The notes under the pieces: model-generated | Database searches by the model: none | Told to the model about the DNA's origin: nothing | The model's input: the letters and a program-made list of their open reading frames with translations, nothing else | Part shown: positions 1 through 64,000 of the stretch, in pieces | Layout of the letters: each line of letters starts with the position of its first letter | Position numbering within the stretch: the first letter of the stretch is position 1 | DNA from: Salpingoeca rosetta | Taxonomy: Eukaryota > Protista > Choanoflagellata | Direction: 5' to 3' | NCBI GenBank assembly: GCA_033442325.1 | Contig: JAWQFM010000008.1 | Location: 1,844,287-1,908,286, forward strand | DNA: 64,000 bases | Made by a program: the position numbers and the translations under genes

Positions 1-1549
1 GTCTCACGCCGCTGGTCCAACACACGCTGGGGAGCAGGCAAGTGGCGTGGGGTGAGGTGTGACAAAAACGTGTGAACGGAACTTGGTGTGGAGGTACGCG
101 GGAAGATAACGCAGCCGCAAGCAGAGCATCGCACACACACATGCACACGTACACACATACACACAGACACACACCTACATACATACACACACATACATAC
201 ACACACATACACACATACACACACATACATACACACACACATACACACACACGTGCAATGCACCTGGACATCTGGCGGGATGATCCACGCAGCCTCGATG
301 GCGGCGAGGGACTGGAGCGCCGGCGCTGTTGGGCTCAACGGCTGCGACAACAACGAAAAAAGCATACGTCGTCATTGCAGGTACCACGCACCCATGAGCA
401 CAGCTGTAGCGTTCGCCCACGCAACCAGATATGTACTCATACATGCAGCAGCACGTTTCTCACAGGCAGCCACATCAAGATGCACACACACACACACAAC
501 TTGTACCCAAACGTACAAGAATGTACACACATATGTTCGCATACATACAAGAATGCACTCACATCCACATACACACACACACAAACACAAACGCGCGCGG
601 GGCAGCAACGAACCGTGACGGGCACTTCCTCGACGTCGAGGTGCGTCTGGTCGTCTTTGGTCGGCGGCGCATGCGTTTCAGCAGCATGCGGTGCGGCGGC
701 CTTGGCAGCCGTGGAGTCTAGCTCGCTGTGTTGGCGGGAAAGCTCACCAAGCCCAGCGGGCGCCTGTGCTGTTGCCGGGAGAGCCTGGTAATCGTCATCG
801 TCTGGTGCATCGTCATCGAGGGCCAGGTTCTTGGCTGCTGCCTCCGCTATTGGCGCCGAAGATGGCTCAAGGATGGACCGCGCGCGTGCACGCGACTCCG
901 TGGCCATAGCCTCAAGGAAGTCGTCCGACGTGCCCTCTTCCATCATGATTTGGTTTGTGCCGGTGCCACTGGCTTCGTCTGCATCTTGCTTGTCTGTGTC
1001 ATCCGTGCTCTGCTCCTTCAAGTCGACATCGTCCACAACCACTTCAGGCTCTGGATTCACCGTCACCGTTGCCTCTCTCGCTGTTTTTGAGGGTGGCGGC
1101 GACGCCGGAGGCGCTGCCTGCGCTTCCGCCTGCTCTGATGGCTGCGCTTCTTCCTCTTGCCTTGCATGGTGGTCTGCATCATCGCCCTCAACCTCGTTCT
1201 GTTGGTCCGGTGCATCCGTGTTCCCTGAGGCGTCGTTTGATACCTGTGCTACCATCTGCTGCTGTTCCTCTAGTTCAACCCCTTCTTCCTCACCACCACC
1301 ACCTTCTTCGTGAGCGTCTTCATGATCATCCCCATCACCATCATCGTTGTCTTGTTCACCAGCATCATCAGCAGCAGCATCAACTTGTTTTGCTTCACCA
1401 TCATCATCAGCACCATCACCAGTTTCCTCCTGCTCCTCCTCTCCTTCCAGGCTCACCTCTTCCTCCTCGTCACCTGCTCTTTCCTCATCTTCTCTCCCCT
1501 CCTCCACCTCCACTGCACTCTGCTTATCGCTGTGTTCCTTCTCATCCAT
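1..1549 (-). CDS. Unknown protein with long acidic, disordered N-terminus; 3' end runs off the left edge
   Basis: Exon 1549-614 (MDEKEHSDK...EVPVT, E/D-rich) ends at a GT donor. A further in-phase exon at ~341-264 reads [26 protein letters not shown], and a probable exon at the window start reads RVLDQRRE. Confidence 0.7.
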
Positions 1550-1657
1550 CGTCGTTGTTGTTGTTGTCGTCCTTTGTCGTTCGATGACGTCCTATTTATA
1601 TGGCAATGAGTGTGCTTGTGCTTGAGTGTCTGTGTGTGTCTGTAAATGTGTATGTGT

Positions 1658-1747
<90 letters not shown>

Positions 1748-1985
1748 AGTGTGTGCGAGAGAGGCAGCGCGTCTTGTGGCGAGTGGTCTTGTTCGTGTTC
1801 CGGCGCCAACAGTCCAAGTTGTGAGGAATGACCATGACACCAAACAATTTTCGTCGCCCTTGCTTCTTTCTGGCGCAACGTCTCACTTGCTGCGCTTCTG
1901 GCTTGTGATCCACCCTCATCCACCACACACACCCACACTCACACACCCTCTCTCTCTCTCAAGCAAGCAAGCAGCTCTGTGGACG

Positions 1986-4900
1986 ATGGATCCACACAAT
2001 ACCCGCGTCCGCATCACTTCCCTCCTGTCGTCCATCGCGTGCGTGGTCGTTGTGATTGCAATCACAGCTTGAAGGACTCTTCTCACTCTCATGTGCTCCC
2101 GACTCACTCTCATGCTCCCAACACGGTCCTCCACGTACTCATATGTACACACACGCACACGCACGCATACACACGCTCTCTCTCTCTCTCTCTCTCTCTC
2201 TGTCGTGCATGATGACATCTTGCAGGGACTCAGCAAAGGAGCATGCGGAAAGCAAGGATGACGACAAGGCAACCTGCCGCCCACACAACAAGGACGACTT
2301 TGCTGCGCGCGTCGACACGTTCAAGGTCACCACGTGGTTCAACAAACCAAGCGAGCTATCGTCGCTCCAGTGCGCCCGCTTCGGCTGGACCAACAGCAAG
2401 GAGGACACCCTCACATGTGTTACCTGTCGTTCCATCCTCAACTGCCGCATCGACAACAGCCTCTCCGCCACTTCAGGTGTGTGCGTGTGTATGTTTGCGC
2501 GCGCGTGCGTGCGTGTGTATGTGTCTGTCTGTGTGTCTGTGTGTCTGCCTGTGTCTATCTGTGCACGTGTAGGCTTGGACTTGGGCCACTCTGTCGATCA
2601 AGCTGAAGCTCACACACACACACACACCACACCGCTGCTTATTCACATCCACTTTCTGCTTGACGCTTCATGCAGTGCAATCGTTGGTGGCCAAGTTTGC
2701 CGACAATCTCAAGACGGGTCACAAGACGTGGTGCCCGTGGCGCACCAACTACTGCCGCGTGGAAATGGCACACCCCCCAGTCGAGGACAAGCCGACAGAA
2801 CAGCACTTGATCAACGACAGGTACCGTTGTCGATTGTGCACTTGTATTTCTTCGTGGCTGCTCCCTCGCCAACACTCACACACGCTCACACATTCACTCA
2901 CACACACACGCACACATTCACGCACACACACTCACTCACTCACACACTCACTCACTCACTCACACACACACACTCACGTACACACGTGTTGTTTCCTTGC
3001 TGCGTCCTTTATTTGTGCCGGTTTGCGCTGCAGGCTGCGTTCACTGGTGCGTTTGCACAATTTGCCGCCAACCCGCATCCATCAATCCGTGTTCAACGAC
3101 CTCAAGCGCTTGCACACCGCCCTCAATCGTGCGTCTCCGCAATGTGACATGCGTGTGTGCGTGCGACGCGTGTCCATGCAATGTGTGCGACGACTGTTGC
3201 TGGCTCATCCTGCAATAGACAGGGCGACTGCAGTCTGACCTGTGTCTCACTTGCTCCTTGTGTGTCTGTCTGTGGTGTTGATAGCAGTGGGTGACGCGTT
3301 CGCACCAGTTGACGGCGCTGCCGCCATGAAGGTGGCCCACCTCCTCCTCGCTCTCACGGGATGGAGCAGCGACCAGCAGCCAAACAGGTGCCTACCCGAT
3401 GCTTGCATGCATGGTCGCATGAATACGTGCAGCTGTCGACCAAACGCTACTGTCGTTGTAGTCGTCGCGCATTCGCTGCCCTGTACTTGTGAAGCGTCGG
3501 TGAAGTGTCCCACTCACTCATCCAGTGTGCGTGCATCTTCTTGGCCCCGATACCTCTTCATCTTCACCTCATCTTCACCTCATCTTCACCTCATCTTCAC
3601 CTCATCTTTACCTCATCTTCACCTCATCTTCACCTCATGTCCACTTCGTCAGCTCATCGTCACCTCACCACCTTCCCTCGCCCTCCACCTGGCTTTTCTT
3701 AGAATGGTGCGGACGCTCAAGTGCGGCCTGTGCCAGCGCGCGTGCGCCGTGTGGAACTTCGACCACGTCGTCGATGGCGGTGTCTTTCCAACCAATTGCC
3801 ATGGTGACGGCGGTGGTGGTGGTGGTGGTGGTGGTGGTGGTGATGGTGATGCGTCTGGCGATGGTGATGACGCAGCGGTGGAGGCAGTGGCAGCAACAAG
3901 CACAGCAACCACCACAACAGCAGATGGGAGCGGTGGCGGTGCGCTGGTGGTGTATGAGGGCGGGTTTGAGGACGACACAGCCGCAGCACAAGGCAGGGTC
4001 ACAGCGGCAGCAAAGCAGTTTGCCAACCGGTGGGCTGTGCCCGCAGTGACGCCGCACCATGCAGCAACGGTGCCTGCAAGCACAGAGAAGCAACAGAAGT
4101 GCGAGAAGCAACAGGAGCGTGAGAAGCAACAGGAACACCAGCAGTTGCAGGGTGAGTCTGGGCTGAGGTACGGCAGGAAGGCGATGCAGACGAGTTCAAG
4201 CATCCTGGAGGCGCGACGGCGCGCGGCCATGGGGCTGGACACGGCAGGACCAAGGTCTGCACACTTGCGCGTGTTGGAAAAGTGTGTGGTTGGTTGCTTG
4301 GTTGTTTGAGCCTAGTTGTGTGCGTGTGTGTGTGTGGTTTTGTGTGCGTGTGTGTGTGTGTGTAGCTTTGTGTGCGTGTGTGCGTGTAGCTTTGTGTGCG
4401 TGTAGCTGTGTGTGCGTGGGTGAAACTCATACGCATGGACCTTTGCGCATGGGTGTGCCCATGCATGTACTCACGTGAATTGTGCTGCCTTGCCTTTGAC
4501 GCCACCAACGCAACAGGTTTGGAGCGGCCACGAGCAGCGTGGGCCAGTTTCTGTTTGGTCTCAACTTCAAGTTCAACCCGAACGGTGCGTGTTTCTGCTG
4601 TAGTTGTGCGCACTTACACCTCACCACCGCACCCGTCTCATTACTTGCGCGTATTAACTCGTTGTTTGCCCCGTTGTTCCTGCTTAACACACTCCAAGCG
4701 CCTGTTTTCGTTTTTTGCCTTACATTGAACACCTACAACCCTCAACTCTCCACCGTCGTTATCGTTGCTTGCGCAGCAGCCCATGTGGCCAAAGCAGAGA
4801 CGGCCAAGCGGTCACAGGCGGATGCCCGCACCGCCGCTAACAGCAGCAGTAGTACAACAACCAGTATGGAGGGCGACGCAGTAGAGCCTGCGGCGAAGAA

Positions 4901-5384
4901 GGCCAAGCAACCACACCTGTCCCAGCAGCAGCAGCAGGTACGACAGCGGTCGGTTGGAGGGAAGGCACTTCACTGGGGTGACTTCAACCCCGTCACGAGC
5001 CATCGCCCCTGCTGTGTGTGGGCCAACCCCGAGCGTGCTGCTCAAGTGCTCAGCGTGCTGTTGAACAGCGACAAGAACGCCAGCACCACCACCAGCCGCA
5101 TGGGCAGCGCCACCACAACGCCGCTGAAACAGCCGCACGCTTCATTTGCGCAAAGCCCAGCCGCCACACCATCGCCCGCACAGCAGGCAGCCACAACGCC
5201 GCGTGAGCACCAGCCACAGCAAGACCGCCAGCAGCGCCAACAGCAAGCGGAGGAGGGCGAGCATACACGTGATGAGAGCGCCGACGAAGACCACCACCAC
5301 CACCAGCAGCAGCAGCAGCAGCAGCAAACCCGCTTGGAGAAGGCAAAGGCGGCAGTGGAGGCAGTACGACAAATGTTGAAGTAG
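1986..5384 (+). CDS. ZC3HC1: NIPA/ZC3HC1-like (Rsm1/Pml39) C3HC zinc-finger nuclear basket protein, ~7 exons
   Basis: Exons encode DFAARVDTFKVTTWFNKPSELSSLQCARFGW...LTCVTC and GHKTWCPW (zf-C3HC). The second module is LALTGW, LKCGLCQRACAVWNF and FNPVTSHRPCCVW. ATG at 1986, TAG ends 5384. Confidence 0.88.
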
Positions 5385-5532
5385 TCCGTGAATTTTCTGC
5401 AACCGCCAGAGCAAGCGTCTTGAGCGAAAGGAGCGAGTGAACAGCAGGTATTGGTTGGTGGCAGCCAGTGCAGACACAACAGAGACACAACTGACGAACC
5501 AGCAGACGCAACAGAGAAGGAAACCGGCGACC

Positions 5533-5898
5533 ATGACGGCAGACGCGTGGATTTGGATTATTGCAGTGATTGTTATTGTGTTCCTGCTCTTCTTGATGGT
5601 CTTCAACGTACGTGAACAAACCAACCCGCCCGGCCCCCCCCCAAACAAACCAGAATTGAGATGAGAACCAGTCCACAACTGTGTTTCGTGTGTGTATGTG
5701 GGTGTCAGGGATTTGATGTGCTTGCGCGTGAGCATGTGAGTCAGGTCGAGCAGATGTGAAGCCGGAGAGGACTCATCACGCTCTTTTGATGTGTGTGTTG
5801 TTCGTTTGTTTGCTGCGGTCAACAGTTGCTGGCGTTTGACGAACTTCGCAATGACCACAAGAACCCCGTCGACGTGTCGGCATCCATCAACCCGGTGC

Positions 5899-5969
<71 letters not shown>

Positions 5970-6215
5970 TGTGTCCCTGTGACTGCCCGTTTTGCGTGAA
6001 GGTCGGCCTGTGGTGTCATTTCTGTGCCATGCCTCAAGAAAGTGCTTCCCACCTTCTCACCTTGCTTGCTCATGGATGTTTGCTGTCGCATCACGGTCAC
6101 AGTGGGTGCTTCCCGAGTATGCAGCGCACACTGCACTGACGGTGGTGTTCCTCTTCACCGGCAAATGGGTGTGCTTCGGCATGAACGCCATATTGGTCGC
6201 CTACCATGCTCACAG
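5533..6215 (+). CDS. CNIH: Cornichon/Erv14-family ER cargo receptor (3' exons fall in the gap)
   Basis: Three spliced exons: MTADAWIWIIAVIVIVFLLFLMVFN | LLAFDELRNDHKNPVDVSASINP | WVLPEYAAHTALTVVFLFTGKW...YHAHR. These match the cornichon signature (DELxxDxxNP, LPEY). Confidence 0.92.
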
Positions 6216-6264
6216 GTGTGTTTGATGTGCTTGTGCGTGCGTGTGTGTCTGCGCACGTGTATGT

Positions 6265-6344
<80 letters not shown>

Positions 6345-7109
6345 NNNNNNNNNNNNNNNNNNNNNNNNNNNNNNNNNNNNNNNNNNNNNNNNNNNNNNNN
6401 NNNNNNNNNNNNNNNNNNNNNNNNNNNNNNNNNNNNNNNNNNNNNNNNNNNNNNNNNNNNNNNNNNNNNNNNNNNNNNNNNNNNNNNNNNNNNNNNNNNN
6501 NNNNNNNNNNNNNNNNNNNNNNNNNNNNNNNNNNNNNNNNNNNNNNNNNNNNNNNNNNNNNNNNNNNNNNNNNNNNNNNNNNNNNNNNNNNNNNNNNNNN
6601 NNNNNNNNNNNNNNNNNNNNNNNNNNNNNNNNNNNNNNNNNNNNNNNNNNNNNNNNNNNNNNNNNNNNNNNNNNNNNNNNNNNNNNNNNNNNNNNNNNNN
6701 NNNNNNNNNNNNNNNNNNNNNNNNNNNNNNNNNNNNNNNNNNNNNNNNNNNNNNNNNNNNNNNNNNNNNNNNNNNNNNNNNNNNNNNNNNNNNNNNNNNN
6801 NNNNNNNNNNNNNNNNNNNNNNNNNNNNNNNNNNNNNNNNNNNNNNNNNNNNNNNNNNNNNNNNNNNNNNNNNNNNNNNNNNNNNNNNNNNNNNNNNNNN
6901 NNNNNNNNNNNNNNNNNNNNNNNNNNNNNNNNNNNNNNNNNNNNNNNNNNNNNNNNNNNNNNNNNNNNNNNNNNNNNNNNNNNNNNNNNNNNNNNNNNNN
7001 NNNNNNNNNNNNNNNNNNNNNNNNNNNNNNNNNNNNNNNNNNNNNNNNNNNNNNNNNNNNNNNNNNNNNNNNNNNNNNNNNNNNNNNNNNNNNNNNNNNN
7101 NNNNNNNNN
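6345..7109. other. Assembly gap flanked by (GT)n and (CA)n
   Basis: N run; it should hold the 3' ends of cornichon and of the convergent methyltransferase-like gene. Confidence 0.99.
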
Positions 7110-7124
7110 CACACACACACACAC

Positions 7125-7190
<66 letters not shown>

Positions 7191-7230
7191 CACAAACACA
7201 CACAGAAACACAAACACACATGCGACGCAC

Positions 7231-9732
7231 CTGCACTTGTACCAGCCGTCGTTCTCCCAGGTCCATTCAGATTGTGGCCGCTGCGTTCTGCACTCGGGAA
7301 TCTGTGATTCGGTGACACGGAGACACAAAACCAAGGAAGAAGGAATCGGAGAGCTGTCAGCGACATCCTGGCACAACCCACAACAGAACAGCACGACCAC
7401 ACTCTCACTACTCTCACGCTATCACACTTCCACACTACAATAACAACAAAGTCCATAGGTCCATCGTACCAGTTCAACCACCATCCCTTGGCGTCGCCCG
7501 CACGCGCTGGTGGGAATGCGTTTCAATACTCTGCGCAATGATAAAACCAGGTCAAGGGGGACAGGCGGGCAAGGAGGAGGAGGAGGAGCAAGGCACGTGC
7601 ATTCGTGGTGCGTGGTAAGCCTGTGAGTTTCAAGCAATTCAGTAGGTTCTCTGCTCAACACGCAACCACCTCAGCAATTACAAGTGACGTGTGTGGTCCT
7701 GAATTCTGCGCTTTGCATGCAGGCACTCATGTCAACAAGGGCAGGCGACATTTGGCCCATGTCCTCCTCTCTCTCCTCTCCGCGCCTCGCATCACAGCTT
7801 GACGTACTTCTTGGTTGTAGTGGGACGACGACGGGTTGTTGTCGTTGTCGTGGTCACCTTGCTCTTGCTCTCCTGCTCCTGTTGTTGTTGCTGCTTGCTT
7901 CCCCCGTGTCTGATTGCGTCAGGGCGGAGGTTTACAGCACCACGACCACCGCCCCCTCCGCCTTGCTGGGCGTTGGCGCCAGCAGTGCCTGGACACCACG
8001 CTGATTGCAATTCGTTCTCGCACCGCAGCACGTCAAAAGCCTGCTGGCAGAAAGCGTGACCGGGTGCAAGGGCGAGCCCTTCGCTGACAGCCGTGTTCTC
8101 GATAGCGATCAGCTGGATTGTCTGACGCCCACCGACAAGCGAGTCCACGCGTGTGTACGGAAGCAACGAAAGCGCCTCACGCACCGTCTGGGCACACGCA
8201 CACGACAACGAAGGAGGGCAAGAAGAAACATGGCGAGTGTTGGTGAGGATTCGCGCTGAGACGGGGGGGGGGGACGAGCACAGCGGCAACAATGGTCCTA
8301 AGCATTGACATTTGGGTGAAAGCACAGACCTACAGATACTAAGGACACTGGAGGTTACACCGTGTTGCTCGTGATGTGTGCGTGTGTGCGTGTGGGCATG
8401 TGTATGTGTGTGTATGTGTATGTGTGTGTGTGTGTGCGTGCGTGTGTGTATCGCGGAACGACAGGCGCTTCATGCGTGCACATGGTGCTGGGTTTCAATT
8501 ACCTGAATGGCTGATCCTTTTGAGAACCATGCATTCGCGTCAGCAGCATCGCTATCAGAGGCAGCAAGGACGGGAGTGAAAACAGATGCGTTCATGACAA
8601 ACAGGTGTGAATGACATGCAAAGGTCTTGAAAGGCAGGTCGCGAGAGACACACACACACACAGATGCAGAGGACGCGAGCACACCTAGATGCAGAAATAC
8701 ACACATGGTACGTACACACCCACTCACACGCACACGCAAACACCCACTCACACACGCAAGCACACACCCACACACACTCTCTCTCTCACACATGCACACA
8801 CAAGCACGCACACACAAGCACACAACGGGCAGACGTACGCGTCAACGCGTGGGATTTCGATGACTGTGACACGAGCGAGGGGCACGAGGGCGCGCAGAAA
8901 CGCAGACAACTCCTCAAAGGAGTCCGCATCGATATGGTGGACGAAATCCAGCAGCAGCTGAAAGTCAAAGCGCACGCGCGCAGTTTGCAGCCGCTGGAGC
9001 ATCGCCATGCTTACGCTGGCCTTACACACGGCATTGTTGTCTACACCTAGTGTGGTGAGCACCTGCTCATGGAATTTCACCTTGCCCATCACCTGTGTCA
9101 TGGACAGTGCAAGCGTTTGTCACACATGGTTGGCATGTGAGGCTTGGCTGCGGGGTGCGTGTGTGTGTGTGTGTGCCTGTGTGTGTGCGTGTGCCTCTGT
9201 GTGTGTGTGTGTGTGAATGGGACAAGGGCCAAAGACAACCCACATTTCAACCCTGACCTTGACTTCATAAGGCAGGCTATGCCGTTGGGCAGGATCCACG
9301 TCCCCGCTCTCCACGGAAATGACGGTGGCAAGGGGAAAGGTGGAGGCAAGAGGAATACTAATCGAGCCTAGATTCGAGCCATACTCTAACACTACAAACG
9401 GGTCTTTGCCCTGCAGAAAGAGGGAAGTGCACGTTTGTGCATGTGTGCATGTGTGCATGTGTGCATGTGTGCATGTGTGCATGTGTGCATGTGGGTGTGC
9501 ATGTGAGCTGTGGACTTTTGCCGTGTGTGTGATGACCAGCCAGAACAGAATGTACATGTAAGCAAGCAAGCAAGCAAGCAGGCAAGCAGGCAGGCAGGCA
9601 GGCAGGCACGCAAACATACAAAGGTTGGTCCTTCTACTCACGCCACGTTTCCGTTGATCATCCTGGAGCAATCGCTTGATGACAGACCAGCGATAAAAGT
9701 TTGAATCGGTCACTTGTCCCAGTTGCAGCACG
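7231..9732 (-). CDS. Putative class I SAM-dependent methyltransferase-like protein (internal exons; both ends unresolved)
   Basis: Exons read VLQLGQVTDSNFYRWSVIKRLL, GKDPFVVLEYGSNLGSISIPLASTFPLATVISVES (motif I-like, then an acidic residue after beta-2), RFDFQLLLDFVHH, TVREALSLLPY..., VLKRIPTSAC... and IPECRTQ...WYKCR. Splice phases of the last three exons are consistent. Confidence 0.6.
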
Positions 9733-9857
9733 CTGCAGATTGGAGTTCGAGGGAGGGGGGGGGCGGGTGTTGAGAAACAAGAACTGGTTCACTTCAAGGT
9801 TCAAGCGGACTCTTTCCTCTTTGTCTTGTCAGTCAGTACCCAACCACACGCACATGT

Positions 9858-9948
<91 letters not shown>

Positions 9949-9963
9949 CGCACCGCCTTGCAG

Positions 9964-10315
9964 AACATCTCTGGCGTTCCTGTGATGGGTGCCGAGGGTG
10001 CCATTGTGGGCAACATCAGCGCACGCGACATCTACTTCATTGTCTCTGTGCCGAACAAGCTGCACCTGCTGCACCTCCCGACAACACAGTTCATTGAGAA
10101 GAAAGACCACCAGCAGCGCGGAGGCCATCAGCACGGCCCGCAAGCCCACACGCCACCCGCCACCATTGCCTGCAGGCATGCAGAGGCTTGCGGCAGCCAA
10201 GATCCACCGCATCTATCTGTGCGATGAGAAGAACCACCCCTACCGTGTCATCTCGCTCTGCGATGTTCTTGAGAAGTTCATCAGCATGCCAGAGGTGAAG
10301 TGTGACGTACTCTGA
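9964..10315 (+). pseudogene. Orphan, frameshifted 3' exon of a CBS-domain protein (AMPK-gamma/Sds23-like); pseudogene or assembly mosaic
   Basis: NISGVPVMGAEGAIVGNISARDI and, in another frame, MQRLAAAKIHRIYLCDEKNHPYRVISLCDVLEKF are typical CBS motifs. Acceptor ttgcag ends at 9963. No upstream plus-strand exons are present. Confidence 0.7.
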
Positions 10316-10728
10316 TGATCCCACCGCATGTGTGGCGGCGGGTGAAATGACATGTGTGTGTATGTGTGTGTATGTGTGTGTGTATGTGGCGCATGTGTGT
10401 ATGTGGCGCATGTGTGATGTACATGTGTGATTTCACTGCTTGCTTCCTCCTCCGCTTCCATCCCCTGTTGTGACCGTGTGTTGTGAGTGTGCGTGCGTCC
10501 CATTCCTTGTTTGTTTTCATTGCGTCCAAGAGTAAAGAGAACACAACGAGTACACAGCATGTACTTACTGTGCAGTGTGGTGTATGTGAGTGCGGAAAAG
10601 AGAGCAGTGCAGGTCTTGAACCAACACAACAACATACAACCCCACAGCAAATCGCGTGTTGTTTTTCCCCCATACCAACCCACAAGCCACACAAACAACA
10701 AACAAACAAACAAACAACAACAAGGACA

Positions 10729-16398
<5,670 letters not shown>

Positions 16399-16404
16399 AC
16401 ACAG

Positions 16405-16489
<85 letters not shown>

Positions 16490-17197
16490 GTGCATCTGTT
16501 TGTTTGTAGCCCACCCCCTCCCCAATATTCCTGTGCGTCTCTCCGTGGTGTTGCGTGGCTTATTTCCTTTTCCCTCTGTTTGGCTTTACATTGCATTACG
16601 TGTGCGTGTGTTTGTGTATTGATGACGGGCAGCTGCAGCCGACTCTGTGGACATGAGGCGGGCTGTGGCGCCTTACCCCCCATCGTTCCTTGCGCTCGTT
16701 CTTCGTCCCGCCCTTCCTCTCCAGTCGCTGGTGTTGGGTTGTTTACTGCGGGCTCATCGTTTGAGTGATAATGGAAGGGCACAAACGAGCAAACAAGCAA
16801 GCAAGACTGCCCGCACGAACAACATGACCTGTCACCACTATCCATCGAACCTACGACACAACACAACACAAACACACACCACGTTACAACACGCACACAA
16901 CACATTACCACAACACAACACCAACACACACCACGTGACAACACGCACACAACACGCACACATCACAACACCAACACATCACAACACCAACACACAACAC
17001 AACACATCACAACGACAACTGAAGCAACACAAAGGCTAGCTGAGGAAGCGCAAAACAGATGCGTCTGTCTTGTTGGGGGGTTTGTACAAAAAGAGAGTGC
17101 AACGCACGCACCGCAAACATATAGAAGTGACACAAAAAGTTGAGGTCAACAGGACAAATACACAAGTACACAAACACGTGTACACGCATGAACACAT

Positions 17198-17803
17198 TTA
17201 ACAGCACGACGACGATTCCCTTCTTTGCTTCTTGAGGTCGACGGTGTCATCAAAGTCTGGGGCGGCTTGGGTGCCGTGTTGCAACAGCATCCGCGCTGCT
17301 TGTTGGAATGCGTCCTCCACGTTGCTACCAGTCTTTGCGCTCGTCTCATAGTATGGCACGTTGCCGTTTTCCCTGCACCATGCCCGCGCAGCCTCTGCGG
17401 TGACCTGCCGCTGCTCTGCGAGGTCGGCCTTGTTTCCGAGGAGCAGAAACGGGAATGCGGCGACGTCGTCCACGCTGGCGTGCTTGAGGAACTCGTCCCG
17501 CCACATGTTGATGTTGTTGAAGGAGTTTGGGTCTGTGAGGTCGAAGGTGAGCATGCAGCAGTCTGCGCCGCGATAGAACGGGGTGCGCAAGGAGCGGAAG
17601 CGCTCCTGCCCGGCTGTGTCCCAGATCTGCATGGTGATGGCTTCGCTGCCGACGCGCACGTCCTTGTTCAGCACCTCCACGCCAATGGTGTGGAAGGACT
17701 CCGAGTTGAATTCGTTGCGCACAAACTGCTGCATGAGCGACGACTTCCCAACGCTGCCATCCCCAAGCAGGATGACTTTAACCATCCGCGTGCTTGATGC
17801 CAT
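17198..17803 (-). CDS. RAB9: Rab9 small GTPase, intronless CDS
   Basis: GDGSVGKSSLM, FHTIGVE, WDTAGQERFRSLRTPFYRGADCC (Rab9-specific), NKAD, ETSAK and a C-terminal CC prenylation motif. Confidence 0.95.
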   Translation of the reverse strand: MASSTRMVKVILLGDGSVGKSSLMQQFVRNEFNSESFHTIGVEVLNKDVRVGSEAITMQIWDTAGQERFRSLRTPFYRGADCCMLTFDLTDPNSFNNINMWRDEFLKHASVDDVAAFPFLLLGNKADLAEQRQVTAEAARAWCRENGNVPYYETSAKTGSNVEDAFQQAARMLLQHGTQAAPDFDDTVDLKKQRRESSSCC

Positions 17804-17973
17804 GGCTGGGCCCAGACACGACGGTGAAGCAAGAGGGAGGGAGGAAAGGAGGAGGTGGTGGTGGGGGGGGGCGCAAGGAAGAGGGAGGAGAGAAGGTGTG
17901 TGGATGTTTGTTTGTTGTTTGTGGTCAGTTTCAAAACAACAGTATGCGACAGCATGAAATTACACTTCCACTG

Positions 17974-18081
<108 letters not shown>

Positions 18082-18111
18082 ACACACACACACACAGAGC
18101 GCACGACGAGC

Positions 18112-18204
18112 ATGGCGGATGCGGTGAGGCACGACCTGCGGGTGAAGCGACAGCTCTACACCCTCGTCATCAGGTGAGCTGTGCGCTCTCGCAGCAAAGC
18201 AAAT

Positions 18205-18241
<37 letters not shown>

Positions 18242-18842
18242 AGTTCTTCTCACTGGAACATGGGCACTTTAAGAACGCGTGCGCCCAGAGTTCTTCAGTG
18301 GACCTTCAACGTTCGACACACTAGCACTTTCGCAACACACACACACACACACACATTCACAATAACGCACACACAACACAAACACACAACATACAATGTT
18401 CGCTGGGCTCCAGCCAACTGCTGTTGGACGGACACACACAGGCAGCGCGCGCACTCAAGACATCCTTGGGTTTTGATCGGGACGTGGCACCGTCCAGTGA
18501 ACTCCTCGACACCTTCACAGAAGTGGCCAGTGATGACCAGAAGCAGCTCGTGTCCTCCATCACAACCGCTGCCCCTGGTGCGTCAGGTTTGCCACAAAGT
18601 GTTGCAGCCGGTGGTTGTATTGATTGCGTGCGAAATGTGTGGCGCTCAGTTGTGCGACACATAGATGAGCTTGCGTGCGACGCCTCTCACCTTTCGCTTT
18701 GCTTTGCCTGTTCATCTGGGCCATTGCAACAACAGGACCGGGCCTCCAGTTTAAGAAGGAAGTGGAACCTGCCTCTGTCAAGGCAGACTACATTGAGACG
18801 CTCACGTCGCCACTCACTGGCATTTGCAACTGCGGTACAGTG

Positions 18843-18874
<32 letters not shown>

Positions 18875-20129
18875 CGTGTGAGTGTGTGTGTGCGTGTGAG
18901 TGTGCGCGGGGGAGGGGGCTTTTCGTGCTTGACACAGCAGGCTTTTCTCCACGTTTGCTCTTTTTGCATTTGCGTCTCTGCCCGCCAGCTGCCTCGTGTG
19001 CTGCTTGCTTGCTCACATGAATGTGCTTGTCGTGCTTGCAGCGGGGTTCTCAAAAGACGGCCAGCTGGTTGCAATTGGATGCCAGGATGGCTCTGTACGC
19101 GTGTTTGATGTCCCTGCCTCCATTGCCGAGGGCAAAAACACCACCACTTCCACGGTCCTGTGCAAGATGATGGACGTTCGCACGCCCATCTTTGCTGTCG
19201 CCTTTCACCCCAGCGCCAAGCTGCTTGTCGCAGGATCAGTGGTGCGTTACTGAATGTGTGCGTGTGTGTGGTTGTGCGTTCGTGTGTTCGTGTGTGTGTG
19301 TGTGTGTATGTATATGTATGTGTATGTCTGTGTGTGTGTGTGTGTATTCTGTGTCTGTGTGTGTGTGTTTCTGTGATTGCAGCGCTGTCAACGGTTGCGC
19401 TGCTTCTCCACGTTGCTCTTCTGCCTGGTTGAAGGTCTTTCCGACACAATCATTTACGCACACATTCGCACACATTCGCAAACATTCGCACACACGCGCA
19501 CACACTACCTCCGTGTACAGATGGGCATGTACGTGTATGACATGTCAGACAACGTCGAGCCAAAGAAGTACATTCATCACATCGAGGTGTGTGTGTGTAT
19601 GTGTGTGACAGGATGTGTGGGGCGACACTGGTAGTGGTGGCAGCGGCACCTGTTGCTGCTCGCTGTGGTGGCAACGATGATGATGCGTAGTTGATGTCTG
19701 TCCTCACCATGATCCATGGCTCCCTTGTCATTGTGCACGTGGTGGTGACATGATGCCAGGACTATTTCCAGACGAATGCGATTGACTTCCACCCATCTGG
19801 ACAGTACCTCGCCGTGGCCACCGCCCACCCACAGAGTACGCTGCAGCACTATGTGTGTGTGTGTGTGTGTCTGTGTGTCTGTGTGTCTGTGTGTGTCTGT
19901 GTGTCTGTCTGTCTGTTTGTCTGTCGGTATGTGACATGTCCTTGACAAACATCATCTCCTCAATTCGATGGGTTTTCATGTGTGCGTGTGTGTGTGTGTG
20001 TTGTTCAGTTCGTCTGTATGAGACGAAGATGTGGAAGTGCTTCACTCTTCCCGAGGAGAGCCAGCACACTGCCCCCGTCACTGCGGTACGCTGAAACGAA
20101 CGCACACACACACACACACACTGATAGAC

Positions 20130-20210
<81 letters not shown>

Positions 20211-20841
20211 ACACCACACACATGCACATACATCCCTCCCACCCAGGCAAGCCGATGGTGCGCTACCACCCGCACGCGTACTCGATTGAGGCGCCCAGCG
20301 GCGCGGCTTGCGACGTGCTGCAAGGCCGGGGTGGTGAAGGTGTGGGACGTGGTCACGTCCACGTGCGTTCTCTCCTTGGAGGATGTCTTTGATGGCGCCG
20401 CCGGCCAATCCCTGCATGTACGCCGCGGGGTTGTGTGTGGTGTGGTGGTGTGGTGTGGTGACGGCGGGAGCTGACCGTATCGTGCGGTTCTGGGCGCTCC
20501 CACAGCACAAGCAGGAGCAGGAGGAGGAGGTGGTGGACGTGCAGGTGAAGGGGGGTGATGTGAAGGAGGAAGAAGGGAGAGAAGAAGGAAAGGATGAAGA
20601 AGGAACGGATGAAGGGGGGAAGCAACAGGAACACGTGAAGCAAGAGCAAGTCAAGCAAGAGACAGGGAAGCAACAGGAACACGTGAAGCAAGAGGCGAAG
20701 GACGGAGAGCAAGGTGGGCCGACGAAGCAAGAGGAAGGCAACAATGCATCCTCAGAGGCAACGGGGAGTGGCGAGGAAGAGCCACAGTCAACTGCAATGG
20801 ACACAGCGCCAGAAGCGCCCCCAGCAGCAGCATCCTCCTGA
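18112..20841 (+). CDS. CSTF1: Cleavage stimulation factor 50 kDa subunit (WD40); 3' part scrambled
   Basis: N-terminal dimerisation motif KRQLYTLVIR|QLLxDGH...APSSELL. WD repeats FSKDGQLVAIGCQDGSVRVFDV, AFHPSAKLLVAGS, IDFHPSGQYLAVATAHPT|VRLYE, VKVWDVVTSTC and VTAGADRIVRFW. Acidic tail to TGA 20841. Confidence 0.85.
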
Positions 20842-21240
20842 AGCCACTGCGCGCCGCTGCTGCTGCTATTGCTTTGTCGTCGACATGCATGCACGTCAGT
20901 GCTTGCTTTGTTTTGCCTCGCGTCTGCTAGGAATAAACTGCTCTCACGTGGCACTTCAGTCACACACACACACACACGCGCGCGCGCGACATCTGAAGCA
21001 GTCCATTCCGTACCCCCCTCCCATCTCCAATTTGATTCCTTATGTCTGTCCCTTAGATGACGCACTTGCGCCATTTGACATGAGGATGTTGTGCATTTAA
21101 TGAACACAACAATCAAACCGCCGCCACCCAGAAGCGAAGCGATGGTGACACCAACTGGAAGGAAAAGACAAACGTCGACACACAAACGCGCAGCCGGAGA
21201 CTGGGCAGCAGAGGGCGTGGGCTTGACTTGTGGTTATCGT

Positions 21241-22251
21241 TTACCTCCTCTTCTTCTTGTGGGGGCGGTTGCGGGACACGTTCTTGGGCTTGCCCGTGTT
21301 CAGCACACCGTCGTACTGGAAACAAGAGCGAGAGCGAGAGCGAGTTGCGGCACAGAGCGAAAGGGACGGCGAGTGAGAACGAGAACGACGTGCAAGGCAT
21401 GCAAAAAATAAAGCACACAGCACTACACACGCAAAGATGTAAAGCAACCCAGTACATATCCCAAACACATGCACACACACGGGGTACGCAAATGAAATAA
21501 GCATCTACGCACCTTCTGCTGGAACCACTTCATGGTCTCATCGCGGGAGTTACGGTGGGGAGCACCAACGCGTGCCTGCTTGCGCTTGCGACGACTGCAC
21601 ACAAGAACGAGACATTGCGGTGAGCGCAGTGTAATGGAAAGCGTCGTGTGGCTGCGGTATCGCGAGAACGGACACGCTCCGCTGACACCGTGGGCGGGCG
21701 AACAACTATTCTGCTGCGTTCAACGAGCTGCGCACCACACTGACACACAATACACCGACAAGCACAAACGACATGCGCAAGACCAGACGCATGCAGACAC
21801 ACACAGAAACGACGCAGGAGCAGTGGGATGTGTTCACTTACGCGACGCGGAAGCCCTTGCGGCCCATGACAACGTAGAAATCCAGACCGTAGATGCCGAT
21901 GGATGGATCGTACTTGATGCCAAGATCAATGTGTTCGTTGATGCCAAAGCCGAAGTTGCCGCTTGTGCTGAAGCTCTCCTTGTACAGCTCGTACTCCTTG
22001 ACCTTGAGGCCGCGCTCGAGAATCTCGAGGGCCTTGGGGCCACGGACGGTGCAGCAGACGGCGATCTTCTCGTTACGGCGGATGCCGAAGGTACGCACGG
22101 TGTAGCGGGCCTTGCGGAAGACGGGCTGCTGGCCGGTGAGCTGCTCAAGCACCTTGGCAGCGCGGGTAAGCCTGTCACCAGACTCACCAACGCAGATGTT
22201 GAGGCAGAGCTTCTCGAGCTTCAGCTCCTTCATGGGGTTCTCCTGTGCCAT
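21241..22251 (-). CDS. RPL11: 60S ribosomal protein L11 (uL5), 3 coding exons
   Basis: [37 protein letters not shown]...[15 protein letters not shown] | [10 protein letters not shown]...KWFQQK | YDGVLN... Confidence 0.97.
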
Positions 22252-22955
22252 GGCGTCGGTCTCTCTGGTGTGCAAGAAAGCAAGTGGACAGACGATCGAG
22301 GGCCACACGCAGACGCAGAATGGGGTGAGCATCAGAACGCGGCTTGAGTGAAGTGCGTGATGCAGCCGTGTGGAACGCTTGTGGTGGCTTCCCACACACA
22401 CACACACAGACAAACAACTGGTTCACACACATACTCTCTCTCTCTCTCTCTTCGTCATGCGTGCTGCTGTTGCTGACATCAACCACCACCAGCAAGACCT
22501 CTGGTGAACGCGTGTCATCCATCAGCTCGCCAACCCACACGTGCGCATGTGGATGTGGATGCCGTGAGTGTAGACAGTGTTGTTGCTATTGCTGGTGATG
22601 TTGCTGGTGGCGCGCGTGGGCGTGTGTGACGCAGAGATGTGAACACGCACAGACACACTGTTGGGTGTGAAGTGAGTGGCTGGTCCGCGCGTGCTCTCAC
22701 TGTGGATGGTGCTGTCTCAGAGTGCACTGCGACACTCAGCATCACGTGCGTGCATGCGTGTGGTCGAGCGTGTGTGTTTACCACCACACCCACGCCTTCC
22801 CCCCCCCCCCCACACACACACATTCCACTCATGTGTCTTCCCCACTCGTGCATCCCGCATCATCGTCTCGCTGTGCCTGCCGCAGTCATGCGTGTGCACA
22901 CAGCACTTGCACTACACTCACACCCGCACTCATGGCCGCACATGCACACACCACC

Positions 22956-26452
<3,497 letters not shown>

Positions 26453-26593
26453 GTACGTGCTCCCAACACGCTGGTGGCAGCGAGTGGCATGCGTTGTGCT
26501 CGCGCCTCGCGTTTGTCTACACGTTGCTGTACCACTGGCTGACTGAACCACGTACATATGTACACACCCACCCAACACCCAATCTATCTTATC

Positions 26594-26686
<93 letters not shown>

Positions 26687-26701
26687 GCAAAGAGTTGCCC
26701 A

Positions 26702-29700
26702 TCACCAAGCAATGGTTGAGCGAAGGAGCCGTCCTGCCGCTTCTGGTGAATGCGGTTTGTGGATGAGCGCAATGTTAAATGCGCATTCTGCACGCAAGTT
26801 CGTTGGGTCTGGCTCGCTCGATGGGTCACGGAGGTTCGCGAGACAGCGCTCAATCAACACTGTGAGGGGATGGGATGCGTATTTCGCTTCGGAGCACACG
26901 TTGAATGGGCCCTTGATGCCGTGCTTCTCCTAAACGAGGGAAGGGGGTGGGGAGTGAGGAACAAGTCGGGAGCCTGTTGTATTTGCATCTGTATCTGTGT
27001 GTGTGTGTGTGTGTGTGTGCGTGTGTGTGTGTATGTGTGTGTGTGTGTGCGTGTGTGGCCATACCTTCTCGTACTCGTCGCGATGGGTGTCGAGAACGCT
27101 CGGGAGTGCGAGAGCGCGGCGGTAAGCGGGAACGGCCAAGTGGTTCACACCCCAAAACTGGTATTCAAACACATGAACACACGCATACATACATGCACAA
27201 AGTCGGATGTGAGCATGAAAGCAAGGTGATGGTGCGTGCAATACCTAGGAACATGTGCCTGTCTGTGTGTCGGTCGATTTTGCTCACTCCAATTCTGTGC
27301 CCTCTTCCCCTTCGTACGTGATAAAGACGCGCGAGGTTGTACGCTGCCTCCTGTGACGCCGCAACTCCGCCCCGCAGCTCGGCATAGTCGTTGAACAGCA
27401 CCAGCGCCTGACAGGAAAACACACGCACATGCATGAACAAGCAGTGGCATGGTGAATGCATACATGTGTGTGTCTGTGTGTGTGTCTGTGTCTGTGTGTC
27501 TGTGTCTGTGTGTATGTATGTTTGCATATGTTCCTTTCTGTGGAGTGTGGACGTACAAATTCTTCTCTCTCGCTCGCTGTGCATGTGTGAATGCTGGTTG
27601 TACCCTGATGAGCGGGGGTCGGCGGTACGGGCAGGAGCGCTGTGTTGTGCGACGCAGGCACGCAATGGAATGCGTCAAGTGCGCCAGTGCGCGATCATCC
27701 TTGTTGTCCGCCATCTTTGCACTCCACGAAGACCTGCGCACACACACACACACACGCGTGCAAATGAAGGGAATGAACGATTGTATAGTTCACACACACG
27801 CACACACGCACACCCCAACCTTCACACACGCACACACGCACACACGCACACGCACACACACGCACGCACACACATACACACGACATCACACATGTGTGCT
27901 GTGCGCTCACCCAAACGCAGCGTAGTTGTATGTGGAGGACATGAGGCTGTGGTTGGCCTGCGCCTGGAAGGGGGACGGGCACTTTGGGGCCTCACGAAGA
28001 CGACGCAACACAAAGCGGTTGGCATGCAAGGCCTCGTGTGTCTGGAAGAAGAGTGGATAGAGCGCTGCCCACAGGCGGTTTGCATCCGAGTGGGCGAGCA
28101 CGTTGGCGCGGCCAATGAGATAGGCCGCGTCGTAGCACCCGGCACCGAGCAGCGCCAGCGTCTGGTGGGGGTGGCGATTGTTGTTGTGGTTTGCAATGTG
28201 AAGGTGGTTTGCAATGTGAATATGAGGGTGAGAATTGATGGTGGTTTGCAATGTGAATATGAGGGTGAGAATTGATGGTGGTTTGCAATGTGAATATGAG
28301 GGTGAGAATTGATGGTGGTTGTGAACACAAAAGTGCCGATGATGGTGGTGATCAAAGTGGCAAAGGATGCAAAGCATGGGAGGACGTTACATCACACGCG
28401 CACACGACATGAGCAAGCAGCACACACGGCAAGGACAAACTGCCTGCACAAGAGAGTGCGTATGTGTATGTGTGCGTGTGTATGTGTGTGTGCATGTGCA
28501 TGTGCATATGTGCATGTGAATACCTCGAGGTAGAGGATGACTGGCTTCTTCTCTCCCCAGCGGCCAATGTGGATGAGACGGCGCAGCATGCACGCGGCCT
28601 CGTACCCGCGCCTTCTGTTCACCATCGCCTCGCTCACGCGGATGAACATCTCAAACCTGGGGCGTGCACGGGGTAGTGGAGATGGCATTCACGGACACGT
28701 CGTTGCGGTGAGCGTTGACATGACAGCACATACAGGAAGGAGCTGGTACAAAGGCACACGTAATTAGACACATACATACGACCGCGCACACACACACATG
28801 CACAAACGCGCGCGCACACACGAACACAAACGCATACACACATGAACGCAATAATCAAGAACGCACGCACCATTCGTCGATGGAGAGCGACTTTGGGTTG
28901 AAGACCCGCAAGTGTTCACCATCGGGACGTGTGTCGTCCCTGTCGTACACGAGCCAGCTGTTGCCCGTCTCCCCAGACACCGCGCCACGCACAGCCCTGA
29001 ACGCATTGTCGTGGTGAGCGCACGCGGGGGTGATGGCAACATGCCGTGATCGTGCGCGTTGGAGGGACGTGACGTTAATAACGCAGGTCGGTCACGGGTG
29101 ATGGTGCAGCATCAGCAGGAGCAACAGGAGGGGACGATGTGGTCGTGTGTCTCCATGCAAACAACGAAAGCACGACCCATCGTGTTGGCACGCAAAGGTA
29201 GATGAACTCACTCCCACTGCCAATCGACTTTTGCAGCGTCAATGACAAACTGGCGACACACGTCCGGGCGGAACGGCCGCAGAAACGTCTGCACACACGC
29301 ACACACGCATGCACACAAGCGTGAACATTGGATCATGTGAGCGAAACTCCGCCGATCGTCATATGCGGTGTGCATGTCCTTGCAGGTGTGTTTCTGGGCT
29401 TGTCCATGTGTGTCTGTGTGTGTGTGTGTGTGCTTGCTGTGGTTGTGTCCGTCTTCCTGACCGGCTGAAGTTGGGACTGGAGGAAGAAGAGGCAGGGCCG
29501 ATATGCGGTGCTGATGACGGCATCCAAATCGCGCTTCCCAAACAGCTGACGTATCCGCTGATGGTGGTGGGTGTCGCCGTGGCGAACACGATGGTGGCCG
29601 TGTACATGAGGAGTGGTGCGATGGGAGCCGTGGTGGTGACGGGCGAAGATGAGCAAGAAACAAACGAGGCGGTGATGTGCATATGTGTGTGTGGGGGGTG

Positions 29701-31921
29701 TTGTTGTGCGTGGATGTATGTGTATGAACGTGAGTCGTAGTCGACGCGTGGGCGAGAAACCAAGAAGTAATGACACGTGCAAATTTGCATGGCTTACAAT
29801 CAGGTCTCCGCGAAGAGAAACGGCAGTCAGCGTGCGCTGCGATGTCGTTGCCTGCAAGCAAAAACCAAGTGGAGAGCCAGTCAAACGTGCGTAAGTCCAA
29901 AGCCGATGCACACACTCTTTCTCGCACAACCCAAAACCATTTCCATCCGCCTTTTTGAGACAGACACACAAATACACACACAAGCACAAGCACACACACA
30001 CACGAGAACGACATGGAAACAACAGCAAACGAACCGCGTGCATGTGTTTTGCCCTTGAGCCGTCCGCAACACCATGATCTTTCAGCTGCTGCTCTGTTGG
30101 GATGGAGTTGTTGCTGTCACCGCACATGATGCAAGATTATGGACCAGGGCGTGCATTTCGTCCGAGTGGTACACGTTGTTCTGGCTGTGAACCATGTGAT
30201 CTTCGCTCACGCATGCATGTATGTGCATATGTATGTGCATATGTGCGTGCGTGCGTGCATGTGTGCGTGCGTGCGTGCGTGCATGTGTGCAGAAGTGAAG
30301 ATGGCAGACCTGATGATGGTGAGAGTCTTCTTGGATCGTTTCTTCTTCGATGTCCGCTGCTGCCGCTGCTGCGATTGCGGCAATGGAACACCAGCCTGAC
30401 ATCAAACAAATGCGAGCACATACACAAACACGCCAAGGTGGTGATCGTGAGGATGAAGAACAGAACCAGCATTCACATGCATATGTATGATCATCGCATG
30501 TACACGGTTGTGTGTGCATGTGTGCGTGCATGTGTGTGCATGTGTGCGTGCATGTGTGTGCATGTGTGTGTGTGCATGTGTGTGTGTGCGTGAACGAGGG
30601 CAGGGCACCTCTCTCCTCACCTCTCGGCAGATTTCCCGCTGCAGCCGAAGGGCCTCCTTGTGCATCGGTACAACCTGAGGGCGACCAGGCATGGTGGGAA
30701 GGTGTGATGGGCAGTGGTGACGAGGATGAGGGTGGAGCAGTGGCACGTCATGCACACATTTGTATGCGCATGCAGCAAACACATCACATCACACAATCCA
30801 CACATACACGTACGCACGCTCTGACACACATACATGAACACACGCTCTTTCACACATACACATCACATGCACGCGCCAAGTTTGCGCGGGCATCACCTTG
30901 AGAACATGATCGATGTGTTCACGGGCGGTCTCGTATTCGTGCAGTCCTTTGTAGCACCGAGACATGAGCACCCACAGCGCCGGCTTGTCCCACTTCTCAC
31001 ACCGCCGCACCTGGCGATGGTGATCGTGGTCGTGTTCGTGGCAATGGTGATGGTAATGGTGGCGTGGTGGCGTGGTGGGTGGAAAGGGATGAACACAACA
31101 GATGTCGGACTGGTGAGCAAGAACGAGAGACGGAGGCACAATGGAGCCGAGAAAGGCGCACGGATGGATCAAGCTCATGTGTTTGCGTGTGTAAGGAACC
31201 CGCACACAGCATACACACACAACGTACACACAACGTACACGCACACGCACACACACACACAATACACACACGCACACACACACACTTTACACACACGCAA
31301 TACACACACGCATACATAAGCAGTGGCCTCACCTTCTCGCAAATTCGGAGGGCGAGATGGAACTTTGCAATGCTGATGAGAACGGAGATGGTGTCGTGAA
31401 AAAGCGCGTAGTGCTGCTCGACGGAGTGCAGCAGCAGCGGCAGCAGGATGCCTGCAAGCACGGTCGCGCACGGTACGGAGGAGGTGGGGGATTGAGACAT
31501 GGCATAAATTGGTGTGGGCGCACGCGTAAAAGCAGCCTGATGCACACACACACACACACACGCACACTTGAATTCGATCAGAAGCTGCAAATTGCAAACG
31601 TGACATCGTTCACATCCGCACCATGAACCAAACCCCCTTCCAAGACACACGCACACACCACCACCACCACCACCACCATGATGATGATGATGATAACACG
31701 GACCGACGGCTGCGTCGTCGTCGTCGTTGAGGGCGAGATGGGCGAGAGCGAGACGCACGCGGAAATAGAGTTTCATGCCATCGGGAATGTGGAATCCATC
31801 GCTCGTGGTCGTCGACCCGACAGGCAGCACCTGATGAGGGTTGGTGATGATGATGAGGGTGATGATGATGATGATGATGACGATGATGATGATGATGATG
31901 ATGATGATCATGATGATGATC

Positions 31922-31972
<51 letters not shown>

Positions 31973-32779
31973 GACTCCGTAGTGGGTGGTGGTGGTGTGT
32001 CAGGATCAGCAACATGCAAGCATTGCATGTGCGTAAAGACGTGCTTAGCGTGCTTAGCGTGCGTGCGTGTTGTTACCTCAAAGGCGCCTGCCACGCGGGT
32101 TGTGTCGTACGATGCCCTGTATGGTGGTGCAAATTGGTGAGTGCACAGTTCACGTGTGCGCGCACAACGCGAGACCATGTGCACGTGTGTGCACGTGTGT
32201 GCACGTGTGTGCACGTGTGTGCACGTGTGTGCACGTGTGTGCACGCGTGCATGGACTCACTTTGCCCGCTCGTCAAGGTTCAGCTTGGGGTCGCGAGTGC
32301 TGTCAAACAGAAAACACATTCGCATGCACACACACACGCACGTGCACGGAAGATAATTTTAGAACAGGACGCCATGTACAAACAGACAAGCACGCCCGCA
32401 CACACACACACATACACACATACGCACACATACGCACGCACATACGCACACACATACGCACGCACATACGCACATACACACATACACACATACGCACATA
32501 CACACATACACACACTATCGCAAGCACACATCGACACGCCATGCACGTTCAACCCATCTTGTGATGACACGCATCATTGCAATGGAGGCTGATTGCACTG
32601 ACATGAGGGCTTCGACGTTGTCCAGTGACACGCCGCGTTCAATGGCAAAGCATGCTTGGCAGGGGGCGTGGTTCGCATCCGCAGCGAGATGACGAAATGA
32701 GAGCGTGTTTGGAACCAGCGTCACGCAACACTGCGGCATCCACGCCAAAATCGTCGAAATAACCTGTTTTGTGTGTGTG

Positions 32780-32869
<90 letters not shown>

Positions 32870-32929
32870 TCAAGGCGTGGACACACGAGTCCATCAAAGC
32901 ATCGGGTGACACAACTACACATTCACGCA

Positions 32930-32961
<32 letters not shown>

Positions 32962-34073
32962 CATGCACGCGCACAGTTCAATGTATGTACGCATCAGAGC
33001 CCATCACCTTCTTGTGTCTGTTTGCCTGGGAGAGGAGGTCCACCGTCATGAGCACACACGCCGCGTCCACACTCGGGTTCTCCTCCGCCTTTGCCTTCTC
33101 CAACCTGTTAGCAGTGTTGGCAGTGGTGATGGTGGTGGAGGTGGTGGTGGAGTAAGACTTGGGAGCAAATAAGCAAACGCTTCCAGCGCACGCGCACATA
33201 CATACACACGCGTGCACGCACACGCTCAGTCCCTTCAATGCGTTTGGGTGCGTGTGTGACGTACACATGGAGCATGCTGTCGGCTGCTTCGTCCAGACAG
33301 CGGAACCGGACATTTGCGCCGGGAATTCGCTGTGTCGCCAACTTGTACAGCCGGTTGAACAGCTGATTGCAACAAGGGAGGGAGGCACGTACGCATGGCG
33401 CAAGTCAAACGCATGGGGTGAGTATTTGATGGTATGACATGTCTTCATCCAATCGCGAGTGAAATGACAGCTCGGAACAAGTGCACCGCAAGCACACGCA
33501 CACGAAACCACACTCTCACACATACACACGCATGTTCTCTCTGGCTCCCAACCACCTTAATGCTTCCTTAATCCTTACCCCGCCCCCAAACACACACACA
33601 CACACGCACACACACACGCACCCCGCCCACCTCTCCTCACCTGGACGTTTGGTCCGCATTTGCTGATGTATTTGCCGCAGTAGCGAACAACCTGGAACGT
33701 CTTTCCCTGCTTCTCCGCCACCGCCATCATCGCCTCCAATGTCGGCTGCAGTGGTGGTGGTGGTGCATGGTGAGTAGCCGTCAGTCGCTTACAGACACGT
33801 CCACATTCCACTTCCACACGACACACACACACACACGTGCACACGCAATGAACCATGCACACAATAAACCACGCCCATATACGATGAAGGCACAGTACCA
33901 GATGGTCTGGGTGGAGCTTGTGTGCACGCTGCAGAAGACGTGATGCCTCAGTGTCGCGCCCAATCTCCATCGCAAGTCCAGCCAGCCTGCATTCCATCGG
34001 TGGTGGTGGATGCATGTGGCTGTCAGCAAACAAATGTGCGTGTGTGCGTGTGTGTGCGTGTGTGTGTGTGTGT

Positions 34074-34107
<34 letters not shown>

Positions 34108-35245
34108 ACGCACTCCATCCAGTTGACGTCGCGCATGGGTCGGCAGCTCGCCGCTTTCTTGCGGTACTCAAAGCACTTCGGCTTGTCTCCAACTTCCTCG
34201 CACACCTGACAAGGAAATGTGTGGTTGTGTGCGTGTTGTGAGTGCTCTGTGCATGTGTATGTGTGTGTGTGTTGCAGGCAAGCGCGCTTCAGCACACGTA
34301 ACAGAAGAGTGCAACTCAGTGTGAGACATCATCGCAACTATCCATGATGGCGTTGACACGTACGAGAGCGAGTGTGTCGTATGGGTCAGGACAGTCCGGA
34401 GCAGCGTCAACCACTTGCTGGCACAGCCGCTTGGCAACGTCGTATGCCTATGGGTCAATCGTGACAACCGAGATAGCAGATCAGCGCGGCGAAGACGACA
34501 AGATGAACGCAGTCACGATGCTGAACAACTGCGCGATCAACGACACAAAGCACCCCAACGAGCAACAACTTAAACCCACACACACACACACACATCCATT
34601 CAAGCATCAACACACACACACACACGATACCTGGCGGGTGTAAGCTTTGTTAGCTTCGCCCATGACGTTGATGAAACGCGAGGGAAGGGCGTTCTTGCGG
34701 GAGCGCACGCCTCGCTTCTTAAACCGCCGCTTTTGTGTGTGTGCAATCATCTTCTCCATGTCAGCGGGGCGGTGGTGGCGGTCGTCGAGGACGTCTTCTG
34801 TGCGCAGGCTCAGCTCCAAGTCCGTGAAGCGCAAGCGGCCACCACTTGGATTGGGCATGCCATGCGCGTGGGTTGAGGAAGAAGCTGCTGCTGCTGCTGC
34901 TGCACCTGCGCTGTTGCTGCCAATTGACCGTCGCGATGAACTCTGCCGCTTGGCGCGCTTGCGACGCGGCGTGGACACCTCTTCCACAATATCATCGTCG
35001 TCGCTGGCTGCTGTCTCGTCGTTGACGTAGTCTTCATCGTTATCGTCGTCCCCGCCTTCATCAAACTCATCATCGTCATCGTCATCATCATCGTCGTCGA
35101 AGTCGTTGTCTTCTTCCACATCATCCCCATCATCCTCTGCCAGAAGAGGGTCAATCTCGTCAGGAACACCGCCATGGGTGTGACTGCTGCTGCTAGGCCC
35201 CGTGGCTGGCGGCAGCGTGATGTGGTCCATGTCATCATCAGCCAT
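26702..35245 (-). CDS. GTF3C3: TFIIIC TPR subunit (TFIIIC102/Tfc4), many exons
   Basis: Acidic N-terminus, then [20 protein letters not shown] and multiple TPR exons. Includes [13 protein letters not shown]|[16 protein letters not shown] and C-terminal [14 protein letters not shown]...W*. Confidence 0.88.
28203..28320. repeat. 37-bp minisatellite x3 (GGTGGTTTGCAATGTGAATATGAGGGTGAGAATTGAT)
   Basis: Three exact head-to-tail copies in a GTF3C3 intron. Confidence 0.9.
31845..31971. repeat. (GAT)n microsatellite, intronic
   Basis: Directly visible. Confidence 0.93.
32178..32246. repeat. (GTGCACGTGT)n self-complementary decamer array
   Basis: About 6-7 tandem copies in a GTF3C3 intron. Confidence 0.85.
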
Positions 35246-35247
35246 GG

Positions 35248-35323
<76 letters not shown>

Positions 35324-35460
35324 AGCAGCTGTTGTGCGCTGAGTGCTGTGTTGGCCGATAATTGGCGATGTTACCAACAAATGTTCAGGACTTGCCACCA
35401 GCCAGCCAGCAAACGACAAACGGCAACCACACACCACGTTCACCACAACACGTTCGCACG

Positions 35461-37415
35461 ATGAGTGGCGAGGTTGGAAAGGAGTTCTTCACCACGTTCC
35501 GCGGGAAGCTGCAAGGTACACACACACACACACGCACACGCACATACACATGTATGCACATGCATGTCCATGCACGCGTGCTGGCTGATTATAGCTTGTT
35601 TGCACCTCCAGGCAGTCACAGTGTACACCTGACACCTCACATGCGTGTCCCCCTTGATGTTGTTTCGATTCGACTGTTCAGAGCTTCGAACGAAGCTTGA
35701 AGCGCTCAGCACCGATGCTTCCAGAGACGAGTTGACAAAGGCGCTGGATGACATCACAAAGGAGACTGCGGCCGTCTCCAAATACTTGACAGACTCAACA
35801 CCCTTCCTTCCCGCTTACGACAACCGCTCCAGCCAAACAGTGTGTGTGTGTGTGCAACTGTGTGTGTGTGTATTTATGCAACTGTGTGTGTGTAACTGTG
35901 TGTTTGTGTGTGCAACTGTGTGTGTGTGTGTGTGTAACTGTGTGTGCAACTGTGTCTGCGTGGGTGACTGCATTTGTGAGTTGCTGGTGCCAGTGACAGG
36001 GTGTGTGCTTTGGCACAGCTGCCGCTAACGTGTGCTCACGCAAACATTTCACATGGCCATTCCACAGGCGCTTGCAGAGTTCAAGCGGGAGTTAGACGCC
36101 AAACGCACACAGCTCGTACCAAAGAAGAAATTCGCATTCAAGGTGTGTGTGTTGTGTTTGGAAGGGATCGGTGTCTGTGTGAGAGTGTGTGCTGTTGTGA
36201 GTGAGTGTGTGTGTGTGTGTCTGTGTCTGTGTATCTGTGCGTTTCTGACGTGCTACTCTGACGCACGACGGTTCCTGCCGCAAGTCTTATTCGTCGTGTA
36301 TGCTCTGCGTACTGTGACAGGCACGACAGAAGAAGAAACCCACTGCTGCCAAGCAGCCAGCATCGAGCGCGCCAACGGACGCTACAAAGACTGCCGCACC
36401 TCAGTCACACCAGCAAGCAGCACAGCCTGCTGCTGATCACAGTAAACAGCAGGCCGCTGTTGAAGAGGACACTCTTGGATTCAAGGACAAGGCCAACGAA
36501 ACACTGCACTTGACGGTGAGTTGCATGCATTCCTTGATGTGTGTGCACACGGTGCCTTGGCACAGGCAAGGGAATGCCGGAACGGACCCATGCAATAGCT
36601 CACATCACCCGTGTGTCATCTCTGCATGTACACGTGCGTGTCTGTGTGTGTCTGTATATGTGTATGTGTGTGTTTTGTCTGTGATTGCGCAGCGTGAGGT
36701 GGCAACAAACAGCGATGTGACTTTGAAGAACTTGGAAAACTGCACAGGTGCGCGGCAACCGCTTGTGTACTGTATGTGTGCATGTATGCATGTATGTATG
36801 TATGTATGTATGTATGTATGTATGTATGTATGTATGTATGTTTGTATGTATGTCTGTCTGTCTATGTCTCTCCCTCTGACATGCTGAACCTGTGCACGTG
36901 CGCACATCACTCTGCATGGTCACCCTCGCCTTGGCTTCATGTCGTTCTCCAACCCATGTCCGTCCGCACTTTGTTGCTATCAGTGCTGGTGGAGGGAGCG
37001 CCTGGTGCCATTCACGCGAGCAACCTCAAGAACACAACAATCTGTATTGGGCCCGTCTCACGGTGCGTTAAGTGGGACATGTGTGGTCTGATGCACACCC
37101 CTGTCACACTGACACATCCGAGATCAAACTCACACGCACACACACGCAAGCACGAGCCCATGCAGGAGTTAACATGCACGCATTCTCGCACATACACACG
37201 CACACACACACGCACACACACTCTCTCTCTTTTCCCATGTTGGCTTCAGGTCACTGCTGATTGACCACTGTGACGGGTGCAAGTTTGTGCTGGCGTGTCA
37301 GCAGCTGCGTGTGCACAACACGTACGACACAGACTTTTATCTTCACGTCACCAGTCGAGCCATCATCGAGGACTGTGATCGGGTGAGGGTTCATATTGTA
37401 TGAGCAATTGTGTGT

Positions 37416-37491
<76 letters not shown>

Positions 37492-37716
37492 TCGCGCATG
37501 CGCATGAGATTACACATGCGTGAGTATTTCGTCTCACCACTGGTGGTCATACCTGCCGCTTTTTTCCCTTCAGGTTCGGTTTGCGCCGTTCAACTGGAAG
37601 TATGACGGGATTGAGGACGATTACAAGGTGAGGGCTTGCACCTTTGTGTTGGTGGACGGGTGCAGAACACGACTCTGCAATTCTGCCTTTGGTGTCGACA
37701 CCCGACGCAACCTCAT

Positions 37717-37788
<72 letters not shown>

Positions 37789-37981
37789 TCACACACACAC
37801 ACACATTCACACACATCCTGCGTGGCTGCAGGTTGCTGGACTTGACACGAGCATCAACAACTGGGACAAAGTCAATGACTTCAAGTGGATCAAACCGCAC
37901 GTGCCATCACCACACTGGTGCACCATCCCCAACGACGACAGACACGACGCGTGGCCAACCATCGCCTCTCTGCCGCACTGA
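35461..37981 (+). CDS. TBCC: Tubulin-specific chaperone C
   Basis: FLPAYDNRSSQ, PKKKFAFK, IGPVSR|SLLIDHCDGC, ACQQLRVH (catalytic Arg motif), FYLHVTSRAIIEDC, VRFAPFN and NNWDKVNDFKW. Confidence 0.95.
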
Positions 37982-38843
37982 CACTCTAATGTGTGTGTGT
38001 GTGTGTCTGTGTGTGTGTGTCTGTGTGTCTGTGTGTCTGTGTCTGTGTCTGTGTCTGTGTCTGTGTGTCTGTGTGTCTGTGTGTGTGTGAGACTGCCTGG
38101 CTGTTTGCCCGGCCCTTTCGCCACTTCCTGCATGCAGGCCATTAACAGATCACGCCAACACATCACTTGTCCCTTGTTCACCACCCTCCCTCTCTCCTCG
38201 GTTGTCTTTGGATAGGACAGTCACTTCAAAGTGGGCATCCACCACATGTGTACGTGTGCCTCAATCCCACTCGCTCTTCAGACAGCCTGGACACGGTTTC
38301 GAGTTAAGCGCGTTTATGGCTTTGGTGTTGATTGGTTGATTGGTTGATTGGTTGATCAGTTAGACGCAGCAAACGCTCGTCATCAAAGCTAAAAGCGAAA
38401 GCAACCATGCATGCAATGCTTTGGAAGCCTTTGGTGCTTGTTACGGTGCTGGCAACACCAGCTAGGGGGAGAGACAATTAAGCGAAAACATCAGCAGCAG
38501 GAAGCCAGCGGGCGGGGGGGGGTTGACAATAACAAAGAGAGATCTTAGTACCAAAGCGCACGACCAAACAATACAGGTCTGCAAGCCACCTCAGGCAAAA
38601 CCACACTAACACAGACGCATGCACGGATGCAAACACGCGCGCGAGAGCGAGATGTGGTGGCTGAGGGGCGCAAGGAGCAAGTAAGAATGGCCAGCATACG
38701 GCAGTGGGCATGCGTGTTCGTGGAAGGAACGAGCGAACGATGAACAAATGAACGATGAACACACATGCACATGCACACGCACACGCACACGCACTCGCAC
38801 ACGCACTCGCACACACTCTCTCTATCTCCGTTTGGCACGTGCA

Positions 38844-39999
38844 TCAGACATCGGCTGAGCGTGTGCGGCGCTTGCAGTGCTGTGACGCCTGGCGCACAAT
38901 CCCTTCGTACTCAACAAGCTGCGTGAGGAAGCACACGTGCGGGGCGGCGAGCGGGCGCAGCGTCTGCACCGTGCGGTAGGCCGAGGTGAGCGAGTACTTG
39001 CGAGTGGAGATCATGTACGCAAGGAGGATGGCGATGGAGCGGGAGAGGCCGTTGCTGCAGTAGATCAGGACGCGGCCGCCACTGCACCGGGCAGACTCAA
39101 TGAACTGAATGACCTGTGGCAGGATGGACAGCAGGTCGTGGCCAGGCCCGTCCATCAATGGCACTTGCATGCACTGCACCATCAGGAACACGTTGCTCGC
39201 GCACGGCTCCTCGCTCACGTTGAGCACATGCGTGATGTTGTGCTCGGCCATAAACTCGCTGCTGTGGCCCTGGCGTGCGTTGCCGACCAAGAGGTAGCTG
39301 AAGATCTTGGAGGCGGGGATGCGCAGCACAGAGTCGTTGATGGAGAGGTCATGCGGCTGGAGCACGCGTTGCAGGCGCGGTGCGCGCGGGTGCGTGTCCT
39401 CCTCGTGCTGCGAGACAACCAAGTCACCGTCCACCAGGCGACGGAAGGCCTTGAAGCCGCCACGCAGCAGCATGGGCTGCAGCCCCTCTGCCCGCAGCAT
39501 GTTGTGCAGCATGCTCACGGCGTTGTCATCTCCCATGGAGTACGAGCAGTCTTCGTCGTAGATGACCGTGAGCACGTTTGCGTCGTGGCGCTTCGACAGC
39601 GCTTCCGTCTGTGCATCTGGAAGGTCTGTGATGGTGATGGTGCCTGCCTTGCGCTTGAGGCGCTTCAGCATGAGCCGCGAGAACCACACGGGAGTGGCGC
39701 CGCGGATGTGCGAGAGGTTGAAGTCGAGCGTGGCGCGACAGTCCAGCAGCAGCACGTGCTCCGGCTGGAAGGCAAGCAGGTGCGCCAGCGTGTCTGGGTT
39801 GATGTACTCTGCGCCGTCTGGCTGGTCACGAGGGCACGGCTGGAGATGGTGCGGGGTTCGTGGTGGCGCCTCTGTGCCCATATCGTCCGCAGCGGTGTTG
39901 TTGTTGCTGCTGCTGTTGTTGTCCTCCAACTCGCCAGAGGAGCGAGTTGAAAACGGGCTTGGAAACGACGGGTGTGGCTCCATGTGCTGCATGTTGTTG

Positions 40000-40031
<32 letters not shown>

Positions 40032-40901
40032 GGTGGTGGTAGTGTTGAAGTTTGGCGTTGGCATGAAGCCTTGGTCCTCGTGGTGGGAATCGAGCCCGCT
40101 GTCGAGACGCGTGAACATGCTGCCGTGGGCCTGTTGCTGCTGCTGCTGCTGCTGCTTGCATGCAAGCATTTGTGCGCTGTGAAAATCAGGCTGCTGCTGC
40201 TGCTGGTCGTGTTGTGCCATGTGCAGGTGGTGCTGCAGCATGAGCTGCTCCTGGCGCTGCTGATCGTAGCCGTGCGCAAGCATTGTGTCGCTGTGGTGGC
40301 GCGGGAGCTGGCGCTGATGCATGCTGGGCCCGTGTTGGTGATCGGTGTCCATCATGTTGCTTGCATGCATGGAAGCATGCGCAAAGCCGGTGCTGTTGCT
40401 TGCGTACTGCATGTGCCGCGTGCGGTGGCCTGCGACGGTGAATGGCCGCTGCTGGTGCTGCTGTTGCTGTTGAGGGCGGGGTGATACCAGCTCATCATCA
40501 AGAGGCATGTCCTCGGGGATATCAGGCAGCATGCTCTGGCTGAAGCGGTGGCGTGATTGGCCGTGGTAGAGCACGGCGTTGGCGGAGGTGGAGCCTGGCA
40601 TGCCGTGTGCAAGCATGTCGTGTGCCACCTCATCGTTCACGGCACCGCTGGTGTTGTTGAAGTGGCTGTGGTTGGCGTACGCGTGCAACGCGTCGTTTGC
40701 CTGGTCCATCATTGTGCTGGTGGCGATGGGCTGCTGTGCATGGTGGTGGAGGTGCGGCAGCTGGCTCGGCGGGCATGCAATGGGGCCGATGCCGTGATGC
40801 GGGTGGTGCTGGGCGTCATGCGTGTTGCCTGCGTATGAGAGGGCGTCCATGGTGGCCTGTGGTGCTGCTGGCGGCGGCGGCGGTGTGCGGGCGCGGCTCA
40901 T
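38844..40901 (-). CDS. MAP kinase phosphatase (rhodanese/CH2 + dual-specificity phosphatase), intronless CDS
   Basis: Rhodanese domain LLLDCRATLDFNLSHIRGA with basic KIM LMLKRLKRK and LLRGGFKAF. Phosphatase domain ITHVLNVS, VLIYCSNGLSRSIAILLAYMI and PHVCFLTQL. H/Q-rich N-terminus. Confidence 0.9.
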
Positions 40902-43582
40902 GCGGTGATGGAAGCGGAGGTGTTTGGGTGGGGAGACGGGATGGCGGAGAAATGAAGGTGGAGGGAGGGAGAGAAAGAAAGAAAGAAAGAAAGAAAGAAG
41001 AACGGGGAGAGCAGAGATGAAAGGGAGGGAGCGAGAGAGCTGGATGGATGAAAGAGGGCCGAAGCAACGAGGAGAGGCACTCCGCAATCAGAATCAGAGA
41101 AGAAGAATCAGAGAAGGGTCAAGGGAGGGGGGAATGGGCGTGCGGCAGAACGTTGGTGCTGTGATGTGATGATGGAGAACCGTAATCAAAGGCGGTGTCA
41201 AAGCAACACAAGCCAGCGAACGCAACGGCAAGTCTCGTTGGAAGAACGAGGCAGTCGATTGGGGCAGGAAGAGAAGGCAAGAAGAAGGGGACTGGAAGGA
41301 AGGAGGTTGTCGTTGGTGGCTTGTTGTGTTGTGTTGTGTTGTGGTGTTGTGGTGTGTTGTGGTGTGGTGATGTGATGTTGTGCCGTTGATAAAGAGATGA
41401 AACGGGTTAGCACAACGCCAGGGGGGAGGAAGGCACAACAGCTACAGCCACCAAGATGAAGCAAGTCGCGCGGGTGCGGTGATTCAAACACGCTCAAAGA
41501 GAAAGTCAACGGGAAGCGGGTGGTTCAAACGAAACACGTAGCGGTGAAAGAAGAACAGATACTTCAAGGGAAGACGAGAGGGATATCGGCTGGTGTTTGG
41601 TTTGAAAGCGCAGCGCAAACGAAGTGGGCGGAGGAGATGTGCTGTTGCTGTTGCCGTTGCTGTTGCGGTCGATGATGATGGTGGGAAGGGTGGGAGCAAT
41701 AAATGAAGGCTGATGATGTGTTGCTTCGCGTGTGTAGGGTTTGGTGCGCGTGTGTTAAACACTTGGGTTGCAGGGAGCTTGCGTTGCTGTGGAGGACGCA
41801 ACACGGGAGCAGGGGAAGCCGCGAGTGTGTGTGTAAGGTGCAGTAGTTGTTGCACGCCAGAAACTGGATGGATGCAGTTTCGCAGAAACGACGCGACGCA
41901 AGTGATGATGGGAGAGTGCGCGTGAGGACGCAAGAAGCCGGCGTTTGGCGTTGGTGGTGGTGTCTGTGGCGGTGGGCGCGTGTAGCTCTTAGTTGCTGCG
42001 GTTGGATGATGAGATCTTGCGGCAATTGGTTTCGGGGGAAGTGGGGAGAAGGGGTAGGTTACAATCGTGCAGAAAGGACGAAGCAGAACGTGGGCGGGCG
42101 CTTGTTGCGTGTGTGTTGAGATTTGATTCTTGGGGCCAAAGGTCTCCCGACGATGGCACACGGCTCAAGATGGGTTGGTTGGTTGGTTGCGTGGGTTGGC
42201 ACGTTGCGTAGGTTTGCTTGTGGGCTGGTTGGTTCTGTGGGTGCTTGGGTACTCCTGACTGCCAGCAGATTGGTCGGGTGGGTCGGTGGTTGGCGAACCG
42301 CAAAGGTAGATGCTGCTGAGACGTTGGGGGCGGCGGGGATGGCAGCGTGTGCAAGGTCGCACGCGAACGAGCTAAGCACGGTAAGTGACGAGATGGCAGT
42401 GGGTAAGGTGGGATGCAGCGGTGCGACGCGCAATGGAAAAAATGACACCCGTGCGTGAGAGTCATGATTGCACCGCGTTCAGTCGCAACGAAACCCTTCT
42501 TTCTCTCATGCACGCACACACACGCACGCACACGACTCACGATTCACGACGCGAAACAGCAGCACAGCTGAGCCTTTTTCCTTCGCTGCTTGGCTCCCAA
42601 AACCAAGCGAGCGCGTGCACGCAGTGTTTGTGTGCGTGCGTGCGTGCAGTGGTGTGTGGTGTTGCCGCCACTTTGTTGTTGTTTTCTCGTGGGAATCCAC
42701 TAACGAACAGACACCAGGCCAGCGGTTGATTGAGGGCGCGGTTTTTCAAGCAAGAGTACGCGACAGTTGCGGAAGCGAACGCAACAAAGCGCAAAAGGCC
42801 ACAGCCGCCACAAACGCACAAAAGGGTTGGGTCCTTCTTATACATATTCGGTGATTTGAAACCAACGACACAACGGAAATCAACACACACAACAACCACC
42901 CACACGTGCGCGCGTGTGGTTGCCTTGCGCTTTGGGGTTTGTGAGCCTCGCACTTTCTGCACGTTGTCCCGGTTGCCGTGTTGCGTGCAAACTTTGAAAA
43001 CAGGCAAAGGAATGTGCAATGAGGCAAAGAGGCAAAGAGGCAAAGTGCAGGCGGGTTGGGGGTTGTGTGGGGTTGTGTGGCGTGGCTGTGACGTGTGTGG
43101 GAAGCCACCATCAAGGCACGGCTTAGGCCTTTGTGCGCACGTGGTTGCGCGCCTCGAGGGAAAGGGAAGCTGACCAAAGAAACCCCATCACATCATCTTT
43201 GTTGGTCCGTCAGTGGGAACGCGGTTCACGTCACATCACTTACAGTGGCGTTCAGGGAGACGCCCAAAAGTCGCGAAAGTCGAAGCGTACCGAATTCGTG
43301 CGAACGTTTGGTCGCGTATGGTAGGTTGCTGTGGGGCAACGCCGGTTGCGTGGAAGTTGGGTCTTTCGAGAAAAGCTTGATTGCACGCGCCTGAAAATGT
43401 CGGTTGCTCAGGTTCAAGAATATCATCTGGTGTTTTGGAGAAAACACGTGTTTCAAGCCGTTTTTCAAAACGGTGGCGAACGCCAAATGACAGGTGCCCA
43501 AATAAGGACATGCATTTGAATCTCGCGCGGCAGGATGATTCGTACTGTGGAGCACTGGCCGCCAGCCATTTGAAGCTGCTGC

Positions 43583-43780
43583 TTGTTGTTGTTGTTGTTG
43601 TTGTTTAAGTTGTTGTTGTTGTTGCTGTTGTTTAAGTTGTTGTTGTTGTTGCTGTTTAAGTTGTTGTTGTTTAAGTTGTTGTTGTTGCTGTTTAAGTTGT
43701 TGTTGTTTAAGTTGTTGTTGTTGTTGTTTAAGTTGTTGTTGTTGTTTAAGTTGTTGTTGTTTAAGTTGTTGTTGTTTAAG

Positions 43781-43812
<32 letters not shown>

Positions 43813-43813
43813 G
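43583..43813. repeat. (TTG)n with periodic TTTAAG interruptions
   Basis: Directly visible; the same variant occurs at ~24978-25020. Confidence 0.9.
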
Positions 43814-44197
43814 CGGCAGCAGTGGTCCCTTCCTCCTCCACCTCCCTTCCTCCTCCTTCTTCTTCACCGCTTTCTTGTTCTTCTTCGTCTCGGCGCCTCT
43901 CCCACCTCAATTCTGCGCCTGCCCCGTTTTCTTCGTCAGCGTGCGATGTATGAAACACAGGGACTACTAGCTAAGAGATGAACACACACGCGCAGTGGGA
44001 GATCGGAGTATGCACAGCGCAGATATGGACAAATGCGAACAGGCCAAAAAAACAAACAAAAAAAAGTTTGTTGTTGTTGTTGGGAAGGCGGAAATATCAA
44101 GCCAAGAGCGAATTGCAACCCAGATGTAACAAAGAAAGAGAGAAGGGGGAGGAGGAGAAGAGTCAAAGCGGGGGGGGGGGAAGGGATAACACACATC

Positions 44198-44272
<75 letters not shown>

Positions 44273-44363
44273 AAGCAAAGCAAAATTATGCTCCTCCCTC
44301 ACGCCCCTCCCCCCAAACAAAAAAAAAAAAAAAAAAAGGTCAGCCGCTTCATTCACGACTGCT

Positions 44364-45177
44364 TCAGGGCGAGAGCACCGTGGGCGCGTTGTTCAAGGAC
44401 AGGTCGCGCCAGCTGCGTCCAAGCGACAGCCGCATGGGCTGGTGCGGGCGAATCCCATAGTGGCCAGCAGCCACGGCAGGCGAAGCCAACATGCCCGCGT
44501 CGGCATACTGCTGCTGGTTCGGCTGGTGGTGGTGGCCGTATGTGCGGCGGTGCGCTGTTGCTGTTGCTGCGCGCCTGCCAACCCGCAACGACGATGCCGA
44601 CGATGACGATGCCAGCGCATCCACCTCCCGCCGCACATTCGTCAGGAAGCGCCTGTGCTCCTCCACAAAGTCGCGGTCGGCCTCGTGCGCGCGGCGAGTG
44701 AGCGCAGGCCCCGCCCTTGCCCGGACCGCCGCAGGTGCAGCCGGCCGCCCCGCGCGCGGTGCAAACGTGGACGACGCCATCAACGGATCTGCATATGCCA
44801 CGGACGCCGAAGGACTGGCATTGCTGCTGTACACGGACTGCAGGAGGTCCGGCCGGCGCGGAGGAGCAGATGTGTATCTCACTGCCGCTGGCGCCGATGG
44901 CGCTGAGGATGCTGGGTTCACCACGCAGGGACGCATGCACATGCGCACAGCAGCAGCGGGTGCTGCATTGGTGGCGGGGACGGAAGATGTGGTCGTGGGA
45001 AAGCTGGTGGAGTACGCTTGCGTCTGCAAGGCAAGCAGGTCATCGCTGGCGAGAACTCGCATCCTTCGAATCCAGCANNNNNNNNNNNNNNNNNNNNNNN
45101 NNNNNNNNNNNNNNNNNNNNNNNNNNNNNNNNNNNNNNNNNNNNNNNNNNNNNNNNNNNNNNNNNNNNNNNNNNNNN

Positions 45178-45238
<61 letters not shown>

Positions 45239-46543
45239 TGCACACGCACACACGCATGCACACACCACAACGCACCTTGACGCGTTCGAGGACCTGGTCG
45301 CTTGGAAGCGCGTCGAGCGTGTCGCGTGCAAGCATCGACTCTGCCATGTCCACCTGCCGCCGCTGCGCCTCCAATTGATCATTCTGTGATCGCAGGAACC
45401 GTCGCGCTCGCTCCAACTCCGCATCTTCCATCGTTGACGACGCAACAGGCGGTGGTTGGTGCTGCTGTTGCTGTTGTTGTTGTTGTGGCTCCTCTGTCGC
45501 GTGCATGCGCCCGCTGCCACTTGCGCCAAACGCGTACTGTGGCGGCTGCTGTTGCTGCCTTTGCAAGTTGTCGCGTTCTTCGTTCAACTTTGCCTGCTGT
45601 TGATCGAGCTCTTTCTTCCGCTCCTCCAGCGCCTCCCTCTGCTGCTGCAGGTCTCGCTCTTGCTCCTCCTTCGTTTCCTCCAATGTCTCCTTCTCGGCCC
45701 TCAAGTCCTCCAACTCCGCCCTCACCGCAGCCACCTGCTCCTCCACGTTCTTCAGCGCCTCGCGTTGCGCCAACAGCGTGTCATACTCTGCACGCGCCCC
45801 CTCTAGCTGTTCCTCCAGTTTCGAAACCTCTGCCCGCCGCGCCGCTGCTGCTTCCTCTGCCTCCTGTGCCTCCGCGCGCTTACTCTGCGCTGTTGTCTCT
45901 GCTGTGGCCACCGCCTGCCTCAGCTCCTCTTCCTCTTTGCGGAGCACATTGCACGTCTGCGTCGCCTTCTCCACATCGGCCTGTGCGGCGGCAGCTTCCG
46001 ACTGGGCCGTGTCTCTCGCCGCCTTTGCGTCTGCCACCTCGCCCTCCAGGGATTTCAGCTCATTGCGCAATGCATCGAGCGACGCGCGAATCTCCTGCTG
46101 CTCGCGTTCTGCCGCTTCCCGCTCCAATTTCGTCTTTTCAAGACTCTTCTCCAGCTCGCCAGTCTGATGAGAAGAGCGACATAAGTTCGGGTGATTTTGG
46201 GGGGGGGGGAAGTGAAGGAGGGGGTGGGTGGAAGACCATGTGTTGTCGGTGGTGGGTCGGGAGACTACATGCAGGGCAAATGCACCCACGGCACAACACA
46301 TCAACACCACGTGCATACATGACGAACGACACACACACATGCACAGATACACGTGCAGACACACGTACAGACACACACACATGCACAGACACATGAACAG
46401 ACACACACCTCGTCCTCCAGCTGCTGTTTGAGCGCTGGCAGTTTCTCGCGGAGTTCGCGCTCTTGTTCGTCGCACGCGTCCTGAAGCGATTGGATCTCAG
46501 CATGCAACTCAGCCAGCTTCTTCTCCCCAGCTTCCTTCACCTG

Positions 46544-46577
<34 letters not shown>

Positions 46578-48114
46578 GTGTGTGTGCGTGTGCGTGCGTG
46601 CGTGCGCGCATGTGCGAACATGTGTGAGAGCATGAGGGCATGGGGCATGTGTGTGGGGCCTGATGGGTTGCCAATAACCCCTCCCCCCGGGCCAAACAAA
46701 CGCACAACAACGTCAGAACCAACAACCACACAAGCATGGTCGCGCCGCCGTGTTGCCGCACCTCCTTCTCTGTTTCCTCCAGCTCTGCCTTGGACTTCTT
46801 CTCCTTCTCCTGCAGCTGCTTGCTGTGGTCGGCTGCCAGTTTGCTCATCGCGGCCTTGTGGTCCTTCTCCTTCTTCTCAACCTCCGCCTCCATCTCTTTC
46901 TCGGCGGCTGCACGTTTTTCCTTCAGCTCCTGCCACAGACGACAACGCGCAGAACATGTGAGATTGTGGCGTGTTGTTGCATCATTGCGTGAGAGCGCGT
47001 TGTGTTGGTGTGTGTTGTGAGCGTGCGTTGTGTTGGCGTGAGTGTTCGTGACTGATGACACGTTATTCCACCTTGCCAAGAATGCACGCGTGTACGCATG
47101 AGGGTGTTTGTGCAGAGAGACTCGCAAACAGAAACAAAAAGTGCACGCACACACACGGGAATCAGACCTTTTCGATGCTGTCATTCTCTTCTCTCAATCG
47201 CTTTTCCCGCAACTCCCGCATCTCCTACGTCACACACACACACACACACATGCAAGTGTGGACGAGGTGAGCACGTGAACATGTACGTCACGGGCGTAGC
47301 GCATCCAAAAGGACAAAGGCTACACAATCGTGTGCACACACCATTGCACCCAAGGTGCCACTGCACCACCATCATCAGCATCAACGCCACGGCCACACCT
47401 TTTCCAACGCGTCCTGCTTCTCCTTGCGCAGAGCAGAAATCTCGTCGTCAATGTTCGTCTTGGCCTTCGCCGCCGCCTCCGCTTCTGTGCGGGCGCGAGT
47501 GAGCGAGTGAGAATGTGAGCGTGTGAGTATATGCGAGTATGTATGTGTGTGTGTGTGCGTGAGTGAGCGAGCGAGAATGTATGTGTGTGTGTGTGTGTGA
47601 GTGAGTGAGAATGTATGTGTGTGTGTGTGTGAGTGAGAATGTGTGTGTGAGTGTGTGTGTGTGTGCATGCGTGTGCGTGTGGACAAGTTCTTATGTATGC
47701 AGGAAGGTGTGTACCTTGGGTGATTTGTTCCTTCTCCTTGCTGTGCTCCTCTTTGAGTTTCGCAACAGCGGCCTCGTGATCGCGCTTCAACGCAGCAATC
47801 TCCTTCGAGTGTTTGTCCTTGATAGTCTGTGTTTCTGCTTGAAGGTCCTTCTTCAGCTTGGCAATAGCCTCCTCCTGTCAAGGTCCGAGGCATGGACGTG
47901 GCACCATCAACAATCGCGCGTCAGCACCAGTTGAAATGCGTGGAAGGGTGTGACAGGCGGGGTTGCGTGAGACCTTGCACACGCACGCGTGCGAGAATAA
48001 ACATCACATCACACTACCACGACACGGCCGGCACAAAACACGCGGCAACAAACAAACACACACACACACACATACACACATACACATACGCACACACACA
48101 CATACGCACACACA

Positions 48115-48158
<44 letters not shown>

Positions 48159-49115
48159 GAAGTGTAATCGCGCCCCAAGCATGCTCCCTTCCCGTTTCCT
48201 CTCTCTGTTGCGCCGTGCGCACCTGTTCCTTTGCGTGGGAAGCCTTGAGCTCGGCCAGCTGTGCGGTCGTGCTGCGTCTTCGCGTCCTCCACAGCCGCGC
48301 TGTGCTGCTGCTTCAGACTTGCCATATCCTTCTCGTGCGCGGCCTTTGCTGCCGTTACTTGTGATCGCATGTCCTCCTCGTCCGCTTTGAGTGTTCGCCG
48401 GAGCGACGCTGCTGCCGTCTCGTGCTCGTCACGCAGCCTGGTCATCGCCAACTCGTGCTCCTTGCTGCACACACACACATAAACACACATAAACACACAT
48501 AAACACACGCAAAACACAAAGGGCGGGGCGTACCAAGCCCAAGTCGAGTCAGTGCATACAAAGCAGTCCGCACTCGCAATACATGCACGTGGAAGCACAC
48601 CCCACCGTGGATGCACGATATGCACGACCGCGTACAACAAGCACACAAATCAACCAAACACACACGCACACACACACACACACCCAAACACACACACACA
48701 CACACTGTCTTTCCCCCGCACTCTCTCGCACACATTCACACACACACAGCAGATCGTGTGCTCACATGAGGGCGGCCTCCTCCTCGCGGTGCTTCTGCTT
48801 CAGCACTCCCGTATCTGTATCTGCTGCTGCTGTCTCTTGCAACGGCTCCAGGCGCCGGTCTCGCCGCCTGCCGTCCACGTCATGTGTCATGTGAGCACGG
48901 CAAAGGACAGCGATGGTGACGGTGCGGGGTATTGGTTGGTGTGGTGGTAATTAAGCAGGAGAGAACCCACCTGACACAACCGCACAAACAGCCCCCCCCC
49001 CACACATATTCTCACAAACAACCCCCCACACACACATATTCTCCCAAACAACCCCCCACACAGACATATACATATATTCTCTCACATACTCTCACATCTA
49101 AACACACGCACATCT

Positions 49116-49153
<38 letters not shown>

Positions 49154-49726
49154 AGACACACACACACACAGACACACNNNNNNNNNNNNNNNNNNNNNNN
49201 NNNNNNNNNNNNNNNNNNNNNNNNNNNNNNNNNNNNNNNNNNNNNNNNNNNNNNNNNNNNNNNNNNNNNNNNNNNNNCGGCGAGTATGGGCAGGAACGAG
49301 CGTGTGAAGGGCATATGTGAGCGAGCGAACAACTGCGCGCGCCTGTGTGTGCGTGCAACGCGGCGTACATCTTGTGTGTGTTTCGTGCAAGCTGCGTGCA
49401 GAAACACCTTCCACTCCTCCAATTTCCCTTGTCCGCACCAGTGCTGCGCGCGTGTGGTCGTCGCCCGAATCTGAGAGTTCTGGCTCGTCGTCTGTTTGGT
49501 CCGCCAGGAAGTCGTCTAGGGATGTCATGTCCCAAGATGGCGCATTGCGTGACACAATGAGTGATGGGCGAAGGGAATTCGCAAACCATGCGCACGTGGT
49601 GCACACTGCTCAACTGTTGCCATGCGCGAAACCGCACACGCACACACATGAACACACACACATGAACACACATATGAACACATACACACACATGAACACA
49701 CATATGAACACACACACACACACACG

Positions 49727-49759
<33 letters not shown>

Positions 49760-51053
49760 ACACACACACACATGAACACACATACCCATATCCATGACGT
49801 TGCCCAGGGCGGTGGTTTGCTCTTGCTTGGCGGGCGCTGCGCTGCCCTTTGCCTGCTTCTCAGCCTTCTTCTTCTGGTACAACTGCATCGTGTGTGCGTG
49901 TGTGTGCGTTCATTTGTAACGGTGTTGTGCGATAGTGAGTATTTGCGGCCGAGATGGCAACGGAACGGAGACACAACGCGCCGCAGCAGCCAAATCTTGT
50001 CTCGTGTGCACGTTCGTGCTTTCGTCAAACACACACTCCAAACACAGACCTCCTTAAAGTCGTTATCGCACGGGTGGTCCCACTTGCTCTCGCCGGAGTC
50101 AAAGTTGAAAAAGTAAATTTCACCGGTGCCTTTGTCTTGGCTGCATGCGAAAGACAAGTGCATCGCACACAGTGTGAGGAGGCAATAGTGCACATGGCGC
50201 GCATAGGCAGCACAGAGACGCGCAAGACACGCACCACAAATGAACGCACTGCTTCAGCGTGTCATTGTCACACACACACACATACAGATGCTCATGCAGC
50301 CATGGGCACAGACATACACACGCACATGCAGAGGGACCCAACGATGCACAGACATACACAACAACGGACACAGACACATCCCGATGCGCAGGCATACAAG
50401 AACACACACTCAGCAACACACACACAGACATGCACCTACACACAGAGCACAGAGCACGAAGCAAAGAGCACAGAGCACAGTACAGCGTGCAGCATGTCTG
50501 GACTGGAGCCAACGCACCAAGCCTTCCAGTTCTTTGGCAGCGGTGCTTTCAATGCATCGCGAGCAATGTACAAGAGGTCAGGGTCCTCCGCCGGATCCAT
50601 CTCCAACACTTCCTTTGCGTACGCCTCAATCTCTGCCAATCACCACCACAAACACGTGCACACCTTTGTGTGAGGCACACACGTGACAGCTGATGCTAGA
50701 CATACACCACCACACCACGGACTGGCATAGTGTTTGACGTGACACATCACAAACGCGTACGTTGCGCACGCACGCATGTGTTTGCACATGTCGTTTGTAC
50801 ACTTCAAACACCCCAACACACTCGACACCCATCCACTCACATCTCACACACACATACACACACATACACATACATACACTCACACAGCCTCACAGCTGTA
50901 CCCACAGCAACACCCACCCAAAACACACACACACACACACACTGCACACGAGAGCCTACCGTCCTGTGTTGGCTCGTAGTCCGTGGCAGCGTCATCGGAG
51001 AGCACAAGCTGGTCTCCAAAATCACCACCACCGCCATCGCCACTGGTATCCAT
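44364..51053 (-). CDS. CEP164: Centriolar distal appendage protein CEP164 (WW + coiled coils)
   Basis: GDQLVLSDD...YEPTQD|[14 protein letters not shown]...[20 protein letters not shown]|[25 protein letters not shown] matches the CEP164 N-terminus. Long coiled-coil exons follow, then C-terminal [13 protein letters not shown]. Interrupted by two 100-N gaps, so continuity across them is assumed. Confidence 0.88.
45078..45177. other. Assembly gap (100 N)
   Basis: N run. Confidence 0.99.
49178..49277. other. Assembly gap (100 N)
   Basis: N run. Confidence 0.99.
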
Positions 51054-52210
51054 GACTTCTTGTCACGTTCCCTCCTTTTCCAACGCGCTGCTGCGTTGTC
51101 CTTGCACTGATCCCCACAGTGAAGTCAGCCCAGCGCCTTCCGAATGCCGCTGTCTCCTCGCTCGCAACCAGCAACCAGCTTCGCTCGCAACCAGACAGCC
51201 AGACAGCACCGTCCTCCTTCGCCTGCGTTTTCCCTCTTTTTTGCTTTTGCTTTGCTTCTTTCTTTTCGCTGTTTGTGTTTGGTGTGCCGCGAATTTCAAA
51301 ACAGCTCTGATGCTCCGCAAAATTGGCGAACGGTGCAATTTGCAACACAGTCTCACACAAAATCCTGCAAACGCCAGGTAAAAAACTCCCGGGGAAATTC
51401 GGGTTCGAGGTTTCACTGGCAACATGTCAGATTTTCGGCTGCGCTCCAGTGCCTTCGCTTCCCCCCTGTGTGTGCGAGCGAGCGGTGAGTTGCTTCTTGT
51501 GCCTTTGCGTGACCCCCATCTGCTTTGCTTCTTCGCGGCCGTTGTGGCAGCACTGAGACTCAGGGTGAGCACACGAGCCCCATCTGCCGCTCGCTGCTTG
51601 ATCGAGTGCATGGGTGGAATGCGGCTTGGGCTTGCGGCCTTGCCTGTGGATGAGCAGCTGCGGGTGCTTGAGAACAAAGGGGAGGAGGAAGGGTTGAAGA
51701 GAAGAGGACGATGAAGGCTTTTTTTTTTTTGTCGGTGTGGAGCTCCCACTGAACAGCAGCACAAAACAGCGCGGTGGTGTGGTGTGATGACAGAATGGAT
51801 GGGGGACGATGTGCATGCGTGTGTGTGTTTGTGTGTGTGTGCGTGTGTGTAGTGCGTGGTGCGTGTGAGTTGGCTGCGATCACTGCATGCAGTGCTCAAA
51901 TGCCGCTCTTATGCCAGCAACACCCGCAACGGCAACAGCTCCTTCCGTGCCCACTCGCCCCAACCGCCAGCACCATCGTCGGCATTTGTTGTTGTGTGGG
52001 GTCACGTCATCAGCACCCCGTGTACTGCTTCATTTCCAGCACAACTGAGCTTACTTGCAAGCCCTTGTTGATTTGTCGCTCACAATCCTTGGCCGCCGCT
52101 CTCCTCCTTGGTTTGCCACATGCAGTTGAAACAGGCACCGAACGCACTCCGTTCCAAGAAAACCACTGTTTCCCCTCCTATCAATCAATCGACAACCAGC
52201 CACAGCAATC

Positions 52211-53412
52211 ATGACGGTCAGTCGCTGCTGCCCGCCCTGCCCTACTGACCACCATCACTGGGGCAACTGACACTGCAGTTGCAGTGCCCTTTGACGAGTG
52301 CAGCTACACGGCGCTCACACCGCATTTTCGCAGTTGTCCAGTACACGCCAACAGCACTGGTCACACAACCGACAACAACAACAGCAACAACAACAGCAGC
52401 GCTCAGACACCACTGAACATGCAGCAATCCACGCACACGAGCTGACTCACGCACGCACGCACCCACACACGCACTCACATTCGCTTACTCTCTCTCTCTG
52501 TCTCCCACCAACGCGTACACAAACACACCTTCTCATACACACCTCCTCACGCACACACACAAACGCCTGCACACACGTGTTCGCAAGCAGGACCGTGAGA
52601 GCTCGTGGGCGTTGGCACCTGAGCGTGGCCTGGACCAGCTTGAACGGGAGGAGCCCAACGAGTGGGACGGCATCTACAACGAGGTCCCCACCTTTGAGCC
52701 AGACCTCATGTCCTCGCCAGAGCTGCGCACGCGTGCACGGTCCTCCGGCTACGGCAAGAGCGTGCCTGTGGTGAAGCGCGTTGTGCTCGAGCCCAACGAC
52801 CTTCGTCCCTGGGAGGAGGTGCCCACCTTCAAGCCCGAGCTGCAGGAGAGCCCCATCCGCAAGAGTGCCCCATCGTCCAACTACGGCCGCGCCATCCCCA
52901 CCAGGAAGGAGGTGGCCCCCGAGATTCCCAAATTCAAACCAGAGATCCAGCGCTCCCCGTCTGCTCAGCGACAGTTCTCGACCGTCAAGTCGTCTGGCTA
53001 CGGCCGCGTGTCCGCCGCTGTCTCCCGCCCCTCCTCTGCGCCCTCGCTCAAGTTCCGCCCACAAATGCCCAAGAGCAAGCTGCGGCAGTCGGTCAAATCG
53101 TCTGGGTACGGGCGCGTGCTGCCTGACGCAAAGCGGCCCTCGTCTGCGCCCCGGCGCTCCAACAGCATGGACACGTCCACGACGCCGAGCAAGTTTGTGC
53201 CGCGCTACTCGCTGCTCATGGACAGATCAGACAAGGAGGCTGCAGAGGACGCGAAGAACAAGGAGACGGAGGAGGGCGAGTTTGTGCTTGACGGCCTCTC
53301 CTCAGTCAACTCGCGGTCAAAACTCGAGCTCAGCTTCGGCCTCCCTCCAAACCACACCCCATCCCCAAAACAAAAGTCAGTCATGTCACTCCGCACGACG
53401 CTGTCGTTGTCG

Positions 53413-53475
<63 letters not shown>

Positions 53476-53478
53476 CAG

Positions 53479-53567
<89 letters not shown>

Positions 53568-55331
53568 GCTCTGCGCTGCTGATTGTGGAACAACGTCCAA
53601 CATTTCCTTTTGAATGAAGCCTCACCATCACCCGCTCACCATCCCCCCTTCCACCAATTGCGTGTCCCCACCACCTCTCGATTGCGTCAGGGCGCTGCGG
53701 GACTCTGCGTCGTCGAGCAAGTACGGGCTTGCGTCGCCGCCGGTTGCGCCCCGCCAATACAAGGAGCGTGGCCCCGTTGACTTCTCCTTTGACAAGTCCT
53801 CGTCCGTGCTCGACCAGCCCCTGGAGCCCTTTGCCACAAAGACGCCACTCGCAGACAAGGTGCAGTGTCGCACCCGCGCGTGTGTGCACATCGTTTCTTG
53901 TGGTGCTGTTGTGTATGGGAGTTGTAGCCTCGTTTTCTCGCGAGCTTCGTTGTGTGCTGGCCGGTTAAGGTTGAATTGCAAGTGCACTGATGAATACGCT
54001 TTTTGTCTTCTCGCCGATGCCGCCACCAAACCACTCGTCTCACCTATTTCGCACGTCCTGCCATGGGACGTTCCCCCGCTTCTCTCAACAGGTGCGCTCG
54101 TCGCAGTACGGCAAGGCGCCGCCACCACGCGGGGAGAAGCCAGCGCCCAAGCAGCCCGAGCCGCGGTGGTCGCTCACCTTCAAGGGCGAGGTCCCACGCG
54201 ACCCGCCAGCAGCGCCCCGCAACCAGCTCACAGAGAAGGTGCATGCATGGATCGTGCGCTGCTGTCCTCACAGTGCTTGTGTGTGTATGTGTGGTTGTTT
54301 GTGTGTGAGTGTGTGGTTATTTGTGTGTGTTTGTGTGGTTGTTTGTGTGTTTGTATGTGTCCCCCCCCCTTTTTTTTTGTGTGTGTGTGGTTGTTTGTGT
54401 ATGTGTGTGTGTGGCTCAAGTGTGTTTGTATCCGCGTGCCTAAGCTGCTGGGCCACCGGTTCACGCCCGTCGTTGTTACTTCATGTGCGTGCTGCGTTGC
54501 TCACGTTCTGCGTATTGCTTTCCTTCCATGATTGGCGTCACGTTGGTTCAGGTTGCCTCCCACGGCTACGGCCAGGTTTCGCCCGAGAAGGGCCCTCGCT
54601 TCGAGATGGAGGTGCCCCCACTTTGGATCCCTTCCAACAACCCCCGCGTCAAGCTGTCAGAGCCAACGCCAGTGCCACGCTCCCGTCTCAACGACTCGGT
54701 ATGTGTGCGTGTGTGTGTGTGTGTGTGAAGTGAGCGTGAGATGCGTGTATGCGTGTATGCGGGGGTGATGCTTGCGAGTGAGGCGTGCGCGTGTGTGATT
54801 ATGTGGGGAGGGTTGTCATTTGCATCGACACGTTTCGCTATCATTTATGCGTTCCATGCTTCCGCGCTTGTGCCCCCCCCGCAGGTTCGCAGTCACTACG
54901 GCACAGACTATGACCCAACTTCCCTGTACGCTTTGTAAGTCAAGCACCTGCTGCTTGTCGTGGTGGTGGTAGTGGTGGTCGTTGCTTCTCACGTGACTCA
55001 GTGCTGCTCTTGCTTTGCCATGGCATTCCAATGCGTGTGTGTACATCGTATCCTGCCTGCTTGTCCTCTCGCTTTCCTGCACGCTTTCTCATTTCCTTTC
55101 CTGCCACCACCACCACCACCCCTGCTGTTGCTGCCCTGTGTGTTGTGAACGCCAAACAGCAACGGGGAGGACGAGTTTGATGACGAGGCTGAGGAGGGCA
55201 TTGACGGGCCGTTTGTGCAGGAGGGCGAGGAGCACGCGCAGGAGAACGGGGACGAAGTTGTTGTGGACGAGGGAGACGAGGAGGAACAGGAGGAGGAGGA
55301 GGAGGAACAGGAGGAGTTTGAGGAGTACTAG
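52211..55331 (+). CDS. Uncharacterised ~491-aa P/S/K/R-rich repeat protein with acidic EEY tail (candidate microtubule-associated protein)
   Basis: Exons 52211-52216, 52591-53375, 53691-53859, 54092-54238, 54552-54698, 54885-54934 and 55160-55331. All introns are GT-AG and phase-consistent. Eight SSxYG-type repeats; ends ...EEEQEEFEEY*. Confidence 0.85.
53402..53568. repeat. (TTG)n microsatellite, intronic
   Basis: Directly visible; it explains the poly-L tail of ORF 52612..53613. Confidence 0.93.
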
Positions 55332-56027
55332 CCAGCCTGTGCCATTTGCTTTGGTTATCGCCACCCACCGCCGTCACCGGTCGCCACCCATCAAATCACC
55401 TGAACCCACATCATCATCATCGACATCATCATCGACATCATCATCGACATCAACATTATCGCTTCACCGGCGCCGACAAGCGCAACTTGTGTGCAAACTG
55501 GGTGGAAGCGGGAATGGGATGGCTCTTGTTCTGCGTCGTGTGCGTGGCGTTGTGTTGTGTAGTGTCTCTTTGGTGTCCTGTTTTTTTTTTTCTTTTCTCT
55601 TGGACTGCTTCTTGTCGTTGTTGATGTTGTTCGTTTTTTTCTCTTTGTGACTGCTACGTATGCCTCACTTGGTGGGCCTGCCTCCCTCCATCGTCGTCTT
55701 GTTCCATCCATGCCTGTTGTTGCTTGTGTCATGTGTTGTTCGAGCACAACATGTGGCTTTGACAATGAAGGATTGAACCTTTTGACATATGGATGGAGAC
55801 AACTCTGTGTGTGTGTGTGTCTGTGTGTGTGTGTGTGAGTGTGAGTGTGTGTGTGTGTGTGTGTGAGTGTGACATGATGTGACAACGCTTGCACGACAAC
55901 AACGACAAAGACACCACCACCACACACACTACCAACCAAGTGGCAACGAAAATTCATGGATAATTTTAGCAAACTATCACTAATCCACCCTCCTGCGACC
56001 ACGCTGGGAAGAGAGACGAGCACGACG

Positions 56028-58624
<2,597 letters not shown>

Positions 58625-59611
58625 AGCTGCGGCTTGTGGCGCTAGCTGATGAAGCATGCGTTCGTGTGTGATTGGTGTGTGTGTGTGTGAGTGTGTGTGT
58701 GAGTGTGTGTGTGATTGGTGTGTGTGTGTGGGGGGGGGGATTCGTGCGTGAGTGATTGTATGCGCAAACACGCGCGCGCGTGTGCGAATAGTGCCGTTGT
58801 TGTTGAAGAGATGTGTGTTTCTTTGGATTGATGTTTTGTCGTGTGCTCAATGTTGTTTGTAAGACTAAAGAGCTTCGAAGACTCTGGTCCCATCACATCA
58901 AAGATGTCAGCCAGCACCAATTGAACCAAACACACACACACTGGCTTGCTTGCTTGTGCTATCATGTGTCGACAAAATGCCATTTATTCCAACAAACGTA
59001 CACCAACAACACTGCACAAATCAAGAAGCAAAGACGGGTCAGGGAATTGTTTTCTGGACATGTGTGCATGTGAATGCATGCTGAGGTGCACAGGAGGGAG
59101 CAGACTGAAACAAACAAACAAACAAACAAACAAACAAACAAACAAACAAACAAACAAACAAATAGCCGCGAACACACAACAGAGAAGAAATAGACAAACG
59201 GCGTGCACACGCACACAATGCACGTGAAGGCAAAACAAAAAGGACAAAGACGACACTGAAACGGGTACAGCACGCAACGTCAAAGTCATGCTGCACGCAA
59301 TCGCACCGTGTGCATACAGCAACACACTCAACTGACACGAGAGAGGAAATGACACACAGCGAAAGCGTGTGTGGGTGCTTGGGGGGGGGGGAGGAGAAGG
59401 AGGAGGAAAGGACTTGGTAGTGATTGGGGCCAACGACAAAAGCCGACAACAACAACAACAACAAGGCGCGAGACAAATGAAGAAAGACGGCGGTGGCAGG
59501 TTAAGAGCGTCACGAGGAGGGAGGAGGTAGTGTGTGGAAGCGTGGGTGAGTATGCGTGGGACAACAGGGAGCCTGCGGCTGTCGCAGTTGGTGGGAATGG
59601 AGCAGCGGCGT

Positions 59612-62115
59612 TCACTTGAGAAGCAGCTTCTCCACAAAGCGGCGCGTCTGCACACACGCACGCACGCACGCGAGTGTGGTGTGGTGTGAATTGGTGTAAG
59701 GTGGTGTGAGGTGGTGTGAGGTGATGGCGGGTGGTGGAGGAGGCAGTGCTTTGCGGTGTTGTCGTTGCACAGTCAACAACAGACAGCACCCAATTAAGGG
59801 GCATAGGCGACTGACCGACTCTGTGACGGGGCGGGCGATACCACGAGCCTTGAGGGCAGCAGCAACCTCCTGGTTGGACATGCGGGCCACCTCGTCCTTG
59901 TTGTACACGCGGCGGCTCGGCGACACAGGGGTCGAGGACTTCAGAAAGGCGGAGAGCGGAAGGTTGGTGGGTGGGAAGGAGGAGGAGCGAAAGAAGCGAG
60001 GAAGTGAGCAAGTGTGAGATTCGTTTCAAGAGCACGATGCTTGGGGTTGGCAACAACACATACACACGCCTACACACAAACACTTACACACCTACACAAA
60101 CACTTACACACCTACACACACGCGCGCACACACACACACTCATGTTGCGCACCTCTGCTGCTGCTGCTGCTGCTGCGCGTGTCTTTCTGCTTGAGGAGCG
60201 GGCTGGCTTCGAGGCCGACGAACGCGTGGCGGCGCGGGTGGCGGACCGGGTGCGCTGGGGACGCGTGCGGGTGGTGCGCTGTGGCAGGCGGCGTGGCTGC
60301 ACCTCCTCCTGCACCTCCCGCTGCTGCTGGACAGGCACAGAGGGCTCCTCGTCATCGGAGAGCAGCGACTCCGAGGGCTCCTGGCTGCTGGCGGCACGGG
60401 TGATGTAGCGGCGCGTGCGCACCTGGCGAACACGCACCTCGCCCGTCTCCTCGTCCTCATCAATGTCAACCTCATCGTCAGAGACAAGCGCGGCAAACTC
60501 CGGCACGCGCTGCTGCTCCGGCGACGCAACGGCAGAGGCGCCGGTCGTGGCGGTGGTGGTGGTCGCTGTGGCGGTCATGGTGTACTCCTGCTCCTGCACG
60601 TCCTCGGCCTGCTTGCCTTCATCGGCAGCGGCGGTGGCGGGGCCGTTGAACAGCGTGGGCCATGCAGAGACAACAAAGGCGAGCATGCCAATGACCCACC
60701 CGGCCTCAATGTCCTGGCAGCTTGTCTGGATGACGATGAGCGCAACGAGCTGCAGGGCAATCTGCACATACCGGCGCAGGTCCTCGGGCTGGCCCGTGGC
60801 CTCCAGTTGCGTGTATCCGAGCACGGAGAGCAGCAGCAGGGCGCCGCCGACGGCAGTGAGGCCAAACTGCTCCTCCACGCGCTGCACGAGCTCAACCACG
60901 GCCCGCTGCAGGGTGAAGGTGGCAATGACGCCGAGCGCGGCAACAAAGGTGAGGCGGCTGGGGCGGGAGTCGCGCGTGACGGCGGAGACAGGGTACACGA
61001 CCGCGCTGACAAGGAACATGACGGGACGCAGGACGGCCGGCACGGCGACCAGGGCGGGCGCCAGGATCATCACGGCAATGCCGCCCAGCACACCAGACAT
61101 GCGGCACGCGTCAATCTCTGATGAGACGCAGCGTGAGATGCATTGTAGTGTGTGTGTGTGTGTGTGTTGTGAGTGTGAGGGGAAGGAAAAGGGGAAGGGG
61201 GCGTGAGCGAGTGAGAGAGGAGTGAGTGCGCACGCGCGCGCGTGTGCGCACGAGTCAGGAGAGTGAGACGTTGAAGATGTGAGTCCACGATCACATTGGG
61301 CGCATAAACACCAACCAACACCACCCACCCACACACCCACACACACAGACACTCACACACCACATACTCTCACGCGCGCGCACACACACACATATACACA
61401 CACACGCACATACTCACACACATCTCGTACGTAAGCACGCGCGCACAAAACATGCTGCGCCTTGTTCAGTGGGGACAACCAACCTGTGTGGATGTCCACG
61501 TTGGCGCCCTTGCTGAAGGAAAGGGTGGCGTTGGTGAATGGGGAGAAGGAGACTTGGGTGTCAGTGACATCGTTGCGTCCAGGGATCTTGACGGTGACCT
61601 TGCACTCGTTGTCGGAGGTGCCAACAATGTGCTCGGAGACGAGGAGGAGCGGGTTGCGCATGACGTTCTGGGGGTCGATGAGGGGCTGGGGCTCCGTCTC
61701 GTAGTAGTATGACTTGCCGCTGAGGACGCGTGCGCCGCTCTCTGGGAGGGAACCGCGCAGCTTGTGAGCAACGGTGTGCACGTCACTGTCGCCACTGGCG
61801 GCCACACGCGCAGTGACCATCATCAGGCAGGCCACTGCTGCCACCAGCATCATCTTCCCAGCGTGTCTGTGCAGGAAAATGGGAGGGGGGTGCGTCAATG
61901 TGAGTGAGTGTGTGTCAATGTGAGTGAGTGTGTGCATGTGATTGAGTGTGTGTGTGCATGTGATTGCGAGTGTGTGCATGTGAGTGTGGATGGGTTGTGG
62001 CAGCAGAGATGAGGTGCCGTTTCACTGTGCCACACACATCACTGGCTCACAAGCGCAAGCGCTCACACACAAAAACCATCACCGGCAGTGGTGTTGGTGC
62101 TGCTTCTCCAAATCC

Positions 62116-62186
<71 letters not shown>

Positions 62187-62198
62187 TGTTGCCATCAT
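59612..62198 (-). CDS. NEMP (TMEM194)-like multi-pass nuclear envelope protein with a C-terminal LEM domain
   Basis: Exons 62198-62185, 61866-61484, 61117-60153, 59938-59816 and 59647-59612. Signal peptide, luminal domain with FSPF, and about 5 hydrophobic segments including EDLRRYVQIALQLVALIVIQTSCQD. C-terminal EVARMSNQEVAAALKARGIARPVTESTRRFVEKLLLK*. Confidence 0.75.
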
Positions 62199-62826
62199 CG
62201 TCGTTGTGGTTGTTGTCGGAAGCGAGCGGTGCAGTCTGTAGCCGTTGCGTGAAGCGTGCGGTTGGCGGGAAGTTTTGAAAAACCGTCAACGTGTGTGCGG
62301 TTTTTTGGATGTGCGAGTTGTAGAGCACTCTTGCCTATCCACCGGTGCGCACGCGACACTTGCGGTTGTTTTGGTTGCCGTCCGACAGCACAAAATCAAG
62401 GCGACCACAACCACAACAAAAAACCAAAAACAAGCCAAGCTGCACGCCATCCATCGCCAACACACTCCACCCCTCACGACCTGGTGCGCGGTCGTTGGAA
62501 GAGCTGTCGTGGGCGCTGCTGTGGTGTTGTGTGTTGTGTGTTGTGTGTTGTGTGTTGTGTGTTGTGTTGTGTGGTGTGTGAGCGCGCTTGGAACTGTGGT
62601 TATGAGATGAGTTGCTGTGTGAACGCTGAGTGCTTTTCCTGCTTGCTCGCACATCCTGCTTGGTTGATGGCTGGCGCGCGTTTTGGCTACACGATCCCCT
62701 TCTCCGTCCCTCGCTTCCTCTCACTGCACTTTCCTCTCCTATTCCCCCCCCCCGCTTGCCTGTCTCGTCCACACCGCCTCCCCCCCCCCTCCGAATCCCC
62801 ACTGCAGCACAGGTCAACAGCGAACC

Positions 62827-64000
62827 ATGTTTCCCCGCCGCGACGTGTACGGCACGACACAGCTGCACAAGCCGTTTCGTGCACACGAGCCAGACCCACG
62901 CACCATCGAGGCGGTGCACCAGGTTCCACGCGAGTCAAACGTTCGCTTGACAGCCTCATCGAAAGTCTTTGTGAGTTCCGACCAAGGGCGGTGCCGTCCT
63001 GATCCGTGCGCTCATTCTAACTCGCTCGCGCATGACTCCTGCACCAGCTCATGCTCACTCACACACACACTCACACACAATCACAATCACAATCACACTC
63101 ACACACAATCACACACACACACACTCTCTCACACACACACACACACACACACGCACACACACACTCTCTCTCACACACACCTTGCATTTACTCATGTGCA
63201 CTCTATCCCATCTGCTACATCCTATGCACGCGCGTACAATGATCAGGAGGGGAAAGGCAACCTGCAAGGACACAACCCCCACAAAATCACAGCGAGCCAG
63301 CCCTACTCAGCAAAGTCCCCGCGCAAGCGCCGCCAGCTGCCACCGACGCCATCGACTGAGGCGCTGTCCAGCCGCATCCACACCCACAAGGTCCCCGTGT
63401 ACGACAAGAAGGGCCCCATCGCCAATTCCACCACACACACCAGCACCTTCGAGGCGCCAAGAGGTGCGTTGCTCCAGGCTTGTTGAGGCGAAGTTGAAGA
63501 TGGTGCACGCAGTGTCATGCAGCTGCGTGCAGTTGCTCGACCAGTTTGTCCTGCACAGCAATATGTGCTGGGGCCTCTTCCTCTCTGCCATCCCCTCCCT
63601 GCTAACCTCGTTCCTGCTTGTCTGTTTGTGTAGTGTTGCCGCACGTCGAGATCAGCGACCGCACCATCCGGCCTCTCTCCCAAAACGTCCAGCGCTCCTC
63701 CTTCAGAGACGTGCGTACACGCGAACCAGGGGACATGTGTGTGTGTGTGCACGAACCGAGTGACAAGTGGATACATTTCAGATGCATGTTGCGCTGCACT
63801 GCACATCGCACATGTACGCGCGCACACACACACACACACACACACTGTTCTTCACTGCGTTTTCGTCGGCTGACGTGCCTTCCCCAGTTCCACCTCACTG
63901 CTGGCTGCGCTGTTGTCTGGTTGGTGCCATCTACTTGTTGTCTGGTTGGTGCCATCTACTTGTTGGTGCGCAGGACCCCGTTGAGCGGTCCGGTGATACG
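62827..64000 (+). CDS. Unknown basic, disordered protein (5' exons; runs off the right edge)
   Basis: MFPRRDVYGTTQLHKPF...DQGR | EGKGNLQGHNPHK...STTHTSTFEAPR | VLPHVEISDRTIRPLSQNVQRSSFRD, with GT-AG boundaries. Confidence 0.65.

What the first reader, a model, noticed from the sequence alone, without database searches (positions are those of the whole stretch)
52211..55331. Novel repeat protein with tau-like SSxYG repeats and an alpha-tubulin/EB1-type EEY tail
Seen: eight related motifs: RTRARSSGYG, RKSAPSSNYG, STVKSSGYG, RQSVKSSGYG, RDSASSSKYG, DKVRSSQYG, EKVASHGYG and DSVRSHYG. The first four are preceded by a F(K/E/R)P(E/D/Q)(L/I/M) motif in a basic P/S-rich chain. The last exon (55160-55331, not called on + in the ORF track) encodes NGEDEFDDEAEEG...GDEEEQEEEEEEQEEFEEY*. 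Known: C-terminal EEY/F is the CAP-Gly-binding signal of alpha-tubulin and EB proteins, and in alpha-tubulin it is the detyrosination site. Glu-rich tails are glutamylase/deglutamylase substrates, and basic V(K/R)S repeats recall tau/MAP2 repeats. Inference: a lattice-binding MAP that displays its own tubulin-tail mimic, to recruit CAP-Gly proteins, act as a tubulin-code decoy, or autoinhibit its basic repeats.
Basis: partly seen in the sequence, partly recalled or inferred. Interest (0 to 1): 0.75.

Follow-up and report, generated by a model that had tools for sequence, protein, structure and literature searches.

The report
Choanoflagellate repeat protein with tubulin-like tail
An expressed Salpingoeca rosetta gene encodes a disordered repeat protein, from a family found so far only in choanoflagellates, that ends in the same acidic-tyrosine signal (EEY) as alpha-tubulin; about four in ten near-full-length family representatives also end in Tyr or Phe, but what reads the signal is untested.

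Summary
A seven-exon gene (52211-55331, +) encodes about 491 residues with eight S(S/H)xYG modules (8 seen, 0.02 expected by shuffling). Its 57-residue tail has net charge -31 and ends EEY-stop.

RNA reads prove the doubted last splice (54934>55160: 116 reads, two assembled contigs, GT..AG). Intron 6 is almost never retained. Transcripts of three other choanoflagellates carry the same join.

A profile search of 1.84 billion proteins finds 145 representatives. All 14 named species or isolates are choanoflagellates. There is no Pfam, PDB or Atlas match. The gene is single-copy in S. rosetta. AlphaFold2 on the closest orthologue shows a disordered chain with a short helix before each module.

Of about 49 near-full-length representatives, 19 end in Tyr or Phe, mostly [DE]x[YF]. 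These lie in both halves of the family tree. One acanthoecid subclade ends (D/E)EQ(T/L)T(I/M)L instead.

S. rosetta has alpha-tubulin ending GEEY, a vasohibin gene and many CAP-Gly domains, so plausible readers exist.

Not supported: homology to tau, and a strongly basic body (net only about +14). Microtubule and CAP-Gly binding remain inference, and the one complex prediction gave no verdict.

Other readers of this scan noted the same stretch.

The parts
52211..52216 (+). Exon 1: ATG ACG (Met-Thr); donor GT at 52217
   Evidence: Read. The orthologue P0015 begins MTDRESSW, exactly as exon 1 plus exon 2 predict. The 1837-base contig of run X12 leaves about 92 bases upstream of exon 2, which fits this exon plus a 5' UTR.
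52591..53375 (+). Exon 2: conserved N-terminal motif SSWALAPERGL, four type-A modules (FxPx[LIM] ... LRxx[VA]xSSxYG), central RYSLL.DRSD ... FVLDG motif; ends in phase 2
   Evidence: Translation; motifs. 71% identical to P0015 of Microstomoeca roanoka. The loose end of reads before 53691 reads the last 30 bases of this exon.
53691..53859 (+). Exon 3: module 5 (SSKYG) and KTPLADK, which runs into module 6
   Evidence: RNA joint 53857>54090 (cut +2), 63 + 23 reads and 2 contigs.
54092..54238 (+). Exon 4, 147 nt: type-B module VRSSQYG ... EPRW ... PRNQLTEK
   Evidence: RNA joints on both sides. Same length and pattern as exon 5.
54552..54698 (+). Exon 5, 147 nt: type-B module VASHGYG ... PPLW ... 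PRSRLNDS
   Evidence: RNA joint 54236>54550 (cut +2), 38 + 14 reads and 2 contigs. Contig pieces end at 54694 and resume at 54884.
54885..54934 (+). Exon 6: module 8 (VRSHYG) and TDYDPTSLYA; donor GTAAGT at 54935. Left unspliced, it would read a stop at 54936-54938.
55160..55331 (+). Exon 7: acidic tail (56 residues plus the split Phe codon, 31 Asp/Glu, no Lys/Arg). It opens with the conserved NGEDEFDDE and ends EEY (55320-55328), with TAG at 55329-55331.
   Evidence: Translation. Joint 54934>55160 GT..AG in 95 + 21 reads and 2 contigs. The same join is in the transcripts P0015, P0016 and P0017 and in a Tara metagenome relative, L029.
55332..55600 (+). 3' UTR, at least to the end of the stretch laid
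   Evidence: Continuous read depth of 76-281 on the same strand.

Best explanation
Shown: this is a single-copy, well-expressed S. rosetta gene. It encodes a roughly 491-residue, almost entirely disordered protein of a family that has no Pfam entry and whose named members are all choanoflagellates. The layout is a conserved N-terminal motif, four FxPxL...LRxx(V/A)xSSxYG modules, a central RYSLL/FVLDG motif, four more (V)xS(S/H)xYG...PxW modules, and an acidic tail ending in EEY-COOH. A terminal [DE]x[YF] recurs in both halves of the family tree. Inferred: the terminal acidic-aromatic residues are a C-terminal short linear motif of the alpha-tubulin / EB / CLIP-170 type. It is most likely docked by CAP-Gly domains such as dynactin p150 or CLIP-170 homologues, and it could be trimmed by vasohibin. 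The eight helix-plus-SSxYG modules would tether the protein along a cytoskeletal polymer, most likely microtubules. The protein would then act as a lattice-bound adaptor that presents a tubulin-tail look-alike.
For: Gene model and splicing come from RNA reads. The repeats are far above chance. The family has 145 representatives, and the named ones come from 14 choanoflagellate species or isolates. It is single-copy in the genome. 19 of about 49 near-full-length representatives end in Tyr or Phe, nearly all with Asp/Glu at -1 or -2. They lie in both halves of the tree, and the label clusters more than in any of 500 shuffles. The Codosiga member ends DDETF; from memory, CLIP-170 ends the same way. 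The AF2 model has mean pLDDT 56 and pTM 0.19, with short helices just before most SSxYG modules. The same genome has alpha-tubulin ending GEEY, a vasohibin gene and CAP-Gly domains, one of them closest to dynactin-1 at E 3e-23. Published work states that CAP-Gly proteins bind alpha-tubulin and EB1 through the C-terminal EEY and that removing the Tyr abolishes binding (PMC3303835, abstract).
Against: There is no binding, localisation or phenotype data of any kind. There is no homology to any known microtubule-binding repeat. The body is only mildly basic. About 30 of 49 near-full-length representatives do not end in an aromatic residue. A whole acanthoecid subclade instead carries (D/E)EQ(T/L)T(I/M)L, which is not a CAP-Gly ligand. 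The tree needs at least 6 changes of the aromatic-end state. No X-box was found at the promoter.
Confidence: 0.38

Rival explanations
1. The C-terminus is a ligand for a different reader, such as a PDZ domain, and the protein is a scaffold partner unrelated to tubulin-tail recognition. [DE]x[YF]-COOH fits the class III pattern and Tx[LIMV]-COOH fits class I.
For: The sister acanthoecid subclade has a strongly conserved T-x-L type C-terminus at the same place. A single reader family that accepts both ends would be the simplest account.
Against: Tyr is an unusual PDZ position-0 residue (general knowledge). In P0033, P0088 and P0025 the EQT(S/A)(I)L motif is followed by 4-7 more residues, so it need not be a C-terminal ligand. 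The acidic-aromatic ends match the CAP-Gly ligand pattern as I remember it in 12 of 19 cases.
Confidence: 0.15
2. It is an actin- or collar-associated repeat protein. The roughly 36-50 residue modules would lie along F-actin of the collar microvilli, working like nebulin or calponin-type repeats, with the tail serving some other partner.
For: The family is found only in choanoflagellates, whose hallmark structure is the actin collar. The regular helix-plus-aromatic modules of about 36-51 residues loosely recall the 35-residue SDxxYK nebulin module (from memory).
Against: No Pfam nebulin or calponin-repeat match even at E up to 10. The EEY end has no known actin-related reader.
Confidence: 0.12
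3. It is a non-cytoskeletal disordered scaffold, for example a condensate-forming or nucleic-acid-binding protein. Its acidic tail would fold back on the Lys/Arg-rich modules, as the HMGB1 tail does. The terminal Tyr would be a sticker residue or a tyrosine-kinase site.
For: The chain is fully disordered with regularly spaced Tyr and Arg/Lys. The tail carries -31 against a body of about +14. The core GYG/SYG resembles FUS-type [G/S]Y[G/S] triplets (from memory).
Against: There are only 8 such triplets in about 490 residues, and the spacers are rich in Pro, Lys and Glu rather than Gln, Gly and Ser. The long acidic tract is not conserved outside near relatives, whereas the very last residue is.
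Confidence: 0.15
4. The terminal aromatic residue has no reader. It persists by descent and composition in a fast-evolving acidic tail.
For: Many members lack it, and the tree needs at least 6 state changes.
Against: Tyr, Phe and Trp together make up only a small share of residues in typical proteins (general knowledge), yet 19 of 49 representatives end in Tyr or Phe. These are spread across craspedids and acanthoecids whose tails otherwise share no sequence or length.
Confidence: 0.1

Closest known systems
C-terminal EEY/F motif carriers read by CAP-Gly domains (alpha-tubulin, EB1-3, CLIP-170 DDETF, SLAIN2)
   Same: Free C-terminal Tyr or Phe preceded by Asp/Glu at the end of a flexible acidic tail. 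S. rosetta's own alpha-tubulin ends GEEY, and the Codosiga member ends DDETF.
   Different: The body is unrelated: no tubulin fold, no calponin-homology or EB homology domain, no zinc knuckle. Binding is untested. The motif is absent from a good part of the family.
Tau/MAP2/MAP4 tubulin-binding repeats (Pfam PF00418)
   Same: Disordered, Pro/Ser/Lys-rich chain with imperfect repeats a few tens of residues long.
   Different: No Pfam match. No PGGG or KxGS motif. Modules are 36-51 residues rather than 31-32. The repeat consensus is L-R-x-x-(V/A)-x-S-S-G-Y-G-K-V-x-P.
PER2 degron 2 (SSGYGS), a beta-TrCP phosphodegron (PMC11223080)
   Same: The core SSGYG string is identical, and some orthologues even have SSGYGS.
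   Different: The Ser at +5 that the DpSGxxpS pattern needs is present in only 11% of 256 module instances, where Lys is commonest. The S. rosetta modules lack it.
HMGB1-type acidic-tail autoinhibition
   Same: A long Asp/Glu tail on a protein with Lys/Arg-rich binding modules.
   Different: No HMG box or other fold. The long acidic tract is not conserved across the family.

Membership tests
CAP-Gly ligand class (C-terminal EEY/F motif) | Aromatic residue (Tyr/Phe) as the very last residue with a free carboxylate | tested here: met
   TAC TAG at 55326-55331 in the spliced, expressed mRNA.
CAP-Gly ligand class (C-terminal EEY/F motif) | Acidic residues directly upstream (EEY, ETF and similar) | tested here: met
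   The tail ends EEFEEY. 18 of 19 aromatic-ended representatives have Asp/Glu at -1 or -2, and 12 of 19 fit the stricter three-acidic pattern recalled from memory.
CAP-Gly ligand class (C-terminal EEY/F motif) | Conservation of the terminal residue among orthologues | tested here: inconclusive
   Kept in 19 of about 49 near-full-length representatives and in 9 of the 14 named members (from 8 of 13 species or isolates). Lost or replaced in S. urceolata and in several acanthoecids.
CAP-Gly ligand class (C-terminal EEY/F motif) | Tyr-dependent physical binding to a CAP-Gly groove (GKNDG) | not testable with these tools
   Needs ITC or pull-down. The one complex prediction gave no verdict and is not counted either way.
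Tau/MAP2/MAP4 tubulin-binding repeat (PF00418) | Match to the repeat profile (PGGG, KxGS; 31-32 residues) | tested here: not met
   No Pfam hit at E up to 10 on any exon, nor at E up to 1 on 42 family members.
Vasohibin/TTL substrates (tyrosination cycle) | Glu-Glu-Tyr C-terminus, and the enzyme present in the organism | tested here: met
   EEY end. The vasohibin gene matches exon by exon at C20:1110069-1111606, best E 2.6e-26. No MATCAP match. Actual cleavage was not tested.
beta-TrCP phosphodegron (DpSGxxpS) | Ser/Thr at +5 of the S-S-G core | tested here: not met
   Position +5 is Lys in 31% and Ser in 11% of 256 instances. The S. rosetta modules have K, R, R, R, L, K, Q.
FUS-like [G/S]Y[G/S] low-complexity domain | Dense triplets in a Gln/Gly/Ser/Tyr-rich, charge-poor sequence | tested here: not met
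   8 triplets in about 490 residues. The spacers are rich in charge and Pro.
Axonemal microtubule inner proteins with solved structures | Sequence match to a chain in a solved doublet-microtubule structure | tested here: not met
   The profile of A1 against all PDB chains gave no hit at E up to 10. This does not exclude an unsolved, choanoflagellate-specific inner protein.

The most novel reading that the evidence does not exclude
Choanoflagellates have a lineage-specific cytoskeletal adaptor that carries a genuine tubulin-tail mimic. It would be a non-tubulin protein whose C-terminal EEY is bound by CAP-Gly proteins and cycled by vasohibin/TTL. The tyrosination code would then be read on a lattice-bound partner as well as on tubulin, and the partner could recruit dynactin or CLIP proteins or compete with tubulin for them.
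Probability: 0.25. Interest if true: 0.75.

Novelty: new variant of a known kind. Interest (0 to 1): 0.55.

Why it matters
C-terminal EEY/F is one of the few well-understood one-residue switches in cell biology, and very few non-tubulin carriers are known (EBs, CLIP-170, SLAIN2). This work defines a family with no Pfam entry that was detected only in the sister group of animals. Its end residue recurs in both choanoflagellate orders, although the tails otherwise share no sequence. That gives a concrete and cheap test in a genetically tractable species: peptide with or without Tyr against CAP-Gly domains, vasohibin cleavage, and N-terminal tagging. The test would show whether the tyrosination code reaches beyond tubulin outside animals. 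If the idea fails, the result is still a validated gene model and a newly defined choanoflagellate-specific repeat family.

Tried and rejected
- Complex prediction. The S. rosetta dynactin-p150-type CAP-Gly domain (L001:1459-1716:-) was folded with the tail exon. Score 0.15, below the mark of 0.34, controls not run: no verdict, counted neither for nor against.
- Protein Atlas feature search with P0004: no usable hit.
- PDB sequence profile search: nothing at E up to 10.
- Pfam on exons and on 42 members: only scattered sub-threshold noise.
- X-box (RFX) scan of the promoter, as a hint of a ciliary gene: no match with 1 mismatch or fewer near 51700-52300. The 2-mismatch hits are at background frequency.
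- beta-TrCP degron idea, from the PER2 SSGYGS match in the literature search: rejected because +5 Ser is not conserved.
- Literature searches for a described choanoflagellate EEY protein or SSGYG repeat family found none.
- MATCAP search of the genome found nothing, but the control genomes did not ring either, so it says little.
- I did not obtain the gene's public identifier, so published S. rosetta cilia proteomes and cell-type expression tables could not be consulted.
Exons were handled by reference one at a time, and full-length analyses used the natural orthologues P0015 and P0004.
- The exon 1/2 junction and intron 2 (with its long GTT repeat) were deliberately left out of the read-laying run.
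Full report
**What is there**

Reading 51800-55700 shows a GC-rich eukaryotic gene on the + strand with GT..AG introns. Earlier notes of this scan name the genome as Salpingoeca rosetta. The closest relatives found here are all choanoflagellates, which agrees.

The exons are 52211-52216, 52591-53375, 53691-53859, 54092-54238, 54552-54698, 54885-54934 and 55160-55331. They sum to 1476 nt, or 491 codons plus the stop. Every search used single exons by reference, and full-length work used natural orthologues returned by the tools.

**Checking the observation**

- All eight motif strings are present.
- The first four sit 10-18 residues after FEPDL, FKPEL, FKPEI and FRPQM.
- Shuffling residues within exons gives 0.023 S[SH]x?YG motifs on average against 8 observed. 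None of 20000 shuffles reached 8.
- Exons 4 and 5 are both 147 nt and share the pattern V.S..YG...P.KG...P.W...PR..L.
- Introns 3, 4 and 5 all fall in phase 0 directly before the V of the motif.
- The last exon encodes 56 residues with 31 Asp/Glu and no Lys/Arg, ending EEY then TAG.

**Is the last exon really part of the protein?**

Yes. Two stranded RNA-seq runs of 2026 and assembled contigs of two older runs were laid on 53600-55600.

- The joint 54934>55160 (GT..AG) is seen in 95 and 21 reads and in both contigs.
- Intron 6 has depth 1-6, against 95-166 on the neighbouring exons. The alternative product ending at the in-frame TAA (54936-54938) is therefore at most a few percent.
- The joints 53859/54092 and 54238/54552 are equally supported.
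- The reads' loose end before 53691 spells the end of exon 2.
- The exon 5/6 junction has no joint row, because the tool skipped a repeat at 54695-54736. It rests on the loose end before 54884, which reads the end of exon 5, and on contig pieces ending at 54694 and resuming at 54884.
- Reads have the first mate on the - strand, as expected for a + strand mRNA in the usual stranded libraries.
- Independent transcripts of Microstomoeca roanoka, Salpingoeca infusionum and Hartaetosiga balthica carry the same junction, LY(A/S)(F/Y)-N-x-(E/D)-E-E-F-D-(D/E)-E.
- A Tara Oceans metagenome scaffold from a closer relative has a separate last exon reading NGEGEFDE ... ETEEY-stop.

**The family**

The word search with exon 2 gave 14 relatives. 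A profile of eight full-length ones (A1), scored against 1.84 billion cluster representatives, gave 145 proteins at E <= 0.001, 46 of them at E <= 1e-30.

Every hit that carries a name is a choanoflagellate, from both orders:
- Microstomoeca roanoka
- S. infusionum
- Hartaetosiga balthica
- Craspedida sp. UC1
- UC4
- Codosiga hollandica
- S. urceolata
- S. punica
- S. helianthica
- Didymoeca costata (two paralogues)
- Stephanoeca diplocostata
- Diaphanoeca grandis
- Acanthoecidae sp. 10tr

The rest are unnamed metagenome or transcript assemblies. One weak hit, P0082, is a membrane protein with unrelated-looking tandem repeats and is probably not a member.

There is no Pfam family for any exon or for any of 42 members. 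There is no PDB chain at E up to 10 and no Atlas neighbour. The S. rosetta genome has only this one copy.

Over 256 module instances the consensus is L-R-x-x-(V/A)-x-S-S-G-Y-G-K-V-x-P, with about six modules per protein. Three non-repeat motifs are also conserved:
- the N-terminal S-x-W-A-x-x-P-x-R-G-L;
- the central R-Y-(S/T)-L-L-x-D-(R/K) ... F-V-L-D-G;
- the P-x-W of the C-terminal modules.

AlphaFold2 on a 42-sequence alignment, with the 71%-identical Microstomoeca orthologue first, gives mean pLDDT 56 and pTM 0.19. There is no globular domain, only short helices that mostly end just before an SSxYG. This is an intrinsically disordered, modular protein.

**The tail across the family**

About 49 non-redundant representatives are near full length.
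- 19 end in Tyr or Phe: EEY x4, DEY x4, and one each of ETY, ETF, AEY, EAY, DAY, GAY, GEF, DSY, ESY, DVY and EIY.
- These occur in both halves of a quick maximum-likelihood tree. The aromatic-end label needs 8 changes (at least 6 forced by well-supported branches), against 15.4 for shuffled labels, with 0 of 500 shuffles as low.
- These tails differ in length from 3 to about 70 residues and share no other sequence. What recurs is the end itself, not the Glu-rich tract.
- A well-supported acanthoecid subclade (14 representatives, including Diaphanoeca and Acanthoecidae sp. 10tr) has a different, sharply conserved end, (D/E)-(E/G)-Q-(T/L)-T-(I/M)-L. In three relatives a few more residues follow this motif.
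- Some members end in plain acidic runs.

It does not fail for the whole family.

**Context in the same genome**

- Alpha-tubulin ends ...GEDEGEEY.
- A vasohibin gene matches over four exons, best E 2.6e-26.
- No MATCAP match was found, though that search is weak.
- There are 33 exon matches to the CAP-Gly domain. One is an N-terminal domain followed by a Ser/Pro-rich stretch, and its best solved relatives are dynactin-1 CAP-Gly structures at E 3e-23.
- Published work states that CAP-Gly proteins bind alpha-tubulin and EB1 through the terminal EEY and that detyrosination abolishes this (PMC3303835, abstract).

**Interpretation**

Shown:
- an expressed gene, correctly spliced;
- a disordered repeat protein;
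- a family seen only in choanoflagellates;
- a recurrent acidic-aromatic C-terminus.

Inferred:
- the terminus is a short linear motif of the tubulin/EB/CLIP type, read by CAP-Gly domains and possibly trimmed by vasohibin;
- the modules bind a polymer, most likely microtubules.

I put this at about 0.38. The motif class has very few other known readers, and the organism has the readers. Against that, nothing here speaks directly for microtubules. The body is only mildly basic (about +14) and has no homology to tau-type or any other tubulin-binding repeat. A large part of the family uses another tail.

The rivals are:
- another C-terminal reader such as PDZ, favoured by the T-x-L clade;
- an actin or collar-associated repeat protein;
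- a non-cytoskeletal disordered scaffold with an autoinhibitory acidic tail;
- no function for the end residue.

The SSGYG core matches PER2's beta-TrCP degron 2 (PMC11223080). The required downstream Ser is not conserved, so I reject that reading.

**Novelty and verdict**

I found no paper describing this family or a non-tubulin EEY protein in choanoflagellates. The motif type is known. The carrier is a family with no Pfam entry that was detected only in choanoflagellates, hence 'new variant of a known kind'. The complex prediction gave no verdict and is listed only under tried and rejected.

Noticed in passing
window 55406-55407 (3' UTR): RNA reads and both assembled contigs carry 15 extra bases (CTGCTTCATTATCAA) that the assembly lacks, inside a CATCATCGA-type repeat. 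This looks like an assembly collapse or a strain difference.
   Followed up: no
window about 53396-53570 (intron 2): A very long (GTT)n microsatellite, about 55 units with one interruption, lies inside intron 2. TG/CA microsatellites fill introns 1, 4 and 5 and the flanks.
   Followed up: no
family members P0041, P0043, P0044, P0047, P0050, P0061, P0063, P0064, P0070, P0073, P0083, P0093: An acanthoecid subclade of the family replaces the acidic-aromatic end by a sharply conserved (D/E)(E/G)Q(T/L)T(I/M)L C-terminus. In P0025, P0033 and P0088 a similar motif is followed by a few more residues. The reader of this motif is unknown.
   Followed up: partly
L029 (Tara Oceans scaffold), 125-2190: A closer relative's gene has the equivalents of exons 3-6 fused into one exon but keeps the intron before the EEY tail exon. 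S. rosetta's three phase-0 introns sit just before each V-x-S-x-x-Y-G, so they were either lost there or gained here.
   Followed up: partly
L019 1354-1842 (G000:C33, EB1-domain match): The open frame holding the end of an EB1-like gene reads ...LYETAEGFVQPESDDEEQHS-stop. There is no GT donor before the stop, so this S. rosetta EB homologue may lack the EEY end that animal EBs have. This was not checked with RNA.
   Followed up: partly
window 54270-54470 (intron 4): Low read depth on both strands, with back-joints and inserted TG-rich letters. Most likely these are reads from similar TG-rich repeats elsewhere rather than a transcript of this intron.
   Followed up: no
P0082 (931 aa, metagenome): A membrane protein with about 14 tandem 40-residue repeats (TKSLSYGRRAGELRKK...) hits the family profile at E 3e-16 in 7 stretches. 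It is probably a convergent Y-G/basic repeat rather than a member.
   Followed up: no

What the first reader, a model, noticed from the sequence alone, without database searches (positions are those of the whole stretch)
59612..62198. NEMP-like inner nuclear membrane protein fused to a C-terminal LEM domain
Seen: splicing the last two small exons (59938-59816 and 59647-59612, both phase 0) gives DEVARMSNQEVAAALKARGIARPVTES|TRRFVEKLLLK*. The ORF track hides this by reading through the intron. Known: it aligns almost position by position with the LEM consensus of LAP2/emerin/MAN1 (DxxxLSxxELxxxLxxxGxxxGPIxxSTRxLYEKKLxK). The upstream signal peptide, luminal SPF motif and TM block ending LQLVALIVIQTSCQD resemble NEMP1, and animal NEMP is reported to associate with LEM proteins and BAF. 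Inference: this is a Rosetta-stone fusion that puts NEMP and a chromatin/BAF-tethering module in one chain in a close relative of animals. The LEM sits at the extreme C-terminus, whereas membrane LEM proteins normally carry it near the N-terminus.
Basis: partly seen in the sequence, partly recalled or inferred. Interest (0 to 1): 0.8.

Follow-up and report, generated by a model that had tools for sequence, protein, structure and literature searches.

The report
Choanoflagellate NEMP-like membrane protein ending in LEM
A transcribed Salpingoeca rosetta gene (PTSG_03447) encodes a multi-pass membrane protein, very probably a divergent nuclear-envelope NEMP, whose tail ends in a genuine LEM domain; animals keep these two modules on separate, interacting proteins.

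Summary
The stretch is Salpingoeca rosetta PTSG_03447 (506 aa, minus strand, five exons). Stranded RNA reads and full-length transcript contigs from four studies support all four GT..AG introns, including the two that attach the small LEM exons.

The last 37 residues pass Pfam's LEM cutoff when scanned alone (24.8-26.8 bits against 24). They are 40% identical to the human emerin LEM. A three-species profile ranks emerin and LAP2 LEM structures first in the PDB.

The membrane block hits Pfam NEMP only below threshold here (17 bits against 28.7). The Microstomoeca roanoka orthologue reaches 27.2 bits (E 3.7e-6), and language-model neighbours of three queries are all NEMP clusters. I put NEMP homology at about 0.8.

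The architecture, and the phase-0 intron inside the LEM, recur in other choanoflagellate-like sequences, so it is conserved.

UniRef already names this protein "LEM domain-containing protein". No paper in the held library describes a choanoflagellate LEM or a NEMP-LEM fusion. Koreny and Field (2016) reported Capsaspora as the only non-animal LEM, and they list a BAF homologue in S. rosetta.

BAF binding and nuclear-envelope location are inferred, not shown. This is a new variant of a known kind.

The parts
62185..62298 (-). Exon 1. It holds the 5'UTR and the first AUG of the mRNA at 62198-62196, and codes MMAT plus two bases of R5.
   Evidence: Transcript contigs reach 62298 (records 7 and 11). 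Reading, there is no upstream ATG and there is an in-frame TGA at 62288-62286. The annotated start is the same.
61867..62184 (-). Intron 1 (GT..AG). It opens with a (GT)n microsatellite directly at the donor.
   Evidence: Sequence. Six reads ending at 61868 carry an overhang that spells exon 1, and contigs skip this stretch.
61484..61866 (-). Exon 2. It codes the signal peptide (about aa 8-28) and the luminal beta-sandwich domain (about aa 45-135), with the conserved FSPFxNA(T/S)LSF sequon (N117).
   Evidence: Hydropathy and sequon. AlphaFold pLDDT is 87-95 for this domain. Fragments P0002, P0004 and P0005 align at 46-52% identity.
61118..61483 (-). Intron 2 (GT..AG, phase 1).
   Evidence: 13 junction reads plus contigs in X4, X8 and X13.
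60645..61109 (-). NEMP-like transmembrane block (aa 136-290), within exon 3 (61117-60153).
   Evidence: Pfam PF10225 NEMP scores 17.2 bits, E 0.004, over aa 133-333. The orthologue scores 27.2 bits. The nearest Atlas feature neighbours are NEMP for the TM block alone. Five to six hydrophobic helices are predicted.
60153..60644 (-). Disordered tail, presumably nucleoplasmic (aa 291-454). It has a T-rich run, two [LV][LV]SD[DE]E acidic motifs (aa 343, 384) and an R/T/S-rich basic run.
   Evidence: pLDDT is below 50. The motifs are conserved in five orthologues.
59939..60152 (-). Intron 3 (GT..AG, phase 0).
   Evidence: Eight reads at 59940 carry an overhang that spells the end of exon 3. Contig records 7 and 11 bridge the intron with about 30 letters of the masked GCA repeat.
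59816..59938 (-). Exon 4 (41 codons, phase 0-0). It codes a linker and the first LEM helix and loop. The LEM starts at 59893 (aa 470).
   Evidence: The AlphaFold helices are 468-473 and 476-485, with pLDDT 72-85.
59648..59815 (-). Intron 4, inside the LEM domain (GT..AG, phase 0). It is 168 nt, stop-free and in frame.
   Evidence: 41 junction reads from 20 start sites plus contigs in three more studies. The intron sits at the same position in L001 and L004.
59612..59647 (-). Coding part of exon 5. TRRFVEKLLLK plus the stop codon gives the second LEM helix at the extreme C-terminus.
   Evidence: Helix 494-505.
59412..59611 (-). 3'UTR.
   Evidence: Read depth and contigs extend to about 59412.

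Best explanation
PTSG_03447 is a real, expressed, five-exon Salpingoeca rosetta gene. It encodes a signal-anchored, multi-pass membrane protein that is a divergent member of the NEMP (TMEM194) inner-nuclear-membrane family. Its roughly 170-residue disordered tail ends in a true LEM domain.

Proposed mechanism (inferred):
- The cleaved signal peptide and a glycosylatable beta-sandwich face the perinuclear lumen.
- The TM block holds the protein in the inner nuclear membrane. As in animal NEMP1, it may oligomerise there.
- The flexible tail presents the LEM at its free, membrane-distal end, where it binds the S. rosetta BAF homologue on chromatin.

The result would be a multivalent membrane-chromatin tether. 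Animals obtain the same linkage in trans, through the NEMP-emerin / LEM-protein complex.

Shown here: the gene model, its transcription, LEM homology, and conservation of the architecture in a choanoflagellate clade. Probable: NEMP homology. Inferred: topology, inner-membrane location and BAF binding.
For: Gene model and RNA:
- All four introns have RNA support.
- Reads are strand-specific: the first mate lies on the + strand, which for most stranded libraries means the RNA is on the minus strand.

LEM domain:
- Pfam PF03020 scores 26.8, 24.8, 24.2 and 25.3 bits (cutoff 24) for the isolated C-termini of three species. LEM is the only or the top family in each.
- The three-sequence profile ranks four emerin entries and one LAP2 LEM entry as the top five of 177,635 PDB sequences (E 0.015-0.17).
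- BLASTP against the emerin LEM gives 40% identity and E 8e-7 for that single pairwise comparison.
- AlphaFold predicts a short turn, a helix, an 8-residue loop and a second helix at pLDDT 72-85.

NEMP family:
- PF10225 is the best or nearly best family for P0001 (E 0.004), P0003 (E 3.7e-6, 27.2 bits) and L004 (E 0.05).
- The collection's precomputed Pfam annotation lists PF10225.15 for P0003.
- P0001 and P0003 match at E 8.8e-17 against 1.84 billion proteins.
- Atlas feature neighbours are all NEMP clusters: 0.90 with 206 shared features, 0.92 with 215, and 0.86 with 196 for the TM block alone.
- The best structural neighbour of the Atlas's own model is a NEMP cluster (TM 0.42, 201 residues aligned).

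Conservation:
- The same order (signal peptide, luminal domain, TM block, acidic/basic tail, C-terminal LEM) is found in Microstomoeca roanoka (P0003), in L001 (SRR14727189) and in Tara Oceans contig L004.
- The LEM intron sits at the same position in those genomic loci.

Partner:
- Koreny and Field list a S. rosetta BAF homologue, XP_004995959.

Animal parallel:
- NEMP1 and emerin form a complex, and LEM proteins are enriched among NEMP1 partners.
- Xenopus Nemp1 self-associates through its TMs, co-precipitates with MAN1 and emerin, and binds BAF.
Against: - The NEMP hit for this protein is far below Pfam's cutoff (17.2 against 28.7 bits). Two orthologous TM blocks (P0006, L002) give no NEMP hit at all.
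- Exhaustive phmmer with aa 1-300 found no animal, plant or Monosiga NEMP.
- A fold search with my own model did not return NEMP clusters. Cupin-like hits to the luminal domain dominated it.
- The NEMP profile beyond about position 170, towards region B, is not credibly matched.
- In the full-length protein, the LEM scores 19.1 bits, below the cutoff of 24.
- The LEM loop is one residue shorter than in emerin and reads RPV, not GPV.
- Hydropathy allows five or six membrane helices. Six would put the LEM on the wrong side of the membrane.
- There is no localisation or binding data.
Confidence: 0.7

Rival explanations
1. The protein is a LEM-domain membrane protein, but the membrane part is not homologous to NEMP. 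It would be a lineage-specific multi-pass protein whose weak NEMP hits reflect transmembrane composition.
For: The Pfam NEMP score is 17 bits here against a cutoff of 28.7. P0006 and L002 give no hit. No NEMP was found by phmmer. My own model's fold searches did not list NEMP. Atlas feature scores of 0.86-0.92 lie in a range that shuffled proteins reach 4 to 10 times in 100.
Against: The orthologue scores 27.2 bits, E 3.7e-6, over profile positions 2-169, and is precomputed as PF10225. NEMP is the top family in three independent Atlas queries, each sharing 196-215 features. The overall order matches NEMP1 as described in PMC4422613: signal peptide, luminal domain, TM block, tail.
Confidence: 0.15
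2. The C-terminal helix-loop-helix is a LEM by descent but does not bind BAF. It would bind DNA directly, as LEM-like/HeH domains do, or bind another partner. The protein would then tether chromatin without BAF, or do something else.
For: The loop is one residue shorter than in emerin, and the Gly of the GP(I/V) motif is Arg in all three species. The flanks are strongly basic. Koreny and Field considered BAF-LEM tethering probably restricted to Metazoa.
Against: Pfam returns LEM only, with no HeH or SAP hit at E<=10. The S/A-TRR-x-x-EK core matches emerin. A BAF homologue is listed for S. rosetta.
Confidence: 0.2
3. The fusion is an annotation or assembly artefact that joins two genes.
For: None was found. 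The only oddities are small differences between the RNA and the window at 61566, 59508 and 59514.
Against: Single transcript contigs from independent studies span all five exons. 41 junction reads cross the LEM intron. The same architecture is present in a transcriptome of another species and in independent genomic contigs.
Confidence: 0.01

Closest known systems
Animal NEMP1/NEMP2 (TMEM194A/B; Pfam PF10225)
   Same: Both have a signal peptide, a luminal N-terminal domain, a block of about five TM helices and a nucleoplasmic C-terminal tail. The strongest similarity lies in the last TM helices. [quoted passage not shown] Both have a functional link to LEM proteins and BAF.
   Different: The sequence is very divergent and below the Pfam cutoff. 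No region B (the RanGTP-binding domain) or vertebrate BAF-binding site is recognisable. Instead there is a disordered acidic/basic tail ending in a LEM domain, which no described NEMP carries.
Emerin / LAP2beta / Capsaspora E9C9D3 (tail-anchored LEM proteins)
   Same: Both carry a true LEM domain at the free, membrane-distal end of a long disordered nucleoplasmic tether. The distance to the membrane is about 170-180 residues in each.
   Different: The polarity is inverted. Those proteins have an N-terminal LEM and a single C-terminal tail anchor. This one has a C-terminal LEM after a multi-pass block and a luminal domain. The Capsaspora protein has the emerin-like layout.
MAN1 / LEMD2 (LEM + two TM + MSC domain)
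   Same: Both are polytopic inner-nuclear-membrane proteins with a LEM domain.
   Different: Those proteins have an N-terminal LEM, two TM helices and a C-terminal MSC winged helix. None of these features is present here.
Monosiga brevicollis Mb_Nemp (Shibano et al. 2015)
   Same: It is a choanoflagellate NEMP-family protein.
   Different: It was aligned with animal regions A and B, and no LEM is mentioned. Its sequence could not be fetched here, so I do not know whether it ends in a LEM.

Membership tests
LEM domain (Pfam PF03020) | A profile match at or above Pfam's gathering score (24 bits). | tested here: met
   Isolated C-termini score 26.8 and 24.8 bits (S. rosetta), 24.2 (M. roanoka) and 25.3 (L001). 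In the full-length proteins the score drops to 19.1 and 19.0 bits.
LEM domain (Pfam PF03020) | A fold of about 40 residues: a short N-terminal turn plus two helices joined by a long loop. | tested here: met
   AlphaFold with a nine-row alignment gives helices 468-473, 476-485 and 494-505 at pLDDT 72-85. This is a prediction only. It was not superposed on 2ODC or 1H9F.
LEM domain (Pfam PF03020) | The conserved core motif (S/T)TR-x-x-(Y)EKK after a G-P-(I/V) loop. | tested here: inconclusive
   STRRFVEK, ATRRFLEK and ATRRYVEK are conserved. The loop is RPV instead of GPV and is one residue shorter. Identity to the emerin LEM is 40%.
LEM domain (Pfam PF03020) | Binding to a BAF dimer. | not testable with these tools
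   A S. rosetta BAF homologue (XP_004995959) is listed in the supplement of PMC5630835. No binding data exist.
NEMP family (Pfam PF10225 / DUF2215) | A profile match at or above the gathering score (28.7 bits). | tested here: not met
   P0001 scores 17.2 bits, E 0.004. Orthologue P0003 scores 27.2 bits, E 3.7e-6, and is precomputed as PF10225.15. L004 scores 13.6 bits. P0006 and L002 give no hit. The E-value is significant in one orthologue, but the curated cutoff is not reached.
NEMP family (Pfam PF10225 / DUF2215) | The architecture: signal peptide, luminal N-terminal domain, about five TM helices, C-terminal nucleoplasmic tail. | tested here: met
   Supported by hydropathy and AlphaFold secondary structure. 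The helix count is five or six and is not resolved.
NEMP family (Pfam PF10225 / DUF2215) | A conserved C-terminal region B (the RanGTP-binding domain). | tested here: inconclusive
   The Pfam match in P0003 stops at profile position 169 of 249. The tail is predicted disordered. No region B sequence was available for a direct comparison.
NEMP family (Pfam PF10225 / DUF2215) | Location in the inner nuclear membrane. | not testable with these tools
   Inferred only from the LEM domain and the family resemblance.

The most novel reading that the evidence does not exclude
In this choanoflagellate clade, NEMP-LEM may be the only LEM-domain protein, and so the sole BAF-dependent tether between membrane and chromatin. 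One polypeptide would then do what the NEMP-emerin complex does in animals. A stronger version holds that the fused form is ancestral to choanoflagellates plus animals, and that animals split it. The emerin-like Capsaspora protein argues against that stronger version.
Probability: 0.3. Interest if true: 0.7.

Novelty: new variant of a known kind. Interest (0 to 1): 0.6.

Why it matters
Animal genetics and proteomics link NEMP to LEM proteins. The NEMP-emerin complex supports nuclear stiffness and fertility. How and why the two work together is still unclear.

A natural fusion of the two modules, conserved in several close unicellular relatives of animals, is classic Rosetta-stone evidence that the partnership is direct and old.

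It also places a bona fide LEM domain in choanoflagellates. A dedicated survey found a non-animal LEM only in Capsaspora, and it listed BAF in S. rosetta without a LEM partner there.

S. rosetta can be transfected and edited. The function of NEMP-LEM coupling could therefore be tested in a simple cell with a single fused gene. Possible roles include chromatin tethering, nuclear mechanics and envelope reassembly after open mitosis.

Tried and rejected
- Word-index protein searches. Three were run: the exon-3 protein, the five-sequence profile A2, and P0003 restricted to its TM region. Each returned only the query itself, so no canonical NEMP sequences could be collected. No profile-profile (hhalign) test against NEMP was therefore possible.
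- Exhaustive phmmer with aa 1-300. It found five relatives, none an animal, plant or Monosiga NEMP.
- JGI metagenome scan with the TM-block alignment. A4 had no searchable stretch. A5 matched 249 patterns, none confirmed.
- PDB sequence searches. The single LEM peptide gave only noise; the three-species profile was needed. The TM-block profile gave no hit, so there is no solved NEMP relative.
- Structure prediction. The single-sequence AlphaFold model was poor, with pLDDT 48.
- Fold searches with the better model (atlas, Foldseek PDB, VIA wide). They returned cupin-like hits for the luminal domain and generic helical hairpins. No NEMP and no LEM appeared, which was expected for a 506-residue, half-disordered model. 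The caps left no job to fold the domains separately.
- Earlier findings of this scan. They hold nothing on NEMP, BAF or LEM in this genome apart from this same finding.
- The gene-fusion artefact reading was rejected on RNA evidence.
- I did not send the BAF sequence printed in the paper's supplement to any tool. Its presence in S. rosetta therefore rests on that paper alone.

Full report
**What is there.** On the minus strand of window 59412-62298 lies a five-exon gene. They are bounded by canonical AG acceptors and GT donors. Spliced, they read ...DEVARMSNQEVAAALKARGIARPVTES|TRRFVEKLLLK*. The ORF list does read through the 168-nt intron, which is stop-free and in frame. A word search with the large exon returned one protein at 100% identity: Salpingoeca rosetta PTSG_03447, 506 aa, which UniRef names "LEM domain-containing protein". 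Reading, 62198 is the first AUG of the transcript and follows an in-frame TGA at 62288-62286.

**Transcription.** I laid one stranded raw-read RNA run and Logan contigs of three other studies on 59300-62500.
- The LEM intron junction 59647/59816 is crossed by 41 reads from 20 start sites, and by contigs in all three other runs.
- Junction 61117/61484 is crossed by 13 reads plus contigs.
- Junctions 59938/60153 and 61866/62185 lie next to masked repeats. They are supported by 8 and 6 reads whose overhangs spell the neighbouring exon.
- Single contigs of 1768 nt and 1808 nt carry all five exons.
- Depth inside the LEM intron is only a few per cent to about a tenth of exon depth.

**The LEM domain.** Scanned alone, the C-terminal peptide hits only Pfam LEM (PF03020) at 26.8 bits, E 3.7e-6, against a cutoff of 24. 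The equivalent peptides of S. rosetta (24.8), Microstomoeca roanoka (24.2) and locus L001 (25.3) all pass. No HeH or SAP hit appears at E<=10. In the full-length proteins the score falls to about 19 bits. A three-sequence profile searched against all PDB sequences ranks four emerin entries and the LAP2 LEM as its top five (E 0.015-0.17). The alignment runs end to end, with a one-residue shorter loop and RPV in place of GPV. BLASTP against the emerin segment printed by that call gives 14 of 35 identities, E 8e-7 for that single pairwise comparison. AlphaFold with a nine-row alignment predicts a turn, a helix, an 8-residue loop and a helix at pLDDT 72-85. I take LEM homology as established at about 0.9.

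**The NEMP question.**
- Pfam NEMP (PF10225) hits aa 133-333 at only 17.2 bits, E 0.004, against a cutoff of 28.7.
- Exhaustive phmmer of aa 1-300 against 1.84 billion representatives found five relatives and no canonical NEMP.
- The best full-length relative is P0003 from the M. roanoka transcriptome in EukProt. It matches at E 8.8e-17, 30% identity over 254 residues.
- P0003 hits PF10225 at 27.2 bits, E 3.7e-6, over profile positions 2-169. The collection's precomputed annotation lists it as PF10225.15.
- The ESM Atlas feature search gives only NEMP clusters among the best hits for P0001 aa 1-300 (0.90, 206 shared features), P0003 aa 1-285 (0.92, 215) and the TM block alone (0.86, 196).
- The nearest structural neighbour of the Atlas's own model is a NEMP cluster (TM 0.42).
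- The layout matches NEMP1 as described by Shibano et al.: a signal peptide, a luminal beta-sandwich with a conserved N-glycosylation sequon, five or six hydrophobic helices and a long tail.

Against this stand several points. Two orthologous TM blocks give no Pfam NEMP hit. My own model's fold searches did not list NEMP. Region B is not recognisable. I could not obtain canonical NEMP sequences for a profile-profile test. I put NEMP homology at about 0.8 and record formal Pfam membership as not met.

**Conservation of the fusion.**
- P0003 has the same order of parts and ends ...AMSNLELAAALRARGINRPVVDATRRFLEKQLMKSMA.
- P0006 is an ORF on a 2.9-kb Logan contig (L001, SRR14727189). It carries the TM block and tail. 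Downstream lie a LEM exon ending ...RGIHRPVTDA|gt and, after an intron, TRRYVEKQLLK*.
- Tara Oceans contigs carry the luminal exon, the TM/tail exon and, in L004, a LEM exon ending ...RGVNRPVTDA|gt just before the contig ends.
- L002 carries the luminal and TM/tail exons but ends before any LEM.

The intron therefore splits the LEM at the same phase-0 position in three genomes. In S. rosetta the LEM cassette joins the TM exon through another phase-0 intron, which is compatible with exon shuffling. The tail keeps two [LV][LV]SD[DE]E motifs and basic runs in all members.

**Comparison with what is known.**
- Tsatskis et al. found that human NEMP1 BioID is enriched for LEM-domain proteins. They also found that NEMP1-emerin and fly Nemp-Otefin interact physically and genetically (PMC7455189).
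- Shibano et al. showed that Xenopus Nemp1 self-associates through its TMs and co-precipitates with MAN1 and emerin. It binds BAF through a site conserved only in vertebrates. They list a Monosiga NEMP with regions A and B (PMC4422613).
- Koreny and Field searched for LEM domains across eukaryotes. [quoted passage not shown] Their supplement shows that protein to be emerin-like, with an N-terminal LEM and a tail anchor. It also lists a BAF homologue in S. rosetta, XP_004995959.
- No paper in the held library mentions PTSG_03447. None pairs "LEM domain" with Salpingoeca apart from that survey.

**Mechanism and history (inferred).** The protein most likely sits in the inner nuclear membrane, with its beta-sandwich in the lumen. 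It presents the LEM at the free end of a flexible tail of about 170 residues. That geometry mirrors emerin, but with inverted polarity. If the TM block oligomerises as in Xenopus Nemp1, the protein would be a multivalent tether to BAF and chromatin. Capsaspora already has an emerin-type LEM protein, and Monosiga NEMP is reported with region B. The fusion is therefore more likely a gain within choanoflagellates than the ancestral state. This is untested.

**Verdict.** The LEM label already exists in databases. The NEMP link, the RNA-verified architecture and its conservation appear undescribed. This is a new variant of a known kind, of moderate to high interest to people working on nuclear-envelope evolution.

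Noticed in passing
window 62123-62184 (minus strand, start of intron 1): A (GT)n microsatellite of about 31 units begins exactly at the 5' splice donor of intron 1. The other introns are also GT/CA-rich.
   Followed up: no
window 62418-62500 (+ strand): A divergently transcribed neighbour starts only about 120 bp from this gene's 5' end. Its reads have the opposite mate orientation, and 21 reads splice away at 62483. This is probably a bidirectional promoter.
   Followed up: no
window 61566, 59508, 59514: All four RNA data sets differ from the window at three places: G>A at 61566 (synonymous, Val), C>T at 59508, and a 7-nt deletion at 59514 in the 3'UTR. This is either an assembly error or a strain difference.
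   Followed up: partly
window 59648-59815: The intron inside the LEM is 168 nt, in frame and stop-free. Retention would insert 56 residues into the LEM loop. Reads suggest only low-level retention.
   Followed up: partly
P0001 aa 343-348 and 384-389 (window about 60470-60487 and 60347-60364): Two acidic [LV][LV]SD[DE]E motifs sit in the disordered tail. They could be phospho-dependent or SIM-like. Together with an R-x-R-x-Y stretch, they are conserved in all five orthologues.
   Followed up: no
P0001 aa 45-135 (window 61484-61755): The luminal domain folds confidently (pLDDT 87-95) as a cupin-like beta-sandwich, with a conserved FSPFxNA(T/S)LSF sequon. Its nearest folds are bacterial cupins, HutD and nucleoplasmin-like cores, at weak scores.
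   Followed up: partly
L003, L004, L005 (Tara Oceans and another ENA metagenome): Nearly identical orthologue contigs recur in 19 marine metagenome assemblies. An uncultured relative carrying this gene is therefore widespread in ocean samples.
   Followed up: no
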